DNA of 64,000 bases, from contig VBAH01000017.1 in NCBI GenBank assembly GCA_005884685.1, positions 147,152 to 211,151 of the forward strand, given 5' to 3'. Position 1 is the stretch's first letter. Each line of letters starts with the position of its first letter. The DNA is from Alphaproteobacteria bacterium. Lineage in GTDB: Bacteria > Pseudomonadota > Alphaproteobacteria > Rhizobiales > Xanthobacteraceae. Made by a program: the position numbers and the translations under genes. Under the pieces are notes generated by a model. The model was not told where the DNA came from and ran no database searches. It saw only the letters and a program-made list of their open reading frames with translations. This document shows, one piece after another, positions 1 to 64,000 of the stretch.

Positions 1-123
1 ACCATGCCGCTGGTCACGCCCCTGCTCGCCGCCGCGCAGACACGCGGATGCCGCACGCAGAACGGTCAGCAGATGTTCGACGCGCAGGTCGATTTCATCT
101 GCGATTTCTTATTGGGGAAGTGA
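1..123 (+). CDS. 3' end of a shikimate/quinate dehydrogenase-like gene (partial, continues upstream of window)
   Basis: Frame 1 is open from the window edge to TGA at 121-123. The tail ...TPLLAAAQTRGCRTQNGQQMF... resembles the AroE/YdiB C-terminal pattern TPLL..A...G....G..M. Confidence 0.4.
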   Translation, partial: TMPLVTPLLAAAQTRGCRTQNGQQMFDAQVDFICDFLLGK

Positions 124-126
124 TTT

Positions 127-236
127 CCCTCACTCGTCATGGCCGGGCTTGACCCGGCCATCCCGCTTAGGAAGGCACTTTGCCCACCTTGCCGGGGTCA
201 CCGGGTCTCGCCGCTTCGCGGCGGCCCGGTGATGAC
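127..236. repeat. Two GC-rich hairpin repeats between convergent genes (ATGGCCGGG-CTTGA-CCCGGCCAT and TCACCGGG..GCCGC-TTCG-GCGGC..CCCGGTGA)
   Basis: Perfect 9-bp stem at about 139-165 and a second compound stem at about 198-236. The spurious translation 'KPGHDE' is typical of Bradyrhizobiaceae REP-like units. Likely bidirectional terminator. Confidence 0.6.
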
Positions 237-239
237 GCG

Positions 240-1028
240 TCATCTTGCATCCATCGACGCCACCGGCCGCCAGACCAGCAGGCGCTTCTCGATCACCGTC
301 ACGATCATGTCGATCAGGATCACGAACACGGCCAGCACGAACATGCCGGCGAACACGCCGGCCACATCGAACACGCCTTCGGCCTGCTGGATGATGTAGC
401 CGAGGCCCGCAGCCGAGCCGAGATATTCGCCGACCACCGCGCCGACGACCGCGAAGCCGACGGAGGTATGCAGCGAGGAGAACATCCAGGAGAGCGCCGA
501 GGGCCAATACACATGGCGCATCAGCTGCCGCTCGCTCATGCCGAGCATGCGGGCGTTGGCGAGCACGGTGGGGCTGACTTCCTTCACGCCCTGATAGACG
601 TTGAAGAACACGATGAAGAACACCAGCGTGACGCCGAGCGCGACTTTGGAGGCGATGCCGAGTCCGAACCACAGCGCAAAGATCGGCGCCAGCACCACGC
701 GCGGCAGCGCGTTGAGCATCTTCACATACGGGTCGAACACCGCGTTGATCATCGGCTTGCGTGCGAACCAGAAGCCGATCAGCACGCCGGCGAGCGAGCC
801 GACGACAAAAGCAAGCATCGCCTCGACCAGCGTGATCCACAGATGTTTCCAGATCGTGCCCTCGACAAACCAGCGCACGATGCGCGAAGCGACCTCGAAG
901 GGCGTCGAGAAGAAGAACGGCGGCAGCAGCTTCACGCCGCCGATCGTGTAGGTGGCGAAGATGTGCCAGAAGGCGATGCACACCACCGCGACGAGGATCT
1001 GCAGGGCCAGGAGAGTCCCACGGCTCAT
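240..1028 (-). CDS. ABC transporter permease, NitT/TauT (SsuC/TauC-like) family
   Basis: 262-aa polytopic membrane ORF with the typical EAA-loop region (ANARMLGMSERQLMRHVYWPSAL), adjacent to its ATPase. Confidence 0.85.
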   Translation of the reverse strand: MSRGTLLALQILVAVVCIAFWHIFATYTIGGVKLLPPFFFSTPFEVASRIVRWFVEGTIWKHLWITLVEAMLAFVVGSLAGVLIGFWFARKPMINAVFDPYVKMLNALPRVVLAPIFALWFGLGIASKVALGVTLVFFIVFFNVYQGVKEVSPTVLANARMLGMSERQLMRHVYWPSALSWMFSSLHTSVGFAVVGAVVGEYLGSAAGLGYIIQQAEGVFDVAGVFAGMFVLAVFVILIDMIVTVIEKRLLVWRPVASMDAR

Positions 1029-1031
1029 GAG

Positions 1032-1868
1032 TTACCCTCCCCCCGTCTGCTGATAGCCCTTCATCACCTCGTCCTTCAGTGCTTCCCAGATCTCGCGATG
1101 CAGCTCATGGAACGCGCGCTCGAGCTTCACCTCGCCGATGTCGCGTGGGCGCGCCAGCGGCACGGTCCAGTTGCCGATGATGCGCGCCGCCGGCCCGGCC
1201 GACATGATCACCACGCGGTCGGAGAGCGCGATCGCCTCCTCCAGATCGTGCGTCACGAACAGCACGGCCTTGCGGTCCGCGCTCCACAGGTCGAGCAGCA
1301 GGTTGCCCATGATCTGGCGCGTCTGCGCGTCGAGCGGGCCGAACGGCTCGTCCATCAGCAGGATTTTCGGGTCGCGGATCAGCACCTGGACGAGGCCGAC
1401 CCGCTTGCGCTGCCCGCCGGAGAGCATATGCGGGTAGCGGTTGCCGAAGCCGCCGATGCCGACGCGGCCGAGCCACGTCGTCGCCCGCTCCCGCGCTTGC
1501 GCTTTGGGCGTGCCGGCGATCTCCAGCCCGATCGCGACGTTTTCCGCCGCGGTCTTCCAGGGAAACAGGGCGTCGGCCTGAAACAGGTAGCCGGCCTGCC
1601 GGTTGAGGCCGGCAAGCGGAGCGCCGAAGATCGTCGCCGTGCCGTTCGACGGCGCGATCAGGCCGGCCGCGACGTTGAGCAGGGTCGACTTGCCGCAGCC
1701 GGTCGGCCCGACGATCGCGACGAATTCGCCGTCCGCGACGTCGAGCGTTGCGCGCTGTACGGCGGTGTAGGTGGTGTCGTCGGCGAGCCGGAACGACACC
1801 TGCACGTCATTGAGCGAAACCGCCGGCGCTGCTGTGCTGACCGCGGGCGCGCTTGAACCTGCGGCCAT
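1032..1868 (-). CDS. ABC transporter ATP-binding protein, NitT/TauT family
   Basis: Walker A GPTGCGKST, signature LSGGQRKRV, Walker B LLMDEPFGPLD. Confidence 0.9.
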   Translation of the reverse strand: MAAGSSAPAVSTAAPAVSLNDVQVSFRLADDTTYTAVQRATLDVADGEFVAIVGPTGCGKSTLLNVAAGLIAPSNGTATIFGAPLAGLNRQAGYLFQADALFPWKTAAENVAIGLEIAGTPKAQARERATTWLGRVGIGGFGNRYPHMLSGGQRKRVGLVQVLIRDPKILLMDEPFGPLDAQTRQIMGNLLLDLWSADRKAVLFVTHDLEEAIALSDRVVIMSAGPAARIIGNWTVPLARPRDIGEVKLERAFHELHREIWEALKDEVMKGYQQTGGG

Positions 1869-1920
1869 GCGTTTCCTCTCGTGTGGATGGCATCCCTTGG
1901 GAGCAAGCTAGCAAGGAGTC

Positions 1921-1995
1921 GTAGGTCGGGCAAAGCGAAGCGTGCCCGCCATTTCGCGGGGCGGCGGCCACGCGCTGCGCGCTTTGCCCGCCTAC
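1921..1995. repeat. REP-like inverted repeat, GTAGGNCGGGCAAAGCG family (copy 1)
   Basis: Arms GTAGGTCGGGCAAAGCG / CGCTTTGCCCGCCTAC. Same family as 14377-14473 and 33536-33610. The right arm contains the stop codon of the next CDS. Confidence 0.8.
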
Positions 1996-3647
1996 AGTCC
2001 TTTGATTAATCCCGCGTCGATCAACAGCCGGTTGAACCGGCGCGCCTCGGCGCCGCCATTGCAGCGATAGAACAGTCCGGCGCAACGCTGCAGGATCTTC
2101 TTCTGCTCAGCGAAGGACGGATCGAGCGGGATGCCGGCCGCCTCGAGCACGACCAGCGGCAAGTAGGGCGCGTCGAGCGCATTCACCGCAGAGGACAAGT
2201 CACGCGGCGTGAAGTTGATTGCGTTGACGGCGTAATAGGTCATCAGAAAACGCGGATCGGCGGCCGCGATGCGCCGCCTCAGCATCGAGTCGTCCTGGTC
2301 GGGATCGATCAGGTTGCGGGCAAAATACGGCTGGTGGTCGCCGAAGCGCACCAGCAGAAACCGCTCGTCGGGGAACTCGTTCTTCAGGCGCGCAACGAAC
2401 GCCCGATAGTCGACCGCGCTCAGATGCTGGCGCCGCAGGTACTCGTCGACGTCGGCGCGGTTGCCGGGATCGCGCCACTCGGGTGCGAGATCGGGGCGGA
2501 AGCGGAAGGTCCAGGGAAAATGGTTCTGCGCGGTGTAGACCAGCAGAAACAGCGGAGCCTTGCCGCGCTCTTTCGCGATCGTCGCCGCCGCCTTGTCGAA
2601 ATAGAACGAGTCGGGATCGAGAAAATTCGCTCCGAGCGCCTCGGAATCGAGAAACTGTTGAATGCCCGCGCTCGCCTGGAAATGCCGCGCGCTCAGGAAC
2701 GCGCCATACATCGGGTAAAGCGTGAAGGTCTTGTAGCCGCACTTGCGCAACGTGTGCGGCAGGCCGCGCTCGACCCGTCCCGCCGCGATGCGCGTGACGA
2801 AATCCGCAAATCGCCCATACGAGCGCGCCGAGAGGCCGGTCAGCACGTTGTACTCGGTGAACCAGCTCGGGCCCCCGGCCCCTTCGACCATCAGGCTGCG
2901 TTGCGCGCCGTCATCCGACTTGAAGTGCGCGCCGTAGCCGGCCGGCACCTTCACTCCGGGCACCGCGCGGATATCGAAGCTCGACTCGTCGAACACCATG
3001 ACGATGTGCGGCGGCTTTCCCACCGTGCATGGCGCGGCCGCCGCAGCGGCGAGTTGTTCGGTAACCGCGGCGTCCGATTCCAGCACGCCACGCGTGATGA
3101 GGTCGCCCATCGCGGTGACCCCGGAGCGCGTGAACTTTGAGAAATAGTTCTCGCCGTAGAACTCCTCCCACGGGTCACTCGGGAACGCGAGCGCCAGTCC
3201 AACCAGTCCGACGAGGCAGACGGAGCCGGCCGCCGCCGCCATGCGCCGACGAATGCGAAACGGCTCAAGGTACCAGGCCAGGATCAGCGTGAGAATCAGG
3301 AGGGCGCCCGCGACGGCGGCCTTCACGTCGAGAGACGGAAAAACCCTAAGCACAAACGAGACCGTATCCCGGTCGATGATCATCAGATCGATGAAGTTCA
3401 CCGTCATCAGCAGCACATCGTGCTTGAACCGCGAAACGAGAATGAGAAGCACGAGCCAGGCAAGCGATATGGCAGCCGCCACCGTTGGGCGGCGTAGCAA
3501 CGCGATCCAGCAAAAGTTGAAGAAGCCCCAGGAGAGCAGAAACGCGAGCTTCGGCACTACGGCCGATTCGGTCACGATCAGAATGGCCAGCGCCGCAAGA
3601 TGAAGGAGAACCAGCAACGCCGTACGTCCGAGTTGGCCTCGTCTCAT
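1992..3647 (-). CDS. Membrane-anchored sulfatase/LTA-synthase-like (alkaline phosphatase superfamily) protein
   Basis: Several N-terminal TM helices followed by a sulfatase-type domain (PHIVMVFDESSF..., NHFPW). Start trimmed to MRRGQLGRT at 3647; the maximal ORF reaches 3758. Confidence 0.65.
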   Translation of the reverse strand: MRRGQLGRTALLVLLHLAALAILIVTESAVVPKLAFLLSWGFFNFCWIALLRRPTVAAAISLAWLVLLILVSRFKHDVLLMTVNFIDLMIIDRDTVSFVLRVFPSLDVKAAVAGALLILTLILAWYLEPFRIRRRMAAAAGSVCLVGLVGLALAFPSDPWEEFYGENYFSKFTRSGVTAMGDLITRGVLESDAAVTEQLAAAAAAPCTVGKPPHIVMVFDESSFDIRAVPGVKVPAGYGAHFKSDDGAQRSLMVEGAGGPSWFTEYNVLTGLSARSYGRFADFVTRIAAGRVERGLPHTLRKCGYKTFTLYPMYGAFLSARHFQASAGIQQFLDSEALGANFLDPDSFYFDKAAATIAKERGKAPLFLLVYTAQNHFPWTFRFRPDLAPEWRDPGNRADVDEYLRRQHLSAVDYRAFVARLKNEFPDERFLLVRFGDHQPYFARNLIDPDQDDSMLRRRIAAADPRFLMTYYAVNAINFTPRDLSSAVNALDAPYLPLVVLEAAGIPLDPSFAEQKKILQRCAGLFYRCNGGAEARRFNRLLIDAGLIKGL

Positions 3648-3832
3648 CGAGGCGTCGAACACACGCGTGGTCAGAGAAGCAACGGCGGGGGGCATGACCT
3701 GACACGGCCGCACCCGACACATGCTGAGGTGCGGCCAGGAGACGGTCGGCGTCATCAAACTGTAATAAAAGCGTCATGGCAAGGGCCATGCCGATTCCGC
3801 GCGGGTTCGGCAGGGCGGCTGGTTAACCCCGC

Positions 3833-4219
3833 TCAGGCCGGCGCGGCGACGCTCATCGCATAGGCGGTATCGAAGAAAGTGGTCAGAGAGGCGATCCGCC
3901 CGTCGCGTACTTCGATCAGATCGAGGATGTCCGCCTCGGCCTCCCGGCCGTTTTTCGCACGGAATTTCCCGCGCCAATGCACGACCGCGCGCGGCGGATC
4001 GATGATGCGGCAGTGCTCGTGGAAGCCGATCACCGCGAAGTCCGCGAACATGCCCTTAAGCACATCAAGCCGCTCCGCCTGTCGTTCCGCATGTGGGGCG
4101 CCGTTGACCCCGAACCTCGCATCATCGGCAAACAGTGCGGCAGCTTTCTCGGCATCATTGTTCTGCCGCGCCGCATAGGCCTTGTCCAAGATGGCATCGA
4201 TTGAGGCGCGCATGTCCAT
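3833..4219 (-). CDS. SnoaL-like / NTF2-fold small protein
   Basis: About 128 aa, ...AARQNNDAEKAAALFADDARF...VVHWRGKFRAKNGREAEADILDLIEVRDGRI is typical of the SnoaL_2 fold. Start trimmed to MDMRASID. Confidence 0.6.
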   Translation of the reverse strand: MDMRASIDAILDKAYAARQNNDAEKAAALFADDARFGVNGAPHAERQAERLDVLKGMFADFAVIGFHEHCRIIDPPRAVVHWRGKFRAKNGREAEADILDLIEVRDGRIASLTTFFDTAYAMSVAAPA

Positions 4220-4324
4220 AGCCGGCTCCCTTGCAACCCACGCGGGTAGCATGCCTGAAGGCGCGGCCCGACGCAAAGCGGAGCCGCCCAGCGGGCGACC
4301 CGGTCCAAGCCACAGCGCCGGGGA

Positions 4325-5383
<1,059 letters not shown>

Positions 5384-5453
5384 TCATTTTGTGTGGTGCT
5401 TCTAGGTTCAATGGATCACGGGGACAAGCCCCTATCCAATCGCTAACTCCAGC

Positions 5454-6497
5454 TCATTTCGACGCCGCCGCGAATTGCGGCACCAGTGAGGGCGCGCGAG
5501 CAAATGACGGCATGATCTCGCGCGCGAAACGGCGCAGCTGCTCCCTGCTGCCCCCTGCGATCGTCAGCAGCAGATACTCCGCGCCGGCCCTGTTCAGGGA
5601 TTCGAGCTTGCGGCAGATTTCGTCCGGGGTCCCGTAAAGCGCATTCTCCTCGGTCGCACCGGCTTTGTCCGCGTAGGCTAGGACATGCGAACCCGCCTTG
5701 CCGTCGGGAGCCCGCGACACTGCGACCGTGCGCTGCGTGTATTTGGCGAGCCGTTGCAGCGCGGCTTCCTTGTCCGCCTCGTTCTTCGCGATATAGACCT
5801 GACGGGCGACGGCCCCCTGCATCGGATCGAACGTGTGCCCCCTCGCCTCGCGCTCGGCGCGATAGAGCGCGATGCGCTCGCCGATGGCGTCCGGCGCGGC
5901 GTACTGATCGAGAATGAGATTGAAGGAGCGCGCAGCGGCGCGGCTGATCGACGGCGCGGTTGCGGCCGCAACCCAGATCGGCGGATGCGGGCGCTGCGCG
6001 GTCGGCGGCTCAACCACGATGTCCTCGAACTGCCAGAAACGGCCGTGATGGGAGAAGCGCTCGCGGGTGGTCCAGGCGCGCTGGATGACCTCGATCGCCT
6101 CTTCGAACCGCGCCTCCGCCTCGCCTTGAGGAATGCCGAATCCCTTGAATTCGCTGTGCCGGTAGCCCTTGCCGATGCCGAAATCGAGCCGGCCGCCGGA
6201 GATCAGATCGAGCGTCGCCGCCTGCTCGGCCAGCAAGACCGGGTGATGCCACGGTAACACCGTGACAGCAGTCCCCAGCCGCAACGTCATCGTCCGCATC
6301 GCAAGGCAAGTGAGCAGGGTGAGCGTGGCCGAAACCTGGTTCCAGCCGGTGAAATGGTGCTCGACCGAGAAACTCGAATGGCAGCCGAGCGCCTCAGCCT
6401 CGACGTTGAAGTCGAGATAATCCCGGAAACCCTGGCCGGTTTCCGGACCGAGTTCGTTGTTGTCGGCTTGTGCCGAACAGAGCAGACCGAAACGCAT
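5454..6497 (-). CDS. LLM-class flavin-dependent oxidoreductase (luciferase-like monooxygenase)
   Basis: 347 aa, ...SFSVEHHFTGW...LGTAVTVLPWHHPVLLAEQAATLDLISGGRLDFGIGKGY... Confidence 0.85.
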   Translation of the reverse strand: MRFGLLCSAQADNNELGPETGQGFRDYLDFNVEAEALGCHSSFSVEHHFTGWNQVSATLTLLTCLAMRTMTLRLGTAVTVLPWHHPVLLAEQAATLDLISGGRLDFGIGKGYRHSEFKGFGIPQGEAEARFEEAIEVIQRAWTTRERFSHHGRFWQFEDIVVEPPTAQRPHPPIWVAAATAPSISRAAARSFNLILDQYAAPDAIGERIALYRAEREARGHTFDPMQGAVARQVYIAKNEADKEAALQRLAKYTQRTVAVSRAPDGKAGSHVLAYADKAGATEENALYGTPDEICRKLESLNRAGAEYLLLTIAGGSREQLRRFAREIMPSFARAPSLVPQFAAASK

Positions 6498-6588
6498 CGT
6501 GAGATTCCCGAGCGAGAGCGCCTGGAGATGTTACGTCACTTGAGAAATCACGCGATAGTGGCACGCAATTTCCTCGCGCTTCCCTAGT

Positions 6589-7071
6589 TTAAGATATTTC
6601 TGCCATTTCGAGCGACGCTCTACAAAATTCAATTATGTCGAGTTGTGCTTTCCATTGTTGATTTCCTCGCTCTCCATAAAGCAGGATTTGAGGCTTGTAG
6701 TATTTGATGCCGCCGACTTGTCTCCGGCCCACTGCTAGTACGCCGTCTGCAGTAATAAACTCGATCTTTTGGGCGTGAATTATCTTGTTGCAGGATTCTC
6801 TGAATACAAGTGCTCGCTCCGAGCTACCAAGGGGTTCAAAAAGCAAACCGCAACTCAAGTCCGGCCTATGCGGCAGCGCCTTCCGAGCGCGCTCTTCTAC
6901 TATTCGTAGCATCCCCGCGATGCTCAAGATCAGGTGCTGAACATTTGCGCGAAAATGACGCTCCTCTACTGCCGCCAGAACGCGTCGGTACTTTGCGTCG
7001 TAACGACTGTGGTAAAGGCGCGATCTGGACCAGGAATCTGCGAAAGCGCTTTGCTGGCAAGAAATGTGCAC
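6589..7071 (-). CDS. Hypothetical protein in a low-GC segment (orphan, possibly frameshifted)
   Basis: 160-codon ORF with a GTG start. The local sequence is visibly AT-richer than its flanks. No domain recognised. A 59-codon upstream frame (6966-7145) starts with GTG overlapping the ilvH stop. Confidence 0.45.
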   Translation of the reverse strand: MHISCQQSAFADSWSRSRLYHSRYDAKYRRVLAAVEERHFRANVQHLILSIAGMLRIVEERARKALPHRPDLSCGLLFEPLGSSERALVFRESCNKIIHAQKIEFITADGVLAVGRRQVGGIKYYKPQILLYGERGNQQWKAQLDIIEFCRASLEMAEIS

Positions 7072-7144
7072 AGCAGCTCATAGACCTGCAAAGTGAGTTC
7101 GTCATAGTCGAATTCGTATCCTTGCCTTCCTTCGCGAGGGCTCA

Positions 7145-7702
7145 CTACATCCCCTCCGGCCCACGCGAGATCGCCACCACGCCGGTGCGCGAAACCTCGA
7201 CCAGGCCGAGCGGCAGCATCAGGTTGATGAAGCTTTCGATCTTCTCGCTCGCGCCGGTGATCTCGAAGATGAAGCTCTCGGTGCCGGCGTCGATCACCCG
7301 CGCGCGGAACGCGTCGGCAAGGCGCAGCGCCTCGACGCGATTCTCGCCCTTGCCGCGCACTTTCACCATCGCGAGCTCGCGCTCGATCCCGGGCATCGCG
7401 GAATCCGTCAGGTCCACCACGCGGCGGATCTGCACCAGCCGTTCGAGCTGATGGCGGATCTGCTCGATCACCATCGGGGTCCCGGAGGTGACGATGGTGA
7501 TGCGCGAGAGATGCTTCTCGTGCTCGGTCTCCGAGACAGTGAGACTGTCGATGTTGTAGCCGCGGCCGGAAAACAGCCCGATGACGCGCGCGAGCACGCC
7601 CGGCTCGTTGTCGACGAGGACCGAGAGCGTGTGGCGCTCGATCTTCTCCTTCACCGTCGCGGCCGGATAATGGCTCGCGCTCGCAGGCGTTGCGTTGCTC
7701 AT
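7145..7702 (-). CDS. ilvH: Acetolactate synthase small (regulatory) subunit
   Basis: MSNATPAS...HTLSVLVDNEPGVLARVIGLFSGRGYNIDSLTV... ACT domain. The ATG shares one base with the ilvI stop (TGATG). The 422-aa track ORF is an over-extension. Confidence 0.95.
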   Translation of the reverse strand: MSNATPASASHYPAATVKEKIERHTLSVLVDNEPGVLARVIGLFSGRGYNIDSLTVSETEHEKHLSRITIVTSGTPMVIEQIRHQLERLVQIRRVVDLTDSAMPGIERELAMVKVRGKGENRVEALRLADAFRARVIDAGTESFIFEITGASEKIESFINLMLPLGLVEVSRTGVVAISRGPEGM

Positions 7703-9462
7703 CACACCAGCACCTTGCCGCGTTCGTCGATCGCCTTCGCGATGTCGCCGGCCACGTCGCCGAGCAGCATCTCGTTGTGCGCCTTGCCCGACGGAATCAT
7801 CGGGAAGCAGTTCTCGGCCTGATCGACCATGCAGTCGAAAATCACCGGCTTGTCGACGTCGATCATCTCCTTGATGGCGTGATCGAGATCGCCCGGCTTG
7901 TCGCAGCGGATGCCGTATCCGCGATAGGCCTCGGCGAGCTTGACGAAGTCCGGCAGCGCCGCGGTGTAACTCTCCGAGTAGCGCCCGCCGTGCAACAGCT
8001 CCTGCCACTGCCGCACCATCCCCATGTACTGATTGTTCAGGATGAAGATCTTGATCGGCAGCCGGTACTGCGCGGCAGTCGACATTTCCTGCATCGTCAT
8101 CAGCACCGAGGCTTCGCCCGCGATGTCGATCACCAGCGATTTGGGGTGCGCGAGCTGCACGCCGATCGAGGCCGGCAGCCCGTAGCCCATGGTGCCCAGC
8201 CCGCCGGACGTCATCCAGCGGTTCGGCTCCTCGAACTTGAAGAACTGGGCGGCCCACATCTGGTGCTGACCGACCTCGGTGGTGATGTAGACGTCGCGGT
8301 CCCTGGTCAGCGCGTAGAGCCGCTCGATCGCGTATTGCGGCTTGATCGTCTCGTTCGACTGCCGGTAGGCGAGCGAGTTGCGCGAGCGCCATTTGTCGAT
8401 CTGCTTCCACCACGTGGCGAGGGCCTGCTTGTTCGGCTGTCGCGCTTCGGCGCGCCAGATGCGGATCATGTCCTCCAGCACATGCGCGCAGTCGCCGACG
8501 ATGCCGAGATCGACCTTGACGTTCTTGTTGATCGACGAGGCGTCGATATCGACGTGGATCTTGCGCGAGCCGGGCGAGAACGCATCGATCCGCCCGGTAA
8601 TGCGGTCATCGAAGCGCGCGCCGATGCACAGCATCACGTCGCAGTCGTGCATCGTCCAGTTCGCCTCGTAGGTGCCGTGCATGCCGAGCATGCCGAGCCA
8701 TTGCGGATCGGCGGCCGGATAGGCGCCAAGCCCCATCAAGGTGGAGGTGACCGGAAAGCCGGTCAGCCGCGCGAACTCGCGCAGCAGGTGGCTCGCTTCA
8801 CGCCCGGAATTGATGATGCCGCCGCCCGAATAGATGATCGGACGTTTGGCGTTCGCCAGCATGTCGATCGCGGCCTTGATCTTGTCGAGGTCGCCCTTGA
8901 CCTTCGGCCGGTAGCTTTTCATCGGCACGGCCTTCGGCCCGAGGTAGGTGCCGGTGGCGAACTGCACGTCCTTCGGGATGTCGATCACGACCGGACCCGG
9001 CCGGCCGTTCGCCGCGATGTGGAACGCCTCGTGCAGCACACGCGGCAGATCGTTCACGCTCTTCACCAGGTAATTGTGCTTGGTGCAGGGCCGCGTGATG
9101 CCGACCGTGTCGCATTCCTGGAACGCATCATTGCCGATCAGATGGGTCGGCACCTGGCCGGTGATGCAGACGAGCGGGATCGAGTCCATCAGCGCGTCGG
9201 TCAGTCCGGTCACCGCGTTGGTCGCGCCCGGCCCGGACGTCACCAGCACGCAGCCGACCTTTCCGGTCGTGCGCGCATAGCCTTCAGCCGCATGCACGGC
9301 GCCCTGCTCGTGGCGCACCAGGATGTGCTTGAGCTTGTCCTGCTGGAACATGGCGTCGTAGATCGGCAGGACGGCGCCGCCGGGGTAGCCGAAAATGTAT
9401 TCGACGCCCTGATCGAGCAGGGCCTGGATCACCATTTCGGCGCCGGTCATTTCCTTGGTCAT
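7702..9462 (-). CDS. ilvI: Acetolactate synthase large (catalytic) subunit
   Basis: TPP enzyme motifs (GYPGGAVLPIYDA, GLGTMGYGLPASIG). Start chosen at MTKEMTGAEM with a GGAG RBS; the maximal ORF reaches 9501. Confidence 0.95.
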   Translation of the reverse strand: MTKEMTGAEMVIQALLDQGVEYIFGYPGGAVLPIYDAMFQQDKLKHILVRHEQGAVHAAEGYARTTGKVGCVLVTSGPGATNAVTGLTDALMDSIPLVCITGQVPTHLIGNDAFQECDTVGITRPCTKHNYLVKSVNDLPRVLHEAFHIAANGRPGPVVIDIPKDVQFATGTYLGPKAVPMKSYRPKVKGDLDKIKAAIDMLANAKRPIIYSGGGIINSGREASHLLREFARLTGFPVTSTLMGLGAYPAADPQWLGMLGMHGTYEANWTMHDCDVMLCIGARFDDRITGRIDAFSPGSRKIHVDIDASSINKNVKVDLGIVGDCAHVLEDMIRIWRAEARQPNKQALATWWKQIDKWRSRNSLAYRQSNETIKPQYAIERLYALTRDRDVYITTEVGQHQMWAAQFFKFEEPNRWMTSGGLGTMGYGLPASIGVQLAHPKSLVIDIAGEASVLMTMQEMSTAAQYRLPIKIFILNNQYMGMVRQWQELLHGGRYSESYTAALPDFVKLAEAYRGYGIRCDKPGDLDHAIKEMIDVDKPVIFDCMVDQAENCFPMIPSGKAHNEMLLGDVAGDIAKAIDERGKVLV

Positions 9463-9496
9463 TGGCTTGCTCCAGTCAGTTCTCGGTCCCGCAGGC

Positions 9497-9521
9497 AACA
9501 AAAAAGGGCCTCTGGGGCCCT
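9497..9521 (-). terminator. Intrinsic terminator of the ilvIH leader (attenuator)
   Basis: Minus strand reads AGGGCC-CCAGA-GGCCCT followed by TTTTTTGTT, about 35 nt upstream of the ilvI ATG and downstream of the leader peptide. Confidence 0.7.
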
Positions 9522-9552
9522 GGCACGCACCGCTTCGGTCGCAGGTGGCTGT

Positions 9553-9606
9553 TCAGCCACCCCCGGCGGTGCGCGCGGTAACTACGATAAGAATATTGCG
9601 CAGCAT
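9553..9606 (-). CDS. ilvIH leader peptide MLRNILIVVTARTAGGG
   Basis: 17-codon ORF with a run of branched-chain codons (I-L-I-V-V). Its stop codon lies inside the hairpin GGTGGCT-GAAC-AGCCACC, and the terminator follows. Confidence 0.65.
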   Translation of the reverse strand: MLRNILIVVTARTAGGG

Positions 9607-9635
9607 GGACTTGGCTCGTCATTTACTTGCGTGCG

Positions 9636-9664
9636 CTTATAAGCAGCTCGCGCCGGCTAGGTCA
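9636..9664 (-). promoter_or_regulatory. Candidate sigma-70 promoter of the ilvIH leader
   Basis: Minus strand reads CTTGAC-N17-TATAAG, close to the rhizobial consensus CTTGAC-N17-CTATAT, about 30 nt upstream of the leader ATG. Confidence 0.5.
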
Positions 9665-9696
9665 AGCAGAATTCGGGTCTTTCGGCAAGCCGAAGG

Positions 9697-10830
9697 TTAA
9701 GAAAGCTCCATCAGCAGGCCGGTGAACAGCCTGGCGCGCCGCGGCAGGCTGTCGACCAGAATGTGCTCGTGCAGGGTATGCGCCCCCGACCCGCAGACGC
9801 CAAGACCGTCCAGCGAGGCAATGCCGAGCGCGCCGGTGAAGTTTGCGTCCGACCCGCCGCCGGAGCTTTCGTGCTTCAGGTCGATCCCGAGCGTGGTGGC
9901 GAGCCGCCTCGCCGTCTCGTACATCGCCATGGTCTTGCCGTTCGGCTCCCACACCGGCCGCGTCACGCCGCGCGTCACGATGAAGCGGCCGGACTCATCG
10001 TCCCCCTTGGTCAGCGCCAGCATGCGCGCGACGCCGCCGTCGAGATCGGCCTGCCGCTTTGCCATGCTCAGCGCCTCGGCATCGCACACACTGGCCACAC
10101 AATTCACCCACTGCCCGCCCCGGATCACGCCGACGCTGAAGGTGCAGGCATCGGTCGTCATCCCTTCGATCTGCGGGATCATGTCGGCCATGATGCGGAT
10201 CGCCGAACGTCCCTCTTTCAGCCGCGCGCCCGCATGGCTCGGCCGGCCGACAGCCTTGAGGTTGAAGCGCGCAATCGCGTAGCGGCCGGTGACGACGCCG
10301 CCGTCCGCGCGCCCCGGTTCCGGCACCAGCACGTACTTGTGGCGCGCAGCCTCCGCCTCGATCAGCTCGCGCGTTGACGGTGAGCCGACCTCCTCGTCGC
10401 TGGTGAAGAGAAACGTCACCGGCAGCGCGGGAGCGCGCCCAAGGCGCTGAAGCATGCGCACCGCTTCGAGCGCAATGAAATTGCCGCCCTTCATGTCGAA
10501 GATGCCCGGCCCGTAGCAGCGCTCACCCTCGCGCCGCCACGGCAGGACGCCGAGCGTGCCGACGGGATGCACGGTGTCGAGATGGCCCATGATGAGGATT
10601 CCGGGCTTGTCCTCGTGACCGAATGAAAACCGCGCTCGCGCGCAATCGCCAAAACCCGTGCGCCCCGCGACGCGCTGGATCGCCGCGCCCGAGGCCGCGC
10701 ATTCGCGCGAGACATGGTCGAGCATCGCGTTGACGCGCGCCGCATCGAAGGTCGGGCTTTCGATCTCGACCCATGGGCGCAAGCCGGCAAGCATGGTGTC
10801 CGTATCGAACGGCAGTTGCGCGATGTCCAT
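9697..10830 (-). CDS. M20-family metallopeptidase (carboxypeptidase G2 / glutamate carboxypeptidase-like)
   Basis: 377 aa, ...ILIMGHLDTVHPVGT...GPGIFDMKGGN...FTSDEEVGSP... Confidence 0.85.
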   Translation of the reverse strand: MDIAQLPFDTDTMLAGLRPWVEIESPTFDAARVNAMLDHVSRECAASGAAIQRVAGRTGFGDCARARFSFGHEDKPGILIMGHLDTVHPVGTLGVLPWRREGERCYGPGIFDMKGGNFIALEAVRMLQRLGRAPALPVTFLFTSDEEVGSPSTRELIEAEAARHKYVLVPEPGRADGGVVTGRYAIARFNLKAVGRPSHAGARLKEGRSAIRIMADMIPQIEGMTTDACTFSVGVIRGGQWVNCVASVCDAEALSMAKRQADLDGGVARMLALTKGDDESGRFIVTRGVTRPVWEPNGKTMAMYETARRLATTLGIDLKHESSGGGSDANFTGALGIASLDGLGVCGSGAHTLHEHILVDSLPRRARLFTGLLMELS

Positions 10831-10908
10831 GGAACGCTCAGCGGCAAGAGGAGGGTCGTAGGGCGCCGACTATGCTAGACAAATGCACTTTCCGCCACAG
10901 GACATCCC

Positions 10909-11622
10909 ATGTTGAACCCCTCCTCGATCAAGGCCCTGTTCTTCGACGTGTTCGGCACCGTGGTCGACTGGCGCACCTCGATCGCACGCGAGAGCGCGGC
11001 GATCCTCCAGCCGATGGGATACGGACTCGACTGGCTCGCCTTTGCGGATGCATGGCGTGACGAGTACCAGCCGGCGATGGAAGAGGTGCGATCCGGCAAG
11101 ATCCCGTTCTCCAAGCTCGACGTGCTGCACCGCCGCAATCTCCAACGCATCCTGCCGCGCTTCGGCGTGTCCGGACTGGACGAAGCGGCGATGCGCCATC
11201 TCAACAATGCGTGGCACCGGCTCGATGGCTGGCCCGATGCGACGCAAGGGTTGCAGCGCCTGCACACGAGGTTCCTGATCGCGCCGGTCTCCAACGGCAA
11301 CATCTCGCTGATGTGCGGCATCGCACGGCGCAACGATTTCCCCTGGGACGCAATCCTCGGCGCCGAGATCGCGGGCGACTACAAGCCGAAGCCGCGAGTC
11401 TACCTGCGCGCGGCGGAGGCGTTCGACTGCGCGCCCGCCGAGTGCGTGATGGTGGCGGCGCATTCGGGCGACCTCGCCGCTGCGGCGGCAACCGGATTGA
11501 AGACCGCGCACGTCGCGCGCCCGAACGAGCACGGCCCCGGCAAGGGCGAGCCGAAGCCGACCGTGCCAGTGGATATCGCGGTCGGGAGTTTTACCGAGTT
11601 GGCCGACAGGCTGGGTGCCTAA
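10909..11622 (+). CDS. Haloacid dehalogenase type II (HAD superfamily)
   Basis: IKALFFDVFGTVVDW (DxxGT nucleophile motif), ...SNGN..., ...YKPKPRVY..., 237 aa. Confidence 0.85.
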   Translation: MLNPSSIKALFFDVFGTVVDWRTSIARESAAILQPMGYGLDWLAFADAWRDEYQPAMEEVRSGKIPFSKLDVLHRRNLQRILPRFGVSGLDEAAMRHLNNAWHRLDGWPDATQGLQRLHTRFLIAPVSNGNISLMCGIARRNDFPWDAILGAEIAGDYKPKPRVYLRAAEAFDCAPAECVMVAAHSGDLAAAAATGLKTAHVARPNEHGPGKGEPKPTVPVDIAVGSFTELADRLGA

Positions 11623-11633
11623 CCCACATCCGC

Positions 11634-11698
11634 TCATGCCCGCAGAAGCGGGCATCCAGTACTTGGCCAAAGAACTGGGCCCCCGCGTCCGCGGGGAC
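11634..11698. repeat. Hairpin repeats between convergent genes (ATGCCCGC-AGAA-GCGGGCAT and CCCCGCG-TCC-GCGGGG)
   Basis: Perfect 8-bp stem at 11636-11655 and a second stem at about 11680-11696. Gives the 'YWMPASAGMS'-type spurious translation common in this family. Probable bidirectional terminator. Confidence 0.6.
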
Positions 11699-11705
11699 GA
11701 GCGGG

Positions 11706-12617
11706 TCACAGGCTGACGGCGCTCAGGATTTTTTCGCGCGCTTCCTCGGGCTCCGTCCAGGTCCAGTCCGGCAGCTGGTGCCGTGCCCAGGTGAACTGGC
11801 GCTTGGTGTAGCGGCGCGTGTCGCTCTTGGCACCCTCGGTGGCCTCCACAAGCACGATCTCGCCGGCAAGATGCCGGATCAGCCACGGCACGCCATGCGC
11901 CTTCATCGCAGGCAGCAGCGGATCGAGCCTGCGCGCCGCCAGCGCGCGGACTTCGTCAAGCGCGCCGGCCGCGAGCATCGCGTCGAAGCGCACGTCGATG
12001 CGGCGGCGCAGATCCGGCCGCTCCGGTGCGAGAAACACCTTCACGGCATTCGATGCGTCGAGCAGCGGCGGCAATCCGTCACGATGCCACTCGGCGAGCG
12101 GGCGGCCGGTCGCCTCCAGCACCTCGAGCGCGCGCGCGATCCGCGTGCGGTCGCCCGGCTTGAGTTGCGTCGACGGATCGCGCCGCAACAGCTCGGCATG
12201 CAAGGCCGCCGAGCCCTCTGCCTCCATCCACGCCCGCACATTCGCCCGAATGTCCGCAGGAATCGGCGGCACGTTCGAAAGTCCCTGCGTCAGCGCCTTG
12301 AAATAGAGCCCGGTGCCTCCGACCAGGATCGGCACCCGCCCCGCCGCATGCACCTCGTCCAGTACAGGCGCTACATCCGCAAGCCAGCGCCCGACCGAGT
12401 AATTCTCTGCCGCATCAACGTGGCCATAAAGCCGATGCGGCACCCTCGCCTCTTCGTCCGGCGTCGGCCGCGCCGTGATGACGCGCAGGTCGCGATAGAC
12501 CTGCATGGAGTCCGCATTGACGACCGTGCCGCCGAGGTGCTTGGCCAGCCCGAGCGCCAGCGCCGACTTGCCGCTCGCGGTCGGCCCTGCGATCAAGATG
12601 GCTTCAGGTCTTCGCAT
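11706..12617 (-). CDS. miaA: tRNA dimethylallyltransferase
   Basis: P-loop [12 protein letters not shown], 303 aa, full-length MiaA pattern. Confidence 0.95.
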
Positions 12618-12656
12618 GTCGTTGCCGCACCCGTCCGCCGAGAGTAGATTATCTGA

Positions 12657-12869
12657 ATGAAGCAGCCGGTCGTGTCCTGCAATCCGGAAATCATGGGCGG
12701 CACCCCGGTGTTCGCCAGCACCCGCGTGCCAATCCAGACGCTGCTCGACTATCTTGAGGCAGGCGATTCAATCGACGAATTCCTTGAAGGATTTCCGTCT
12801 GTAACGCGAGAACAAGTGATCGGATTCCTCGAAGAAGCGAAGGATCGCCTCGTCGACTCTGTTTCATGA
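12657..12869 (+). CDS. DUF433-domain protein (putative antitoxin)
   Basis: 70 aa, ...[46 protein letters not shown]... is the canonical DUF433 signature. Confidence 0.8.
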
Positions 12870-13188
12870 GGGTATTGCTCGATGAATGCATTGACTGGCG
12901 GCTGGCGCGCGACATCGCTGGGCATGAGGTGAAAACGGTCCGGCAGGCGGGTTGGACCGGAATCAAGAATGGCGAGTTGCTGGCCTTGCCGGCGGAGGCC
13001 TTTGATGTATTCGTCACCGTCGATCGCAATTTGTCGTTTCAGCAAAATGTAAGTTCTTTCTCCATTGCGGTGGTCATTCTCGAGGCTAACACCAATCGTC
13101 TTGCCGATCTGAAGCCACTTGTCGACAAACTGACGTCGGCTATTGCAAGCGCGAATCCCGGTAGCCTTGATCGTGTGAGCGCGCGTTG

Positions 13189-13189
<1 letters not shown>
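12866..13189 (+). CDS. DUF5615-family PIN-like protein (putative toxin)
   Basis: 107 aa, [22 protein letters not shown]...FDVFVTVDRNL... The ATGA overlap with the DUF433 gene is the typical two-gene cassette arrangement. Confidence 0.75.
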
Positions 13190-14081
<892 letters not shown>

Positions 14082-14085
<4 letters not shown>

Positions 14086-14363
14086 CCGAGTTTCACGTCC
14101 TGCCAGAAGCCGAAGCGTCCGGCGACCTGCGCGAGCCGCGGCTGCGGCGACTCGTAGACCCAGGCGTTGCGCGGATAGCGCTTGACCCCGATCACTACGT
14201 CGTAGAACTGCACGCCGTGCGGACATTCAAGGTCCTCGGGGGTCTTTACCGCCTTCTCCAGCCATTCGGTGCGCACGGCTGCCGGCGGGAAATAGTCGTA
14301 GCCTGCGGCGGCGATGATGTCGTCGCTCTCGGCGAGGATGGTGCCGTTGAGAATGGCTTTCAT
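14082..14363 (-). CDS. DUF427-domain protein
   Basis: MKAILNGTILAESDD...YFPPAAVRTEWLEK...CPHGVQFYDVV... Start trimmed from the 133-aa track ORF, which runs into a repeat. Confidence 0.75.
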
Positions 14364-14376
14364 GGCGACAGTCCTG

Positions 14377-14473
14377 GTAGGGCGGGCAAAGCGTAGCGTG
14401 CCGGCCCTGCCGGTTGCGGCAGGCGCACATAGGAAGAGGCGGGCACGGCGCAAGTGCGCCTTTGCCCGCCCTA
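14377..14473. repeat. REP-like inverted repeat, GTAGGGCGGGCAAAGCG family (copy 2)
   Basis: Arms GTAGGGCGGGCAAAG / CTTTGCCCGCCCTA flank about 65 bp that contain a nested hairpin. Confidence 0.8.
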
Positions 14474-14490
14474 GGGCAGTCACAGTTAGC

Positions 14491-16002
14491 TTACTGCAGC
14501 GTCAGCGCCACGAAGCGCACGTCGCCTTCCGCGTTCGCGACCAGGAGCAGCGCGGTCTTCTTGCCGTCCTTCTTGAGCTGATCGATGCGCTTCTGCACGT
14601 CGGCCGGATTGGTGACTTCCTCGTCCGTCACCTTGACGATGACGTCGCCGGCATTGAGCCGCTTCTCCGCAGCCGCCGAATTGGCTTCCACCGCGGTGAT
14701 CACCACGCCCTTCACGGCGTCCTTGATCTTGTACTTCTTGCGCAGCTCGTCGGTCATGCCGGCGAGGCTGAGGCCGAGCGCCTTCTGCACCACGGACTTC
14801 TCTTCCGCCGGCGCGTCGGTCTTCACCGAAGCCTGCTGCGGCGTGTCCTCGAGCCGGCCGAGCCGCACGGTCTTCGTCTCCTCCTTGCCCTTGCGGATGA
14901 TCACCACGGGCACATCCTTGCCGACCGGCGTATCGCCGACGATCTTCGGCAGGTCGCGCATCTCCTTGATGTCCCGGCCGTCGAACTTGACGATCACGTC
15001 GCCCGGCTCGATGCCGGCGGGCTTGGCCGGCCCCTTGTCGTCGATGCCGGCGACGAGCGCGCCGCGCACGGGCTTGATGCCGAGGCTTTCGGCGATGTCG
15101 TCGGTCACCTGCTGGATGCGCACGCCCAGCCAGCCGCGCCGCACCTCCTTGAATTCGCGCAACTGGTCGAGCACCGCCATCGCGGTGTTCGCCGGCACCG
15201 CAAAGCCGATCCCGATCGAGCCGCCGGAGGGCGAGATGATCGCGGTGTTGACGCCAACCACCTCGCCATCGAGGTTGAACAGCGGCCCGCCGGAATTGCC
15301 GCGGTTGATCGCGGCGTCGGTCTGGATGTAGTTGTCATACGGGCCGGAATTGATGTCGCGGTTGCGCGCCGAAACGATGCCGGCGGTCACCGAGCCGCCG
15401 AGGCTGAAGGGGTTGCCGATCGCGATCACCCATTCGCCGAGCCGCAGTCTGTCGGAGTTGCCGAACTTCACCGCCTTGAGCGGCTTGTCGGGCTTGACGC
15501 GCAGCAGCGCGAGGTCGGTCTTGGAATCCTTGCCGATCAACTCGGCCTTGAGCTTGCTGCCGTCGTTGAACACCGCAGTGATCTCGTCGGCATCCGCGAT
15601 GACGTGATTGTTGGTGACGATCAGGCCTTCGGCGTCGATCACGAAGCCGGAGCCGAGCGAATTCACCCGGCGCGGGCTCAATCCGTTCTTGGGATCGCCC
15701 TGCCCACGGCGGTTCTTGAAGAACTCCTCGAAGAATTCCTCGAACGGCGAGCCCGGCGGAAGATTGGGTCCGGGCCGCGCCTCCGGGCTTTCGCCCGGGC
15801 TGCGGCGCGCCGACGGCCCACCGGCCGCCACGGTCTGCGAGGTGGAAATGTTGACGACCGCATCGATCACCGCCTCGGCGACGTCGGCGATCTTGTCAGG
15901 GCCGCGCTGGGCGTGCGCAGCGGGCGGAAACGCGATCGCCGCCGCCGCGATCACAGCGAGCGCACCCTTGCGGACGTTGAGGAAAGTGCCGGGCATGGGC
16001 AT
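14491..16002 (-). CDS. degP: Periplasmic serine endoprotease DegP/HtrA family
   Basis: Signal peptide, catalytic GNSGGPLFN, two PDZ-like regions. ATG at 16002 with a GGAG RBS. Confidence 0.93.
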   Translation of the reverse strand: MPMPGTFLNVRKGALAVIAAAAIAFPPAAHAQRGPDKIADVAEAVIDAVVNISTSQTVAAGGPSARRSPGESPEARPGPNLPPGSPFEEFFEEFFKNRRGQGDPKNGLSPRRVNSLGSGFVIDAEGLIVTNNHVIADADEITAVFNDGSKLKAELIGKDSKTDLALLRVKPDKPLKAVKFGNSDRLRLGEWVIAIGNPFSLGGSVTAGIVSARNRDINSGPYDNYIQTDAAINRGNSGGPLFNLDGEVVGVNTAIISPSGGSIGIGFAVPANTAMAVLDQLREFKEVRRGWLGVRIQQVTDDIAESLGIKPVRGALVAGIDDKGPAKPAGIEPGDVIVKFDGRDIKEMRDLPKIVGDTPVGKDVPVVIIRKGKEETKTVRLGRLEDTPQQASVKTDAPAEEKSVVQKALGLSLAGMTDELRKKYKIKDAVKGVVITAVEANSAAAEKRLNAGDVIVKVTDEEVTNPADVQKRIDQLKKDGKKTALLLVANAEGDVRFVALTLQ

Positions 16003-16140
16003 CAAAGCTCCAAACGATTGGGATTCGGCGGGACAGTGCCCCCGGTCCGGACTGGACGCAAGAGTAGTATCGTCGCGCAGGACTAGGCGGGCGGATTGGG
16101 GCGGAATGGGGGCTGCGCGAGAAAGGCCGGTCGGCCGGCC

Positions 16141-17685
16141 CTATTCCAGCCCCGCCTTTCGCATCCCTTCAACAAAGCGCTCCATCAATTCGGACGTCTG
16201 GTAGGGAACGCTCGTCCTGACCCAATCGATCGTCAATTCCGGCTGCGCGCGCCGCAGCTCCGCCAGCAGCGATCGCGCTTCGTCCACGCGCCCGATCTGG
16301 GCGAGGCTCGCACAGCGCAAACGTTGGGCGCCATGGAAACCCGGCCGCAGCCTGACGAGCTCTTCCGAATAACGTGCAGCCTCCACGTAGCGGCCACTCA
16401 CATAATGCGCCACTGCAATCCCGCCGATGAACATCGCCCTCTCGGGATCCAGCGGGCTAAGCCTGATCGCTTCCTCGCCATGCGCGATTGCTTCGGCGTC
16501 CTGTCCGGCAAACGCGAGGCCATGGCTGAGGTAACAATGGGCTGCGGCCGAGCTTGGATTGAGATTGACCGCCCGGCGGAACGCCGCAATCGACTCCTCG
16601 GTGCGCCGCTCCATCATTGAGGAATAACCGAGCGCGATCTGGCCCCACGGGTCGAGCTCATCAAGGGCAACTGCGCGCAGCACCTGCTCGCGGCCAGTCC
16701 TCAGTCCCTCCTCGCGATCGACCCATCCGTTGTGCGCGGCAAATACCAGACAGAATGCAAGCAAGCTTCGTGCCCGCTGATAGTCGGGGTAGGCCGCAAC
16801 CGCGCGCGCCAAGGCGTTCCGTGCAGCCTCATTGTCCTCGCGCGTCAGCCGCCAGACATATGTCTGCGCCCGCGCCACCAGCTCCCAGGCGCCGAGATCG
16901 TCGGGCGATCGTGAAAACGCGCGCACGCCTTCGGCCGCCAGCAGGCGCGGTTCGATCGTTGCCACGACGCTGCGGGTGATCTCATCCTGCACCGCGAAGA
17001 TATCGCCGATTTCGCGGTCGTAGCGCTCGGACCAGTGATGGACACCGCTGGTCGCATCGACCAGCTGCGCCGTGATGCGCACGTGATTGCCGGCGCGGCG
17101 CACGCTGCCTTCGAGGACGTAGCGCACGCCGAGCTCGCGCGACACCAGCTTCACGTCGACGGCGCGCTGCTTGTAGACTAAGCTCGAATTGCGCGCGATC
17201 ACGAACAGCCAGCGGATGCGCGCGAGCCCGGTGATCAGGTCCTCGGAAATGCCGTCGGCAAAGTAGTCCTGCTCCGCCTCCCCGCTCATGTTGGTGAAGG
17301 GCAGCACCGCAATCGACGGCCGGTCAGGAAGCGGCAGCGCGGGAGCATTTGCGCCGGTCTGCTTTGCCGCGCCGGTCGAGATCTTGCCGATAAAGCGGTA
17401 GCCGCGCCGGTGTGCCGTTTCGATGAAGCGCGGCTGGCGGGCGTCATCGCGCAACGCACTGCGCAGTTCCTGGATGCAGGTCACCAGCGCGGCATCGCCG
17501 ACGGTCGTTTCCGGCCAGACCGCCGCAAACAGCTCGTCCTTGGTGATCACCTCGCCGGGGCGGTCGGCGAGGAACGACAATAGCGCGAGCGCCTTCGGGG
17601 TGAGCCTGATCTCGCGCGTGCCCGACATCAGCCCGGAGCGTGGCTCCAGGCGATAACGCCCGAACGTAAGTGCCCGGTCCGGCAT
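16141..17685 (-). CDS. Winged-helix (OmpR/CadC-type) DNA-binding protein fused to a TPR domain
   Basis: N-terminal trans_reg_C pattern (LTPKALALLSFLADRPGEVITKDELFAAVWP...RRGYRF), C-terminal TPR-like repeats. ATG at 17685 preceded by GGAGA. Confidence 0.75.
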   Translation of the reverse strand: MPDRALTFGRYRLEPRSGLMSGTREIRLTPKALALLSFLADRPGEVITKDELFAAVWPETTVGDAALVTCIQELRSALRDDARQPRFIETAHRRGYRFIGKISTGAAKQTGANAPALPLPDRPSIAVLPFTNMSGEAEQDYFADGISEDLITGLARIRWLFVIARNSSLVYKQRAVDVKLVSRELGVRYVLEGSVRRAGNHVRITAQLVDATSGVHHWSERYDREIGDIFAVQDEITRSVVATIEPRLLAAEGVRAFSRSPDDLGAWELVARAQTYVWRLTREDNEAARNALARAVAAYPDYQRARSLLAFCLVFAAHNGWVDREEGLRTGREQVLRAVALDELDPWGQIALGYSSMMERRTEESIAAFRRAVNLNPSSAAAHCYLSHGLAFAGQDAEAIAHGEEAIRLSPLDPERAMFIGGIAVAHYVSGRYVEAARYSEELVRLRPGFHGAQRLRCASLAQIGRVDEARSLLAELRRAQPELTIDWVRTSVPYQTSELMERFVEGMRKAGLE

Positions 17686-17807
17686 CGGATTCTCCGCCTG
17701 GGAGGCTAGCACAGCGCTCCCATAGAAATCCCGTATCTCGCTTATGACTTCCTTCCGGCACGCTCCTAGCCTCGAACGTTAATCCCCCGCTTTGTAGGAG
17801 CGCCACG

Positions 17808-19394
17808 ATGAAAAAAACACTCGCAATCCTCATCACGACGGCTGCCGGAGTCGGGCTCGCGCAGCCCGCAATCGCGCAGACCGACGATACGAAACTCGGC
17901 AAGGTCCACTTCGAGACGTCCTGCAAGCCGGAAGCGCAGCAGCATTTTGACCGCGCGATGCTGTACCAGCACTCGTTCTGGTACCGCGCCTCGCAAATGG
18001 CATTCGAGGACGTGCTCAAGGCCGATCCCGAATGCGCAATCGCCTATTGGGGCATCGCGCTTAGCCTGCTGCTCAATCCGCATGTCCCGACGCCCGCAAA
18101 GAACCTCGCCGAAGGCGCCGCCGCGATCGCCAAGGCTAAAGGGACGAACGCCAAGACACAGCGCGAGCGCGACTATGTGGATGCGCTTGCCGCCATGTAT
18201 ACGGATTTCGAGAAGGCCCCGCACCTGGCGCGCTCGCAGGCCTACGCGAAGGCGATGGAGCAGGTCGCGCAGCGCTACCCCAACGACGACGAGGCACTGA
18301 TCCATTATGCGCTGGCGCTCAACACCTCGGCATCGCCGGCCGACAAAACCTATGCCAACCAGCTCAAGGGCGCCGCGATCCTCGAGCCGATCTTCGAGCG
18401 TCAGCCGCAGCATCCCGGCGTCGCGCATTATCTGATTCACCTCTACGACTACCCGCCGATTGCCGAGAAGGGCCTCAAAGCCGCGCGGCTCTACGCCAAG
18501 ATCGCGCCCGGCGCAGCGCACGCGCAGCACATGCCGTCGCACATCTTCACGCGCGTCGGGTATTGGCAGGAGTCGATCGACTCGAATGCGGTTTCGCAGC
18601 GCGTCGCCAACCAGGCCGCCGACTATCACGACCAACTGCACGCGATGGACTATCAGGTCTACGCGTACCTGCAGCTCGGCCAGGACGCCAAGGCCAAGGC
18701 CGTGATCGACGACATGAGCACGGTCAAAGGCTTCACCGAAACCTTCCTGCCCGGCCCCTACGCGCTCGCGGTTTCGCCGGCGCGCTATGCGGTGGAACGC
18801 GGCGACTGGAAAGCGGCCGCCGCCCTTGCGGTTCGCCCGAGCCCGCTGCCGCATGTGGAGGCAATCACTCATTTCGCCCGCGCGCTCGGTGCGGCACGGT
18901 CGGGCAGCCCGGAAGCCGCCAAGGCGGAGATCGCAAAGCTCGGTGAGTTGCGCGACAGACTGATTGCCGCCAAGGACGGCTACTGGTCCGAGCAGGTCGA
19001 TATCCAGACGAAGGTCGCTTCCGCATGGCTGCTTCATGCCGAGGGCAAGCACGCCGAAGCGCTGCAGGCGATGAGCGCGGCGGCCGACGCCGAGGACAAG
19101 ACCGAGAAGCACCCGGTGACGCCGGGCACGCCGAAGCCGGCGCGCGAACTCTATGGCGTCATGCTGCTCGAGCGCAGCATGCCGAAGGAGGCGGTCGCCG
19201 CCTTTGAGGCGGTGTTGAAGAAAGAGCCGAACCGGCTCGGCGCCTATGTGGGCGCCGCGAAGGCGGCCGAACTATCGGGGAATGCCGCCAAGGCACGGGA
19301 GTACTATGGCAAGGTGGTCGCGATCGCCGCTGATGCCGACAAGACCCGAACCGAGGTCAGCGAGGCGCGCGCATTCCTGGCGAAGAAATCGTGA
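17808..19394 (+). CDS. Secreted TPR-like hypothetical protein
   Basis: Clear signal peptide (MKKTLAILITTAAGVGLAQPAIAQ), 528 aa, helical-repeat composition, divergent from the regulator. Confidence 0.7.
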   Translation: MKKTLAILITTAAGVGLAQPAIAQTDDTKLGKVHFETSCKPEAQQHFDRAMLYQHSFWYRASQMAFEDVLKADPECAIAYWGIALSLLLNPHVPTPAKNLAEGAAAIAKAKGTNAKTQRERDYVDALAAMYTDFEKAPHLARSQAYAKAMEQVAQRYPNDDEALIHYALALNTSASPADKTYANQLKGAAILEPIFERQPQHPGVAHYLIHLYDYPPIAEKGLKAARLYAKIAPGAAHAQHMPSHIFTRVGYWQESIDSNAVSQRVANQAADYHDQLHAMDYQVYAYLQLGQDAKAKAVIDDMSTVKGFTETFLPGPYALAVSPARYAVERGDWKAAAALAVRPSPLPHVEAITHFARALGAARSGSPEAAKAEIAKLGELRDRLIAAKDGYWSEQVDIQTKVASAWLLHAEGKHAEALQAMSAAADAEDKTEKHPVTPGTPKPARELYGVMLLERSMPKEAVAAFEAVLKKEPNRLGAYVGAAKAAELSGNAAKAREYYGKVVAIAADADKTRTEVSEARAFLAKKS

Positions 19395-19404
19395 GGGTTC
19401 GGCC

Positions 19405-19791
19405 TTGGTAAGGGGCACTTGCGGGAGCAAACTTGTCGGCGTCGTGCTGAGTATTCTCAGCGTCCCGACCCAGGCCCAATCGCTTGAGGTCATCGGCTAT
19501 GCCGGTGCCCTCGGCGAGTGGGAAGTGGCCGCCAACGTTACCGGTGTGTCAAATCGAACGCAGGATTTCTCCGGGCCACTGACGATGCGGCATACCGGGG
19601 TCTGCACGCAGGACGGCCCGGAGGAAAGGACCGGGCAAATCCGATTTCAGATTTCCCCGTCGCGATTGAACGCGAAGCTGTCGATTGCCGGCGTGGAATG
19701 CAGCTTCAGCGCAGGGCTGTCGGACGCCTACAAGGGACAAATGATTTGCCCGGACCGGCCCGCAGTGCCGCTTACGCTCTGGGTCAGATAG
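19405..19791 (+). CDS. Small secreted cysteine-containing hypothetical protein
   Basis: The open frame continues past the upstream stop. A TTG at 19405 would give the signal-like N-terminus LVGVVLSILSVPTQAQS. The start is uncertain. Confidence 0.4.
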   Translation: MVRGTCGSKLVGVVLSILSVPTQAQSLEVIGYAGALGEWEVAANVTGVSNRTQDFSGPLTMRHTGVCTQDGPEERTGQIRFQISPSRLNAKLSIAGVECSFSAGLSDAYKGQMICPDRPAVPLTLWVR

Positions 19792-19797
19792 CTTTTT

Positions 19798-19983
19798 CTA
19801 GCCCCGCACCAGCCACACCAGCACGACGCCGAGCACCGCCGAGGCGATGCCGATCAGGCGTAAGGGGCCGTCGGGCGTTTGCAGCACGTGCGCCATGGCG
19901 TTCTTCGCCGCGGCGGGGCTGACCGCGAAGATCAGCCCCTCGATCACGAACACAAGACCGAGCGCGACGAGGAAATCCGCCAT
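19798..19983 (-). CDS. DUF2065-family small membrane protein
   Basis: 61 aa, MADFLVALGLVFVIEGLIFAVSP..., the usual partner immediately downstream of hflC in alphaproteobacteria. Confidence 0.8.
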   Translation of the reverse strand: MADFLVALGLVFVIEGLIFAVSPAAAKNAMAHVLQTPDGPLRLIGIASAVLGVVLVWLVRG

Positions 19984-20013
19984 GGGGAACCCGGCTTTGC
20001 CGCGCCGACGTGC

Positions 20014-20934
20014 CTACCTCTGCGGCGCGGGCGCCGCTCCGGGTGTCTTGCCGTCCTCGCGCTGCCTGCCGGAGGGATCGGCGAAATAGCGGAAGAAGTC
20101 CGAATCCGGCTTGAGCACCATGCGGGTGTCGTTATGGCGCAGGCCGGTCTCGTAAGCCTGCATCGAGCGGTAGAAGGCGAAGAAGTCCGGATCCTTGTTA
20201 AACGCATCGGCGAAGATGCGGTTGCGTTCCGCCTCGCCCTCGCCGCGGATCTGGTCGGCCCTCGCCTGCGTCTCGGCTACCAGCACGGTGACGTCACGGT
20301 CGGCCTTGGCGCGGATTTCCTGGCTCTTCTGCGAGCCGTTGGCGCGGAATTCCGCCGCCTCGCGTTGCCGCTCGGTCTGCATGCGCTGGTACACCGCCTG
20401 GCTGTTCTGCTCCGGCAGGTCGGCACGGCGGATGCGCACGTCCACGATGGTGATTCCGAAGGCGGCGGCCTCGCGGTCGAGCTGCTCGCGCACGCGCGCC
20501 ATCAATTGCGCGCGCTCGTCGCGCACCACATGGGTGAGGGTCGATTCGCCGAGCACGCGGCGCAGCGCCGCGTTGAGCAAGGTCGAGAGCCGCGAATTCG
20601 CGCCCTCGATCGAGCCGACCGCCTGGTAGAACTTCAGCGCGTCGTTGATCTTGTAGCGCGCGAAGGCATCGACCACGAGCCGCTTCTGGTCCGACGCGAT
20701 CACTTCCTGCGCGGCGTTCTCCAGATCGAGGATGCGCTTGTCGACATAGATCACGCTGTCGATCAGCGGGATCTTGAAGTTCAGCCCCGGCGTGGTGACG
20801 ACGCGCACCGGCTGGCCGAGCCGGACGACCAGCGCGAGGCGCGTCTGGTAGACCGTGAACAGCGCGGAGTAACCGACGATCGCCGCGATGACGGCGAGGA
20901 CGGCGAGCACGCCGCCGGCGATACCGAGCTTCAT
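20014..20934 (-). CDS. hflC: Protease modulator HflC
   Basis: SPFH/band-7 domain, 306 aa, 4-nt overlap with hflK. Confidence 0.93.
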   Translation of the reverse strand: MKLGIAGGVLAVLAVIAAIVGYSALFTVYQTRLALVVRLGQPVRVVTTPGLNFKIPLIDSVIYVDKRILDLENAAQEVIASDQKRLVVDAFARYKINDALKFYQAVGSIEGANSRLSTLLNAALRRVLGESTLTHVVRDERAQLMARVREQLDREAAAFGITIVDVRIRRADLPEQNSQAVYQRMQTERQREAAEFRANGSQKSQEIRAKADRDVTVLVAETQARADQIRGEGEAERNRIFADAFNKDPDFFAFYRSMQAYETGLRHNDTRMVLKPDSDFFRYFADPSGRQREDGKTPGAAPAPQR

Positions 20935-22061
20935 CGGGTGCCTCCCGTCTCCGGACGTTTCGTCAGCTCATTGAGCGGCAGGATCGGCACCACGCCCTGC
21001 CCCCCCGTGCCCTGCTGAGTGCCCTGGTCGAGGATGATCTTGTCGGTGCCGCCGAACACGCGCTCCATCGTTTCCAGATAGATGCGCTGGCGCGTGACCT
21101 GCGGCGCCTTCTTGTACTGCTCGTAGACCTGGCTGAAGCGCGCCGCCTGGCCGCGCGCTTCGGCAACCGTCTGCTCGCGATAGGCTTCGGCCGACTGCTG
21201 GATCTGCGCCGCACGGCCGCGCGCCTCGGGCACGACGCGGTTGGCGTAGGTCTGCGCTTCGTTCTGCGCGCGCTCGAGGTCGGCGCGCGCCGCCTGCACG
21301 TCACGGAATGAGTCGATCACCTGCGCGGGCGGGTCGACCTTCTGCATCTGTACCTGCGTGACCTGCACGCCGGCCTGGTAGCTGTCGAGCACCCGCTGCA
21401 TCAGGTCGTGCACCGCGGTCTCGATGGTCTGCCGCGCGCCGGTGAGAATCGGCTGAATGTCGGAGCGGCCGATCACCTCGCGCATCGCGCTCTCGGCGAC
21501 CGCCTTCACGGTGCCTTCGGGATTCTGGATGTTGAACAGGTAGTCGCCGGCGCCGCCGGTCTTGACCAGCCAGAACACCGACACGTCGACGTCGACGATG
21601 TTCTCGTCGCCGGTGAGCATCAGGCTCTCCTCCGGCACGTCGCGCAGCTGCGTGCCGCCGCGCCGCGGGTCCTCGATCAGCCGCATGCCGATGTCGATGC
21701 GGTTGACGCGCGTCACCTTCGGCGTGAGCACCGTCTCGACGGGATATGGCAGGTGATAGTTGAGGCCGGGCTTGGCATCGCGGGTGTACTCGCCGAAGCG
21801 CAGCACGACACCGAGCTCATCCGGCTCGACCCGGAAGAAGCCGGAGAAACCCCACACCACAACGGCAGCCAGCGCGATCAGCAGGACACCGCGGCCGCCG
21901 AGATTGCCGCCGGGCAGCACGCTTTTCAGCTTGTCCTGGCTGCGGCGCAGCAGGTCCTCGAGATCGGGCGGCGTCGGGCCGGACGACTGCGGACCCGAGC
22001 CCCAGGGGCCCTTGGAGCCTCCCGAGCCCCACGGTCCGCCGCCTTGATTACTCCATGGCAT
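20931..22061 (-). CDS. hflK: Protease modulator HflK
   Basis: MPWSNQGGGPWGSGG... Gly-rich N-terminus followed by an SPFH domain, 376 aa. Confidence 0.93.
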   Translation of the reverse strand: MPWSNQGGGPWGSGGSKGPWGSGPQSSGPTPPDLEDLLRRSQDKLKSVLPGGNLGGRGVLLIALAAVVVWGFSGFFRVEPDELGVVLRFGEYTRDAKPGLNYHLPYPVETVLTPKVTRVNRIDIGMRLIEDPRRGGTQLRDVPEESLMLTGDENIVDVDVSVFWLVKTGGAGDYLFNIQNPEGTVKAVAESAMREVIGRSDIQPILTGARQTIETAVHDLMQRVLDSYQAGVQVTQVQMQKVDPPAQVIDSFRDVQAARADLERAQNEAQTYANRVVPEARGRAAQIQQSAEAYREQTVAEARGQAARFSQVYEQYKKAPQVTRQRIYLETMERVFGGTDKIILDQGTQQGTGGQGVVPILPLNELTKRPETGGTR

Positions 22062-22181
22062 AAGAAGTCTCCTGCCCGGCGAATTCGCCGGCCGGGCGCG
22101 TTTCCCGCGAGGGGGTTATATGGGACGCCCCTGCACCTTTCAACGCACAGCGGCGCTGCGGCGTGCCGTCGCGGCGTTGCG

Positions 22182-22709
22182 TTAACGCTGCGAAGCTAGC
22201 GCGTTTACCTTCAGATAGCTCACGAAATCGCAGGCCGCCTCGTCATCCGGGCCGGCCGGGTGAGGCTCACGCGCCACCTCGCGCCAGATCGCCGGGTCGA
22301 TTGCAGGGAAGAACGAGTCCCCCTCGGGCTGCATGTGGACTTGAGTGATTGCCAGCCGGTCGGCAAGCGGCATCGTGGCGGCGTAAATCTCACCGCCGCC
22401 GGCTACCATGATCGCCTCCGCGCCGCGGCGCAGCGCATCGCCGTGCGCGGCTTGCAGGGCCGCATCGAGCGATGGCGCAACGAGCGCGCCCGGCATGGCG
22501 ATGTTGCGATCGCGGCTCACCACGATGTTGGTGCGGCCAGGGAGCGGCTTGATCGAGAGCGATTCATAGGTCTTGCGCCCCATCACCACTGGCTTGCCCA
22601 TGGTCAGCGCGCGGAAATGCTGCATGTCGGATTTTAGCCGCCAGGGCATGCGGCCGCCGCGCCCGATTGCGCCGTTCTCTGCGACCGCCGCGATGATGAC
22701 GATCTGCAT
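22182..22709 (-). CDS. folA: Dihydrofolate reductase
   Basis: MQIVIIAAVAENGAIGRGGRMPWRLKSDMQHFRALTMGKPVVMGRKTYESL. The ATG shares a base with the upstream GNAT stop. Confidence 0.93.
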   Translation of the reverse strand: MQIVIIAAVAENGAIGRGGRMPWRLKSDMQHFRALTMGKPVVMGRKTYESLSIKPLPGRTNIVVSRDRNIAMPGALVAPSLDAALQAAHGDALRRGAEAIMVAGGGEIYAATMPLADRLAITQVHMQPEGDSFFPAIDPAIWREVAREPHPAGPDDEAACDFVSYLKVNALASQR

Positions 22710-23191
22710 CAGCCGCCGTCCGCGAGGCGCTTGAGCGCCGCGCCGCTGACGCGGCAGATCGTCCACTCGGTCCGAAGCTCAGCACCGATCGATTTGTAGA
22801 ACTCGATCGAGGGCGCGTTCCAGTCGAGCACCGCCCATTCGAAGCGCGTCCATCCTTCCGCGACGCAGCGTTTCGCCAGATGCACCATCAGCCCTTTGCC
22901 GATGCCGCGCCCGCGAAACGCCGGCCGCACGAAAATGTCTTCGAGGTAAATCCCCGGCCGGCCGGTGAAGGTCGAGAAATTGAGAAACCAGATGGCGTTT
23001 CCCGCGGGCTCGCCATCCCACTCGGCGATGTCGCAGAACACACGGCGATGCGCGCCGAGCAGCGCCGCGCCGATCATCGCTTCCGTGGCTTCGCACTCGT
23101 GGCTGAGCTTCTCGTATTCGGCGAGCTCGCGCACGAACTGCAGCACAAGCGGCGCATCGCCCGGGCGCGCGGAACGGATGGTCAGCGACAT
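22709..23191 (-). CDS. GNAT-family N-acetyltransferase
   Basis: 160 aa, acetyl-CoA motif FVRPAFRGRGIGKGLM. Confidence 0.85.
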   Translation of the reverse strand: MSLTIRSARPGDAPLVLQFVRELAEYEKLSHECEATEAMIGAALLGAHRRVFCDIAEWDGEPAGNAIWFLNFSTFTGRPGIYLEDIFVRPAFRGRGIGKGLMVHLAKRCVAEGWTRFEWAVLDWNAPSIEFYKSIGAELRTEWTICRVSGAALKRLADGG

Positions 23192-23272
23192 CGGCGTTCA
23201 CGTCAGATTCCGGCTCGTGCGGCGCGGCGCGTCGGGCGCACAAAGCACCCGGCGCGATCGCCAGCAGTCTCC

Positions 23273-24781
23273 TCAGGTCTCGCTCTCGACGAACACCTCG
23301 TCGCGCTTGCCGCGGATCATCGGCAGCAGCGCCAGCAGGATCAGAATCGCCGCGATCGCCAGCAGCCCGCCGGAGATCGGCCGGGTCAGGAAGGTGGTCG
23401 GATCGCCGCGCGCGATCAGCATGGCGCGGCGCAGGTTTTCCTCCATCAGCGGCCCGAGCACGAAGCCGAGCAGCATCGGCGCCGGCTCGAATTCGGTCTT
23501 GACGAGGAAATATCCGACGAAGCCGAACACCGCGACCATGATGGCGTCGGCCGGCGCGTTGTTGATGGAATACACGCCGATCGCGCAGAAGATCAGGATC
23601 GCCGGGAACAGCAGGCGGTAGGGCACGCGCAGCAGCGAGACCCACACGCCGACCAGCGGCAGGTTGATGACGACCAGCATCAGGTTGCCGATCCACATCG
23701 AACAGATCAGGCCCCAGAACAGCTCCGGCTGCTTGGTCATCACCTGCGGCCCCGGCACGATGCCGTGGATGGTCATCGCGCCGACCATCAGCGCCATCAC
23801 GGCGTTGGGCGGGATGCCGAGCGTCAACAGCGGGATGAACGAGGTCTGCGCCGCCGCGTTGTTGGCGCTTTCCGGCGCCGCTACGCCTTCGATCGCGCCG
23901 CGCCCGAAGCGTTCCGGGTTCTTCGAGATCTTCTTCTCGAACGTATAGGCGGCGAACGACGCGATCACCGCGCCGCCGCCGGGTAGAATGCCGAGGATCG
24001 ACCCGAGGATGGTGCCGCGTCCGATCGCGCCGGCGGAGTCCTTGAAATCCTTCCAGGTCGGCATCAGGCCGGTGATCTTGGCCTCCACGATCTCGCGGCT
24101 CTCCTCCTGCTCGAGATTGCGCATGATCTCGGCATAGCCGAACACGCCCATCGCCACCGTCACGAAGCCGATGCCGTCGGCAAGCTCCGGAATGTCGAAC
24201 GCCATGCGCGACTGCCCGGTCTCGATGTCGGAGCCGACGCAGGAGAGCAATAGCCCGAGCATCACCATCGCGATCGCTTTCAGGATCGAGCCCTTGGCGA
24301 GCACGACTGCGAAGACGAGGCCGAGTACCATCAGCGAGAAATATTCCGCCGGGCCGAATTTCAGCGCGAGCGCGGTGAGCGGCACGCCGAGCGCCGCGAC
24401 CAACACGGTGGAAAAGCAGCCCGCGATGAACGAGCCGATGGCGGCGATCGCGAGCGCGGGGCCGGCGCGGCCCTGCTTTGCCATCTGGTGGCCGTCAAGC
24501 GCAGTCACCACCGAGGACGATTCACCCGGAATGTTGATCAGGATCGAGGTGGTCGAGCCGCCGTACTGCGCGCCGTAGTAGATGCCGGCGAGCATGATCA
24601 GCGCGCCAACCGGAGGCAGCCCGAAGGTGATCGGCAGCAGCATCGCGATGGTGGCGAGCGGGCCGATGCCCGGGAGCACGCCGATCAGCGTGCCGACCAG
24701 CGCGCCGATGAGGCACAGCAGCAGATTCATCGGCGTGACGGCGACGCCGAAGCCGAACCAGAGATTTTGAATGAGATCCAT
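23273..24781 (-). CDS. tctA: Tripartite tricarboxylate transporter large permease TctA
   Basis: 502-aa polytopic protein with the TctA N-terminus MDLIQNLWFGFGVAVTPMNLL... Confidence 0.9.
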   Translation of the reverse strand: MDLIQNLWFGFGVAVTPMNLLLCLIGALVGTLIGVLPGIGPLATIAMLLPITFGLPPVGALIMLAGIYYGAQYGGSTTSILINIPGESSSVVTALDGHQMAKQGRAGPALAIAAIGSFIAGCFSTVLVAALGVPLTALALKFGPAEYFSLMVLGLVFAVVLAKGSILKAIAMVMLGLLLSCVGSDIETGQSRMAFDIPELADGIGFVTVAMGVFGYAEIMRNLEQEESREIVEAKITGLMPTWKDFKDSAGAIGRGTILGSILGILPGGGAVIASFAAYTFEKKISKNPERFGRGAIEGVAAPESANNAAAQTSFIPLLTLGIPPNAVMALMVGAMTIHGIVPGPQVMTKQPELFWGLICSMWIGNLMLVVINLPLVGVWVSLLRVPYRLLFPAILIFCAIGVYSINNAPADAIMVAVFGFVGYFLVKTEFEPAPMLLGFVLGPLMEENLRRAMLIARGDPTTFLTRPISGGLLAIAAILILLALLPMIRGKRDEVFVESET

Positions 24782-24795
24782 GTGTCACCGCCGCT

Positions 24796-25455
24796 CTAGA
24801 ACCGGGGCCAAAGCTGAAGTGGCAAATTGAGGCCGTAGGGAAAGAGCACCGCACAGAACGTGGTCAGGACCGCGCACCAGATCAGCGTTTCGATCCAGTG
24901 CACCTCCTTGGTGGCGTTGGCCGAGATCACCAGCGACACGTAGCTCGCGATCACGAGGCCGAGCGGGCGCACCGCGATGGCGAAGATGATGGTCGCGGCG
25001 GTGATGAACAGCGGTCCGCGCGGCGCAAGGTGGGTGAGCAAGAAGGCGAGCACCACGACCACGATCGTGCCGGCCGCGGCGAGCACCACATCGTGCGATA
25101 CGCCCGGAACCATCTTTCCGATTTGCGCAGCGAAGAAATAGATTGGGATCAGCGCGACCACCAGCACGGCGCCGCCGAAAGTTCCCGAGAAGGTGAAGTC
25201 CTCCAGCGGGGGCCCGTCGGTCAGGAAGCCGGTCAGCATCACACCGAAACCAAGCGCCATCAGGCAATAGGCGAACATGCGCGGCGCGGTCCCCGGACCG
25301 AAGGCGAAGCCGCGCATGCCGGGCAGATCGCTCGAGGCCCAGATCGCGAAGACCGCCACCGCGACCAGCGCAAGGCCGCCCCAGAAATCGCGTGGACTGC
25401 GGATCAGCCGACGGCTGTCCGGCGCCTGCGCGGCGCCTCCGGTCCCCTCAGACAT
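24796..25455 (-). CDS. tctB: Tripartite tricarboxylate transporter small permease TctB
   Basis: About 219 aa, 4-5 TM helices, immediately upstream of tctA. Start trimmed to MSEGTGG. Confidence 0.75.
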   Translation of the reverse strand: MSEGTGGAAQAPDSRRLIRSPRDFWGGLALVAVAVFAIWASSDLPGMRGFAFGPGTAPRMFAYCLMALGFGVMLTGFLTDGPPLEDFTFSGTFGGAVLVVALIPIYFFAAQIGKMVPGVSHDVVLAAAGTIVVVVLAFLLTHLAPRGPLFITAATIIFAIAVRPLGLVIASYVSLVISANATKEVHWIETLIWCAVLTTFCAVLFPYGLNLPLQLWPRF

Positions 25456-25620
25456 AATCCCCTCTCCGAATTCTGGAAGGTTGGCCACGCTGTTTGAGAT
25501 CGCGTGTTGTCCCTTGCCTAGCACAGTCGCCCCGCCCGTGGCGAACAAAAGCGGCAAAAGCGCACACCGTCAACGACGAAATATTGTCCTGTGGTGTGAG
25601 GCGGTTGGCGGGCGCGAGGT

Positions 25621-27210
25621 TTACGCAGTGGGCGCGAGCGCCGCGCGCAGATTCTCGATCAGCGAGGCCAGCGTGCCCGCATCGCGAGCGGTTCCGTAGA
25701 CGTAGAAGTCCGGGCGCAGCATGACCGCCGCTGCGTCATGCGCGGCAAACCAGGCGGCAAGATCGCCGGTGTCGTCGCTCAGCGCCGCAGATACGCCCGA
25801 GGCATCGTCGATCGCGAACACCCGGACGCCGAGGCGATCGAGGGAGCCGCGTTGGGCATCGCTCAAGCCGTGCAGCACGCCCGGTGAACTCGCCAGCAGA
25901 ACAAACCCGCCGCCGGTCGCGTCGTCGAGCAATGTGCGGCGGCCTCGGTACGCGACATAAGGCTGGATGAAGCGCGCTCCGGTGCCCGGAGCGCCGGACG
26001 GGTCGACGACCCCGGCGCGGAGCGGCGGAATGAGGTCGCTTGCGCTTGCCACCACGGGCTTGCCCATCGCGGCGCGCAGCGCTGCATCGCGCTTGGCCGC
26101 CGCCGCCGGATCGCGCTCGCAAATGTAGCGGCCGGCGCCGATCGCAGCCTCGATCACGGCGCGCACATGCGGCGCGCGCTCCGGCTGATACGACTCGAGC
26201 AGGCGCGGGTCAGCGCCGCCGCGCAGCACCGCCTTGAGCTTCCAGGCGAGGTTCGCGACGTCGCGAAAGCCGTGGCACATCCCCTGGCCGAAGAACGGCG
26301 GCGTCTGGTGCGCGGCATCGCCGGCAAGGAAGACGCGTTCGCTCTGCCAGCGCTCCGCGACCAGCCCGTGAAAGCGGTAGGTCGCGGCGCGGATGACGCG
26401 CGACCTAGCGTTGCGCACATAGGGCGCGACCAGCGCCTCGACGATAGCGGGCTGCATCATTGCGTCATCACGCTCGCCCGGGAGCAGCATGAACTCCCAG
26501 CGGCGGTGATTGCGGCGCCCGGGAACCAGGGTCGCGGGCCGCTGCGGATCGCACAGCATCACCGAAAGGTGCGAGAGCTCCGCGCCCGCCGGCACGCCGG
26601 AGAAGTCCGGGAATGTGATCGGCCCGTCGACCTCGGCATCGACCACGAGCCAAGGCTCATGAAACTGCATATCGTCGAGCGCAATGCCGAGCGCCTTGCG
26701 GACAAAACTGTTCGCACCGTCGCAGGCGACGACGTAACGCGCCGTGACGGCCCGGGCGTCAGCTAGCGTCAAGGTCACACTATCCGGCGTTTGCTCCAGC
26801 GCCGTCAGCCCTGCGCCGCGGCGCAGCGCGACATGCGCAAAGCGCGCAAGACCTTCGACCATCGCGGCTTCGAGCTCGGGCTGGAAGAAGAAGTAGTCGT
26901 TTGCCCAGCCGAAGCGCTTCGGCAGTCCCTTCGAGCCGAGATAGCGGATCACGCCGCCGTCCGCGCCGATATGGATATGCCCGTGCGCCTCGCGCATCAG
27001 CGGCAGCACGGCTTGCGCGAGCCCGGCCGATTGAAAGATGCGCATCATCTCGTGGTCGATATGCACTGCGCGCGGCAGCGGATAGGGCGCGGCCTCGCGC
27101 TCGATCACCAGCGTGCGCAGGCCCGCCTGCCCGAACAGATTCGCCGCGATCGCGCCGACCGGGCCGCATCCGACAACCGCGACCTCGCAGTCGAACTCCG
27201 CCGCGTTCAT
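25621..27210 (-). CDS. FAD-dependent aromatic-ring monooxygenase (MhpA/PheA-TfdB-like)
   Basis: GxGxxG VAVVGCGPVGAIAANL..., ...FLAGDAAHQTPPFFGQGM... Start trimmed to MNAAEFD (27210), forming an ATGA overlap with the dioxygenase stop. Confidence 0.85.
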   Translation of the reverse strand: MNAAEFDCEVAVVGCGPVGAIAANLFGQAGLRTLVIEREAAPYPLPRAVHIDHEMMRIFQSAGLAQAVLPLMREAHGHIHIGADGGVIRYLGSKGLPKRFGWANDYFFFQPELEAAMVEGLARFAHVALRRGAGLTALEQTPDSVTLTLADARAVTARYVVACDGANSFVRKALGIALDDMQFHEPWLVVDAEVDGPITFPDFSGVPAGAELSHLSVMLCDPQRPATLVPGRRNHRRWEFMLLPGERDDAMMQPAIVEALVAPYVRNARSRVIRAATYRFHGLVAERWQSERVFLAGDAAHQTPPFFGQGMCHGFRDVANLAWKLKAVLRGGADPRLLESYQPERAPHVRAVIEAAIGAGRYICERDPAAAAKRDAALRAAMGKPVVASASDLIPPLRAGVVDPSGAPGTGARFIQPYVAYRGRRTLLDDATGGGFVLLASSPGVLHGLSDAQRGSLDRLGVRVFAIDDASGVSAALSDDTGDLAAWFAAHDAAAVMLRPDFYVYGTARDAGTLASLIENLRAALAPTA

Positions 27211-28109
27211 GTGCGGTCGCCGTCGTTCGAAAACCCGAACAGCTGCTGGATGCGCGCGAGCCTCGGCGTCGGCGGATCGGTCACGCCCCACTGATCGCTG
27301 CGGCCCGGCGGGAATTTCCAGAACTCCGGCCCGTGCGGCTGATAGCTGTCGTCGATCTGCAGCACCTCCGCCGTATACTCGAGCGGGATTTCCTCCGGCC
27401 CGGCGAAGTAGGCGAACACGTTGTTGCCCGGCCCATGCCGGCCGACACCCCATTCGACCGGATAACCGGCGTCGCGCATGCGCCCTGCCCCACGCATCAC
27501 CGAGTCGAGATCGATCATGTCGAAGGCGATGTGGTTGAGCGTGGCGTTCTCGTGCTTCACCAGCGCGAGCGAGAAATGATCCGGGCAGGCCGCGTGCAGG
27601 AAGCGCGCGCGTACCGTTTCGTCGATCAGCCGGAAGCCGAGCACGTCGCACATGAAGCGCGTGGCGGCGTCGTAGTCCGCCGCGTTGAGGTTGATGTGCG
27701 TGACCTTGTGCGGCCGGTCCGGCGCAGGCGCCTCCGCGTGCGTCTCGCCGCCGCATGCCACGCCAAGGTTGCGCCCTTCCGGATCCTTGCAGCCGAACCC
27801 GTAACCGCCGCCCGGCGCGTCGAACTCATGCGGCGCTTCGCATGCGACGCCGCTCGCCCTGACGCGCGCATGCAGCGCATCGACCGCGGCGTGATCCGCC
27901 GCGTCGAACATCACACGCCGGATCGCCGGCAGCGCCGCCGCATGCAGGCTCAGGATATGGTGATACGCGCTCGTGCCGCGCAAACAGCGCGCGTCGCCTG
28001 CGTGCGCGACCGGCGTGAGATTCCACACGTCCGCATAGAACGCGGCCGCTTCGTCGATCGCGCAGACATCGATCGCGACGCTGCGGATGCCGCGCACGCG
28101 GACGGTCAT
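27207..28109 (-). CDS. Type I extradiol ring-cleavage dioxygenase (VOC superfamily)
   Basis: 300 aa, two-module VOC fold with a HINLN...HIAFD...EY pattern. Confidence 0.8.
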   Translation of the reverse strand: MTVRVRGIRSVAIDVCAIDEAAAFYADVWNLTPVAHAGDARCLRGTSAYHHILSLHAAALPAIRRVMFDAADHAAVDALHARVRASGVACEAPHEFDAPGGGYGFGCKDPEGRNLGVACGGETHAEAPAPDRPHKVTHINLNAADYDAATRFMCDVLGFRLIDETVRARFLHAACPDHFSLALVKHENATLNHIAFDMIDLDSVMRGAGRMRDAGYPVEWGVGRHGPGNNVFAYFAGPEEIPLEYTAEVLQIDDSYQPHGPEFWKFPPGRSDQWGVTDPPTPRLARIQQLFGFSNDGDRT

Positions 28110-28112
28110 GGC

Positions 28113-29084
28113 TTACTGCGGCTCAATGCCGAGCTCCTGCGTGGTCCTGGCCCACAGCGCGAGCTGCGCCTTGAGGAATTCCGCGGCATCCTCGGGCGAG
28201 CCGACCCCTTTCGGATCGAGCTCGAAGCCGAGCTTGGGCGCAAGCTCGCGCACCTGCGTGTCGCGCGCGGCTTCCGCGACCGCGCCGTTGAGCTTGTTCA
28301 CGATCTCGCCCGGCGTTCCGGCCGGCGCCATCACCATGAACCAGCCGGAGAAATCGAAGCCGGGCAGAGTTTCGGCCGCGGCCGGCACGTCGGGCGCGGC
28401 GACCAGGCGATGGGTCGAGGCGGTCGCGAGCGCGCGGAGCGCGCCCGAGCGCACATGCGCCTCCACGATCGAAGCCGAGAAGATGCCGGTTTGCGTGCGC
28501 CCGGTAATCGTGTCCTGCAGCCCGTTGTTGATGTTCACCGAGGGGATCAGCACAAACTGGGTGCCGGCGCGCTTGTTCAGCGCCTGCGCGGTGACGCCGG
28601 CAAGGTTGCGCGCGCCGTCGACCGACATCGAGATCTTGCCCGGATCCTTCTTGTCGAGCGCGATCAGCTCGGCGAGCGTTTTCGCCGGCACATCCGGATG
28701 CGCCACGATCACCTGATGGCTGCGCGTGACCAGCGCGACCGGCACGAAGTCCTTCACCGGGTCGTAGCTGAGATTCTTCACCATGTACGGATTGGTCACC
28801 AGCGCGGCGGATGTCGCAAAGAAGAAGGTGTAGCCGTCCGGCGCGGCGCGCGCGGCGGCCTGCGCGCCGATCACATTGCCGGCGCCCGGCTTGTTCTCGA
28901 TGATCACCTGCTGCCCGAGCGGTGCGGCGAGCTTGGTCGCGATCATGCGCGCCATCACGTCCGGGCTGGCGCCGGCCGACTGCGAGACGATGAACGTCAC
29001 CGGCCGCTGCGGCCAGCTTTGCGCGGCGGCGGGCGCCACCGCTGCCAGCAAGGCCATCCCAATCAACGCTCCCGATCCGCGCAT
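28113..29084 (-). CDS. Bug-family (TctC-like) periplasmic substrate-binding protein
   Basis: Signal peptide MRGSGALIGMALLAAVAPAAAQSWPQRPVTFIV..., ...ENKPGAGN... is typical of the Bug family. Start trimmed. Confidence 0.85.
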   Translation of the reverse strand: MRGSGALIGMALLAAVAPAAAQSWPQRPVTFIVSQSAGASPDVMARMIATKLAAPLGQQVIIENKPGAGNVIGAQAAARAAPDGYTFFFATSAALVTNPYMVKNLSYDPVKDFVPVALVTRSHQVIVAHPDVPAKTLAELIALDKKDPGKISMSVDGARNLAGVTAQALNKRAGTQFVLIPSVNINNGLQDTITGRTQTGIFSASIVEAHVRSGALRALATASTHRLVAAPDVPAAAETLPGFDFSGWFMVMAPAGTPGEIVNKLNGAVAEAARDTQVRELAPKLGFELDPKGVGSPEDAAEFLKAQLALWARTTQELGIEPQ

Positions 29085-29244
29085 GCAGGTCCTCCCCGAT
29101 TTCGCCGGGGTGATAGCATATCGTCGCGCGGGCGGAAGAGCGCGGAGCGCGCATGCGTTCTGCGCTCTTCCCGGGGACCATCGGTCCCTGTACACAGAGC
29201 CGGGTACAAGGGCGTGGGGGGATCCCTGGTCAAGAGAGATCCCA

Positions 29245-30039
29245 ATGACAAGGCTTCAGTGTTTCAACATCGCCGGACTCGGGCTCGCTGCGCTGATCGG
29301 CTGCGCCGGGCAGGCCTCGGCCGCACAATGCGGAAATTCCGCGGGCGGCTTCGAGAGCTGGAAGCAGCAGTTTGCCGCCGAGGCGCGCGGTCAAGGCATC
29401 GGCGCCGCCGGCATCGCGGCGCTGATGCAGACCAGTTACGCGCAGGCGACCATCAATGCCGACCGCGGCCAGCGCAGCTTCCGCCTGTCGCTGCCCGAGT
29501 TTCTTGCCAAGCGCGGCGCGGCGACGATCGTGGCGCGCGGCCGCTCGCTGAGGCAATCCCAGGCCGCGCTGTTCGACGGCATCGAGCAGCGCTATGGCGT
29601 GCCGCCCGGGCCGCTGATCGCCATCTGGGGGATGGAGACGGCGTTCGGCAGCCAGCGCGGCAACCAGAACGCACTCTCGTCGGTTGCGACGCTCGCCTAC
29701 GACTGCCGCCGTCCGGAGTATTTCACCGACCAGCTTTACGCCGCGCTGAAGCTGGTCGACCGCGGCGTGATGTCTGCGAGCACGCGCGGCTCGATGCACG
29801 GCGAGATCGGGCAGACCCAGTTCCTGCCGAAAAGCATCCTGAATTACGGCACCGGCAATCTCGACGTTGCGGCGAACGCGCTCACCTCGACGGCGAATTT
29901 TTTGAAAGCGCACGGCTGGAAGGCCGGCGCCGGCTATCAGCCGGGCGAGCCGAATTACGCCGCGATCCAGGCCTGGAATGCCGCCACGGTGTACCAGCAA
30001 GCGATCGCCCAGATGGGCCGGCAGATCGACGGGCGCTAA
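29245..30039 (+). CDS. Lytic murein transglycosylase (MltB-like)
   Basis: Signal peptide followed by ...IWGMETAFG...GEIGQTQFLP... Start trimmed to MTRLQCF; the track ORF is over-extended. Confidence 0.85.
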   Translation: MTRLQCFNIAGLGLAALIGCAGQASAAQCGNSAGGFESWKQQFAAEARGQGIGAAGIAALMQTSYAQATINADRGQRSFRLSLPEFLAKRGAATIVARGRSLRQSQAALFDGIEQRYGVPPGPLIAIWGMETAFGSQRGNQNALSSVATLAYDCRRPEYFTDQLYAALKLVDRGVMSASTRGSMHGEIGQTQFLPKSILNYGTGNLDVAANALTSTANFLKAHGWKAGAGYQPGEPNYAAIQAWNAATVYQQAIAQMGRQIDGR

Positions 30040-30194
30040 GGCTGCACGGCGTTGCGCAATTGGATCGAAGTATCCCGCGATAAACCTTTGGCGAATGGCG
30101 CCGTGGGGTGATCCGGCCTGTCATCGAACCCGGCCGTTGACCCGCGCTTCGAGGCTCTCTCGCAAGGCGTCGTCCGGCTGTCTGGTGAGCCGGG

Positions 30195-31055
30195 ATGTTG
30201 CGAGACAAAGACGTTTTCGAGGCGGCAAAACGCCGTTCCAGGAAGCACGACGGCGTCGAAGACCCAGCGCCCGCCGGCAAGATCGGTGCCAAGGAATTCG
30301 AGAAGCAGCTCGGCAAGCTGCAGGCCGAGCTCGTGCGCCTGCAGAACTGGGTGCAGGCCAAGAAAGCGCGCGTCGTCGTGGTGTTCGAAGGCCGCGACAC
30401 CGCCGGCAAGGGCGGCGTGATCAGCCGGATCACCGAGCGCACGAGCCCGCGCGTCTACCGGCACGTGGCGCTGCCCGCGCCCTCCGACCGCGAGAAGACT
30501 CAAATCTACATGCAACGTTACATCGCGCAATTTCCCGCCTCCGGTGAGATCATCCTGTTCGACCGCTCCTGGTACAACCGCGCCGGAGTCGAGCACGTGA
30601 TGGGTTTCTGCAGCGACGAGCAATATGAGCGGTTCCTGCAGCTGGCGCCGATCGTCGAGCGCGAGATGATCGTGCGCAACGGTATCATCCTGCGGAAATA
30701 TTTTCTCGATGTCAGCCAGGACGAGCAGCGCCGCCGCTTCGAGGCGAGAATCAAGGAGCCGGTCAAGCACTGGAAGCTGAGCCCGATGGACACCGAGTCG
30801 GTGCGGCGCTGGTGGGACTACACGGCGGCCTACCAGCGCATGATCGAAGCGACGCACACGCCCGACGCGCCCTGGCACATCGTGCCGGCCGACGACAAGC
30901 GCCGCGCCCGGCTGAACCTGATCCGCCACCTGCTCGACAGCATCCCGTACAAGAAGGTGGATATCGACCTGCCGAAAATTCCCAAGGCCCAGCCGCGGCC
31001 CAAGGGCGCTGCGCGCGATATCGAGGCCGGACAGGCGATCCCGCAGCACTATTAA
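30195..31055 (+). CDS. ppk2: Polyphosphate kinase 2
   Basis: ...VVVFEGRDTAGKGGVISRI...FDRSWYNRAGVEHVMGF... is the PPK2 signature. Confidence 0.92.
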   Translation: MLRDKDVFEAAKRRSRKHDGVEDPAPAGKIGAKEFEKQLGKLQAELVRLQNWVQAKKARVVVVFEGRDTAGKGGVISRITERTSPRVYRHVALPAPSDREKTQIYMQRYIAQFPASGEIILFDRSWYNRAGVEHVMGFCSDEQYERFLQLAPIVEREMIVRNGIILRKYFLDVSQDEQRRRFEARIKEPVKHWKLSPMDTESVRRWWDYTAAYQRMIEATHTPDAPWHIVPADDKRRARLNLIRHLLDSIPYKKVDIDLPKIPKAQPRPKGAARDIEAGQAIPQHY

Positions 31056-32749
31056 GTGCGCAACGGCATCACCTGCGGCCTGTTCACCGTCTCCGCCGGG
31101 CGAGCGCTGCTTTCCTGATATTTCCTGATCGCGGCGCGCGCATTGAACAGAAGGCGTTCCCGGCCCATCCGCTCGGCGAGGGCCGACGACTGGATCGAGC
31201 GCAGCACGCTCGGGTTGAGCGCCGCGAGCCACACCGTGATCCCTTGTTCGGTCATGCGCCGCTCGCCGTCGAGCATCATCTGCAGGGCGGAATATTCGAG
31301 GTCGGGAACGCGGCTCATGTCCACGGCGAGCACGCGCGGCCGATACTTGGCGACGAGCGCCCAGATCTGCTCTCCGACCTGCTGGGCATTGGCGAAAAAC
31401 AGTCTCCCTTCAGGACGCACGATCAGCAGCCCCTCGAAGGTTTCGTCATCCGGATGTTCGGGCGACAACGGGCGCAACACGTCCGCGCCGCGCTTGCGGC
31501 CGATCACGTAGACCTTCGAATTGGCGACCTGGCTGGTAAGTCCGATCAGCGACAAAGCAATCGCCACGACAATGCCCTGCAGCGTGCCGAAGATGAGGAC
31601 GCCGGCAAAGGCGGCGAGCGCCCAGGTGAACTCCATCGTGCGGATCTTGCGGATCGACATGAATTCGGCGGGATCGACCAGGCCGACCGAATAGACGATC
31701 ACGATGGCCGCGAGCACCGCCTGCGGCAGCAGGCCGAGCAGCGGCGCGAGCAACAGCATGGTGGCGACCGCGGCGCCCGCCGTCACCAGCGAGGCCTTCT
31801 GCGTGCGGCCGCCGACCGCCCGCACCACGGCGGTCTGTGACGTGCCGCCGCCCGCCGGCATCGCGCCGAAGAACGCGCCGGCAAAATTCGCCGCGCCGGT
31901 CGCCAGCAACTCGCGGTTCGGCTTGATCGGCGGGTCCGTCTGCTTGGCAAACGCACGGCCGGCGGCGATCGTTTCGGTAAAGCTCATCAGCGCGATGCCG
32001 AGCGCGCCGGGCAGCAACTGCTCGATCAGGCCGAGGCTCGGCAGCGTGATCGCGGGGAGCGATTGCGGAATGACGCCGACCGTTCCGACGCCGAGCGCGC
32101 CGAGGCCGAACATGAAGGACGCCGCAATGCCGGCGCCGACCACGACGAGCGGCGCGGGCGAGTGCGGCCACAGCCGCTCCATGACCAGCAGTGCGAGCAG
32201 CGCCGCAAGGCCGACGGTCAGGGTGATCAGGGATGTCTCCGGCACGTGATGGAGCATGCTGAGGATGTCGCGGAAGAAACCCTCCTTGGTGATGTGGATG
32301 CCGAGCAGCTTCGGCACCTGATCGAGCACGATCACCAGGCCGATGCCGGCCTTGAAGCCGGTGAGCACCGGCGTGGAAATGAAGTTGGCGACAAAGCCGA
32401 GGCGCAGGACCGATGCGGCGACGAGCAGCGCGCCGGTCAGCGCGGTGAGCGTCGCGGTCGCGACGATCAGCTTGCCGGGGTCGGCGTCCGGCACCACCAA
32501 TGCGAGCTCCGTGCCGGTGAGAATGGCGAGCGTCGTGGTCGAGCTGACGCTGAGCACGCGTGACGTGCCGAGCAGTGCGTAGACGACCATCGGCACGAAC
32601 GCGGTGTAGAGCCCGACGCTCACGGGCAGTCCCGCGACGGTCGCATAGGCCATCGCCTTCGGCAGCACCACGGCGGCCGCGGTCAGGCCGGCGATGATGT
32701 CGAAGCGCAATGCCGGCGCCGGTGATGAAGCTTCGAGCGCATGCGCCAT
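31052..32749 (-). CDS. SulP-family anion (sulfate) permease with C-terminal STAS domain
   Basis: 565 aa, about 11 TM helices, with a C-terminal STAS region (...VLAVDMSRVPDLEYSALQMMLD...). Confidence 0.9.
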   Translation of the reverse strand: MAHALEASSPAPALRFDIIAGLTAAAVVLPKAMAYATVAGLPVSVGLYTAFVPMVVYALLGTSRVLSVSSTTTLAILTGTELALVVPDADPGKLIVATATLTALTGALLVAASVLRLGFVANFISTPVLTGFKAGIGLVIVLDQVPKLLGIHITKEGFFRDILSMLHHVPETSLITLTVGLAALLALLVMERLWPHSPAPLVVVGAGIAASFMFGLGALGVGTVGVIPQSLPAITLPSLGLIEQLLPGALGIALMSFTETIAAGRAFAKQTDPPIKPNRELLATGAANFAGAFFGAMPAGGGTSQTAVVRAVGGRTQKASLVTAGAAVATMLLLAPLLGLLPQAVLAAIVIVYSVGLVDPAEFMSIRKIRTMEFTWALAAFAGVLIFGTLQGIVVAIALSLIGLTSQVANSKVYVIGRKRGADVLRPLSPEHPDDETFEGLLIVRPEGRLFFANAQQVGEQIWALVAKYRPRVLAVDMSRVPDLEYSALQMMLDGERRMTEQGITVWLAALNPSVLRSIQSSALAERMGRERLLFNARAAIRKYQESSARPAETVNRPQVMPLRT

Positions 32750-32927
32750 GGGCGGTCAGTGGAACTTGCCGGCCCCCATTGGCCGGCGGACGGCCGCAGG
32801 TTGGGCTTGCCCGACAGCCCGGGGCTATTGCGCCTAGGTGTAATCGGGTGCGGGGCGCGGCGCGGTAAGGTGCGTGCGCGCGGCGACCCCGGGCTGTTTG
32901 CTAGCCCGCTGCCGCAAACTCAGCCTG

Positions 32928-32968
32928 TTCCCTCCCCCCTTGTGGGGGAGGGTTAGGGAGGGGGGTCG
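32928..32968. repeat. Hairpin repeat CCCTCCCCC-CTTGT-GGGGGAGGG plus TTAGGGAGGGGGG tail
   Basis: Perfect 9-bp stem. The 'PSPLVGEG' spurious translation is typical of Rhizobiales intergenic repeats. Confidence 0.6.
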
Positions 32969-33065
32969 CGTAGACTCGCTGCCTCATCGCCTCATCGATC
33001 AGTCGACCCGTCGGTATTGAAGCGTCCTGGCACCGTCGCTGCGCCAAGCGACCTTTCGAGTCGAC

Positions 33066-33094
33066 TTGACAATATTCCTTTGAGAACAGATAGT
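33066..33094 (+). promoter_or_regulatory. Candidate sigma-70 promoter TTGACA-N17-GATAGT
   Basis: Perfect -35 hexamer, 17-bp AT-rich spacer, 4/6 match at -10. No CDS lies downstream; it faces the hairpin-dense region and ssrA. Confidence 0.5.
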
Positions 33095-33099
33095 GAACA

Positions 33100-33530
33100 C
33101 AGCGCCCTTTCCTGCTCTCCACCGCCGTCATGACGCGGGGGGCGAGCGGGAAAGGCCGGGGGACCGGGCCGGAGAACAGGCCCAGACTCCTTCGGGGCGG
33201 ATGCGGATAGCCCGCGTTCGCCGTTGGTCGGCCGATATCGGGCAAGCCGGGCATCAGCCGGTGGAGCGCCGGGAGGCGCAGCGGTTCGGTGGCAAGGCCT
33301 CGCAAGCCTTGAGATCACCGCCCGCGCGCGTCTCGGGACGGGTCTCGCAAACCCGACCCTGCAAGGCGCGTTCGGTGTCCGGCGTAACGCACCGGGCACC
33401 ACAGGGGCGCCGTAGCGCAGCGCCCTGGCGCCTCCCGGCGCTCCATTTCCCTCTGCGGAGGGTGAGGAAAAACGGGACAGGGCAACCCGCGCCCTCGTCA
33501 ACACGGGCCGCGGAGCGTTGGCTTGGCGAG
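33100..33530 (+). ncRNA. Candidate structured non-coding RNA of unknown class (alternative: cluster of REP hairpins)
   Basis: No credible ORF. A 12-bp stem pairs 33106-33117 with 33144-33155. A 17-bp perfect long-range helix pairs 33263-33279 with 33428-33444 and encloses four hairpins. G-U pairs appear only if the RNA is read on the + strand. Confidence 0.4.
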
Positions 33531-33535
33531 AGGCC

Positions 33536-33610
33536 GTAGGGCGGGCAAAGCGCCAAGCGCGTGCCCGCGTCATTTCCGGGGGCGGCGGGTACGCTTCGCT
33601 TTGCCCGCCC
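33536..33610. repeat. REP-like inverted repeat, GTAGGGCGGGCAAAGCG family (copy 3)
   Basis: Arms GTAGGGCGGGCAAAGCG / CGCTTTGCCCGCCC. Confidence 0.8.
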
Positions 33611-33666
33611 GACGAAGGGTTCCGACGGGCTCTTTTTTCGTCAACCTTCCTCGCCTATATTGGCGT

Positions 33667-34050
33667 TGCCGTCCGCAAGGCCGGCTATGGCGATAAACGT
33701 GCGTTGGAATAAACCTATCGGACCCGGGGGCAGTACCCGGCGGCTCCACCAATTCCAGGAGTCAGGAAACCGGCATCAGGGATCAGGACGCAAAGCTTCT
33801 GCCTGATACCCTGACGCCTGATGCCTGATCCCTGATCACGGGGCCGAAACAGGATCGACGAGGGCGTAAAGGACGTGCTTTTGCCCGGTATGGTACCGCC
33901 GTGATGGACCAATCCATAGTTGCCAACGACAACTATGCTCCGGTAGCGCAGGCCGCGTAAGCGGTTTGTAATACCGATACTTAAAGTCCTGACGGGATAA
34001 GCTCCGGCAGGCGGGGTTCGGAGGCACCTGGCAACAGAAGCCTCCACTTC
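33667..34050 (+). ncRNA. ssrA: Circularly permuted (two-piece) tmRNA gene: acceptor piece, excised spacer, coding piece
   Basis: GGAC-CCGGG-GGCAGTA-CCCGG-CGGCTCC-ACCA ends at 33751. GGGGCCG at 33840 pairs with CGGCTCC, including a G3-U70 pair. The tag frame GCC AAC GAC AAC TAT GCT CCG GTA GCG CAG GCC GCG TAA (33922-33960) encodes ANDNYAPVAQAA. CTATAT -10 at 33655-33660. Outer ends are accurate to about 15 nt. Confidence 0.88.
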
Positions 34051-34128
34051 ATTTCACGCTCCGCCTGAAACGTTTGGCGTTCCCGCGCGCGAAGCTTTAC
34101 ATTTCGCTGGTTGAGTCTCGAGGCAGCA

Positions 34129-34743
34129 ATGGCGGTCGACCACATCCGCTACGATCTGTTGACGCAGCAGGCGCTGCGCGCGGTGGTGCGCCGCGTGCTC
34201 GCCGACGTGGCGAAAACCGGTTTGCCGGGCGAGCACCATTTCTATGTCACGTTCGACACCCGCGCGCCCGGCGTGAAGCTCTCCGCGCGCATGCGCGAGC
34301 AGTACCCCGAAGAGATGACCATCGTGCTGCAGCACCAGTTCTGGGATCTCGCGGTGAGCGACGCGCATTTCGAGGTGGCGCTGTCGTTTTCCGGGGTGTC
34401 CGAGAAGCTTCACGTGCCGCTCGACGCGATCAAGGGGTTCTTCGATCCGTCGGTCCAGTTCGGGCTGCAGTTCGAGACGCAGGCCGAGGGTAAGGACGCG
34501 CCGGCGGAGAAGCCCGCCGCAGCGCCGATCGTCGAGGAGCCGAAAGCCGCAAAGCCGCGGCGCAAGCCGGTCGCAGTCGAGCCGGAGGCGCCCGCCGCCG
34601 TCGGGCCGGCCGAGCCCGCCAAGGCGGAGCCGAAGGCGCCCGCGCCTGCGCCCGTGCTGGTCGGCGGCACCGACAGGCCCGAGCCGGACAAGCCGTCCGG
34701 CGGCGCCGAGGTGGTGCGGCTCGACCGGTTCCGCAAGAAATAG
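34129..34743 (+). CDS. sspB: ClpXP adaptor SspB (alphaproteobacterial SspB-alpha type)
   Basis: ...LPGEHHFYVTFDTRAPGVKLSARMREQYPEEMTIVLQHQFWDLAV...FDPSVQFGLQFE... closely matches the Caulobacter SspB-alpha core, with a disordered Pro/Ala/Lys tail. ATG at 34129 has a GAGG RBS (TTG at 34111 is possible). Confidence 0.85.
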   Translation: MAVDHIRYDLLTQQALRAVVRRVLADVAKTGLPGEHHFYVTFDTRAPGVKLSARMREQYPEEMTIVLQHQFWDLAVSDAHFEVALSFSGVSEKLHVPLDAIKGFFDPSVQFGLQFETQAEGKDAPAEKPAAAPIVEEPKAAKPRRKPVAVEPEAPAAVGPAEPAKAEPKAPAPAPVLVGGTDRPEPDKPSGGAEVVRLDRFRKK

Positions 34744-34797
34744 TCAGCCGCGCGGCGACCCGCATCGGCGCGGCGGCCGGCCGCGAAGGGACCGATC

Positions 34798-36189
34798 ATG
34801 GCGAAGACCCGCATCGAAACCGACACTTTCGGCCCGATCGAGGTGCCGGCGGACAAATACTGGGGCGCGCAGACGCAGCGCTCGCTGGAAAATTTCCGCA
34901 TCGGCGAGGAGCGCATGCCGCTCCCGCTCATCCGGGCGCTTGGCCTCGTCAAGCGCGCCGCGGCCGAGGTCAATCAATCGCTCAAGCTGCTCGACCGCAA
35001 GCGCGCCCGCGCGATCGTCCAGGCCGCGCAGGAGGTGATCGACGGCAAGCTCGACGGAGAGTTTCCGCTGGTGGTGTGGCAGACCGGCTCGGGCACGCAG
35101 ACCAACATGAACATGAACGAGGTGATCGCCAACCGCGCGAACGAACTGCTCGGGGCCAAGCGCGGCGAGAAGTCGCCCGTCCATCCGAACGACCACGTCA
35201 ACATGAGCCAGTCGTCGAACGACGCGTTCCCGACCGCGATGCACATCGCGGCCGCGACCGAGATCGCGTGGCTGCTCGACCCTGCGCTCGCACACCTGCA
35301 GGACGCACTGCAGAAGCAGTCGAAGGAGTTCGCCGGGATCGTGAAAATCGGCCGCACGCATACGCAGGATGCGACGCCGCTCACGCTGGGCCAGGAATTC
35401 TCGGGCTATGCCGAGCAGGTGAAGCTCGGCATCGCGCGCGTGCGGCTCGGTTTGAAGCAGCTCTATCCGCTTGCGCAGGGCGGCACCGCGGTCGGCACCG
35501 GGCTGAATGCCAAGCCGCAATTCGGCAAACTGTTCGCGCGCCGCGTTGCCGCGATCACGCGGCTGCCATTCACTTCGGCGCCGAACAAGTTCGAGGCGCT
35601 TGCCTCGAACGACGCTTATGTGTTCGCGCACGGCGCACTCGATTCGGTCGCGGCCGGGCTGTTCAAGATCGCGAATGACATCCGCTTTCTCGGCTCCGGG
35701 CCGCGCTCTGGTCTGGGCGAGCTGATCCTGCCGGAAAACGAGCCCGGCTCCTCGATCATGCCCGGCAAGGTCAACCCGACGCAGAGCGAAGCGCTGACCA
35801 TGGCGTGCACGCGTGTGTTCGGAAACCAGACCACCGTCGCGATCGCGGGCTCGCAGGGTCACTTCGAGCTCAACGTCTACAAGCCCGTGATGGCCTATGC
35901 GCTGCTGCAATCGATCCGGCTGATCGCGGACGCGGCGCGCTCTTTCGCCGACAATTGCGTCACTGGAATTCGCGCCAACGAGGCGCGCATCCGCGAGCTC
36001 ACCGAGCGCTCGCTGATGCTGGTCACGGCGCTCGCACCGAAGATCGGTTACGACAACGCCGCCAAAATCGCCAAAGCCGCACACGCGAATGGCACGACAC
36101 TGCGCGAGGAGGCGGTGGCAAGCGGCCACGTCACGGCGGCGGAATTTGATCGGCTGGTGCGGCCGGAGAAAATGGTGCGGCCCGGATGA
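34798..36189 (+). CDS. fumC: Class II fumarate hydratase
   Basis: [16 protein letters not shown] signature, 463 aa. Confidence 0.97.
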
Positions 36190-36388
36190 GGGCAGGTAGT
36201 TTGGTCAGGCAGCCCGTGTTGTGATATTATACGTTATGGTGATGTGGCTACCACGATAGTATCGCTCCGTTCAGCCAAGCATGTGTTGCGTGGCGGAAGA
36301 AAATACCATTTGAATGCTCGTAGCCCTGCGCGCTGTTGCGCGCAGGAGAAGCGCCAGTGCGGGGCGTCCGAACCGATGGATTTCCGCG

Positions 36389-36577
36389 ATGGGCGAACTG
36401 GTCAATCTGCACAAAGCCCGCAAGCGCGCTGTAAAGGAACGCGACGCTGAACGTGCGGCGGCAAACCGGATCCAGCACGGCCGCACCAAGGCGGAGCGGC
36501 TGCTCGACGCTGCACGTTCGCAGAAGGAGTGCGGCGTCCTCGACGCGCACAAGATCGACCCGGGAGAGGCACCGTGA
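36389..36577 (+). CDS. DUF4169-family small protein
   Basis: MGELVNLHKARKRAVKERDAERAAANRIQHGRTKAERLL... Start trimmed to the conserved MGELVNL. Confidence 0.7.
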   Translation: MGELVNLHKARKRAVKERDAERAAANRIQHGRTKAERLLDAARSQKECGVLDAHKIDPGEAP

Positions 36578-36864
36578 AATCGCCGGTCGTGAAGCGCTCG
36601 ATCGTGATCGCGGGGCACAAGACCAGCGTCAGTCTCGAGGACGCGTTCTGGATCGGGCTCAAGGATATCGCCACGTCCCGCCACATCACGCTGTCGGAAC
36701 TGGTCGCGCTGATCGACTCCGAGCGCCGTCAAGGCAATCTCTCGTCAGCGATCCGGCTGTTCGTGCTCGATCACTATCGCTCGCTTGCCGGCGGGGGTGG
36801 CACGCCCACCGAATCGCGCGAGTCCGGCGGGCGGCCGGTGATGTCAGCGCTGTATCCCGAATAG
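36574..36864 (+). CDS. Ribbon-helix-helix (RHH_4-like) domain protein
   Basis: VKSPVVKRSIVIAGHKTSVSLEDAFWIGLKDIA...LSELVALIDSER...NLSSAIRLFVL. GTG start overlapping the upstream stop (GTGA). Confidence 0.7.
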   Translation: MKSPVVKRSIVIAGHKTSVSLEDAFWIGLKDIATSRHITLSELVALIDSERRQGNLSSAIRLFVLDHYRSLAGGGGTPTESRESGGRPVMSALYPE

Positions 36865-39800
36865 CGTTTCGAGCGCGGAGCGCGGCGCGGGCGGTGGGGC
36901 CGCTTGAGGCGGCGGGTTCTGTGCGGCCGCCGAGCCCGCCGGCCGCGGCAGACGATTGGATTTGGCGGCGCCCGGTGCCGGACCGATGTTCAGCGGTGGC
37001 GGCAGCGCCGGCGCGGGCTCGGCGCCCGGTGCCGGCGTGCGCGATGGCGCGTGCGGACGAATGACGCGCGGCGTCGCAGCCGCTGGCGGCGCCGGCGCTT
37101 CCTCCGCAATGGCCGGCGGCGCCGGGAACGCGGCGGGGATCGTGCTGGTTACCGCCCTCGCCTCTGCGTCGCGGCGTTCAGCGTCGCGGCGTTCAGCCTC
37201 GCGCCGCTGCTCAGCCTCGCGCCGTTCCGCCTCACGGCGTTGCGCCTCCATCGCATCGATCTGCTTCGCCTGGCGTTCGACCGAACGCAGCATCAGCCAG
37301 CCCGATAGGGTCGAGGCGTCAACGGTGCGCTTCGGCGCGGCGTATGGCCCCTTCAGCGTCACCAATATCTCAGGCCGGATCGCGCTCGAGCCTTCGGTGA
37401 TCATCGGTCCCGACAACGTCAGGCGCGCATCGAGCGTGGCGTCGGCGAGATCGGCGTTCGCCGCGAAGGACAGATCGGCGCCCTGCCCGAGCACGGTCGT
37501 CGGCGCGATGCGCGCCTGCCCGGCATTCACCGTCACGGCGGCATCGAGCCGCGGCACTGCAAGGGCGCCTCCGTCGAGCACCGTCGTGACGATTTCGCGG
37601 ATGCGCGGCGCGTCGATCGCCGCTCCCTGCTCGACCGCACGGATCGCGGCATTGAAGGCTTTCGGATCGAGGCCGGCAAGCTGCGCGTCCTCCAGCGTGA
37701 TCGTGCCGGCACCGGCGAGGGATCCGATCAGCGAGGCGGGGCTAAGTCCGCTGCCTTCGACCTCGGCCTGAAGCGCAACGCGGCCGAGCACGGCGGCTTT
37801 GCCGTCGCTCGGCAACAGCTGCGCGGCATCGCCGCCCAATAGCGAGAATTTCCCGCGCGCCGCAAGCCCGTCCGCGCCGCGGCGCAAGATGAGCTGCCCG
37901 GTCGCGCGGCCATTGGCGAGCGTGCCTTCGGCAAGTTCGATCGCGATCTCGCCTGCGCCAAGTCGGACCGTTCCGCGCGTCTGCCGCGCGACCAGCACCG
38001 GCGTCAGCCCGACACGTCCGGCTGTGAAATCGATGCGCCCTTCAAGACCGTCGAGCGCGCCGTCGCCAAACGGGTCGCCGGCCCAGGCCGGTGCGTCAGC
38101 CCGCGCGACAGAGCGCGGCATGCCGACCGCCATCGCAATCAGGGCCGGCACTTCGATCGTGTCGGCGTCGATCTGGCCCTCGATGCGCTTCGATGTGCCC
38201 AGCCCGAGCACGAGCTTGCCGCGCACTGGGGAGCCGCCGACCGCGCCCGAAATGCTCTCGAGCGCCACCTCGTTCGCGCTTGCGGTCAGCCTGGCGCGCA
38301 TCGCGACCGGCAGCAGTGCGGTCGGTTGCGTGAGCGCACCGCGGCGCAACGGGCTCATGTCGGCCGCCTGCATGGTCAGGTCGACGGCCGTTGCAAACCC
38401 CTTCGCATCGAACAGGCGCGCCGTGCCGCTGGCACTCGCCGCCAGCCCGCCCGCATTGAGCTTCACGTCGACGCGCGCATCGCTGCCTGCGGCGCTGCGC
38501 ACCGCGACGCTCAGCGTCCCGGCACGCTTGTCCACGTTGAGCGCGCGGTCGAGGCCGAGCAGTGCGGTCAGCGCCGAGCCATCGGTCGCGGTGACCTGAC
38601 CATCGAGACGAAACACCGGCAACCTGAGCGCGCCGAGATCGCCCGCCGCCTCCGCGCCGATCTTCATGCGCAGCGTCCCGGCTGTGCCGTCGAGCGCGAG
38701 CGTGACCTTGCTGTTGCCGCGCGGATCGGTTGCCGAGACCGGCTCGATGCCGAGCGTCGCGCGCGTTTTGAGCGGCACGATCTTCGCCGCTGCCTGGCGC
38801 AGCAGATCCGCGGCTTCCGGCCAGTATTTCGTCAGCACCGCGACGGTGCCATCGAGGCCACGTGCATCGATGTCGAAGGTCACCGTCCCGCGCGGCGCAT
38901 CAAGCGCACCTTCCATGCGGCCATTCAGGTTGAAGGCGGCATCGGCAAGGTCCGCGATGCGCACGCGGTCGAACGTCAGTCCGGCGGGATCGAGCTTGAA
39001 TGTGCCGCTCACGCCTTTGACCGCGACGCCGGCAAGGCTCGCGCGCCCGATATCGACGGTGAGCGCGACCTCGCGCGGCCGCTCGATCGCGCTGCCGTCG
39101 AGTGCGGCGCGGGCGAAAGCGAGCATCCCGTCAATGTCGAGCTCTCCGGCCTTGAGTTCTGCGTCGAGGCGCGGCGGCCGTGCGCCGTTCGCCACGTAGG
39201 CGAGCCGGCCTTCGACCGTCTTGCGATCGAACTCGAGCTTCAGCCGCTCGACGGCGAACTCCTGCGGTCCGATGGCGAGGTCGCCGCTGGCGCGCAGCAG
39301 GCCGGCCTGGTGCTGCACGGCGTCGGCGCGGCCTTCGAGCCAGGCAGCAAATAATTTCGGATCGCTCGCCTCGATCTGCGCGGGTCCCTTGAACGTCACG
39401 CCCTGCGGCGCCGCGGCCACCTTTCCGCTCAGGCGTATCTGCGCGAAGCCGGGCGCGCGGAATTCCAGGGTTTCGATGTCCCAGCCGTCGTTGTCGAGCT
39501 TGATGTCGCCACGCATGTTCTGCAGCGTGCCGCCTGCGAGCGTGACCGCATCGACGCCGATGCCGAGCCGCACCGGAAATCGCGGCCGGTATGAAGCGGC
39601 CAGCGGCTCGATAAACGCCTTGAGCGCGGCGAGCGGCAGGCGACCCGATGCATCCGGGAGCGCCATCGCACGATCGAGATCGATCTGGCGCGCCGAGAGC
39701 ACGCTGTCGAAACGCGGCTCCTTTCCGAAACGGAACTCCGCGGTGCCGGTGAGCTTGAGCGCGCGCGCCTCGGGTCCGTAGCTGTATTCGAGCTGCTCGA

Positions 39801-40611
39801 ACAAGGCGTGGCTTGGCGCTGCCTTGACTTTGGCGCTCGCGCGCCATGGCACGGCGACAGTACCGCGACCATCGCCGCCCGCGACCGCCGGCCGCGCGAG
39901 CGTCACCGTACCCTCGAAACGCGGAGAACTGTCTTCAAGCCGCAACGCGCCGTCGGCCTCGATCGCGAGGGGGCGATCCGACGGATCGAGCGCGAGCCGC
40001 AGCTTCACGCTGCCGTCGTCGCCGACACGGCTCGTCGCCAGCCGATAGCCGTAGCGCTCGCCCGCCGCGATGAACCCGCCCTCGCCCTTCGCGGGACCGA
40101 GCAGGGAGCGCAAGTCGCCATTGAACCAGAGGCCCTGGAGCGAAACGGTCGTGCCGCTCGCCGCGTCGGCGAATACGAGCCGTCCGTCGTCGATTGCGAG
40201 TTTGTCGATCAGGAACTGCTCGGGATCGAAACCGACGCGCAGGACAGGCAGATCGGCGCGCCCATTCGCCGCAACGCCAATCGAAAGCTCCGGCCCGGCC
40301 ACGCGCAGTTCGGACGCGCGGACCGCGCCGCGCATCAGCGAGCCGAGCGCCAGTTCAGCATGGAGTTCGCGCACCTTCGCGTGCGGCTGCGACACGCTGC
40401 CGAACTCGACCCGACCTAACGTGAGCGTCGGCGTCGGCAGGATGCGCACGTCGATCGGCCCGGCGATGCGCACCGGCATGCCGGCAAGCTGCGTCGCCTC
40501 GCGCTCAAACGTCGCGCGGTACTGCGACCAGTCGACAAAATGCGGACCCACCAGCGCCGCGATGAGCGCCAGGATGATGGCCGTACTCAATCCGAGCAGA
40601 GTCGCCTGCAA
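36844..40611 (-). CDS. AsmA-family large envelope protein
   Basis: 1255 aa, N-terminal TM anchor, long beta-rich body, charged (RREAE)n segment and Pro/Ala-rich tail. Apparent TTG start. Confidence 0.8.
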   Translation of the reverse strand: MQATLLGLSTAIILALIAALVGPHFVDWSQYRATFEREATQLAGMPVRIAGPIDVRILPTPTLTLGRVEFGSVSQPHAKVRELHAELALGSLMRGAVRASELRVAGPELSIGVAANGRADLPVLRVGFDPEQFLIDKLAIDDGRLVFADAASGTTVSLQGLWFNGDLRSLLGPAKGEGGFIAAGERYGYRLATSRVGDDGSVKLRLALDPSDRPLAIEADGALRLEDSSPRFEGTVTLARPAVAGGDGRGTVAVPWRASAKVKAAPSHALFEQLEYSYGPEARALKLTGTAEFRFGKEPRFDSVLSARQIDLDRAMALPDASGRLPLAALKAFIEPLAASYRPRFPVRLGIGVDAVTLAGGTLQNMRGDIKLDNDGWDIETLEFRAPGFAQIRLSGKVAAAPQGVTFKGPAQIEASDPKLFAAWLEGRADAVQHQAGLLRASGDLAIGPQEFAVERLKLEFDRKTVEGRLAYVANGARPPRLDAELKAGELDIDGMLAFARAALDGSAIERPREVALTVDIGRASLAGVAVKGVSGTFKLDPAGLTFDRVRIADLADAAFNLNGRMEGALDAPRGTVTFDIDARGLDGTVAVLTKYWPEAADLLRQAAAKIVPLKTRATLGIEPVSATDPRGNSKVTLALDGTAGTLRMKIGAEAAGDLGALRLPVFRLDGQVTATDGSALTALLGLDRALNVDKRAGTLSVAVRSAAGSDARVDVKLNAGGLAASASGTARLFDAKGFATAVDLTMQAADMSPLRRGALTQPTALLPVAMRARLTASANEVALESISGAVGGSPVRGKLVLGLGTSKRIEGQIDADTIEVPALIAMAVGMPRSVARADAPAWAGDPFGDGALDGLEGRIDFTAGRVGLTPVLVARQTRGTVRLGAGEIAIELAEGTLANGRATGQLILRRGADGLAARGKFSLLGGDAAQLLPSDGKAAVLGRVALQAEVEGSGLSPASLIGSLAGAGTITLEDAQLAGLDPKAFNAAIRAVEQGAAIDAPRIREIVTTVLDGGALAVPRLDAAVTVNAGQARIAPTTVLGQGADLSFAANADLADATLDARLTLSGPMITEGSSAIRPEILVTLKGPYAAPKRTVDASTLSGWLMLRSVERQAKQIDAMEAQRREAERREAEQRREAERRDAERRDAEARAVTSTIPAAFPAPPAIAEEAPAPPAAATPRVIRPHAPSRTPAPGAEPAPALPPPLNIGPAPGAAKSNRLPRPAGSAAAQNPPPQAAPPPAPRSALETLFGIQR

Positions 40612-40729
40612 AAGCGTGCTCCGAGCCCTTCGGTCGCGCGTTCGCGAACCGTCTCAGCCCCAATGCCGACTATGCGCCGAGTTTAGCCGATTCAACGCGG
40701 CGATTATATGTCGGATCGGCCTAAGTCGA

Positions 40730-42139
40730 TCAAAATGCGACGATTTTTCCCGGATTCATGAGGTCCTGAGGGTCGAGCGCATGCTTGATCGCCCGCATCG
40801 CCGCCAGCGCCTCGCCGTGCTCGGCCTGAAGGTATTTCATCTTGCCCTGGCCGACGCCGTGCTCGCCGGTACAGGTGCCCTCCATGGCGAGCGCGCGTTC
40901 CACCAGCCGCTCGCTGAACGCCTTGGCGGTCGCCACCTCTGCCGGATCGTTCATGTCGAGCAGCACCGAGGTATGGAAATTGCCGTCGCCGACATGCCCG
41001 ACGATCGGCGCGAGCATGTTGTGCTCGGCGATGTCGCGCTGGGTTTCGGTGACACATTCGGCGAGGCGCGACAGCGGCACGCAGACGTCGGTCGCGAACG
41101 CCTTCGCACCCGGCCGCAGGCCGATCACCGCCCAGTAGGCATCGTGGCGCGCCTGCCAGAGCCTGTTGCGTTCCTCGGTATTGGTGGTCCAGGTGAACGG
41201 GCCGCCGCCGAGATCCGCCGCGATCTCGCCGAAGCGCGCCGATTGTTCCGCGACGCCGGCCTCGGTGCCATGGAACTCAAGAAACAACAGCGGCGACTCC
41301 GGCAAGGTGAGCTTGGAGTAGGCATTGCACGCCTTCACCTGCAGCTCGTCGAACAGTTCGATGCGCGCGACCGGAATGCCCGACTGGATCGTCGCGATGG
41401 TCGCGTTGCAGGCGGCCTCGACCGAGGGAAACGGGCAGATGCCGCCGGAAATCGCCTCCGGGATGCCGTGCAGCTTGACGGTGATCTCGGTGATGACGCC
41501 GAGGGTGCCTTCCGAGCCGACGAACAGCCGCGTGAGGTCATAGCCGGCGGAGGATTTCTTGGCGCGCCGCGCGGTCGAGATCAATTCGCCGCTCGCCAGC
41601 ACCACCTTCAGCGCCAGCACGTTGTCCTTCATCGTGCCGTAGCGCACGGCGTTCGTGCCGGACGCGCGCGTCGCCGTCATGCCGCCGATCGAGGCGTCGG
41701 CGCCAGGATCGATCGGAAAGAACAGACCCTGGTCGCGCAGATATTCGTTGAGCTGCTTGCGCGTCACACCCGGTTCGACAACGCAATCAAGGTCCTCGGC
41801 GTGGACGGCGAGAACGCGGTTCATGTCGCGGAAGTCGAGCGTGACGCCGCCCTGCGGCGCGTTGATGTGGCCTTCGAGCGACGTGCCGGTGCCGTAGGGG
41901 ATGACCGGTACGCGATGCTGCACGCAAATGCGCACCGCGTCCTGCACGTCCTCGGCTGTTTGCGGGAACACGACCGCATCGGGTGGCTGGTTCTCGATCC
42001 AGGTCAGGGTGTTGCCGTGCTGCTCGCGCACCGCCTGCGAGGTCACGAGGCGGTTGCCGAATTTCGCGGCGAGCGCACCGATCGCGGCTTTCACAGCCTT
42101 CTCATTGCGCGGCTGCGCCGCCAGTTCCGCCATGGCCAT
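40730..42139 (-). CDS. FAD-linked oxidase (D-lactate dehydrogenase / GlcD-like)
   Basis: FAD_binding_4 pattern (...VIPYGTGTSLEGH...) and a C-terminal FAD-oxidase domain. Start trimmed to MAMAELAAQ. Confidence 0.85.
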   Translation of the reverse strand: MAMAELAAQPRNEKAVKAAIGALAAKFGNRLVTSQAVREQHGNTLTWIENQPPDAVVFPQTAEDVQDAVRICVQHRVPVIPYGTGTSLEGHINAPQGGVTLDFRDMNRVLAVHAEDLDCVVEPGVTRKQLNEYLRDQGLFFPIDPGADASIGGMTATRASGTNAVRYGTMKDNVLALKVVLASGELISTARRAKKSSAGYDLTRLFVGSEGTLGVITEITVKLHGIPEAISGGICPFPSVEAACNATIATIQSGIPVARIELFDELQVKACNAYSKLTLPESPLLFLEFHGTEAGVAEQSARFGEIAADLGGGPFTWTTNTEERNRLWQARHDAYWAVIGLRPGAKAFATDVCVPLSRLAECVTETQRDIAEHNMLAPIVGHVGDGNFHTSVLLDMNDPAEVATAKAFSERLVERALAMEGTCTGEHGVGQGKMKYLQAEHGEALAAMRAIKHALDPQDLMNPGKIVAF

Positions 42140-42215
42140 ATCGTATCCCGCCCGGTTTCGCGGCCGGACCCTACCAGAGCGATGGGTTTGTCCGCAAAGA
42201 CGGACCGCGCGCGAT

Positions 42216-42728
42216 CTAGACGACCTCAAGACGCAGGGTGTTGGGGGGCGCGTCGCGCACCGTGCAGCCCACCGGCGAATGCGCCTCGGAAAAGCGCACC
42301 AGGTCCTGAAGCTGTTCCGCCGTCGCGTTCTCGGCGGCGATCTTCACATGGGTGCGCAACGCCGCGTGGCCGGCCGAGACGCTCGCGTCCATACCGAGGA
42401 TGCCACGGTTGTCACCGTCCGCTTCGACCGTGACCTCGAGCGCTGTCAGGTTGATGCCGCGGCGCGCCGCGTTCATCGCGATCGCGGTCGAGCAGCAGGC
42501 CGCGATCGACGCGCGGAAATACCAGCCGGGATTTGGTGCCGATGCCTCTCCGCCCATCGCCTTGGTCATGTCGGTCACGATCTTCTCGCCGGAGGGGCCG
42601 GTAACGCTGCATTTGAGTCCATCCGCCAGCGTCGCTGTCGCCGGGGCATACTTGGCGCGCGCCTTTTCGGGGTTGGCCTTGAGCGCGGCCGTCAGATTTT
42701 CGAGCGTCGATGCAATCGGAGACGTCAT
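42216..42728 (-). CDS. OsmC-family peroxiredoxin-like protein
   Basis: 170 aa. The second conserved Cys context (...AHSPVGCTV...) is typical of OsmC/Ohr. The 411-aa track ORF is an over-extension. Confidence 0.8.
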   Translation of the reverse strand: MTSPIASTLENLTAALKANPEKARAKYAPATATLADGLKCSVTGPSGEKIVTDMTKAMGGEASAPNPGWYFRASIAACCSTAIAMNAARRGINLTALEVTVEADGDNRGILGMDASVSAGHAALRTHVKIAAENATAEQLQDLVRFSEAHSPVGCTVRDAPPNTLRLEVV

Positions 42729-42827
42729 CGTGTCCTCCTGCGCTGCCGCATGGTGCTTCAAATCTTCGTTGAACCGGAAGAAACAGTTCCACCCCGCTGC
42801 GAATATGGCAATATCACCGCGCCGGGG

Positions 42828-43346
42828 ATGATGGGAATGCTCGACCGTACCGATCTCGAACCACTGTTCTTTGCCCCGTTCGTTTCCTCCGTGATGCGGG
42901 TCGAGCCCGCCTGGATCGATTACAACGGCCATCTCAACATGGCCTATTACAACGTGCTGTTCGACCGCTGTGTCGATGAAGCCTACGAACTGCTTGGGAT
43001 CGGTGCCGAGTATCTGAGCAGGCAAGCCCACTCCACCTTCACGGCCGAGGCGCATGTGCGCTACCTGCGCGAACTGCACGAAGGCGACCCGGTGCGCGTG
43101 ACGTTTCAGTTGCTCGATTGCGACGAGAAGCGCATCCACTATTTCCAGCAGTTGTTCCACGCGACCGAGGGCTGGATGTCGGCGACCTCGGAGAACATGA
43201 CGCTGCACGTCAACATGACGTCGAAGAAGGTCGCGCCGTTCCCCGACAAGGTGATGCGCACGCTGGCGCGCATGAAAACGGCGCACGCGCGCCTGCCCCG
43301 GCCGGAAGCGGCCGGGCGGCGCATCGCGATGCCGGCGAGAGGCTAG
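42828..43346 (+). CDS. Acyl-CoA thioesterase, hotdog fold (4HBT/YbgC-like)
   Basis: ...RVEPAWIDYNGHLNMAYYNVLFD... hotdog catalytic region. Start trimmed. Confidence 0.8.
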   Translation: MMGMLDRTDLEPLFFAPFVSSVMRVEPAWIDYNGHLNMAYYNVLFDRCVDEAYELLGIGAEYLSRQAHSTFTAEAHVRYLRELHEGDPVRVTFQLLDCDEKRIHYFQQLFHATEGWMSATSENMTLHVNMTSKKVAPFPDKVMRTLARMKTAHARLPRPEAAGRRIAMPARG

Positions 43347-43435
43347 CTTTAGTTCCACGCATAAGCGGTTCACCCCTCGCCAAAGCAGGGGCGCGATGCC
43401 ATTTTCAGGGCACAGGATTCGCCGAAAGCTTGGTA

Positions 43436-45853
43436 GTGGCTGAGATTTCACGTCAACAATTCATCGGCCCCGCGCCCGCCTCCGGCGGGATTGCGGCGCG
43501 TGCGCGCGCCAACGTGGCAGCCCCCTATCTGGCAGGACTGAACCCCGAGCAGCGCGAGGCCGTCGAGACGCTCGATGGGCCGGTGCTGGTGCTCGCAGGT
43601 GCCGGAACCGGCAAGACCCGCGTGCTGACGACCCGGATCGCGCACATCCTCTCGCTCGGCCGTGCGCGCCCCTCCGAGATCCTCGCCGTCACGTTCACCA
43701 ACAAGGCCGCGCGCGAGATGAAGAGCCGCGTCGGCGCCATGGTCGGGCAGATCGTCGAAGGAATGCCGTGGCTTGGCACCTTTCATTCCATCGGCGTGAA
43801 GATTCTCCGCCGCCATGCCGAGCTGGTGGGTCTCAAGCCCGATTTCACCATCCTCGACGTCGACGATCAGATCCGGCTTTTGAAGCAACTGTTGGAAGCC
43901 GGCAACATCGATGAGAAACGCTGGCCGGGGCGCGTGCTCGCTTCAATCATCGACGGCTGGAAAAATCGCGGGCTCACCCCGGACAAAGTCCCGCCCGGCG
44001 AAGCCGCGACGTTCGCGAACGGCCGCGGCATCGAGCTTTACAAGGCCTATCAAGCGCGGCTGAAAACGCTGAACGCGGCCGATTTCGGCGACCTTCTGAT
44101 CGAGATGCTGCGCCTGTTCCGCGAGCACCCGGAAGTGCTGCGGCAATATCACGAGCGCTTCAAATACGTGCTGGTCGACGAGTATCAGGATACCAACGTC
44201 GCACAGTACCTCTGGCTCCGCCTCATCGGGCAGGGCTCGAAGAACCTCTGCTGCGTCGGCGACGACGACCAGTCGATCTACGGCTGGCGCGGCGCGGAGG
44301 TCGACAACATCCTGCGCTTCGAGAAGGACTTTCCCGGCGCCAAGGTCATCCGCCTCGAACGCAACTACCGCTCTACCGCGCATATCCTCGGCGCCGCCTC
44401 GCACCTGATCGCGCACAACGAGGGCCGGCTGGGCAAGACCCTGCGCACCGAGGATGAGCCGGGTGAGAAGGTCACTGTTACCGGCGCGTGGGACTCGGAA
44501 GAGGAAGCGCGCGCGGTCGGCGAGGAGATCGAGGAGCTGCAGCGTGCCGGCCACTCGCTCGAGGAGATTGCCATCCTGGTGCGCGCCTCGTTCCAGATGC
44601 GCGAGTTCGAGGACCGTTTCGTCACCCTCGGGCTGCCCTATCGGGTGATCGGCGGCCCGCGCTTCTACGAGCGCGCCGAAATCCGCGACGCGCTCGCCTA
44701 TCTGCGTCTGGTCAATCAGCCGGCGGACGATCTCGCGTTCGAGCGCATCATCAACACACCGCGGCGTGGACTGGGCGATGCGACGCTGCAGCAGCTCCAG
44801 CTCCATGCGCGCAAGGCGAACGTGCCGCTGCTCGAGGCTGCGCGCGCGCTGACGCAGACCGAAGAGCTGAAGGCAAAACCGCGCGGCGCATTGCGCGACC
44901 TCGTCGCCGCATTCGACCGCTGGCGCGCGAGCAAGGACATGCTGCCGCACACCGAGCTGGCCGAGATCGTGCTCGATGAGTCCGGCTACACCGAGATGTG
45001 GCAGAAGGACCGCTCAGCCGATGCGGCCGGCAGGCTGGAGAACCTGAAAGAGCTGGTCCGCTCGATGGAGGAGTTCGAGAACCTCGCTGGTTTCCTCGAG
45101 CACATTTCGCTCGTGATGGACACCGATCGGGGCGAAGGCAACGAAGCCGTCTCGATCATGACGCTGCATTCCGCGAAGGGCCTGGAGTTCGACACCGTGT
45201 TCCTGCCCGGCTGGGAGGAGGGCCTGCTACCGCACCAGCGCTCGCTCGACGATCAGGGGCGCGCAGGCCTCGAAGAGGAGCGCCGTCTGGCGCATGTCGG
45301 GATCACGCGCGCGCGCCGCCGCGCGAAGATTTACTTCACGTCGAACCGCCGCATCCACGGCTCCTGGTCATCCAGCATTCCGTCGCGCTTCCTCGACGAG
45401 TTGCCCGAGGCCCATGTGCAGGTAACCGAGGCCAAAGGCGGCTTCGGCAACTTCGGCCAGAACTACGGCGCCTCGCGCTTCGACACGATGGAAAGCTTCG
45501 GCTCGAACTACACGACGCCGGGCTGGCAGCGCGCGCAGGCGCGCAAGACACGCAGCGGGGGGTTCGAAGACGACGCGGACGATTATCTGCAGGACGCGCC
45601 GGTCGCCGAGACGGCGCCATCGCGGCCCGAACGCGGCCGAGCCGGTGCGCCCAAGCGCCGCGTGCCGCTCACCATCGAGGGCGAACTGGTCGCGAAGTCC
45701 ACCGGCACGTCGCCGTTCACGCTCGGCGACCGCGTCTTCCATCTGAAATTCGGTAACGGCAACGTGACGCACATCGACGGCAACAAACTCACCATCGCGT
45801 TCGACCGGGCCGGCGAAAAACGTGTGGTGGATTCATTTGTGGAACGGGTTTGA
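43436..45853 (+). CDS. uvrD: ATP-dependent DNA helicase UvrD/PcrA family
   Basis: AGAGTGKTRVLT, VDEYQDTN, TLHSAKGLEFD. GTG start at 43436 chosen; the track ORF begins inside the upstream gene. Confidence 0.93.
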   Translation: MAEISRQQFIGPAPASGGIAARARANVAAPYLAGLNPEQREAVETLDGPVLVLAGAGTGKTRVLTTRIAHILSLGRARPSEILAVTFTNKAAREMKSRVGAMVGQIVEGMPWLGTFHSIGVKILRRHAELVGLKPDFTILDVDDQIRLLKQLLEAGNIDEKRWPGRVLASIIDGWKNRGLTPDKVPPGEAATFANGRGIELYKAYQARLKTLNAADFGDLLIEMLRLFREHPEVLRQYHERFKYVLVDEYQDTNVAQYLWLRLIGQGSKNLCCVGDDDQSIYGWRGAEVDNILRFEKDFPGAKVIRLERNYRSTAHILGAASHLIAHNEGRLGKTLRTEDEPGEKVTVTGAWDSEEEARAVGEEIEELQRAGHSLEEIAILVRASFQMREFEDRFVTLGLPYRVIGGPRFYERAEIRDALAYLRLVNQPADDLAFERIINTPRRGLGDATLQQLQLHARKANVPLLEAARALTQTEELKAKPRGALRDLVAAFDRWRASKDMLPHTELAEIVLDESGYTEMWQKDRSADAAGRLENLKELVRSMEEFENLAGFLEHISLVMDTDRGEGNEAVSIMTLHSAKGLEFDTVFLPGWEEGLLPHQRSLDDQGRAGLEEERRLAHVGITRARRRAKIYFTSNRRIHGSWSSSIPSRFLDELPEAHVQVTEAKGGFGNFGQNYGASRFDTMESFGSNYTTPGWQRAQARKTRSGGFEDDADDYLQDAPVAETAPSRPERGRAGAPKRRVPLTIEGELVAKSTGTSPFTLGDRVFHLKFGNGNVTHIDGNKLTIAFDRAGEKRVVDSFVERV

Positions 45854-46009
45854 GCCGAATCTGACAGTTTTTCTACACAAAGCATTTGCTTTGCAGCCGG
45901 AGGCCGCGCGTCCGCCGCGCCGAACATTGCGGTTGCGATTGGCCGCGCAAAAGCGCAGTGTGCGCGTGGCTAACGCCGTCCCTACATCGAGGATCTACTG
46001 GAGATACTA

Positions 46010-46213
46010 ATGGCTAGCGGAAACGTGAAGTGGTTCAACCCGACCAAAGGCTACGGCTTCATTCAGCCGTCGGACGGCGGAAAGGACGTCTTCGTGCACA
46101 TCTCGGCCGTCGAACGCGCCGGACTGAGCACGCTCAACGAAGGCCAGCGCGTGGAATACGAACTGGTGAGCAATCGCGGCAAGACCTCGGCGGAGAATCT
46201 GAAGGTCAGCTAA
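46010..46213 (+). CDS. cspA: Cold-shock protein CspA family
   Basis: MASGNVKWFNPTKGYGFIQP...VFVHISAV, 67 aa, preceded by an untranslated region of about 150 nt. Confidence 0.97.
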   Translation: MASGNVKWFNPTKGYGFIQPSDGGKDVFVHISAVERAGLSTLNEGQRVEYELVSNRGKTSAENLKVS

Positions 46214-46238
46214 GCGGCTTCCATCGGATACTGGCGAC

Positions 46239-46271
46239 ATGCGCGGGCTCGAGGCCCGCGCATCCGTTTTT
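46239..46271 (+). terminator. Rho-independent terminator of cspA
   Basis: ATGCGCGGGC-TCGAG-GCCCGCGCAT (10-bp perfect stem) followed by CCGTTTTT. Confidence 0.85.
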
Positions 46272-46285
46272 GAGGGACGCGCGCG

Positions 46286-46768
46286 ATGACCTCGGGCGCC
46301 GCGATCACGATCTACATCGACGCCGACGCCTGCCCGGTGAAGCAGGAAGTCTATCGCGTCGCCGAGCGGCACGGCCTGAAGGTCTTCGTCGTCAGCAACA
46401 GCCCGATTGCGGTGCCGCGTGATCCGCTGATCCAGCGCGTGGTCGTCGCCGCCGGCATGGATGCGGCCGATGACTGGATCGCCGAACGCGCCGGCAGCGG
46501 CGCGCTCGTGGTCACGCAGGATATTCCGCTCGCGGCGCGCGTCGTGAAGGCCGGCGGCATCGCGATCGCGCCGAACGGCAAGCCGTTCTCGGAAAGCTCC
46601 ATCGGCATGGCGCTCGCCACACGCAACCTGATGGATCAGTTGCGTTCGGCCGGCGCGGTCACCGGCGGCCCGCAGCCGTTTGCGCCGAAGGACCGCTCGG
46701 CGTTCCTGCAAAGCCTCGAGCGCGAGATCGTCCGGCTGAAGCGCGCCGGGTTCGCCGCTACCCCTTGA
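46286..46768 (+). CDS. YaiI/YqxD-family protein (UPF0178/DUF188)
   Basis: ...[23 protein letters not shown]...[10 protein letters not shown]... Confidence 0.85.
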
Positions 46769-47165
46769 GGCTCTCCGGGATCTTCCCGCCGCCTTCGGCG
46801 AGCCTCTCCATCACCTGCTTATGCAGCCAGATATTCATCTCGGCCGAGCCGTCGAGTGCGCCCTTGTAGCCGAGCTCCTGCGCGAGTTCCTTGCGCGACG
46901 CGAGGCTGCTGTCGAGGTCCAACAGCTTCATCAGGTCGACGATCGATTGCTTCCAATTATACTTCACACCTCGTCTCGCTTCGATCGCGGCGATCTGTGC
47001 CTCGACTTCGCTGCGGGAGATCGGGGCCGGAGCGGTGGATGCGGAAGAAGCTGACGGCGCCCCGGAGCCGGGCGCGGCCGGTCCACCCGATGGCGCTGGT
47101 CTTGTTGCGGCCGTGGACGAGCCGGACCCGAAAATGGCGTTCGCGATGCTGCTGAAGATACCCAT
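46758..47165 (-). CDS. DUF3597-domain protein
   Basis: [13 protein letters not shown]..., low-complexity linker, C-terminal ...[32 protein letters not shown]... Confidence 0.8.
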
Positions 47166-47311
47166 GCGGCCTCCTGTCGCCTCCGACGCCGCGGAAATAA
47201 CTCATCACCCGCCCGACACAGTCGGCGCCATATTCCCGAATGCGGATTTGCGACAATCGTTCCGCACACAGGTCGGGTGACTTGTCCGCGCGGTGACGTC
47301 CCCGTTCATCT

Positions 47312-47337
47312 GGAACAGGTTGGTCGCGCGTTGCGTT
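47312..47337 (+). promoter_or_regulatory. Candidate EcfG-type (general stress response ECF sigma) promoter GGAAC-N17-CGTT
   Basis: GGAAC at 47312-47316 and CGTT at 47334-47337, about 50 nt upstream of the YidB-like gene. Confidence 0.4.
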
Positions 47338-47388
47338 ACGTCCGACCCAGGCAATCGGAGGTGATTGCGTCAACGGCGGAGAAAAACC

Positions 47389-48006
47389 ATGGGCCTGATG
47401 GACGTCCTCAATGGAATGCAGAATGGCCCGCGCGGCCCGCGCCAGGCCGCGCCCGGCGGCGGCATGTCGCCCTGGATGATGGCCCTGCTCGGCTTGCTCG
47501 CCTACAAGGCGATGAAGGGCCGCGGAGCCGCAAACCTACCGGGTGGCAATGGCAGCGGTCCAATGCCCGACCCACGAACGGCGGGCGCTCCGGGCGGTGG
47601 CCTGGGCGACATTCTCGGCGGCCTGTTCGGCGGCGGCGCGCGCCCGGGCATGGGTGGCGGCGGAATGGGTGGCGGACTGGGCGGCATTCTCGGCGGCCTG
47701 CTGGCCGGCGGCGCGGCAGGCGGGCTCCTCAACAACGGCTTGCGCAATCTCGTTGGCGATCTCGAGCAAAACGGTCAGGGCGAGGCGGCGCGGTCCTGGG
47801 TCGGCACCGGAGAAAACCAGCGCATCTCGGAGAGCGAGCTCGCGAACGCTGTCGGCATCAACGACATCGATGCGGTCGCGCAGCAGACCGGCATGCCGCG
47901 CGAGCAGGTGCTGTCATCGCTGAGCGAGCACCTGCCCGAGTTGGTCAACCAACTGACGCCGGATGGACGGCTGCCGACGGATGAGGAAGCCGGACAATGG
48001 GTATGA
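47389..48006 (+). CDS. YidB-family (DUF937) protein
   Basis: MGLMDVLNGMQNG..., Gly-rich centre, C-terminal ...SWVGTGENQRISESELANAVG...LPELVNQLTPDGRLP. Confidence 0.8.
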   Translation: MGLMDVLNGMQNGPRGPRQAAPGGGMSPWMMALLGLLAYKAMKGRGAANLPGGNGSGPMPDPRTAGAPGGGLGDILGGLFGGGARPGMGGGGMGGGLGGILGGLLAGGAAGGLLNNGLRNLVGDLEQNGQGEAARSWVGTGENQRISESELANAVGINDIDAVAQQTGMPREQVLSSLSEHLPELVNQLTPDGRLPTDEEAGQWV

Positions 48007-48076
48007 CGGGCGATCAGGTTCCCGGAACAACGGGATGGCCTCGGCCGTTTCCAACGCAAAGCCCGCGGAGGAAACA

Positions 48077-48415
48077 ATGGCAAGAGCAACCCGCAAGCAG
48101 CCCGCCGCAGACGTCTTGAGGCCAGAGGACCGCGTGCGGCTGGAATCTCCGCTTGGCCGCGAGAACGATTTCGGTGCCGACCCCGGCACCCTGGCGGAAG
48201 ACGAGATCCGCCATCCCGAAATCGAGTCGCATCCGAAAAGCGAGGTCACCGGCCGCCACGACGAGGGCAGCGGGGCAAACGAAACGATCGACGGGCTCGA
48301 CGAGATGCAGGAAGCCGTGCGCCACGCGACCGAGGACTTGCCGGCCTCCGAGCGCGGCGATGATTTCAAGAAGCTGCCGGTGTTCGATCGGGCGGAGAGC
48401 GAACCGAAGGTGTAG
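48077..48415 (+). CDS. Acidic hypothetical protein
   Basis: 112 aa with a GGAGGAAACA RBS 5' of the ATG. No domain recognised. Confidence 0.5.
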   Translation: MARATRKQPAADVLRPEDRVRLESPLGRENDFGADPGTLAEDEIRHPEIESHPKSEVTGRHDEGSGANETIDGLDEMQEAVRHATEDLPASERGDDFKKLPVFDRAESEPKV

Positions 48416-48468
48416 CGCCTCCCTTCCCGCCCGCTTCGGCCCGCAAGCCGGTATGCTATAGTGCCCCC

Positions 48469-48950
48469 ATGCCGACCCGTCCCACTGCGGATGAAGCCGA
48501 GCTGGTGCCCGCCCCGGACGCGGCCGCGCCCACTTACGAGCGCGATTTCTATTCATGGTCGCTCGACCAAGCGCGGCTCATTCGAGCCGGGCGGCTTACG
48601 GCTATTGCCGCGAAAATGTGGCGGAGGAGATCGAATCCTTGGGCCGCGAACAGTTCAGCAAGCTGGAAAGTGCGCTTCGTGTGCTCCTGCTGCACATGCT
48701 GAAGTGGGATCATCAACCGGACCTGCGGTCGCGTAGTTGGGCTCTTTCGATCAAGGAGCAGCGCATCGCGCTCGACGATGTCCTTGCCGACAATCCGGGT
48801 CTCAAGCCGCGCATCGCCGAGCCCATCATGCGCGGCTACCGCAGGACGCGGGTCGAGGCCGCGCGCGAGACCGGATTGGATGAGGAGCGATTTCCCGCGC
48901 AATGCCCCTATTCATGGGACGACATCGTTTCGCGCGGGTTTGCGCCGTAA
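48469..48950 (+). pseudogene. DUF29-family gene interrupted by a 1-nt frameshift near 48604-48612
   Basis: N-terminal part YERDFYSWSLDQARLIRAGRLTAI is in one frame. The conserved ENVAEEIESLGREQ...LLHMLKWDHQP...SWALSIKEQR...CPYSWDDI continues in the next frame. Confidence 0.75.
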
Positions 48951-48952
48951 TT

Positions 48953-49116
48953 CGTAGGGCGCAATAAGCAAAGCGCATTGCGCCGCAGGCGACGCCAGCC
49001 GAGAATTCCGCAAGACCCCAGTGGTGTTCGTTCTTCTTCTCGCCGTGTTGCGCGTTCGCCGAAGCATCGCGCTCCGCCGAGAAGCGGCGCAATGCGCTAC
49101 GCTTATTGCGCCCTAC
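48953..49116. mobile_element. MITE-like element with 33-bp terminal inverted repeats (GTAGGGCGCAATAAGC...GCATTGCGCCGC)
   Basis: Left arm 48953-48985 and right arm 49084-49116 match at 31 of 33 positions in inverted orientation, enclosing a 98-bp core. The right arm overlaps the last codons and stop of the ParA-like gene. Confidence 0.7.
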
Positions 49117-49817
49117 GCCGCCCTTCCCGCCCCCATCACCCCGCCCTCGTTCGCCGCGCCCCCCGGCTCGAACCGTGCGTTGTTGATCGCCTCGATCGAG
49201 CGCTCCACCGCGCTCCATAGCCTGGCGATCTCCATGCCGGCCGCGGTCGCGGGGCCGATCTCGGCGGCGCTGGCGCCGGCCGCGAGCGTCGACTGGAAGC
49301 CGGCGCGCTGGCTGATCTGGCCGGACCACACCGGAATTTGCAAACCCTCGAAGTAGGCGCGCGAGTGCGCGACCAGGTTTGCCTCCTTGTCGTCGCGCTT
49401 GACCGGCGCGGCGTTGATCACCACAGCGTAGGGCCGGTCGCGCTCACGCGCGACCTTCACGGTTTCGCGCACGGCGGCGAGATCGAAGAAGCCGGGGCGC
49501 GCCGGGATCAGCACCATCGTGGCGGCGCGGATCGCCTCCTGCACCACCACCCACATGGTCGGCGCGGTGTCGATGAACACGTAGTCGGTGCCCTCGATCA
49601 TCGCGAAAGCGAGCGCGCGGTCGAGCCCGCGCTCGGGCGTGACCAGCTTGGGCAGGCCGTCCTTGCGCAGCGAATGCCAGAGCGAGAGCGAGCCCTGCGG
49701 ATCGGCGTCGATGACGGTGACGCGCTTGCCCGCCGCCTGCGCCTGCGCGGCAAGTTGCGCGGTGAGCGTGCTCTTGCCGGCGCCGCCCTTGCGGGACGCG
49801 AGCGTGATGACGTTCAT
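49113..49817 (-). CDS. Orphan ParA/MinD-family ATPase (copy 1)
   Basis: Deviant Walker A SRKGGAGKST, ...IDADPQGS..., 234 aa. No ParB-like neighbour. Confidence 0.85.
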   Translation of the reverse strand: MNVITLASRKGGAGKSTLTAQLAAQAQAAGKRVTVIDADPQGSLSLWHSLRKDGLPKLVTPERGLDRALAFAMIEGTDYVFIDTAPTMWVVVQEAIRAATMVLIPARPGFFDLAAVRETVKVARERDRPYAVVINAAPVKRDDKEANLVAHSRAYFEGLQIPVWSGQISQRAGFQSTLAAGASAAEIGPATAAGMEIARLWSAVERSIEAINNARFEPGGAANEGGVMGAGRAA

Positions 49818-49861
49818 GGAGCCACTCCTTGCCTGTGGCCCGTGACGGTGGCGCCGATATG

Positions 49862-49877
49862 GTTAACCAAAGGTTAA
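49862..49877 (-). promoter_or_regulatory. Perfect CtrA-box consensus TTAA-N7-TTAAC
   Basis: Minus strand reads TTAACCTTTGGTTAAC, 45-60 nt upstream of the ParA-like start. It is the only full TTAA-N7-TTAA site I found in the window. Confidence 0.5.
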
Positions 49878-50018
49878 TATGGGCTGGACCAAAGCTGCCG
49901 CGGCCGTCTTCACGTTCGTGCCATTAAGCACGCTGCCGTCTCGTGATTCCGGGTTGGAACAAATCCGGCCATAAAGCGTAGCTAGCGTGCGATTGTTCAG
50001 TTCGGGGAACGGGTACCG

Positions 50019-50693
50019 ATGCCGCGTTATATCGTCCTTGCCTTCTCGGCCTGCATGCTCGCCGTGCCCGCCCAGGCCGCCGTCACGGTCACCATCGACA
50101 AGTCGATCCAGCAGATGACCGTCGAGGTCGACGGGCGGCCGCTCTATCATTGGCCGGTGTCCACGGGGAAAGGCGGCCAGTACGACACCCCGAGCGGCAA
50201 GTACAAAGCCTTCCGCATGGAGCGCGACCATTTCTCCAAGGAGTGGGACGACGCGCCGATGCCGCATTCGATCTTCTTCACGCAGAAGGGCCATGCGATC
50301 CACGGCAGCTTCGATGTGAAGCGGCTCGGCACGCCCGCTTCGCATGGCTGCGTACGGCTGTCGCCGGCGAATGCCGAGAAGCTCTACGCGCTGGTCGAGC
50401 AGGAAGGGGTGCTGAACACCACCGTGATCCTGACCGGCGTTGCGCCGTCCGGCGCGCCTGCGGTTGCAAGGCGGCGCCTGCCGCGTTCCGACGGCCTCGA
50501 CGAGGATTACGTTCAGCCGCAGCAGCAATTCGGCCCGCGTTACGGCTCGAACCAGCCGGTCTCCGGCAATCCGTATTACTCGCAGCAATACGTGCAGCCG
50601 CAGTATCAGCCATACGGCCAGCCCTACGCGCTGCCGCGGCCGGGCACGATCTTCCGCGACCCGTATACGGGGCAGCTTTACCAGCAGCGGTAG
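50019..50693 (+). CDS. L,D-transpeptidase (YkuD domain) with Q/Y/P-rich C-terminal tail
   Basis: Signal peptide followed by catalytic ...HGSFDVKRLGTPASHGCVRLS... Confidence 0.88.
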   Translation: MPRYIVLAFSACMLAVPAQAAVTVTIDKSIQQMTVEVDGRPLYHWPVSTGKGGQYDTPSGKYKAFRMERDHFSKEWDDAPMPHSIFFTQKGHAIHGSFDVKRLGTPASHGCVRLSPANAEKLYALVEQEGVLNTTVILTGVAPSGAPAVARRRLPRSDGLDEDYVQPQQQFGPRYGSNQPVSGNPYYSQQYVQPQYQPYGQPYALPRPGTIFRDPYTGQLYQQR

Positions 50694-50777
50694 ACCTCCC
50701 AGGCTCGAGCGCCGCCGCGCTGGAGCAACTCCCAAAGTCGCCGTAATCTCCGCGCACATGTGGCGGCGGGGAACTCG

Positions 50778-52574
50778 ATGGCGACCAGCGGCAGGATGTT
50801 GTGGCAGAGCGCGGCGGCGGTAGCGGCCGCGCTGTTCGTCAGCGCCATCGCGCTCGGCTCATCCGACACGTCACACGCGCAGCCGGTGCCGAAGGATCAC
50901 CGCGCGCAGAAGAAGGCGCCGCCCGCGAAAGGGCCGGTGCAGCCGCTGCGCAGAGGCCCGCAGGCGGTCGGACCAAATCGCGTCGTTGCGCCGCAGCGGC
51001 CGGCGCTCGCGCCGGGCGCGATGCCGCAAGGCGCGCGGGTCGCGCCGCACGTCAATCCGGCGCTCAGGGGACCGGCCCGCTTCGGCAGCAATCAGCCAGG
51101 CAACCGGGCAATCGGCAATCAGCCTGGAATGCGCGCGCTCGGCAACCAGCCGCGCGGCGTCACCAACCGCGACCCGCGCCTGCGCGCCGTAAATGCGCGA
51201 ACGCCGCAGCTGCGTCAGGTTCAGCGCACCACCCATCGCAACGAACTGTTCGCGCTGCGCAGCCGCCTGCCGGTGCGTCCCCTGCCCGGCGAGCGCAATT
51301 TCACCGGCGTGCCGCCCATCGCGGAGAACCGCTTCGTCGATACCGAGATGGTTTGCCAGTGGGGTCCCGACATGACGCAGGCCGGGATCGATGCGATCGC
51401 ACGCCAGCACAACCTGACCATCCTGGCGGTGCAGCGCTCGGCGCTGACCGGCGGCACGCTCGTGCACTTCCGCATCGGCGGTGGTCGTCCGGCCCGCGAC
51501 GTCGTGCGCGCCATGGAGGCCGAGCGAATCGTCTCGCAGCCGAACTATGTCTACGACGCCGTGCAGCAGCCGGCGGCCGCGGAACCAAGTGGCGCCAACT
51601 CCGAGCAATATGTCGTCAGCAAGCTGCGCCTTGCCGAGGTGCACAAGATCGCGACCGGCAAGGATGTGCTGATCGCCGTCATCGATTCCGAGATCGACCG
51701 GAAGCATCCCGAGTTTGCCAACGCGATCGCCGAGCAATTCGACGCGGTCGGGCAGCCGGAGAAGCCGCATGCGCACGGCACCGGCATGGCGGGCGCGATC
51801 GTGTCGCAAAGCCGGCTGATGGGAATTGCGCCCGGCGCCCGCGCTCTCGCGGTGCATGCCTTCAGCATGAGTGCGCAGCAATCGCCGCAGGCGACCACGC
51901 GCCACATCATCGCGGGCCTTGAATGGGCGCTGACCAAGGGGGCGCGCATCGTCAACATGAGCTTCGCCGGGCCGTACGATCCGATGCTTGCGCTTGCGAT
52001 GAAGAAGGCGTCGGAGAAGGGCGTGATCCTGATCGCCGCGGTCGGCAATGCCGGGCCGAAATCGCCGCCGCTCTACCCTGCCGCCGACCCGCATGTGATC
52101 GGCGTCACCGCGACCGACGAAGCCGACGGGCTCTTCAAGGGTGCCAACGTGGGTGCCCAGGTCGCGGTCGCGGCGCCAGGCGTCGACGTGATGGTTCCGG
52201 CGCCGGCCGAGGCCTACCAGCTCACCACCGGCACCTCGGTCGCGGCCGCGCATGTCTCGGGCGTTGCCGCCCTGTTGCTCGAGCGGCATCCCAATGCCGA
52301 TGCCGCAACCGTCCTGGAAGTGCTGACCGCGAGCGCGACCAAGCTCGGCACCGACAAGCGCGACGATCGCTTCGGCTGGGGCCTGATCGATCCGCTGGCG
52401 GCGCTCGCCGAACTCGACGCGCGCCTTGCCGACACCAAGGTCGCCGGCGCCACGCCCGCTCCCGCGACGACCGCAGCGCCCGTGAGAACTCCGTCCGCTG
52501 CCGCACCCGCCCCGGCTGCCGCCGCGACGAGGCCTGCGCTGCCGCGCCCAGGCATCTACGTGCCCAAGCAATAA
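50778..52574 (+). CDS. Secreted S8-family (subtilisin-like) serine peptidase
   Basis: Catalytic triad contexts VIDSEID, HGTGMAG and GTSVAAAHVSG. Signal peptide, then a Pro/Arg/Asn-rich repetitive N-terminal region. Confidence 0.88.
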   Translation: MATSGRMLWQSAAAVAAALFVSAIALGSSDTSHAQPVPKDHRAQKKAPPAKGPVQPLRRGPQAVGPNRVVAPQRPALAPGAMPQGARVAPHVNPALRGPARFGSNQPGNRAIGNQPGMRALGNQPRGVTNRDPRLRAVNARTPQLRQVQRTTHRNELFALRSRLPVRPLPGERNFTGVPPIAENRFVDTEMVCQWGPDMTQAGIDAIARQHNLTILAVQRSALTGGTLVHFRIGGGRPARDVVRAMEAERIVSQPNYVYDAVQQPAAAEPSGANSEQYVVSKLRLAEVHKIATGKDVLIAVIDSEIDRKHPEFANAIAEQFDAVGQPEKPHAHGTGMAGAIVSQSRLMGIAPGARALAVHAFSMSAQQSPQATTRHIIAGLEWALTKGARIVNMSFAGPYDPMLALAMKKASEKGVILIAAVGNAGPKSPPLYPAADPHVIGVTATDEADGLFKGANVGAQVAVAAPGVDVMVPAPAEAYQLTTGTSVAAAHVSGVAALLLERHPNADAATVLEVLTASATKLGTDKRDDRFGWGLIDPLAALAELDARLADTKVAGATPAPATTAAPVRTPSAAAPAPAAAATRPALPRPGIYVPKQ

Positions 52575-52683
52575 TCGGATGGCGTTGAAACTGTGGAGGC
52601 ATGCCGTGCATTGATCGGCATGCGTTGACCGTGCGCGCCTCCGCGCGCTAGTGGACAAGCCGGAATCACAACTCCTCGCCAGA

Positions 52684-53184
52684 ATGCCCGCCCGCAAGAC
52701 TCGCAAGAAAACCCGACCGAAACTCAACGGTGCGCATCCCTTTCGCGTCGGCCGCTCGCGTACCGGCCTCGGCGTATTCGCGACCGAGCCGATCGGCAAG
52801 AACAAGTACATCGTCGAGTACACCGGGCCGCTGCTGACCAACGCGCAGTGCGACGAGGCCGCCGACAATCGTTACTGGTTCGAGGTGAACTCGCGCTGGA
52901 CCATCGACGGCTCGCCGCGCTCAAACGTCGCGCGCTACATCAATCATTCCTGCCGGCCGAACGCCGACCCGATGATCCGCGACCGCCGCATCTGGATCAA
53001 GGCGATCAAGAACATCGAGCCGGGCGAGGAGATCAACTACGATTACGGCAAGGATCACTTCAACGCCTACATCAAGCCGCATGGCTGCCAGTGCGACAAA
53101 TGCCGCGAGAAGCGGCGCAAGGAGCGCGCCGAAGTCCGCGCCGCCAATGCGCGCAAGCGCAAGCGCGCGGAGCGGGCAAGCTAG
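52684..53184 (+). CDS. SET-domain protein (putative protein-lysine methyltransferase) with basic tails
   Basis: ...GLGVFATEPIGKNKYIVEYTG...ARYINHSCRPNA...GEEINYDYG... plus a Cys cluster HGCQCDKC. A GTG start at 52651 is also possible. Confidence 0.85.
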   Translation: MPARKTRKKTRPKLNGAHPFRVGRSRTGLGVFATEPIGKNKYIVEYTGPLLTNAQCDEAADNRYWFEVNSRWTIDGSPRSNVARYINHSCRPNADPMIRDRRIWIKAIKNIEPGEEINYDYGKDHFNAYIKPHGCQCDKCREKRRKERAEVRAANARKRKRAERAS

Positions 53185-53191
53185 TGCCGTC

Positions 53192-53345
53192 GTCATTCCG
53201 GGGCGCGGGTCCTGGCCCGCGCGCCCGGAATCCATAATCGCAGACGTCCGTTTGTTCGCCCGACGGTGCGGCTCGCTGTGTGCTCGACCGCCAGAATCGG
53301 GGTTATGGATTCCGGGCTCGCCGCTGCGCGGCGCCCCGGAATGAC
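53192..53345. repeat. Inverted pair of GTCATTCCGGGG...CCATAA hairpin units (F 53192-53238, R 53301-53345), 62-bp spacer
   Basis: Each unit is itself a hairpin (ATTCCGGGGCGCG...CGCGCCCGGAAT). The two units are inverted, with the CCATAA(C/T)C ends facing inward. Confidence 0.85.
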
Positions 53346-53403
53346 TGGGGAGGGAGGCACCGATCACATTCTGCTGATTGCCGCGATGCCCCGCGCACCT
53401 GAT

Positions 53404-53414
53404 CCCGGAATGAC
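53404..53414. repeat. Isolated half-unit CCCGGAATGAC of the same family
   Basis: 11-nt match to the outer end of an R unit. Too short to be certain. Confidence 0.3.
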
Positions 53415-53473
53415 ATAGGCTCCTCCCGCCCTCTTGGGGCGCGCGAAACGATAATCGAGGGAGGAATTCGGAA

Positions 53474-53959
53474 ATGCGTGCGTTTTACTTGTCCGCCTTG
53501 CCGCTCGTGTGTGCACTGAGCGTGCCCGCCGAAGCGCAACTGCTCAATCAGAAGGCCATTCCGGCCGCGATGGCGCTGACGATCGCGCAGGTCGCGATGG
53601 ATACCTGCAAGACCAACGGCTACGCGGTGTCGGTCAGCGTGGTCGGACGCGCGGGCGAAGTCATCCTTCAGGTGCGCGGCGACGGCACCGGCCCGCACAC
53701 GGTCGAGAACAGTTTCAAGAAGGCTTACACGTCGCGCACGTTCCGCAGCTCGTCGGGCGACTTCGCGAAACGGCTGAAGGACAATCCGCTGCTCCCGTTG
53801 ATCCACCTCAGCAATGTCGTCGCGGCGCAAGGCGCGCTGCCGATCAAGGCGGGGGACGACGTGATCGGCGCGGTCGGCGTTTCCGGCGCACCGGGCGGCG
53901 AGAAAGACGAAGTCTGTGCCCAGGCTGGCATCGACAAGGTCGCCGACCAGCTGAAGTAA
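53474..53959 (+). CDS. GlcG/HbpS-like heme-binding protein (DUF336)
   Basis: Signal peptide followed by ...AVSVSVVGRAGEVILQVRGDG...IGAVGVSGAPGGEKDEVCAQAG... Confidence 0.85.
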   Translation: MRAFYLSALPLVCALSVPAEAQLLNQKAIPAAMALTIAQVAMDTCKTNGYAVSVSVVGRAGEVILQVRGDGTGPHTVENSFKKAYTSRTFRSSSGDFAKRLKDNPLLPLIHLSNVVAAQGALPIKAGDDVIGAVGVSGAPGGEKDEVCAQAGIDKVADQLK

Positions 53960-53969
53960 GTGAGTTCCT

Positions 53970-54119
53970 GTCATTCCGGGGCGCGGGCAACAGCCCGCGA
54001 GGCCGGAATCCATAACCACGGCTCTATCGATTCAGGACTGGCGGGTCGCCAGCGAGCGCGATCTCATCGGTCGTGTTTATGGATTCCGGGCTCGGCGCTT
54101 CGCGCCGCCCCGGAATGAC
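53970..54119. repeat. Inverted pair of the same hairpin units (F 53970-54019, R 54073-54119), 53-bp spacer
   Basis: Same architecture as the other pairs. The R unit and the spacer are translated as the C-terminal 31 codons of the DUF1194 ORF. Confidence 0.85.
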
Positions 54120-54794
54120 ACCGGCGATCTCGGCGATCAGCTTCTTCAGAATGGCCTCGCCGAACGTCTCGAAATCCTTGGCCGCAATCACAAAGGCGCC
54201 GGGGCCGCCGATGACATTTTCGCGGTAGTAGTGGTCGAGATCGGGCTCGAGCGCGAGGATCGGCAGTCCGTTGATGCCCACACCTCTGGCGACGGCTTCA
54301 TCGCGCGCCTGGCTGGCGGAACGGCCGCGATTGTTCGCGCCGTCGCCCGAAATGTCGATCACGCGACGCGCCGCCCGATAAGGATTGTCGAACAACAGCG
54401 CCATCGCGGTGTCGATCGCACCCGAGATCGACGTGCCGCCGCCGAACAGCGCGCGCGGCGCCGCCGCGATCTTGTCGGCAAAGGCGTTCGCCGAAGCCGC
54501 ATCCGAGATCTTCGTCCACGGCACGGCAGTGACCTGCAGCGCGGGCCCGGTCCATTGCATCATGATCACGGCGATCGATTGTGTCGGCCCCGACTGGATC
54601 GCGCCGATCACGCGCGGGTGGCGGAACGCCGCGACGTAGCCCTGCTTCTGCAGCTCGAAGCGCACGCGGTCGACGCTGCCCGAGGCGTCGACCGCGAGCA
54701 CGAGGGCGAGATCGACGGCTTGCGGCGATTGCGCGGGCGCTGGCGCAACGAATGCAAAGAGGCACAGGACAAGAGTGCGAATGAGCGTCCACAT
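54024..54794 (-). CDS. DUF1194 (vWA-like) secreted protein with a repeat-derived C-terminal extension
   Basis: MWTLIRTLVLCLFAFVAPAPAQS..., LVLAVDASGSVD (MIDAS-like), ...IDISGDGANN... The tail VIPGRREAPSPESINTTDEIALAGDPPVLNR is encoded by repeat DNA. Confidence 0.8.
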   Translation of the reverse strand: MWTLIRTLVLCLFAFVAPAPAQSPQAVDLALVLAVDASGSVDRVRFELQKQGYVAAFRHPRVIGAIQSGPTQSIAVIMMQWTGPALQVTAVPWTKISDAASANAFADKIAAAPRALFGGGTSISGAIDTAMALLFDNPYRAARRVIDISGDGANNRGRSASQARDEAVARGVGINGLPILALEPDLDHYYRENVIGGPGAFVIAAKDFETFGEAILKKLIAEIAGVIPGRREAPSPESINTTDEIALAGDPPVLNR

Positions 54795-54803
54795 GCCTCG
54801 CCC

Positions 54804-54989
54804 GTCATTCCGGGGCACGCCCAAAAGCGCGTTCACGCGCGTCTGCGACGGGCTATGGGCGTGAGCCCGGAATCCATAACCACGACGCGCGCATGTGAGC
54901 ACAAGACGTGCCGCGGCGCCTCAGAAATTACTCAAGGTCTGTGGTTATGGATTCCGGGCTCGCGGGCCAAGCCCGCGCCCCGGAATGAC
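54804..54989. repeat. Inverted pair of the same family: long-variant F unit (54804-54883, 80 bp) and R unit (54941-54989), 57-bp spacer
   Basis: The F unit carries a nested extra hairpin (CACGCCCA...GCGCGTTCACGCGC...TGGGCGTG) inside its loop. Confidence 0.85.
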
Positions 54990-54998
54990 GGCGGCGCG

Positions 54999-55679
54999 CT
55001 AAGCCGCGACCCGGTGCATCGCGGCGCCCGCGTAGGCGCCGTGGATCGCCTTCACCGAGCGGTCGATCGCGCCCCACAGCGCGGCGACCTCGGCGGCGGC
55101 CGGAGAATCCGCGTCATATTCCCGCGCGCCCTCGCCGTATTCGAGCGAGAGCGAATAGATCGTGCGATGCGTGATCTGACCGGCCCAGACCGGCACGTTG
55201 AGGCTGGCGAGCACCTCGCGCACCTGCGTGACGAACGGCGACTCGGTGTTGTCGCGCCGCGGCGGCACCGCGTTGATCACCAGGGCGAACGGCTTCTTCG
55301 ATTGCCGCGCGAAGTCGATCGTCTCCTTCACGGCCGCAAGATCGAACACCGCAAGCCGCACCGGGATGATCACCAAAGTCGCTTCGCTCATCGCATCGGT
55401 CGCCATGCCGGACATGTTCGGCGGCGTGTCGACGAAGGCCCATTCGACCCCGTCGGCGCGCGCCTGCTCGACGATCTCCTTGACGCCGCCGCGCGTCCCG
55501 TTGCGCAGCTGCGGCTCGGCGGTGCCGCGCAACTTGTGCCAGAGCGAGATCGAGCCCTGCGGATCGCAGTCGATCAGCATGCAGCGGCGCGAGGGCCGGT
55601 TGGCATGCGCGGCCAAGTGCGCCGTGAGGGTGCTCTTGCCCGAGCCGCCCTTGCGCGAGGCGAAGACGATGACGTTCAT
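54999..55679 (-). CDS. Orphan ParA/MinD-family ATPase (copy 2, paralog of 49113-49817)
   Basis: SRKGGSGKST, IDCDPQGS. Colinear with copy 1 over its whole length. No ParB-like neighbour. Confidence 0.85.
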   Translation of the reverse strand: MNVIVFASRKGGSGKSTLTAHLAAHANRPSRRCMLIDCDPQGSISLWHKLRGTAEPQLRNGTRGGVKEIVEQARADGVEWAFVDTPPNMSGMATDAMSEATLVIIPVRLAVFDLAAVKETIDFARQSKKPFALVINAVPPRRDNTESPFVTQVREVLASLNVPVWAGQITHRTIYSLSLEYGEGAREYDADSPAAAEVAALWGAIDRSVKAIHGAYAGAAMHRVAA

Positions 55680-55691
55680 GCGCGCGACCCC

Positions 55692-55764
55692 GATTCGCGT
55701 GATTTGGCAGAATCTAGCATGGCTCTTGATTCGGCCCTAAGGAGATCGGCAAAGTCTTTGAGTC
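55692..55764. promoter_or_regulatory. Cluster of four GANTC (CcrM methylation) sites in the parA-like/prmA divergent intergenic region
   Basis: GATTC 55692-55696, GAATC 55710-55714, GATTC 55728-55732, GAGTC 55760-55764. Confidence 0.45.
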
Positions 55765-55770
55765 CGAAGC

Positions 55771-56646
55771 ATGAACAGCCGCCGAAATACCACCGTCGCC
55801 CGCCTCGTCTGCGACGAGCGGACCGCACGGCGCGTCGCCGACCTGCTCTCTGATAATTTCGACTCCTCGGCGACTGCCGTTGCGGCATTCGAAGGCGCAG
55901 ACCGGCGCTGGCACGTGGAACTGCATTTCGAAGCGCCACCCGACGAGGCGGCGGTGCGCGCGATGGTCGGGGAGGCCGGCGGCAACGCCGCGGACCTGGG
56001 CTTCGGGCAGATCGAGCAGAAGGACTGGGTCGCGGCGAGTCTGGCTGAGCTGAGGCCGGTCACGGCCGGCCGCTTCACGGTGCATGGCGCCCACGACCGT
56101 AGCCGGGTTGCGCCGAACCGGCTGGGCCTCGAAATCGAGGCCGCGCTGGCGTTCGGGACCGGGCATCACGGCACCACGCGCGGCTGCCTGCAGGCGCTGG
56201 ATGAGGTGCTCAAACAGCGACGCCCGAGGCTGGTTCTCGATATCGGCACCGGCACCGGCGTTCTCGCCATTGCGGCCGCCAAGGCGCTGCGCCGTCCCGT
56301 GCTGGCGAGCGACATCGATCGCGAAGCGGTGACAATCGCGCGCGAGAATGCACGGCTCAACGGCGTCGGCCCGCTGGTGGAATGCCTGTACGTCGGCGGA
56401 TTGAACGCGCGCCGCTTCCAGGAGCGTGCGCCGTTCGACCTCGTGCTCGCCAATATCCTGCTGGCGCCACTGACCCGGCTTGCCGGCCCGATGCGGCGCC
56501 TGCTTGCGCCGAAAGCGCGCGTGGTGCTGTCAGGATTGCTCGCAAGCCAGGAGAATGCCGCGCTCGCCGCTTACCGGCCGCACGGGCTCAAGCTCACGCG
56601 TCGCATTCCGTTGGGTGAATGGGTGACGCTCGTCCTCAGCGCGTGA
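55771..56646 (+). CDS. prmA: Ribosomal protein L11 methyltransferase
   Basis: ...AFGTGHHGTTRGCL...VLDIGTGTGVLAIAA...ASDID... Confidence 0.92.
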   Translation: MNSRRNTTVARLVCDERTARRVADLLSDNFDSSATAVAAFEGADRRWHVELHFEAPPDEAAVRAMVGEAGGNAADLGFGQIEQKDWVAASLAELRPVTAGRFTVHGAHDRSRVAPNRLGLEIEAALAFGTGHHGTTRGCLQALDEVLKQRRPRLVLDIGTGTGVLAIAAAKALRRPVLASDIDREAVTIARENARLNGVGPLVECLYVGGLNARRFQERAPFDLVLANILLAPLTRLAGPMRRLLAPKARVVLSGLLASQENAALAAYRPHGLKLTRRIPLGEWVTLVLSA

Positions 56647-56860
56647 ACGGATAGGCGCTGTCGCCAGCCAAGGTGGCCGTGTAGCCGTACTTCTTCAGCA
56701 GGTCCTCGGGGACGAGATGACGATGCATCGCCAGCTCGCGCACCGCTTGGCGCATCCGCGCCTCCGCCATTGCATCGAAGAAGCGCGCGAACAGGCTGCG
56801 CTTGGTCGCCGGCCGGGTTTCGGGGAACGCGGTCGGCGCGTGAAAAGTGGCAGCAGTCAT
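56636..56860 (-). CDS. Small conserved-looking hypothetical protein
   Basis: 74-aa ORF, convergent with prmA and overlapping it by 11 nt. Plausible composition, no domain recognised. Confidence 0.45.
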   Translation of the reverse strand: MTAATFHAPTAFPETRPATKRSLFARFFDAMAEARMRQAVRELAMHRHLVPEDLLKKYGYTATLAGDSAYPFTR

Positions 56861-57157
56861 TGGAAGTTCTCCTGATCTTTCCGGGCGTCAGGCGAGGCCT
56901 GCGCCCTGGTCTTCAGTTCTTGCACTGCAACATATGCCAGCCAGACTGCCGGAGTAGGCCTGCGGGTGCATGGGAGTCGCGCCAAACCAGCATGCAGACG
57001 TAACAATTTGGAAAGTATTCGATCACATTCGGGAATGATAACCGCGCGCACCGGAAATTTTATATTGCATTGCACACAAAGGCGCCAAGCGGCCGAAATC
57101 CGGGGCAGTCCCCTGGTCGTGATTGCCGCGCCGGAACGCGCTCAATAGATTGCCGGG

Positions 57158-58987
57158 ATGTTCGAGGCGCGCTTTCAGACGTTCGATGATCCGACCGAGC
57201 GCGCCGCAAGCGCCGGGCGCCTGGCGGCCTTGCGCGCCGAACTGAGGCGGCGCGGGCTCGACGGCTTCATCGTGCCGCGCGCCGACCGGCATCAGAACGA
57301 ATACGTCCCGCCCTCCGAGGAACGGCTCGCCTGGCTCACCGGCTTCACCGGCTCGGCCGGAGCTGCCATCGTGCTCATTGATCGCGCGGCGGTCTTCGTC
57401 GACGGCCGTTACCAGTTGCAGGTGCGCGACCAGATCGACACCGCGCTGTTCGCGGTCGAGCATCTGGTCGAAAACCCGCCCGACAAATGGCTCGAGGCGA
57501 ACCTCACGGCGGGCGCGCGTCTCGGCTATGACCCGTGGCTGCACACGGCCGACGGCGCCGAGCGGCTCGGCAAGGCGGCGGCGGCGGCCGGCGCCACGCT
57601 GGTGCCGGTCGAGACCGATCCCGTCGATGCGGTATGGAGCGACCGGCCTGCCCCGGCGCTCGGACCCGTGGTGGTGCATGAATTGAAATTCGCCGGCGAA
57701 CCCGCGGCCGAGAAACTCGCGCGCATTCGGGTCGAGCTGGCCAAGCTGAAGGTCGACACGCTGGTTGTGTCCGATCCGCACAACGTCGCATGGACCTTCA
57801 ACATCCGCGGCTCGGACGTGGCGCACACGCCGCTGCCGCTTTCGTTTGCGGCGGTGCCGAGAGAAGGGCGCGCGGCGCTCTACATCGACGGGCGCAAGCT
57901 TTCCAACGAGGTGCGTGACTACCTCGAAACGCTGGCCGACGTGCGCGAGCCGGCGGTGTTTGCCGACAACCTGAAAGCGCTCGGCGCCGCCGGCGCAAAG
58001 GTGCGCCTCGACTCGGCGACGGCTGCGGATGCGCTCGCGCGCCTGATCGGCAACGCGGGCGGCACGGTCACGCGCGCGACCGATCCGATCACCGCGATGA
58101 AAGCGGTGAAGAACGCGGCGGAAATCGGCGGCGCGCACGCCGCGCAGCTGCGCGACGGCGCGGCAATCGCGAACTTCCTCGCCTGGTTCGATCGCGCCGC
58201 GCCGGGCGGCACGCTCACCGAGATCGACGCGGTCGCGGCGCTGGAGACGTTCCGCCGCAATACGGGCCTGCTGAAGGAATTGTCTTTCCCCACCATCTCG
58301 GGCAGCGGTCCGAACGGCGCGATCGTGCACTACCGGGTGACGCAAAAGACCAATCGCAAAATCTCGCCCGGTGACCTGTTCCTGGTGGACTCCGGCGCGC
58401 AATACCAGGACGGCACCACCGACATCACCCGCACCATCGCGGTCGGAACGCCCACGGCCGAAATGCGCGAGCGCTTCACGCGCGTGCTCAAGGGCCACAT
58501 CGCGATCGCGCGCGCGGTTTTCCCCGACGGCGCGACCGGGGCGCAACTCGACTCGTTTGCGCGGCAGTCGCTCTGGAGCGCCGGCATCGACTTCGATCAC
58601 GGCACCGGTCACGGCGTCGGCAGCTATCTCTCGGTGCACGAGGGTCCGGCGCGCATTTCCAGGCTCGGCACGGCGGCGCTCAAGCGCGGCATGATCGTGT
58701 CGAACGAGCCGGGCTATTACAAACCCGGGGCCTACGGCATCCGCATCGAGAATCTCGTGCTGGTGATCGAGGCAGAAATCGCGGGCGCCGAGAAGCCGAT
58801 GAATGCCTTCGAGACGCTCACCCTCGCGCCGATCGATGCCCGGCTGATCGAGCCTGCGCTGATGACGGCCGATGAGATCGCCTGGCTCGATAGCTATCAC
58901 GCCCGCGTCGCCGACAAGCTGACGCCCCTGGTCGAACCTGAGACGCGGGATTGGCTGCAGGCCGCCACCAGGCCGCTCCGTGCTTGA
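57158..58987 (+). CDS. pepP: Aminopeptidase P family (M24B Xaa-Pro aminopeptidase)
   Basis: 609 aa, ...DSGAQYQDGTTDITRT...HGTGHGVGSYLSVHEGP...SNEPGYY... Confidence 0.92.
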   Translation: MFEARFQTFDDPTERAASAGRLAALRAELRRRGLDGFIVPRADRHQNEYVPPSEERLAWLTGFTGSAGAAIVLIDRAAVFVDGRYQLQVRDQIDTALFAVEHLVENPPDKWLEANLTAGARLGYDPWLHTADGAERLGKAAAAAGATLVPVETDPVDAVWSDRPAPALGPVVVHELKFAGEPAAEKLARIRVELAKLKVDTLVVSDPHNVAWTFNIRGSDVAHTPLPLSFAAVPREGRAALYIDGRKLSNEVRDYLETLADVREPAVFADNLKALGAAGAKVRLDSATAADALARLIGNAGGTVTRATDPITAMKAVKNAAEIGGAHAAQLRDGAAIANFLAWFDRAAPGGTLTEIDAVAALETFRRNTGLLKELSFPTISGSGPNGAIVHYRVTQKTNRKISPGDLFLVDSGAQYQDGTTDITRTIAVGTPTAEMRERFTRVLKGHIAIARAVFPDGATGAQLDSFARQSLWSAGIDFDHGTGHGVGSYLSVHEGPARISRLGTAALKRGMIVSNEPGYYKPGAYGIRIENLVLVIEAEIAGAEKPMNAFETLTLAPIDARLIEPALMTADEIAWLDSYHARVADKLTPLVEPETRDWLQAATRPLRA

Positions 58988-60200
58988 TCCTGATCGATCT
59001 CAAGATCGGGAGGTGCGCACCGACGAAGGCCACCCCTGGCGGCTGCTCGCGCTGCTGATCGGGATGACGGCGGTCGGGCCGCTCTCGCTCAATATTCTCG
59101 CGCCGGCGATGCCCGGGCTGATCGTGACGTTTAACGCCGACGCCGGCGCGGTGCAGCTCACGCTCTCGCTGTTCCTGTTCGGCATGGCGGTGTCGCAGCT
59201 TGTGCTCGGTCCGCTGTCCGACCGCTTCGGCCGCCGCCCGGTGATGCTCGCGGGCCTCGCACTCACCGTCGTGGCGAATTTCGCAGCGCTCGCCGCCACC
59301 TCGATCACGGGTCTCATCGTGGCGCGCGCACTGCAGGCGTTCGGCGCGACCTGCGGCATCGTAATCGCGCGCGCGGTGATCCGCGACCTCTATGAGCGCG
59401 ACCGCGCCGCCTCGATGATCGGCTGGGTCACCATGGCGATGGTCGTCGCGCCCATGATCGCGCCGCTGATCGGCGGCATCCTCGACGCGAGCCATGGCTG
59501 GCAGGCGATCTTCGTGTTCGTCGGATTGTTCACGGCCGCGGTACTCGTCTGGACCGCGCTCGTGCTGCCCGAGACGCGCGCGGTCGCGACCAGCGAAGGC
59601 ATGGTCCGGTTCCTCGCCGATACCCGCGGCCTGCTCGCGGACCCGCAATTCATCGGTTACGCGCTGGTGTCGACCTTCAACTCGGCGATGTTCTTCACCT
59701 TCATCGGCGGCGCGCCGCATGTCGTCGTTGCCATCATGCATCGATCGCCGACCGCATATGGCGTCTGGTTCGTGATCCTCTCGCTCGTCTACATGGCGGG
59801 CAATTTCGCCGCCGGCCGCTGGTCGGCGAAATACGGCGTCGACGTCATGATCAGGGCCGGCGTCGCCGTCACGGTGCTTGGTGCGGCGGTCGGCGTCGTG
59901 TGGATGCTGCTCGATCCGTATGGCGGGCCGGCCGTCGTGTTCGCGCCGCAGATGATCATCGGGTTTGCCTCGGGCTTCATGTTGCCGAACGCCATCGCCG
60001 GCGCGGTCAGCGTGCGGCCGCAGGCGGCCGGCACCGCCGCGGGCATCACCGGCTTCCTGCAGATGGGCCTGGGGGCTGCGACCTCGCAGCTGATCGGGCA
60101 CCTGCTCGCGGGGTCTGCGACCGGTCTGCCGCTCGCGCTGATCGTGCTGGTGCTGTGCGCCTGCGGGCTTGCGGCGTTTTTCGTGCTGGTGCGGAGGTGA
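58980..60200 (+). CDS. Bcr/CflA-family MFS drug-resistance transporter
   Basis: 12-TM MFS with GPLSDRFGRRPV motif A. The start is uncertain (GTG 58980 or GTG 59010). Confidence 0.85.
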   Translation: MLDPDRSQDREVRTDEGHPWRLLALLIGMTAVGPLSLNILAPAMPGLIVTFNADAGAVQLTLSLFLFGMAVSQLVLGPLSDRFGRRPVMLAGLALTVVANFAALAATSITGLIVARALQAFGATCGIVIARAVIRDLYERDRAASMIGWVTMAMVVAPMIAPLIGGILDASHGWQAIFVFVGLFTAAVLVWTALVLPETRAVATSEGMVRFLADTRGLLADPQFIGYALVSTFNSAMFFTFIGGAPHVVVAIMHRSPTAYGVWFVILSLVYMAGNFAAGRWSAKYGVDVMIRAGVAVTVLGAAVGVVWMLLDPYGGPAVVFAPQMIIGFASGFMLPNAIAGAVSVRPQAAGTAAGITGFLQMGLGAATSQLIGHLLAGSATGLPLALIVLVLCACGLAAFFVLVRR

Positions 60201-60210
60201 CGTGCAACGC

Positions 60211-60380
60211 GTCATCCCGGGGCACGCCGAAGGCGTGAGCCCGGGATCCATAACCACGAAACAAGCGAGTCGGGCGTGATCGAGCCACAATGAACCGGCG
60301 GTGGTTATAGATTCCGGGCTCCTCGCCATAGCGCGTCGCAGACGCGCGTAAACGCGCTTATGGCTCGGCCCCGGAATGAC
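60211..60380. repeat. Inverted pair of the same family (F 60211-60257, long-variant R 60301-60380), 43-bp spacer
   Basis: Fills the gap between the convergent MFS and ligA genes. The R unit carries the same nested insert as 54804-54883, in the opposite orientation. Confidence 0.85.
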
Positions 60381-60384
60381 CAAC

Positions 60385-62559
<2,175 letters not shown>

Positions 62560-62844
62560 CTATCGAGTGATCTCATCGTAAAGGTCATCCCAATTCGGAT
62601 TGTCTTGCTCGATCAGGTTGACCTTCCATTCGCGCCGCCACTTCTTCAGTTCCTTCTCACGCTCTATCGCGGAGGCTGGATCATCGCAGCCTTCAAACCA
62701 GACGAGATGTACGACATTGTGCTGTGAGGTGAAGCCTTTGATCAGCTTGTTCTTGTGCTGGTAGACGCGACGAACGAGATCCCTGGTGACTCCGATATAG
62801 AGCGTTCCGTGCTTGCCGCTCGTGAGAATGTAGACCCAGTACAT
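62560..62844 (-). CDS. Small stand-alone GIY-YIG nuclease-domain protein (94 aa)
   Basis: MYWVYILTSGKHGTLYIGVTRDLVRRVYQHKN...REKELKKW: GIY..YIG, conserved Arg and Glu. The track ORF is extended through the upstream repeat; start trimmed to M at 62844. Confidence 0.85.
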   Translation of the reverse strand: MYWVYILTSGKHGTLYIGVTRDLVRRVYQHKNKLIKGFTSQHNVVHLVWFEGCDDPASAIEREKELKKWRREWKVNLIEQDNPNWDDLYDEITR

Positions 62845-62854
62845 CGTGAGACTT

Positions 62855-62901
62855 GTGGTTATGGATTCCGGGCCCGGCCCTTCGGGCCGTCCCGGAATGA
62901 C
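62855..62901. repeat. R-orientation hairpin unit flanking the 5' end of the GIY-YIG gene
   Basis: GTGGTTATGGATTCCGGGCCCGGCCCTTCGGGCCGTCCCGGAATGAC, 10 nt upstream of the GIY-YIG ATG. Confidence 0.9.
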
Positions 62902-62914
62902 GCCCACCATTTCC

Positions 62915-63053
62915 GTCATTCCGGGGCACGCGCGTAGCGCGTGAGCCCGGAATCCATAACCACGAATCCCTCGATTTTGAACCCACGGTGCGCCAAACTT
63001 GTCATTGTGGTTATGGATTCCGGGCTCCGGCCTTCGCTCGGCCCCGGAATGAC
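62915..63053. repeat. Inverted pair of the same family (F 62915-62963, R 63007-63053), 43-bp spacer
   Basis: Same architecture as the other pairs. Lies between the GIY-YIG element and the recN stop. Confidence 0.85.
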
Positions 63054-63061
63054 TGCTGAAT

Positions 63062-64000
63062 TCACCCCGCCTTCATCAGCCGCTCCGCCGCCTTGCGCGC
63101 CTCGTCGGTAATTTCGGCGCCGGCGAGCATGCGGGCGATCTCCTCGCGCCGCCGCTCGGACGCAAGCTCGCTCACGTTGGTGGCGACGCGTTTTCCCCGC
63201 GCCAGCGCATCCTTGGTGATCAAATAATGCCGGTCGGCGCGCGCCGCGACCTGGGGTGCATGCGTGACCGCCAGCACCTGCACCTTTTCGCCCAGCCGCG
63301 CGAGCCGCAGCCCGATGGCGTCCGCGACCGCGCCGCCCGCCCCGGTGTCGATCTCGTCGAAGACCAGCGTCGGCGCCGAACCGCGATCAGCGAGAACGAC
63401 CTTGAGCGCGAGCAGGAAGCGCGCCAGCTCCCCGCCGGACGCGACCTTCATCAGCGGTCCCGGCCGCGTGCCCGGATTGGTCTGCACCCAGAACGCAATG
63501 CGGTCGATCCCCTCAGGCCCGCCCTCGCCGGTTTCGATATCGGTCGAGAACCGCGCGCGCTCCAGCTTGAGCGGCTTCAACTCCGCCGTCACCGCCTTGT
63601 CGAGCCTGGCCGCGGCCTTCCTGCGCGCGTCGGACAGCGCATTCGCAGCCTTCGCGTAGGCTGCCAGAGCCTCGCGCGCCGCGACGTCGAGGCGCTTCAA
63701 TTCCTCCGCGCCGGCGTCCAACGCCGCCAGGTCGGCCGCGTACTGCGCGCTCAACGCCGCCAGATTGTCGACCGCAACGTTGAACTTGCGGCCGGCCGCA
63801 CGCAGCGCGAACAGCCGCTCCTCGATGCGATCAAGCTCGCGCGGATCGTGGTTCGCGGCGCGCAGCGCGGCTTCGAGATGACCGTCCGCGTCCTGCAGCG
63901 CCGCCACGGCTGCATCGAGCGCCTTCACGGCGGGTTCGATCAGCGCCGGCGCCTGTTCGCGCCGCCGCTCCAGCCGCCGCAGCGCGGTTGCGAGCGAGGA
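63062..64000 (-). CDS. recN: DNA repair protein RecN, C-terminal part (partial; continues beyond window)
   Basis: ...ASGGELARFLLALKVVLA...LVFDEIDTGAGGAVA...VLAVTHAPQVAA... The frame stays open to the window edge. Confidence 0.93.
   Translation of the reverse strand, partial: SSLATALRRLERRREQAPALIEPAVKALDAAVAALQDADGHLEAALRAANHDPRELDRIEERLFALRAAGRKFNVAVDNLAALSAQYAADLAALDAGAEELKRLDVAAREALAAYAKAANALSDARRKAAARLDKAVTAELKPLKLERARFSTDIETGEGGPEGIDRIAFWVQTNPGTRPGPLMKVASGGELARFLLALKVVLADRGSAPTLVFDEIDTGAGGAVADAIGLRLARLGEKVQVLAVTHAPQVAARADRHYLITKDALARGKRVATNVSELASERRREEIARMLAGAEITDEARKAAERLMKAG

Follow-up and report, generated by a model that had tools for sequence, protein, structure and literature searches.

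A hairpin-dense element upstream of ssrA, probable member of an uncatalogued family of structured RNAs in soil Xanthobacteraceae

We analysed a 64-kb stretch of DNA (hereafter the window, i.e., the whole stretch at its full length), in which a hairpin-dense region located upstream of ssrA very likely represents a genuine family of structured-RNA genes. Positions 33066-33523 of the + strand probably correspond to a complete gene, member of an uncatalogued family of highly structured non-coding RNAs, which would be transcribed independently. Around 100 related loci display a common architecture and, judging from these loci, the family belongs to soil Xanthobacteraceae, in the Bradyrhizobium-Rhodoplanes-Pseudolabrys lineage. 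With Bradyrhizobium, Rhodoplanes, Pseudolabrys, Afipia, and many uncultured relatives, the Xanthobacteraceae count among the most common bacteria of soil and, if our reading is true, this element defines a new class of large structured RNA in that lineage, 300-430 nt long, in which a five-way junction closed by a clamp is combined with a covarying pseudoknot. An earlier note on this DNA had already proposed a novel, promoter-driven structured RNA on the + strand, and this reading is supported by what we found on REP nature, conservation, and protein coding, three outcomes that the note had named as refuting it.

Architecture of the element and of its relatives

Reading and folding of the sequence both recover the 12-bp stem with one U.G pair that the earlier note had placed at 33106-33117/33144-33155. 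The long-range helix proposed at 33263-33279/33428-33444 is perfect over 18 nt, as an inverted repeat between 33262-33279 and 33428-33445. This helix, hereafter the clamp, has 17 bp in the window copy, spans 182 nt in all from arm to arm, and closes a five-way junction with four hairpins (H1 to H4), all of which lie, with their loops, where they had first been read. The parts of the window copy and its surroundings are as follows.

33066-33094, + strand: sigma70-type promoter (-35 TTGACA at 33066-33071, 17-nt spacer, -10 GATAGT at 33089-33094)
33084-33098, + strand: LexA-type direct repeat GAACAGATAGTGAAC, GAAC-N7-GAAC, overlapping the -10 hexamer and the start site
33101-33523, + strand: conserved unit, predicted to be transcribed, the family member proper, ~423 nt
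33103-33158, + strand: 5′ domain hairpin, whose outer stem is the 12-bp stem above
33159-33261, + strand: three more hairpins, weakly conserved, linking the 5′ domain to the clamp; other members vary here or lack this part
33263-33279, + strand: clamp helix, 5′ arm GGAGCGCCGGGAGGCGC
33281-33325, + strand: junction hairpin H1, loop CUCGCAA at 33299-33305
33326-33371, + strand: junction hairpin H2, loop CUCGCAA at 33344-33350
33374-33400, + strand: junction hairpin H3, loop CGUAACGCA (DNA CGTAACGCA, 33383)
33404-33426, + strand: junction hairpin H4, loop CGUAGCGCA (DNA CGTAGCGCA, 33411)
33428-33444, + strand: clamp helix, 3′ arm GCGCCUCCCGGCGCUCC, followed by a conserved A at 33445
33449-33462, + strand: hairpin S1, CCCUC-UGCG-GAGGG, with double changes at 6/6 pairs
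33463-33478, + strand: purine-rich single-stranded linker UGAGGAAAAACGGGAC (family consensus ACGGAAAAAGGGA)
33479-33507, + strand: H-type pseudoknot, in which S2 is 33479-33483/33491-33495 and the loop CCCG (33486-33489) pairs with CGGG (33504-33507)
33510-33523, + strand: conserved 14-nt single-stranded 3′ tail GCGGAGCGUUGGCU, where family conservation stops
33535-33614, no strand assigned: dispersed REP-like hairpin (GTAGGGCGGGCAAAGCG...CGCTTTGCCCGCCC), outside the family unit
33606-33638, + strand: imperfect GC-rich hairpin and T-run, inside the conserved ssrA upstream region

The unit 33101-33523 folds with an energy of -253.8 kcal/mol (z = -5.7). The apical CGCCGUCAUGACGCGG of the 5′ domain hairpin resembles a GCCGUCAUGACGCG motif found in four other members (L046, L063, L110, and L112), and in two others (L082 and L120) the distance from promoter to clamp is just 14 nt. 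The four loops of the window copy fall into two pairs (two CUCGCAA and two CGUARCGCA), and in the whole window the only hairpins carrying these loops are H1-H4 themselves.

Relatives were collected by two scans. Scanning for the arm sequence revealed both arms (+ then -), 113-210 nt apart, in at least 47 genome loci, nearly all of them in Xanthobacteraceae-type MAGs and isolates, and an independent scan with the tail motif yielded ~50 additional arm-bearing metagenome loci; because both scans were keyed on sequences of the window copy, this sample of members leans to close relatives. Genomes carry from one to at least five copies, which are diverged paralogs (82-94% identical among the matches listed), and the window contains a single one. 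Carriers include the cultured Afipia sp. OHSU_II-C1 (L091), and L280, at about 220 nt, is one of the compact members. Across members, the clamp is a sequence-conserved 17-bp helix enclosing 76-210 nt. Four junction hairpins, as in the window copy, are present in 68 of the 91 distinct cores, with near-identical loops of 7-8 nt whose consensus is mostly YUCGCAA. The recurrent loops are YUCGCAA, GAUCGCAA, CGUAGCGCA, and UACGUCAYU: the 91 cores contain CUCGCAA 65 times and GAUCGCAA 32 times, and the H4 loop CGUAGCGCA recurs at the same position in L093 and L011.

The 3′ domain of the family consists of S1, the purine-rich linker, S2 with its pseudoknot, and the tail GCGRAGCGUUGGCU, to which the window copy conforms. 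A model (R1) built from 20 other members, window excluded, matches 33443-33523 over its whole length (positions 1-81 of 81) with 55.2 bits and E = 1.6e-13, a score that comes partly from the tail motif, itself also used for collecting the metagenome members.

The element had been described as belonging to no recognised RNA class, and database searches agree with this. At gathering score, Rfam 15 returned tmRNA alone in the window and, for 18 further member loci, no family over the element; when the cut-off was relaxed to E = 10, it gave none for the element of the window or of L280, where the best sub-threshold matches are at chance level. A known RNA family is thus ruled out by Rfam 15 for the window, the 18 member loci, and L280. 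A plasmid or phage origin was also rejected: blastn against plasmids and phages gave no match, and a scan of viral contigs gave 84 arm matches, none of them with two exact copies (only exact partner arms were sought). The arm sequence is absent from searchable papers, and text searches with the loop motifs returned unrelated papers only. The alphaproteobacterial motifs of PMC1273637 are all already in Rfam.

Conservation at the RNA level

The 3′ domain was examined through a structure-aware parse and a 93-member Infernal alignment. With the reservation that shuffle-based statistics are inflated by the relatedness of the sequences, the covariation score of S1, S2, and the pseudoknot in this alignment is 0.369, against 0.179 ± 0.009 in shuffled alignments (0/500 reach the native value), and the complementarity of the native pseudoknot partners averages 4.91, against 4.10 ± 0.09 for permuted partners (0/5000). 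Slid controls give at most 0.110 for the same covariation score. Although the pseudoknot lies outside the model, its pair 117-188 is GC in 43 sequences and CG in 18. For the core, RNAalifold run on an unfitted MAFFT alignment of 20 compact cores recovered the clamp and the hairpins. The conservation and covariation in relatives, which the earlier note had named as a check, are both strong over ~100 loci. Each helix of the RNA, the pseudoknot included, shows compensatory substitutions, with double changes at 17/17 pairs of S1, S2, and the pseudoknot and compensatory changes at 18/34 core pairs. Within the clamp, the tail-selected sample shows double changes at positions 1, 3, 15, and 16, and position 10 is GC in 14, AU in 7, and CG in 3 sequences.

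The structure is also polarized. The wobble pairs had been read as G-U on the + strand, in agreement with the direction of the promoter, and this polarity extends to the family: the + strand fold is the more stable one in 88.5% of 96 members, with a mean difference of -9.2 kcal/mol (p = 4e-15), and the clamp wobbles are G.U on the + strand. In the window, the region 33095-33645 folds at -327.9 kcal/mol on the + strand (z = -8.5) versus -302.8 on the - strand (z = -5.6).

Two long open frames cover the element, a 148-aa ORF on the + strand (33093-33539) and a 193-aa ORF on the - strand, and in 76 of 91 cores two or all three of the + strand frames run without a stop, so that protein coding has to be considered. 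However, such frames are expected at ~70% G+C. Neither ORF has a Pfam match; no reading frame is conserved among relatives (91 cores); core lengths (76-210 nt) are unphased, with modulo 3 residues distributed 36/32/23, as are arm-to-tail distances; and substitutions track base pairing, not codons. We therefore reject protein coding, to which we attach a negligible probability, in line with the earlier view that the region holds no credible ORF. At present, these loci are annotated with Arg-rich "hypothetical proteins" of 100-200 aa, which are spurious, and MAG assemblies break at them, two points on which annotation would gain.

A DNA-level explanation deserves more attention. We regard it as unlikely, yet worth weighing, that the element is a REP/REPIN mosaic, similar to the BIMEs of E. 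coli, in which the inverted REP arms would be kept for a RAYT-type transposase or another DNA-binding protein, the RNA-like structure being a by-product. As in REP, REPIN, and BIME systems, the family has inverted palindromic units, is intergenic and multicopy, and often lies between convergent genes near other REPs. Each arm is palindromic (GCGCC-GGGA-GGCGC), the arm pair looks like a REPIN doublet, and a near-identical arm occurs in tandem REPIN-like arrays of a gammaproteobacterial MAG (L078). Copies usually sit between convergent genes, in REP-rich intergenic regions; true REPs adjoin the element and are inserted into it in L261, L286, L288, and L303. In some genomes it is multicopy with its copies at contig ends, breaking contigs in one Bradyrhizobium MAG. 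Finally, relatives lack the element at the same locus, and the sequence of the clamp's outer 8 bp is invariant, without covariation.

On the other hand, the observed copy number is low (one to at least five per genome) and the paralogs are 6-18% diverged. Conservation is not confined to the palindromes: it reaches well beyond the arms, into the promoter, 5′ domain, S1, pseudoknot, and tail, and the covarying pseudoknot counts against a mosaic because it has no DNA-level rationale. Across members, stems vary while loops stay conserved, the opposite of REP copying, and the strand asymmetry described above is strong. In some cases different species share the position of a copy: L071 and L090 have it after tatC, L027 and L035 after ureF. 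No transposase-like neighbour, RAYT included, was seen within 2.5-3.5 kb of ~105 loci; RAYTs are usually encoded elsewhere in the genome. The earlier note had asked whether H1-H4 were dispersed REP units. They do not look like high-copy REPs, with H1-H4 and the clamp occurring once in 64 kb; the adjacent hairpin at 33535-33614, for its part, is a REP, with further copies in the window at about 1920-1995 and 14377-14475. The family arm differs in sequence from Br-REP1 and Br-REP2 of B. japonicum (PMC5082802). If the structured-RNA reading is true, a clamp made from REP-like palindromes bears on the recruitment of selfish repeats into functional RNAs.

Promoter and genomic context

The promoter reported at 33066-33094 (TTGACA-N17-GATAGT), pointing into the element, holds up as the sole sigma70-like site in 32700-34150 (one found versus 0.2 expected), and it predicts a transcription start near 33101. 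It is conserved in the family: at least 24 of the 47 genome members have TTGAC(A/T)-N16-18-TAnnnT upstream and, under stricter criteria, a promoter is found in 18/83 members on the forward strand versus 3/83 on the reverse-strand control. This conservation is what suggests that the element is transcribed. Moreover, the similarity between paralogs of one genome is confined to the stretch that begins at the predicted start site and ends with the tail. Two of them (L057 and L076) are 93.5% identical over that interval, yet their promoter types differ.

A candidate LexA-type operator appears to overlap the promoter of the window copy, and a subset of the family appears to be wired to the SOS response. 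The motif GAAC-N7-GAAC, which we take to be the alphaproteobacterial LexA box, occurs once in the window, at 33084-33098; alone, this occurrence is weak because 1.6 matches are expected by chance. In the upstream regions of members, the box (or GTTC-N7-GTTC) is found in 8/83 cases versus roughly 0.5 expected. Other paralogs carry a TCCTATAGGA operator and a AAACTTATCC(C)CG motif.

A tie to ssrA, beside which the earlier note had placed the element, does not stand. In the window, the element is directly upstream of ssrA and co-oriented with it, and its 3′ domain shares its topology with small pseudoknot aptamers, which would suit a leader, precursor segment, or regulator of ssrA, or else a riboswitch-like 5′ leader of the downstream gene. 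However, two relatives with 85-86% identical SspB (L002 and L003) carry unrelated sequence upstream of ssrA; the comparison at this locus consists of these two, as the contigs of closer relatives (P0002, P0003, and P0009) end at or within ssrA. No tmRNA was found near the 46 other loci scanned (L046 has a tRNA ~4 kb away), other copies adjoin unrelated housekeeping genes, and ssrA has its own conserved promoter region. As for a riboswitch, the downstream gene is mostly convergent, no downstream gene family is conserved, and the riboswitch models of Rfam gave no match, even with the cut-off at E = 10. We consider any such leader highly improbable and reject the link to ssrA: the position of the element beside this gene is accidental. 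Close relatives lack the element at the ssrA locus, so that it comes and goes as a mobile or dispensable element would.

The same context raises another reading, in which the element would be no separate RNA gene and would act in cis, as a 3′-UTR element stabilizing, terminating, or insulating the upstream mRNA. Gene orientation favors it (upstream gene co-oriented in 27/34 cases, downstream gene convergent in 25/36), with the reserve that these calls depend on a GC3 heuristic for gene finding, and a stable 3′ pseudoknot with many hairpins would block 3′ exonucleases. Nevertheless, the element of the window cannot be the 3′ UTR of sulP, its upstream gene, because sulP is divergent from it. A conserved promoter stands between the upstream gene and the element, paralog similarity begins at the predicted start site, and a mere exonuclease block needs neither conserved loops nor a tail. 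This cis-acting role is therefore, in our view, quite improbable. All-against-all clustering of flanking ORFs revealed no conserved neighbour gene (reverse transcriptase, transposase, toxin, or Ro); the clusters obtained come from spurious ORFs of the element itself, from local synteny, and from short-chain dehydrogenases, which are ubiquitous.

The 3′ end of the transcript had been placed near the T-run at 33631-33638. This holds in part: the conserved unit already stops at 33523, and the T-run falls within the Rfam alpha_tmRNA match (33629-34048) and is common to the ssrA upstream region of L002, although it may still act in termination. There is no intrinsic terminator directly 3′ of the tail. 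The hairpin and T-run at 33606-33638 give weak terminator-like Rfam matches, the consensus terminator scan being silent there, and could possibly form the terminator of a primary transcript.

Proposed function and likeness to known RNAs

Sequence evidence makes an independently transcribed, stress-regulated RNA the most likely reading of the element. The sigma70 promoter would drive a ~420-nt RNA, under a LexA-type operator in the window copy. Acting in trans, this RNA would serve as a multivalent scaffold or decoy whose clamp and junction offer the same loop motif four times to a partner, protein or RNA, while the pseudoknot and tail would stabilize or define the 3′ end or offer a second binding site. 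Since different paralogs seem to be wired to different promoters, the RNA may accumulate under particular stresses, probably DNA damage for the window copy. The decoy mechanism itself, proposed from the repeated loops, is tentative, and we would not put it above a plausible minority view. If this reading is true, the family would offer a target for structure work, a new RNA-protein or RNA-RNA partnership on four identical loops, and a direct test of stress-specific paralog use within one RNA family.

Several known systems share part of these features. Like CsrB/CsrC and RsmX/Y/Z, the family would be a stand-alone, promoter-driven RNA with several hairpins sharing a short loop motif, a hairpin number that varies among homologs, and several differently regulated paralogs per genome. 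Unlike them, its loop motif is YUCGCAA instead of GGA, its hairpins stand inside a clamped five-way junction, and it adds a covarying pseudoknot and a conserved tail; the Rfam Csr/Rsm models do not match the element. The resemblance would be one of functional analogy. The cuckoo RNAs (CcsR1-4, sRNAs with CCUCCUCCC loops) are also multicopy in alphaproteobacteria and carry hairpins with one repeated loop motif, and their stress induction would be a further shared trait. However, they are ~80 nt long, versus 300-430 nt, with another loop motif and neither clamp nor pseudoknot. The sole CcsR1 match (18 bits for a gathering score of 65) lies on the opposite strand upstream of L280.

Bacterial Y RNAs (YrlA) and other tRNA-like modules resemble the family in having an effector module of several loops that is closed by a long terminal helix of conserved sequence. 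The Y RNA of Deinococcus is induced by DNA damage. The 7-nt loop C-U-CGC-A-A fits the pattern of tRNA anticodon loops (Y32 U33 NNN R37 A38), being the one expected for tRNA-Ala(CGC), and the clamp GGAGCGC...GCGCUCC-A resembles an acceptor stem with its discriminator. One could thus imagine a stress-inducible (here SOS-inducible) tRNA mimic, with the clamp as an extended acceptor stem and four mimics of the anticodon stem-loop. This idea takes its cue from the pattern of the loops, the two ends of the clamp, and the LexA-type box, and we hold it very unlikely. The element has no Ro-binding motif, no rsr or rtcB neighbour, and no detected mimic of a T-arm or D-arm, and ARAGORN and the Rfam tRNA and Y RNA models gave no match to it. 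If true, the mimic might be a decoy for a tRNA-directed enzyme or toxin (anticodon nuclease, PIN/VapC-type tRNase, or modification enzyme) or, alternatively, RNase P and RNase Z might excise a stable effector from it.

As in the preQ1-I, SAM-II, and guanidine-III riboswitches, a hairpin loop pairs with a downstream strand through an A-rich crossing strand (33496-33503 in the window copy). In contrast to these, the family has no co-oriented downstream gene and no Rfam match, and its pseudoknot is the 3′ module of a larger RNA.

Searches for targets and for further contacts within the RNA complete these results. The loop complement TTGCGAG is unenriched in the window (11 occurrences versus 15.8 expected), and no window site matches the tail complement with fewer than 2 mismatches. 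A switch between the tail and the 3′ arm (GGAGCGUU with GGCGCUCC) was rejected, as GAAGCG members keep the arm unchanged and covariation is unsupportive, and so was a kissing of the CGACAAUG loop with the UACGUCAYUG loop, which do not co-vary. The linker GGGA and the UCCC centre of the 3′ arm are reverse complements in 5 of the 17 variant members, the tested region overlapping S1.

The element and its relation to ssrA

Between sulP (minus strand, 31052-32749) and the tmRNA gene lies a 900-nt gap nearly devoid of credible genes. The promoter, the 5' stem, the long-range helix and the four enclosed hairpins that the earlier note had read by eye in this gap were all recovered:

33066-33094 (+), sigma70-like promoter TTGACA-N17-GATAGT, the sole such site in 32700-34150
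33106-33117 with 33144-33155 (+), 5' stem of 12 bp
33262-33279 with 33428-33445 (+), perfect 18-nt inverted repeat holding the 17-bp long-range helix, or clamp (arms 33263-33279 and 33428-33444)
between the arms (+), hairpins H1-H4, with loops CTCGCAA (twice) and CGTARCGCA (twice)
33535-33614, REP-like hairpin GTAGGGCGGGCAAAGCG...CGCTTTGCCCGCCC (window self-comparison)
33629-34048, alpha_tmRNA match (Rfam)
33659-34051, ssrA, two-piece alphaproteobacterial tmRNA gene (ARAGORN)

Hairpins carrying either loop occur nowhere else within the 64-kb window. The segment 33095-33645 folds at -327.9 kcal/mol on the plus strand (z = -8.5) vs -302.8 on the minus strand (z = -5.6). Rfam 15, run on the window at E up to 10, returned tmRNA only, besides weak terminator-like matches (anti-hemB, BjrC68) at 33606-33660, and none of its families matches the element.

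The earlier note had placed the region upstream of ssrA and proposed that the transcript could end near the T-run 33631-33638. A link to ssrA was not borne out, and conservation of the unit stops at 33523; the T-run may still terminate the transcript. Relatives were found via the downstream SspB protein, and the comparison rests on three loci, the contigs of closer relatives stopping at ssrA: L001, a near-identical strain, is 99.9% identical over 1379 nt and therefore adds no information, and L002 and L003 (SspB 85-86% identical) have unrelated sequence, and other neighbour genes, upstream of ssrA. ARAGORN detected a tmRNA in 0 of 46 other family loci, and a tRNA only in one (L046), about 4 kb off the element. 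The T-run and the sequence after it are common to the L002 ssrA upstream region and lie inside the Rfam tmRNA match; the corrected unit spans 33066-33523.

Other features of this locus were observed. An imperfect GC hairpin and T-run, then cgtcaaccttcctcgcctatatt, are kept upstream of ssrA (window 33606-33660; L002 3500-3550) and resemble a terminator or insulator that borders on the ssrA promoter. Within ssrA, an unusually long insert (33770-33840), CCTGAT-rich and partly palindromic, separates the two pieces of the permuted tmRNA; L002 and L003 have a shorter, different sequence there. In its sulP-proximal half, which must contain the sulP promoter, the intergenic region carries an 11-nt perfect inverted repeat (32814-32824 / 32887-32897) and other hairpins within 32804-32897.

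A family with a covarying architecture

Genomes, one per species, were scanned with the 17-nt arm as query, giving at least 120 stretches. Among the matches listed, 47 had both arms, plus then minus, 113-210 nt apart, nearly all in Xanthobacteraceae-type Alphaproteobacteria (Rhodoplanes, Pseudolabrys, Variibacter, Pseudorhodoplanes, Afipia, Bradyrhizobium and many MAGs); the other listed matches were single chance matches in other phyla. In viral contigs, each of the 84 matches had one exact arm match only, and plasmid and phage collections showed no similarity to the element.

Upstream of the arms, a hairpin domain and a TTGAC(A/T)-N17-TAnnnT promoter are conserved. This 5' domain is optional, because the promoter lies just 14 nt 5' of the clamp in two members (L082, L120). 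Conserved downstream are, in order, an A, the small hairpin S1, a linker rich in purines (ACGGAAAAAGGGA), a hairpin S2, whose loop pairs with a strand further downstream, and the tail GCGRAGCGUUGGCU. About 10 members have a second type of 3' domain. Directly 3' of both types recurs GGCTGTTTGA(A/C)AA(T/G)(T/C)GAATC (L010, L011, L030, L033, L037, L050, L098, L100, L115, L118, L280), which represents either a further repeat or an optional extension at the 3' end of the RNA.

Because the first scan had picked its matches by the arm, metagenomes were scanned with a linker and tail pattern. About half of the 120 stretches listed were chance matches in coding sequence; about 50 were family members with arms, both arms exact in 17, and a few had the 3' domain without the core (clamp and H1-H4). 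In these tail-selected members, the outer 8 bp of the clamp and positions 13-16 are almost invariant, whereas central pairs change in a compensatory manner (position 10: G:C 14, A:U 7, C:G 3), and double changes occur at positions 1, 3, 15 and 16. Hence, selection for pairing acts on the clamp, and selection on sequence acts in addition on its outer part.

All structure figures come from related sequences, and motifs of the window served to collect both samples. A covariance model of the 3' domain (R1), made from 20 other members with the window not included, matched window 33443-33523 over its full length (55.2 bits, E = 1.6e-13) and nothing else there significantly, its best non-significant match (E = 0.095) falling on a hairpin at 32925-32965. 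In the Infernal alignment of the 93 loci that R1 matches, paired cells make up 88.4% for S1 and S2, whose covariation score is 0.457, vs 0.222 +/- 0.011 when shuffled (0/500 reach 0.457) and at most 0.143 when slid. Double changes affect 12/12 of their pairs, and 17/17 with the pseudoknot, which is absent from R1 (pair 117-188: GC 43, CG 18; pair 113-193: CG 55, UA 5, GC 3). Pseudoknot complementarity, by a structure-aware parse, is 4.91 vs 4.10 +/- 0.09 when permuted (0/5000 reach it). As to the core, 20 compact examples were aligned with plain MAFFT, and RNAalifold recovered the clamp and hairpins from them, with compensatory changes in 18/34 pairs and the loop letters TCGC invariant. Four hairpins are present in 68 of the 91 distinct cores, where CUCGCAA (65) and GAUCGCAA (32) are the commonest loops. 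The plus strand, the direction that the earlier note had favoured, folds better than the minus strand in 88.5% of 96 members (mean -9.2 kcal/mol, p = 4e-15).

A predicted transcription unit and candidate control sites

Paralogs in one genome have only 250-340 nt in common, at 82-94% identity; between L057 and L076, similarity runs from the predicted start site to the tail, and the promoters are of different types. Strong sigma70-like promoters precede 18/83 members on the forward strand, vs 3/83 in the reverse-strand control. The neighbours are unrelated housekeeping genes (UreF, TatC, LigA, exonuclease III, transporters), with occasional synteny between species. The gene upstream mostly shares the element's orientation and the one downstream is mostly convergent, which counts against a 5' leader. 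A cis-acting role as a 3'-UTR would match this orientation bias; it is nevertheless improbable, as the gene upstream of the window copy is divergent and the promoter does not suit such a role. The ssrA-leader and riboswitch readings are contradicted by the unrelated ssrA-upstream sequence of L002 and L003 and by the usually convergent downstream gene. Neither core length nor arm-to-tail distance keeps a phase modulo 3, and no Pfam match was obtained for the window ORFs, which contradicts a protein-coding reading and agrees with the earlier note. Judged from sequence, the element is thus a predicted transcription unit, neither gene leader nor protein.

Overlapping the window promoter is a candidate LexA box of the alphaproteobacterial type, GAACAGATAGTGAAC (33084-33098); it is not significant alone, because 1.6 sites are expected by chance and the window has one. 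GAAC-N7-GAAC or GTTC-N7-GTTC occurs in 8/83 member upstream regions vs about 0.5 expected, some of the eight being mutually homologous. Between -35 and -10, a perfect palindrome TCCTATAGGA (L004, L076, L090, L097; partial in L027, L058, L063) is likely an operator for a dimeric repressor. In at least 13 members (L008, L011, L057, L093, L101, L229, L236, L251, L272, L287, L292 and others), AAACTTATCC(C)CG-N14-CTTATNT, some 118-123 nt 5' of the clamp, replaces the TTGACA-type promoter and is a candidate promoter or operator type. Paralogs appear wired to different signals, because their promoter-region motifs differ.

REP-like sequences and possible function

The earlier note had asked whether the hairpins are multicopy REP sequences. 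This holds for the last one, 33535-33614, the third copy in 64 kb of a dispersed family (GTAGGGCGGGCAAAGCG ... CGCTTTGCCCGCCCTAC; further copies near 1920-1995 and 14377-14475), and, as far as the 64-kb window goes, not for the core 33262-33445, which self-comparison finds once there. The hairpin at 32925-32965 is a second REP-like one (CCCTCCCCC-TTGT-GGGGGAGGG, then TTAGGGAGGGGGG), and in L046 its motif lies some 40 nt 5' of that member's clamp.

The main rival explanation, that the element is a mosaic of REP/REPIN-like sequences, is unlikely. The clamp arms are indeed palindromes, some MAGs have several copies of the element, which is gained and lost, and arrays of a nearly identical arm occur in a gammaproteobacterial MAG. 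However, the copies found per genome are few and diverged, the promoter, pseudoknot and tail are conserved outside the arms, loops are kept over variable stems, and the strands are asymmetric. The RNA-family and REP views may be historically connected, if the structured RNA arose from REP-like palindromes. The gammaproteobacterial array (L078, an uncultured MAG; 2523-3245 and 6819-7140) repeats a 122-nt REPIN-like unit 5.9 times in tandem; its arms, GTAGGAGCGCCGG(G/A)AGGCGCGA, are almost the alphaproteobacterial clamp sequence. In a few metagenome members (L261, L286, L288, L303), a REP doublet, CAAGTCGGGTTTACCCGACTTG + CGATCTCGGGTAAACCCGAGATCG, interrupts the 3' arm precisely at its UCCC centre, which suggests the loop of the local hairpin formed by this arm as a REP target.

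The RNA architecture is conserved, strand-specific and covarying, and the element has its own promoter, no coding frame and no fixed genomic partner. The arm sequence is absent from openly searchable papers, an earlier description under another name being possible, and published Bradyrhizobium REPs and sRNA surveys in the openly readable literature do not describe the element. On present evidence, the element is a new structured RNA family, in line with the novel structured RNA that the earlier note had proposed, with boundaries 33066-33523 and minus the ssrA link.

Such an RNA would act in trans, with the clamp and four hairpins sharing one loop motif as its invariant module. We tentatively favour a role in sequestering or scaffolding a protein or RNA partner, because this module has the design of a multivalent decoy or scaffold. 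CsrB/RsmZ, which are RNAs of that kind, likewise present one loop motif on several hairpins, and the alphaproteobacterial CCUCCUCCC-loop sRNAs also repeat one loop motif. The pseudoknot and tail might stabilise the 3' end or serve as a second site for binding. No support was found for simple antisense targets or for two candidate conformational switches. The anticodon-loop or YUNR U-turn pattern matches the 7-nt loops, and the clamp termini are reminiscent of an acceptor stem and discriminator; a tRNA-like reading of both is a lead of low probability. Three metagenome contigs (L241, L252, L278) carry a different structured-looking region with the same terminal GGGCGGAGCGUUGGCU, complementary to an upstream AGCCAACACUCC, which may be another RNA with a common tail motif.
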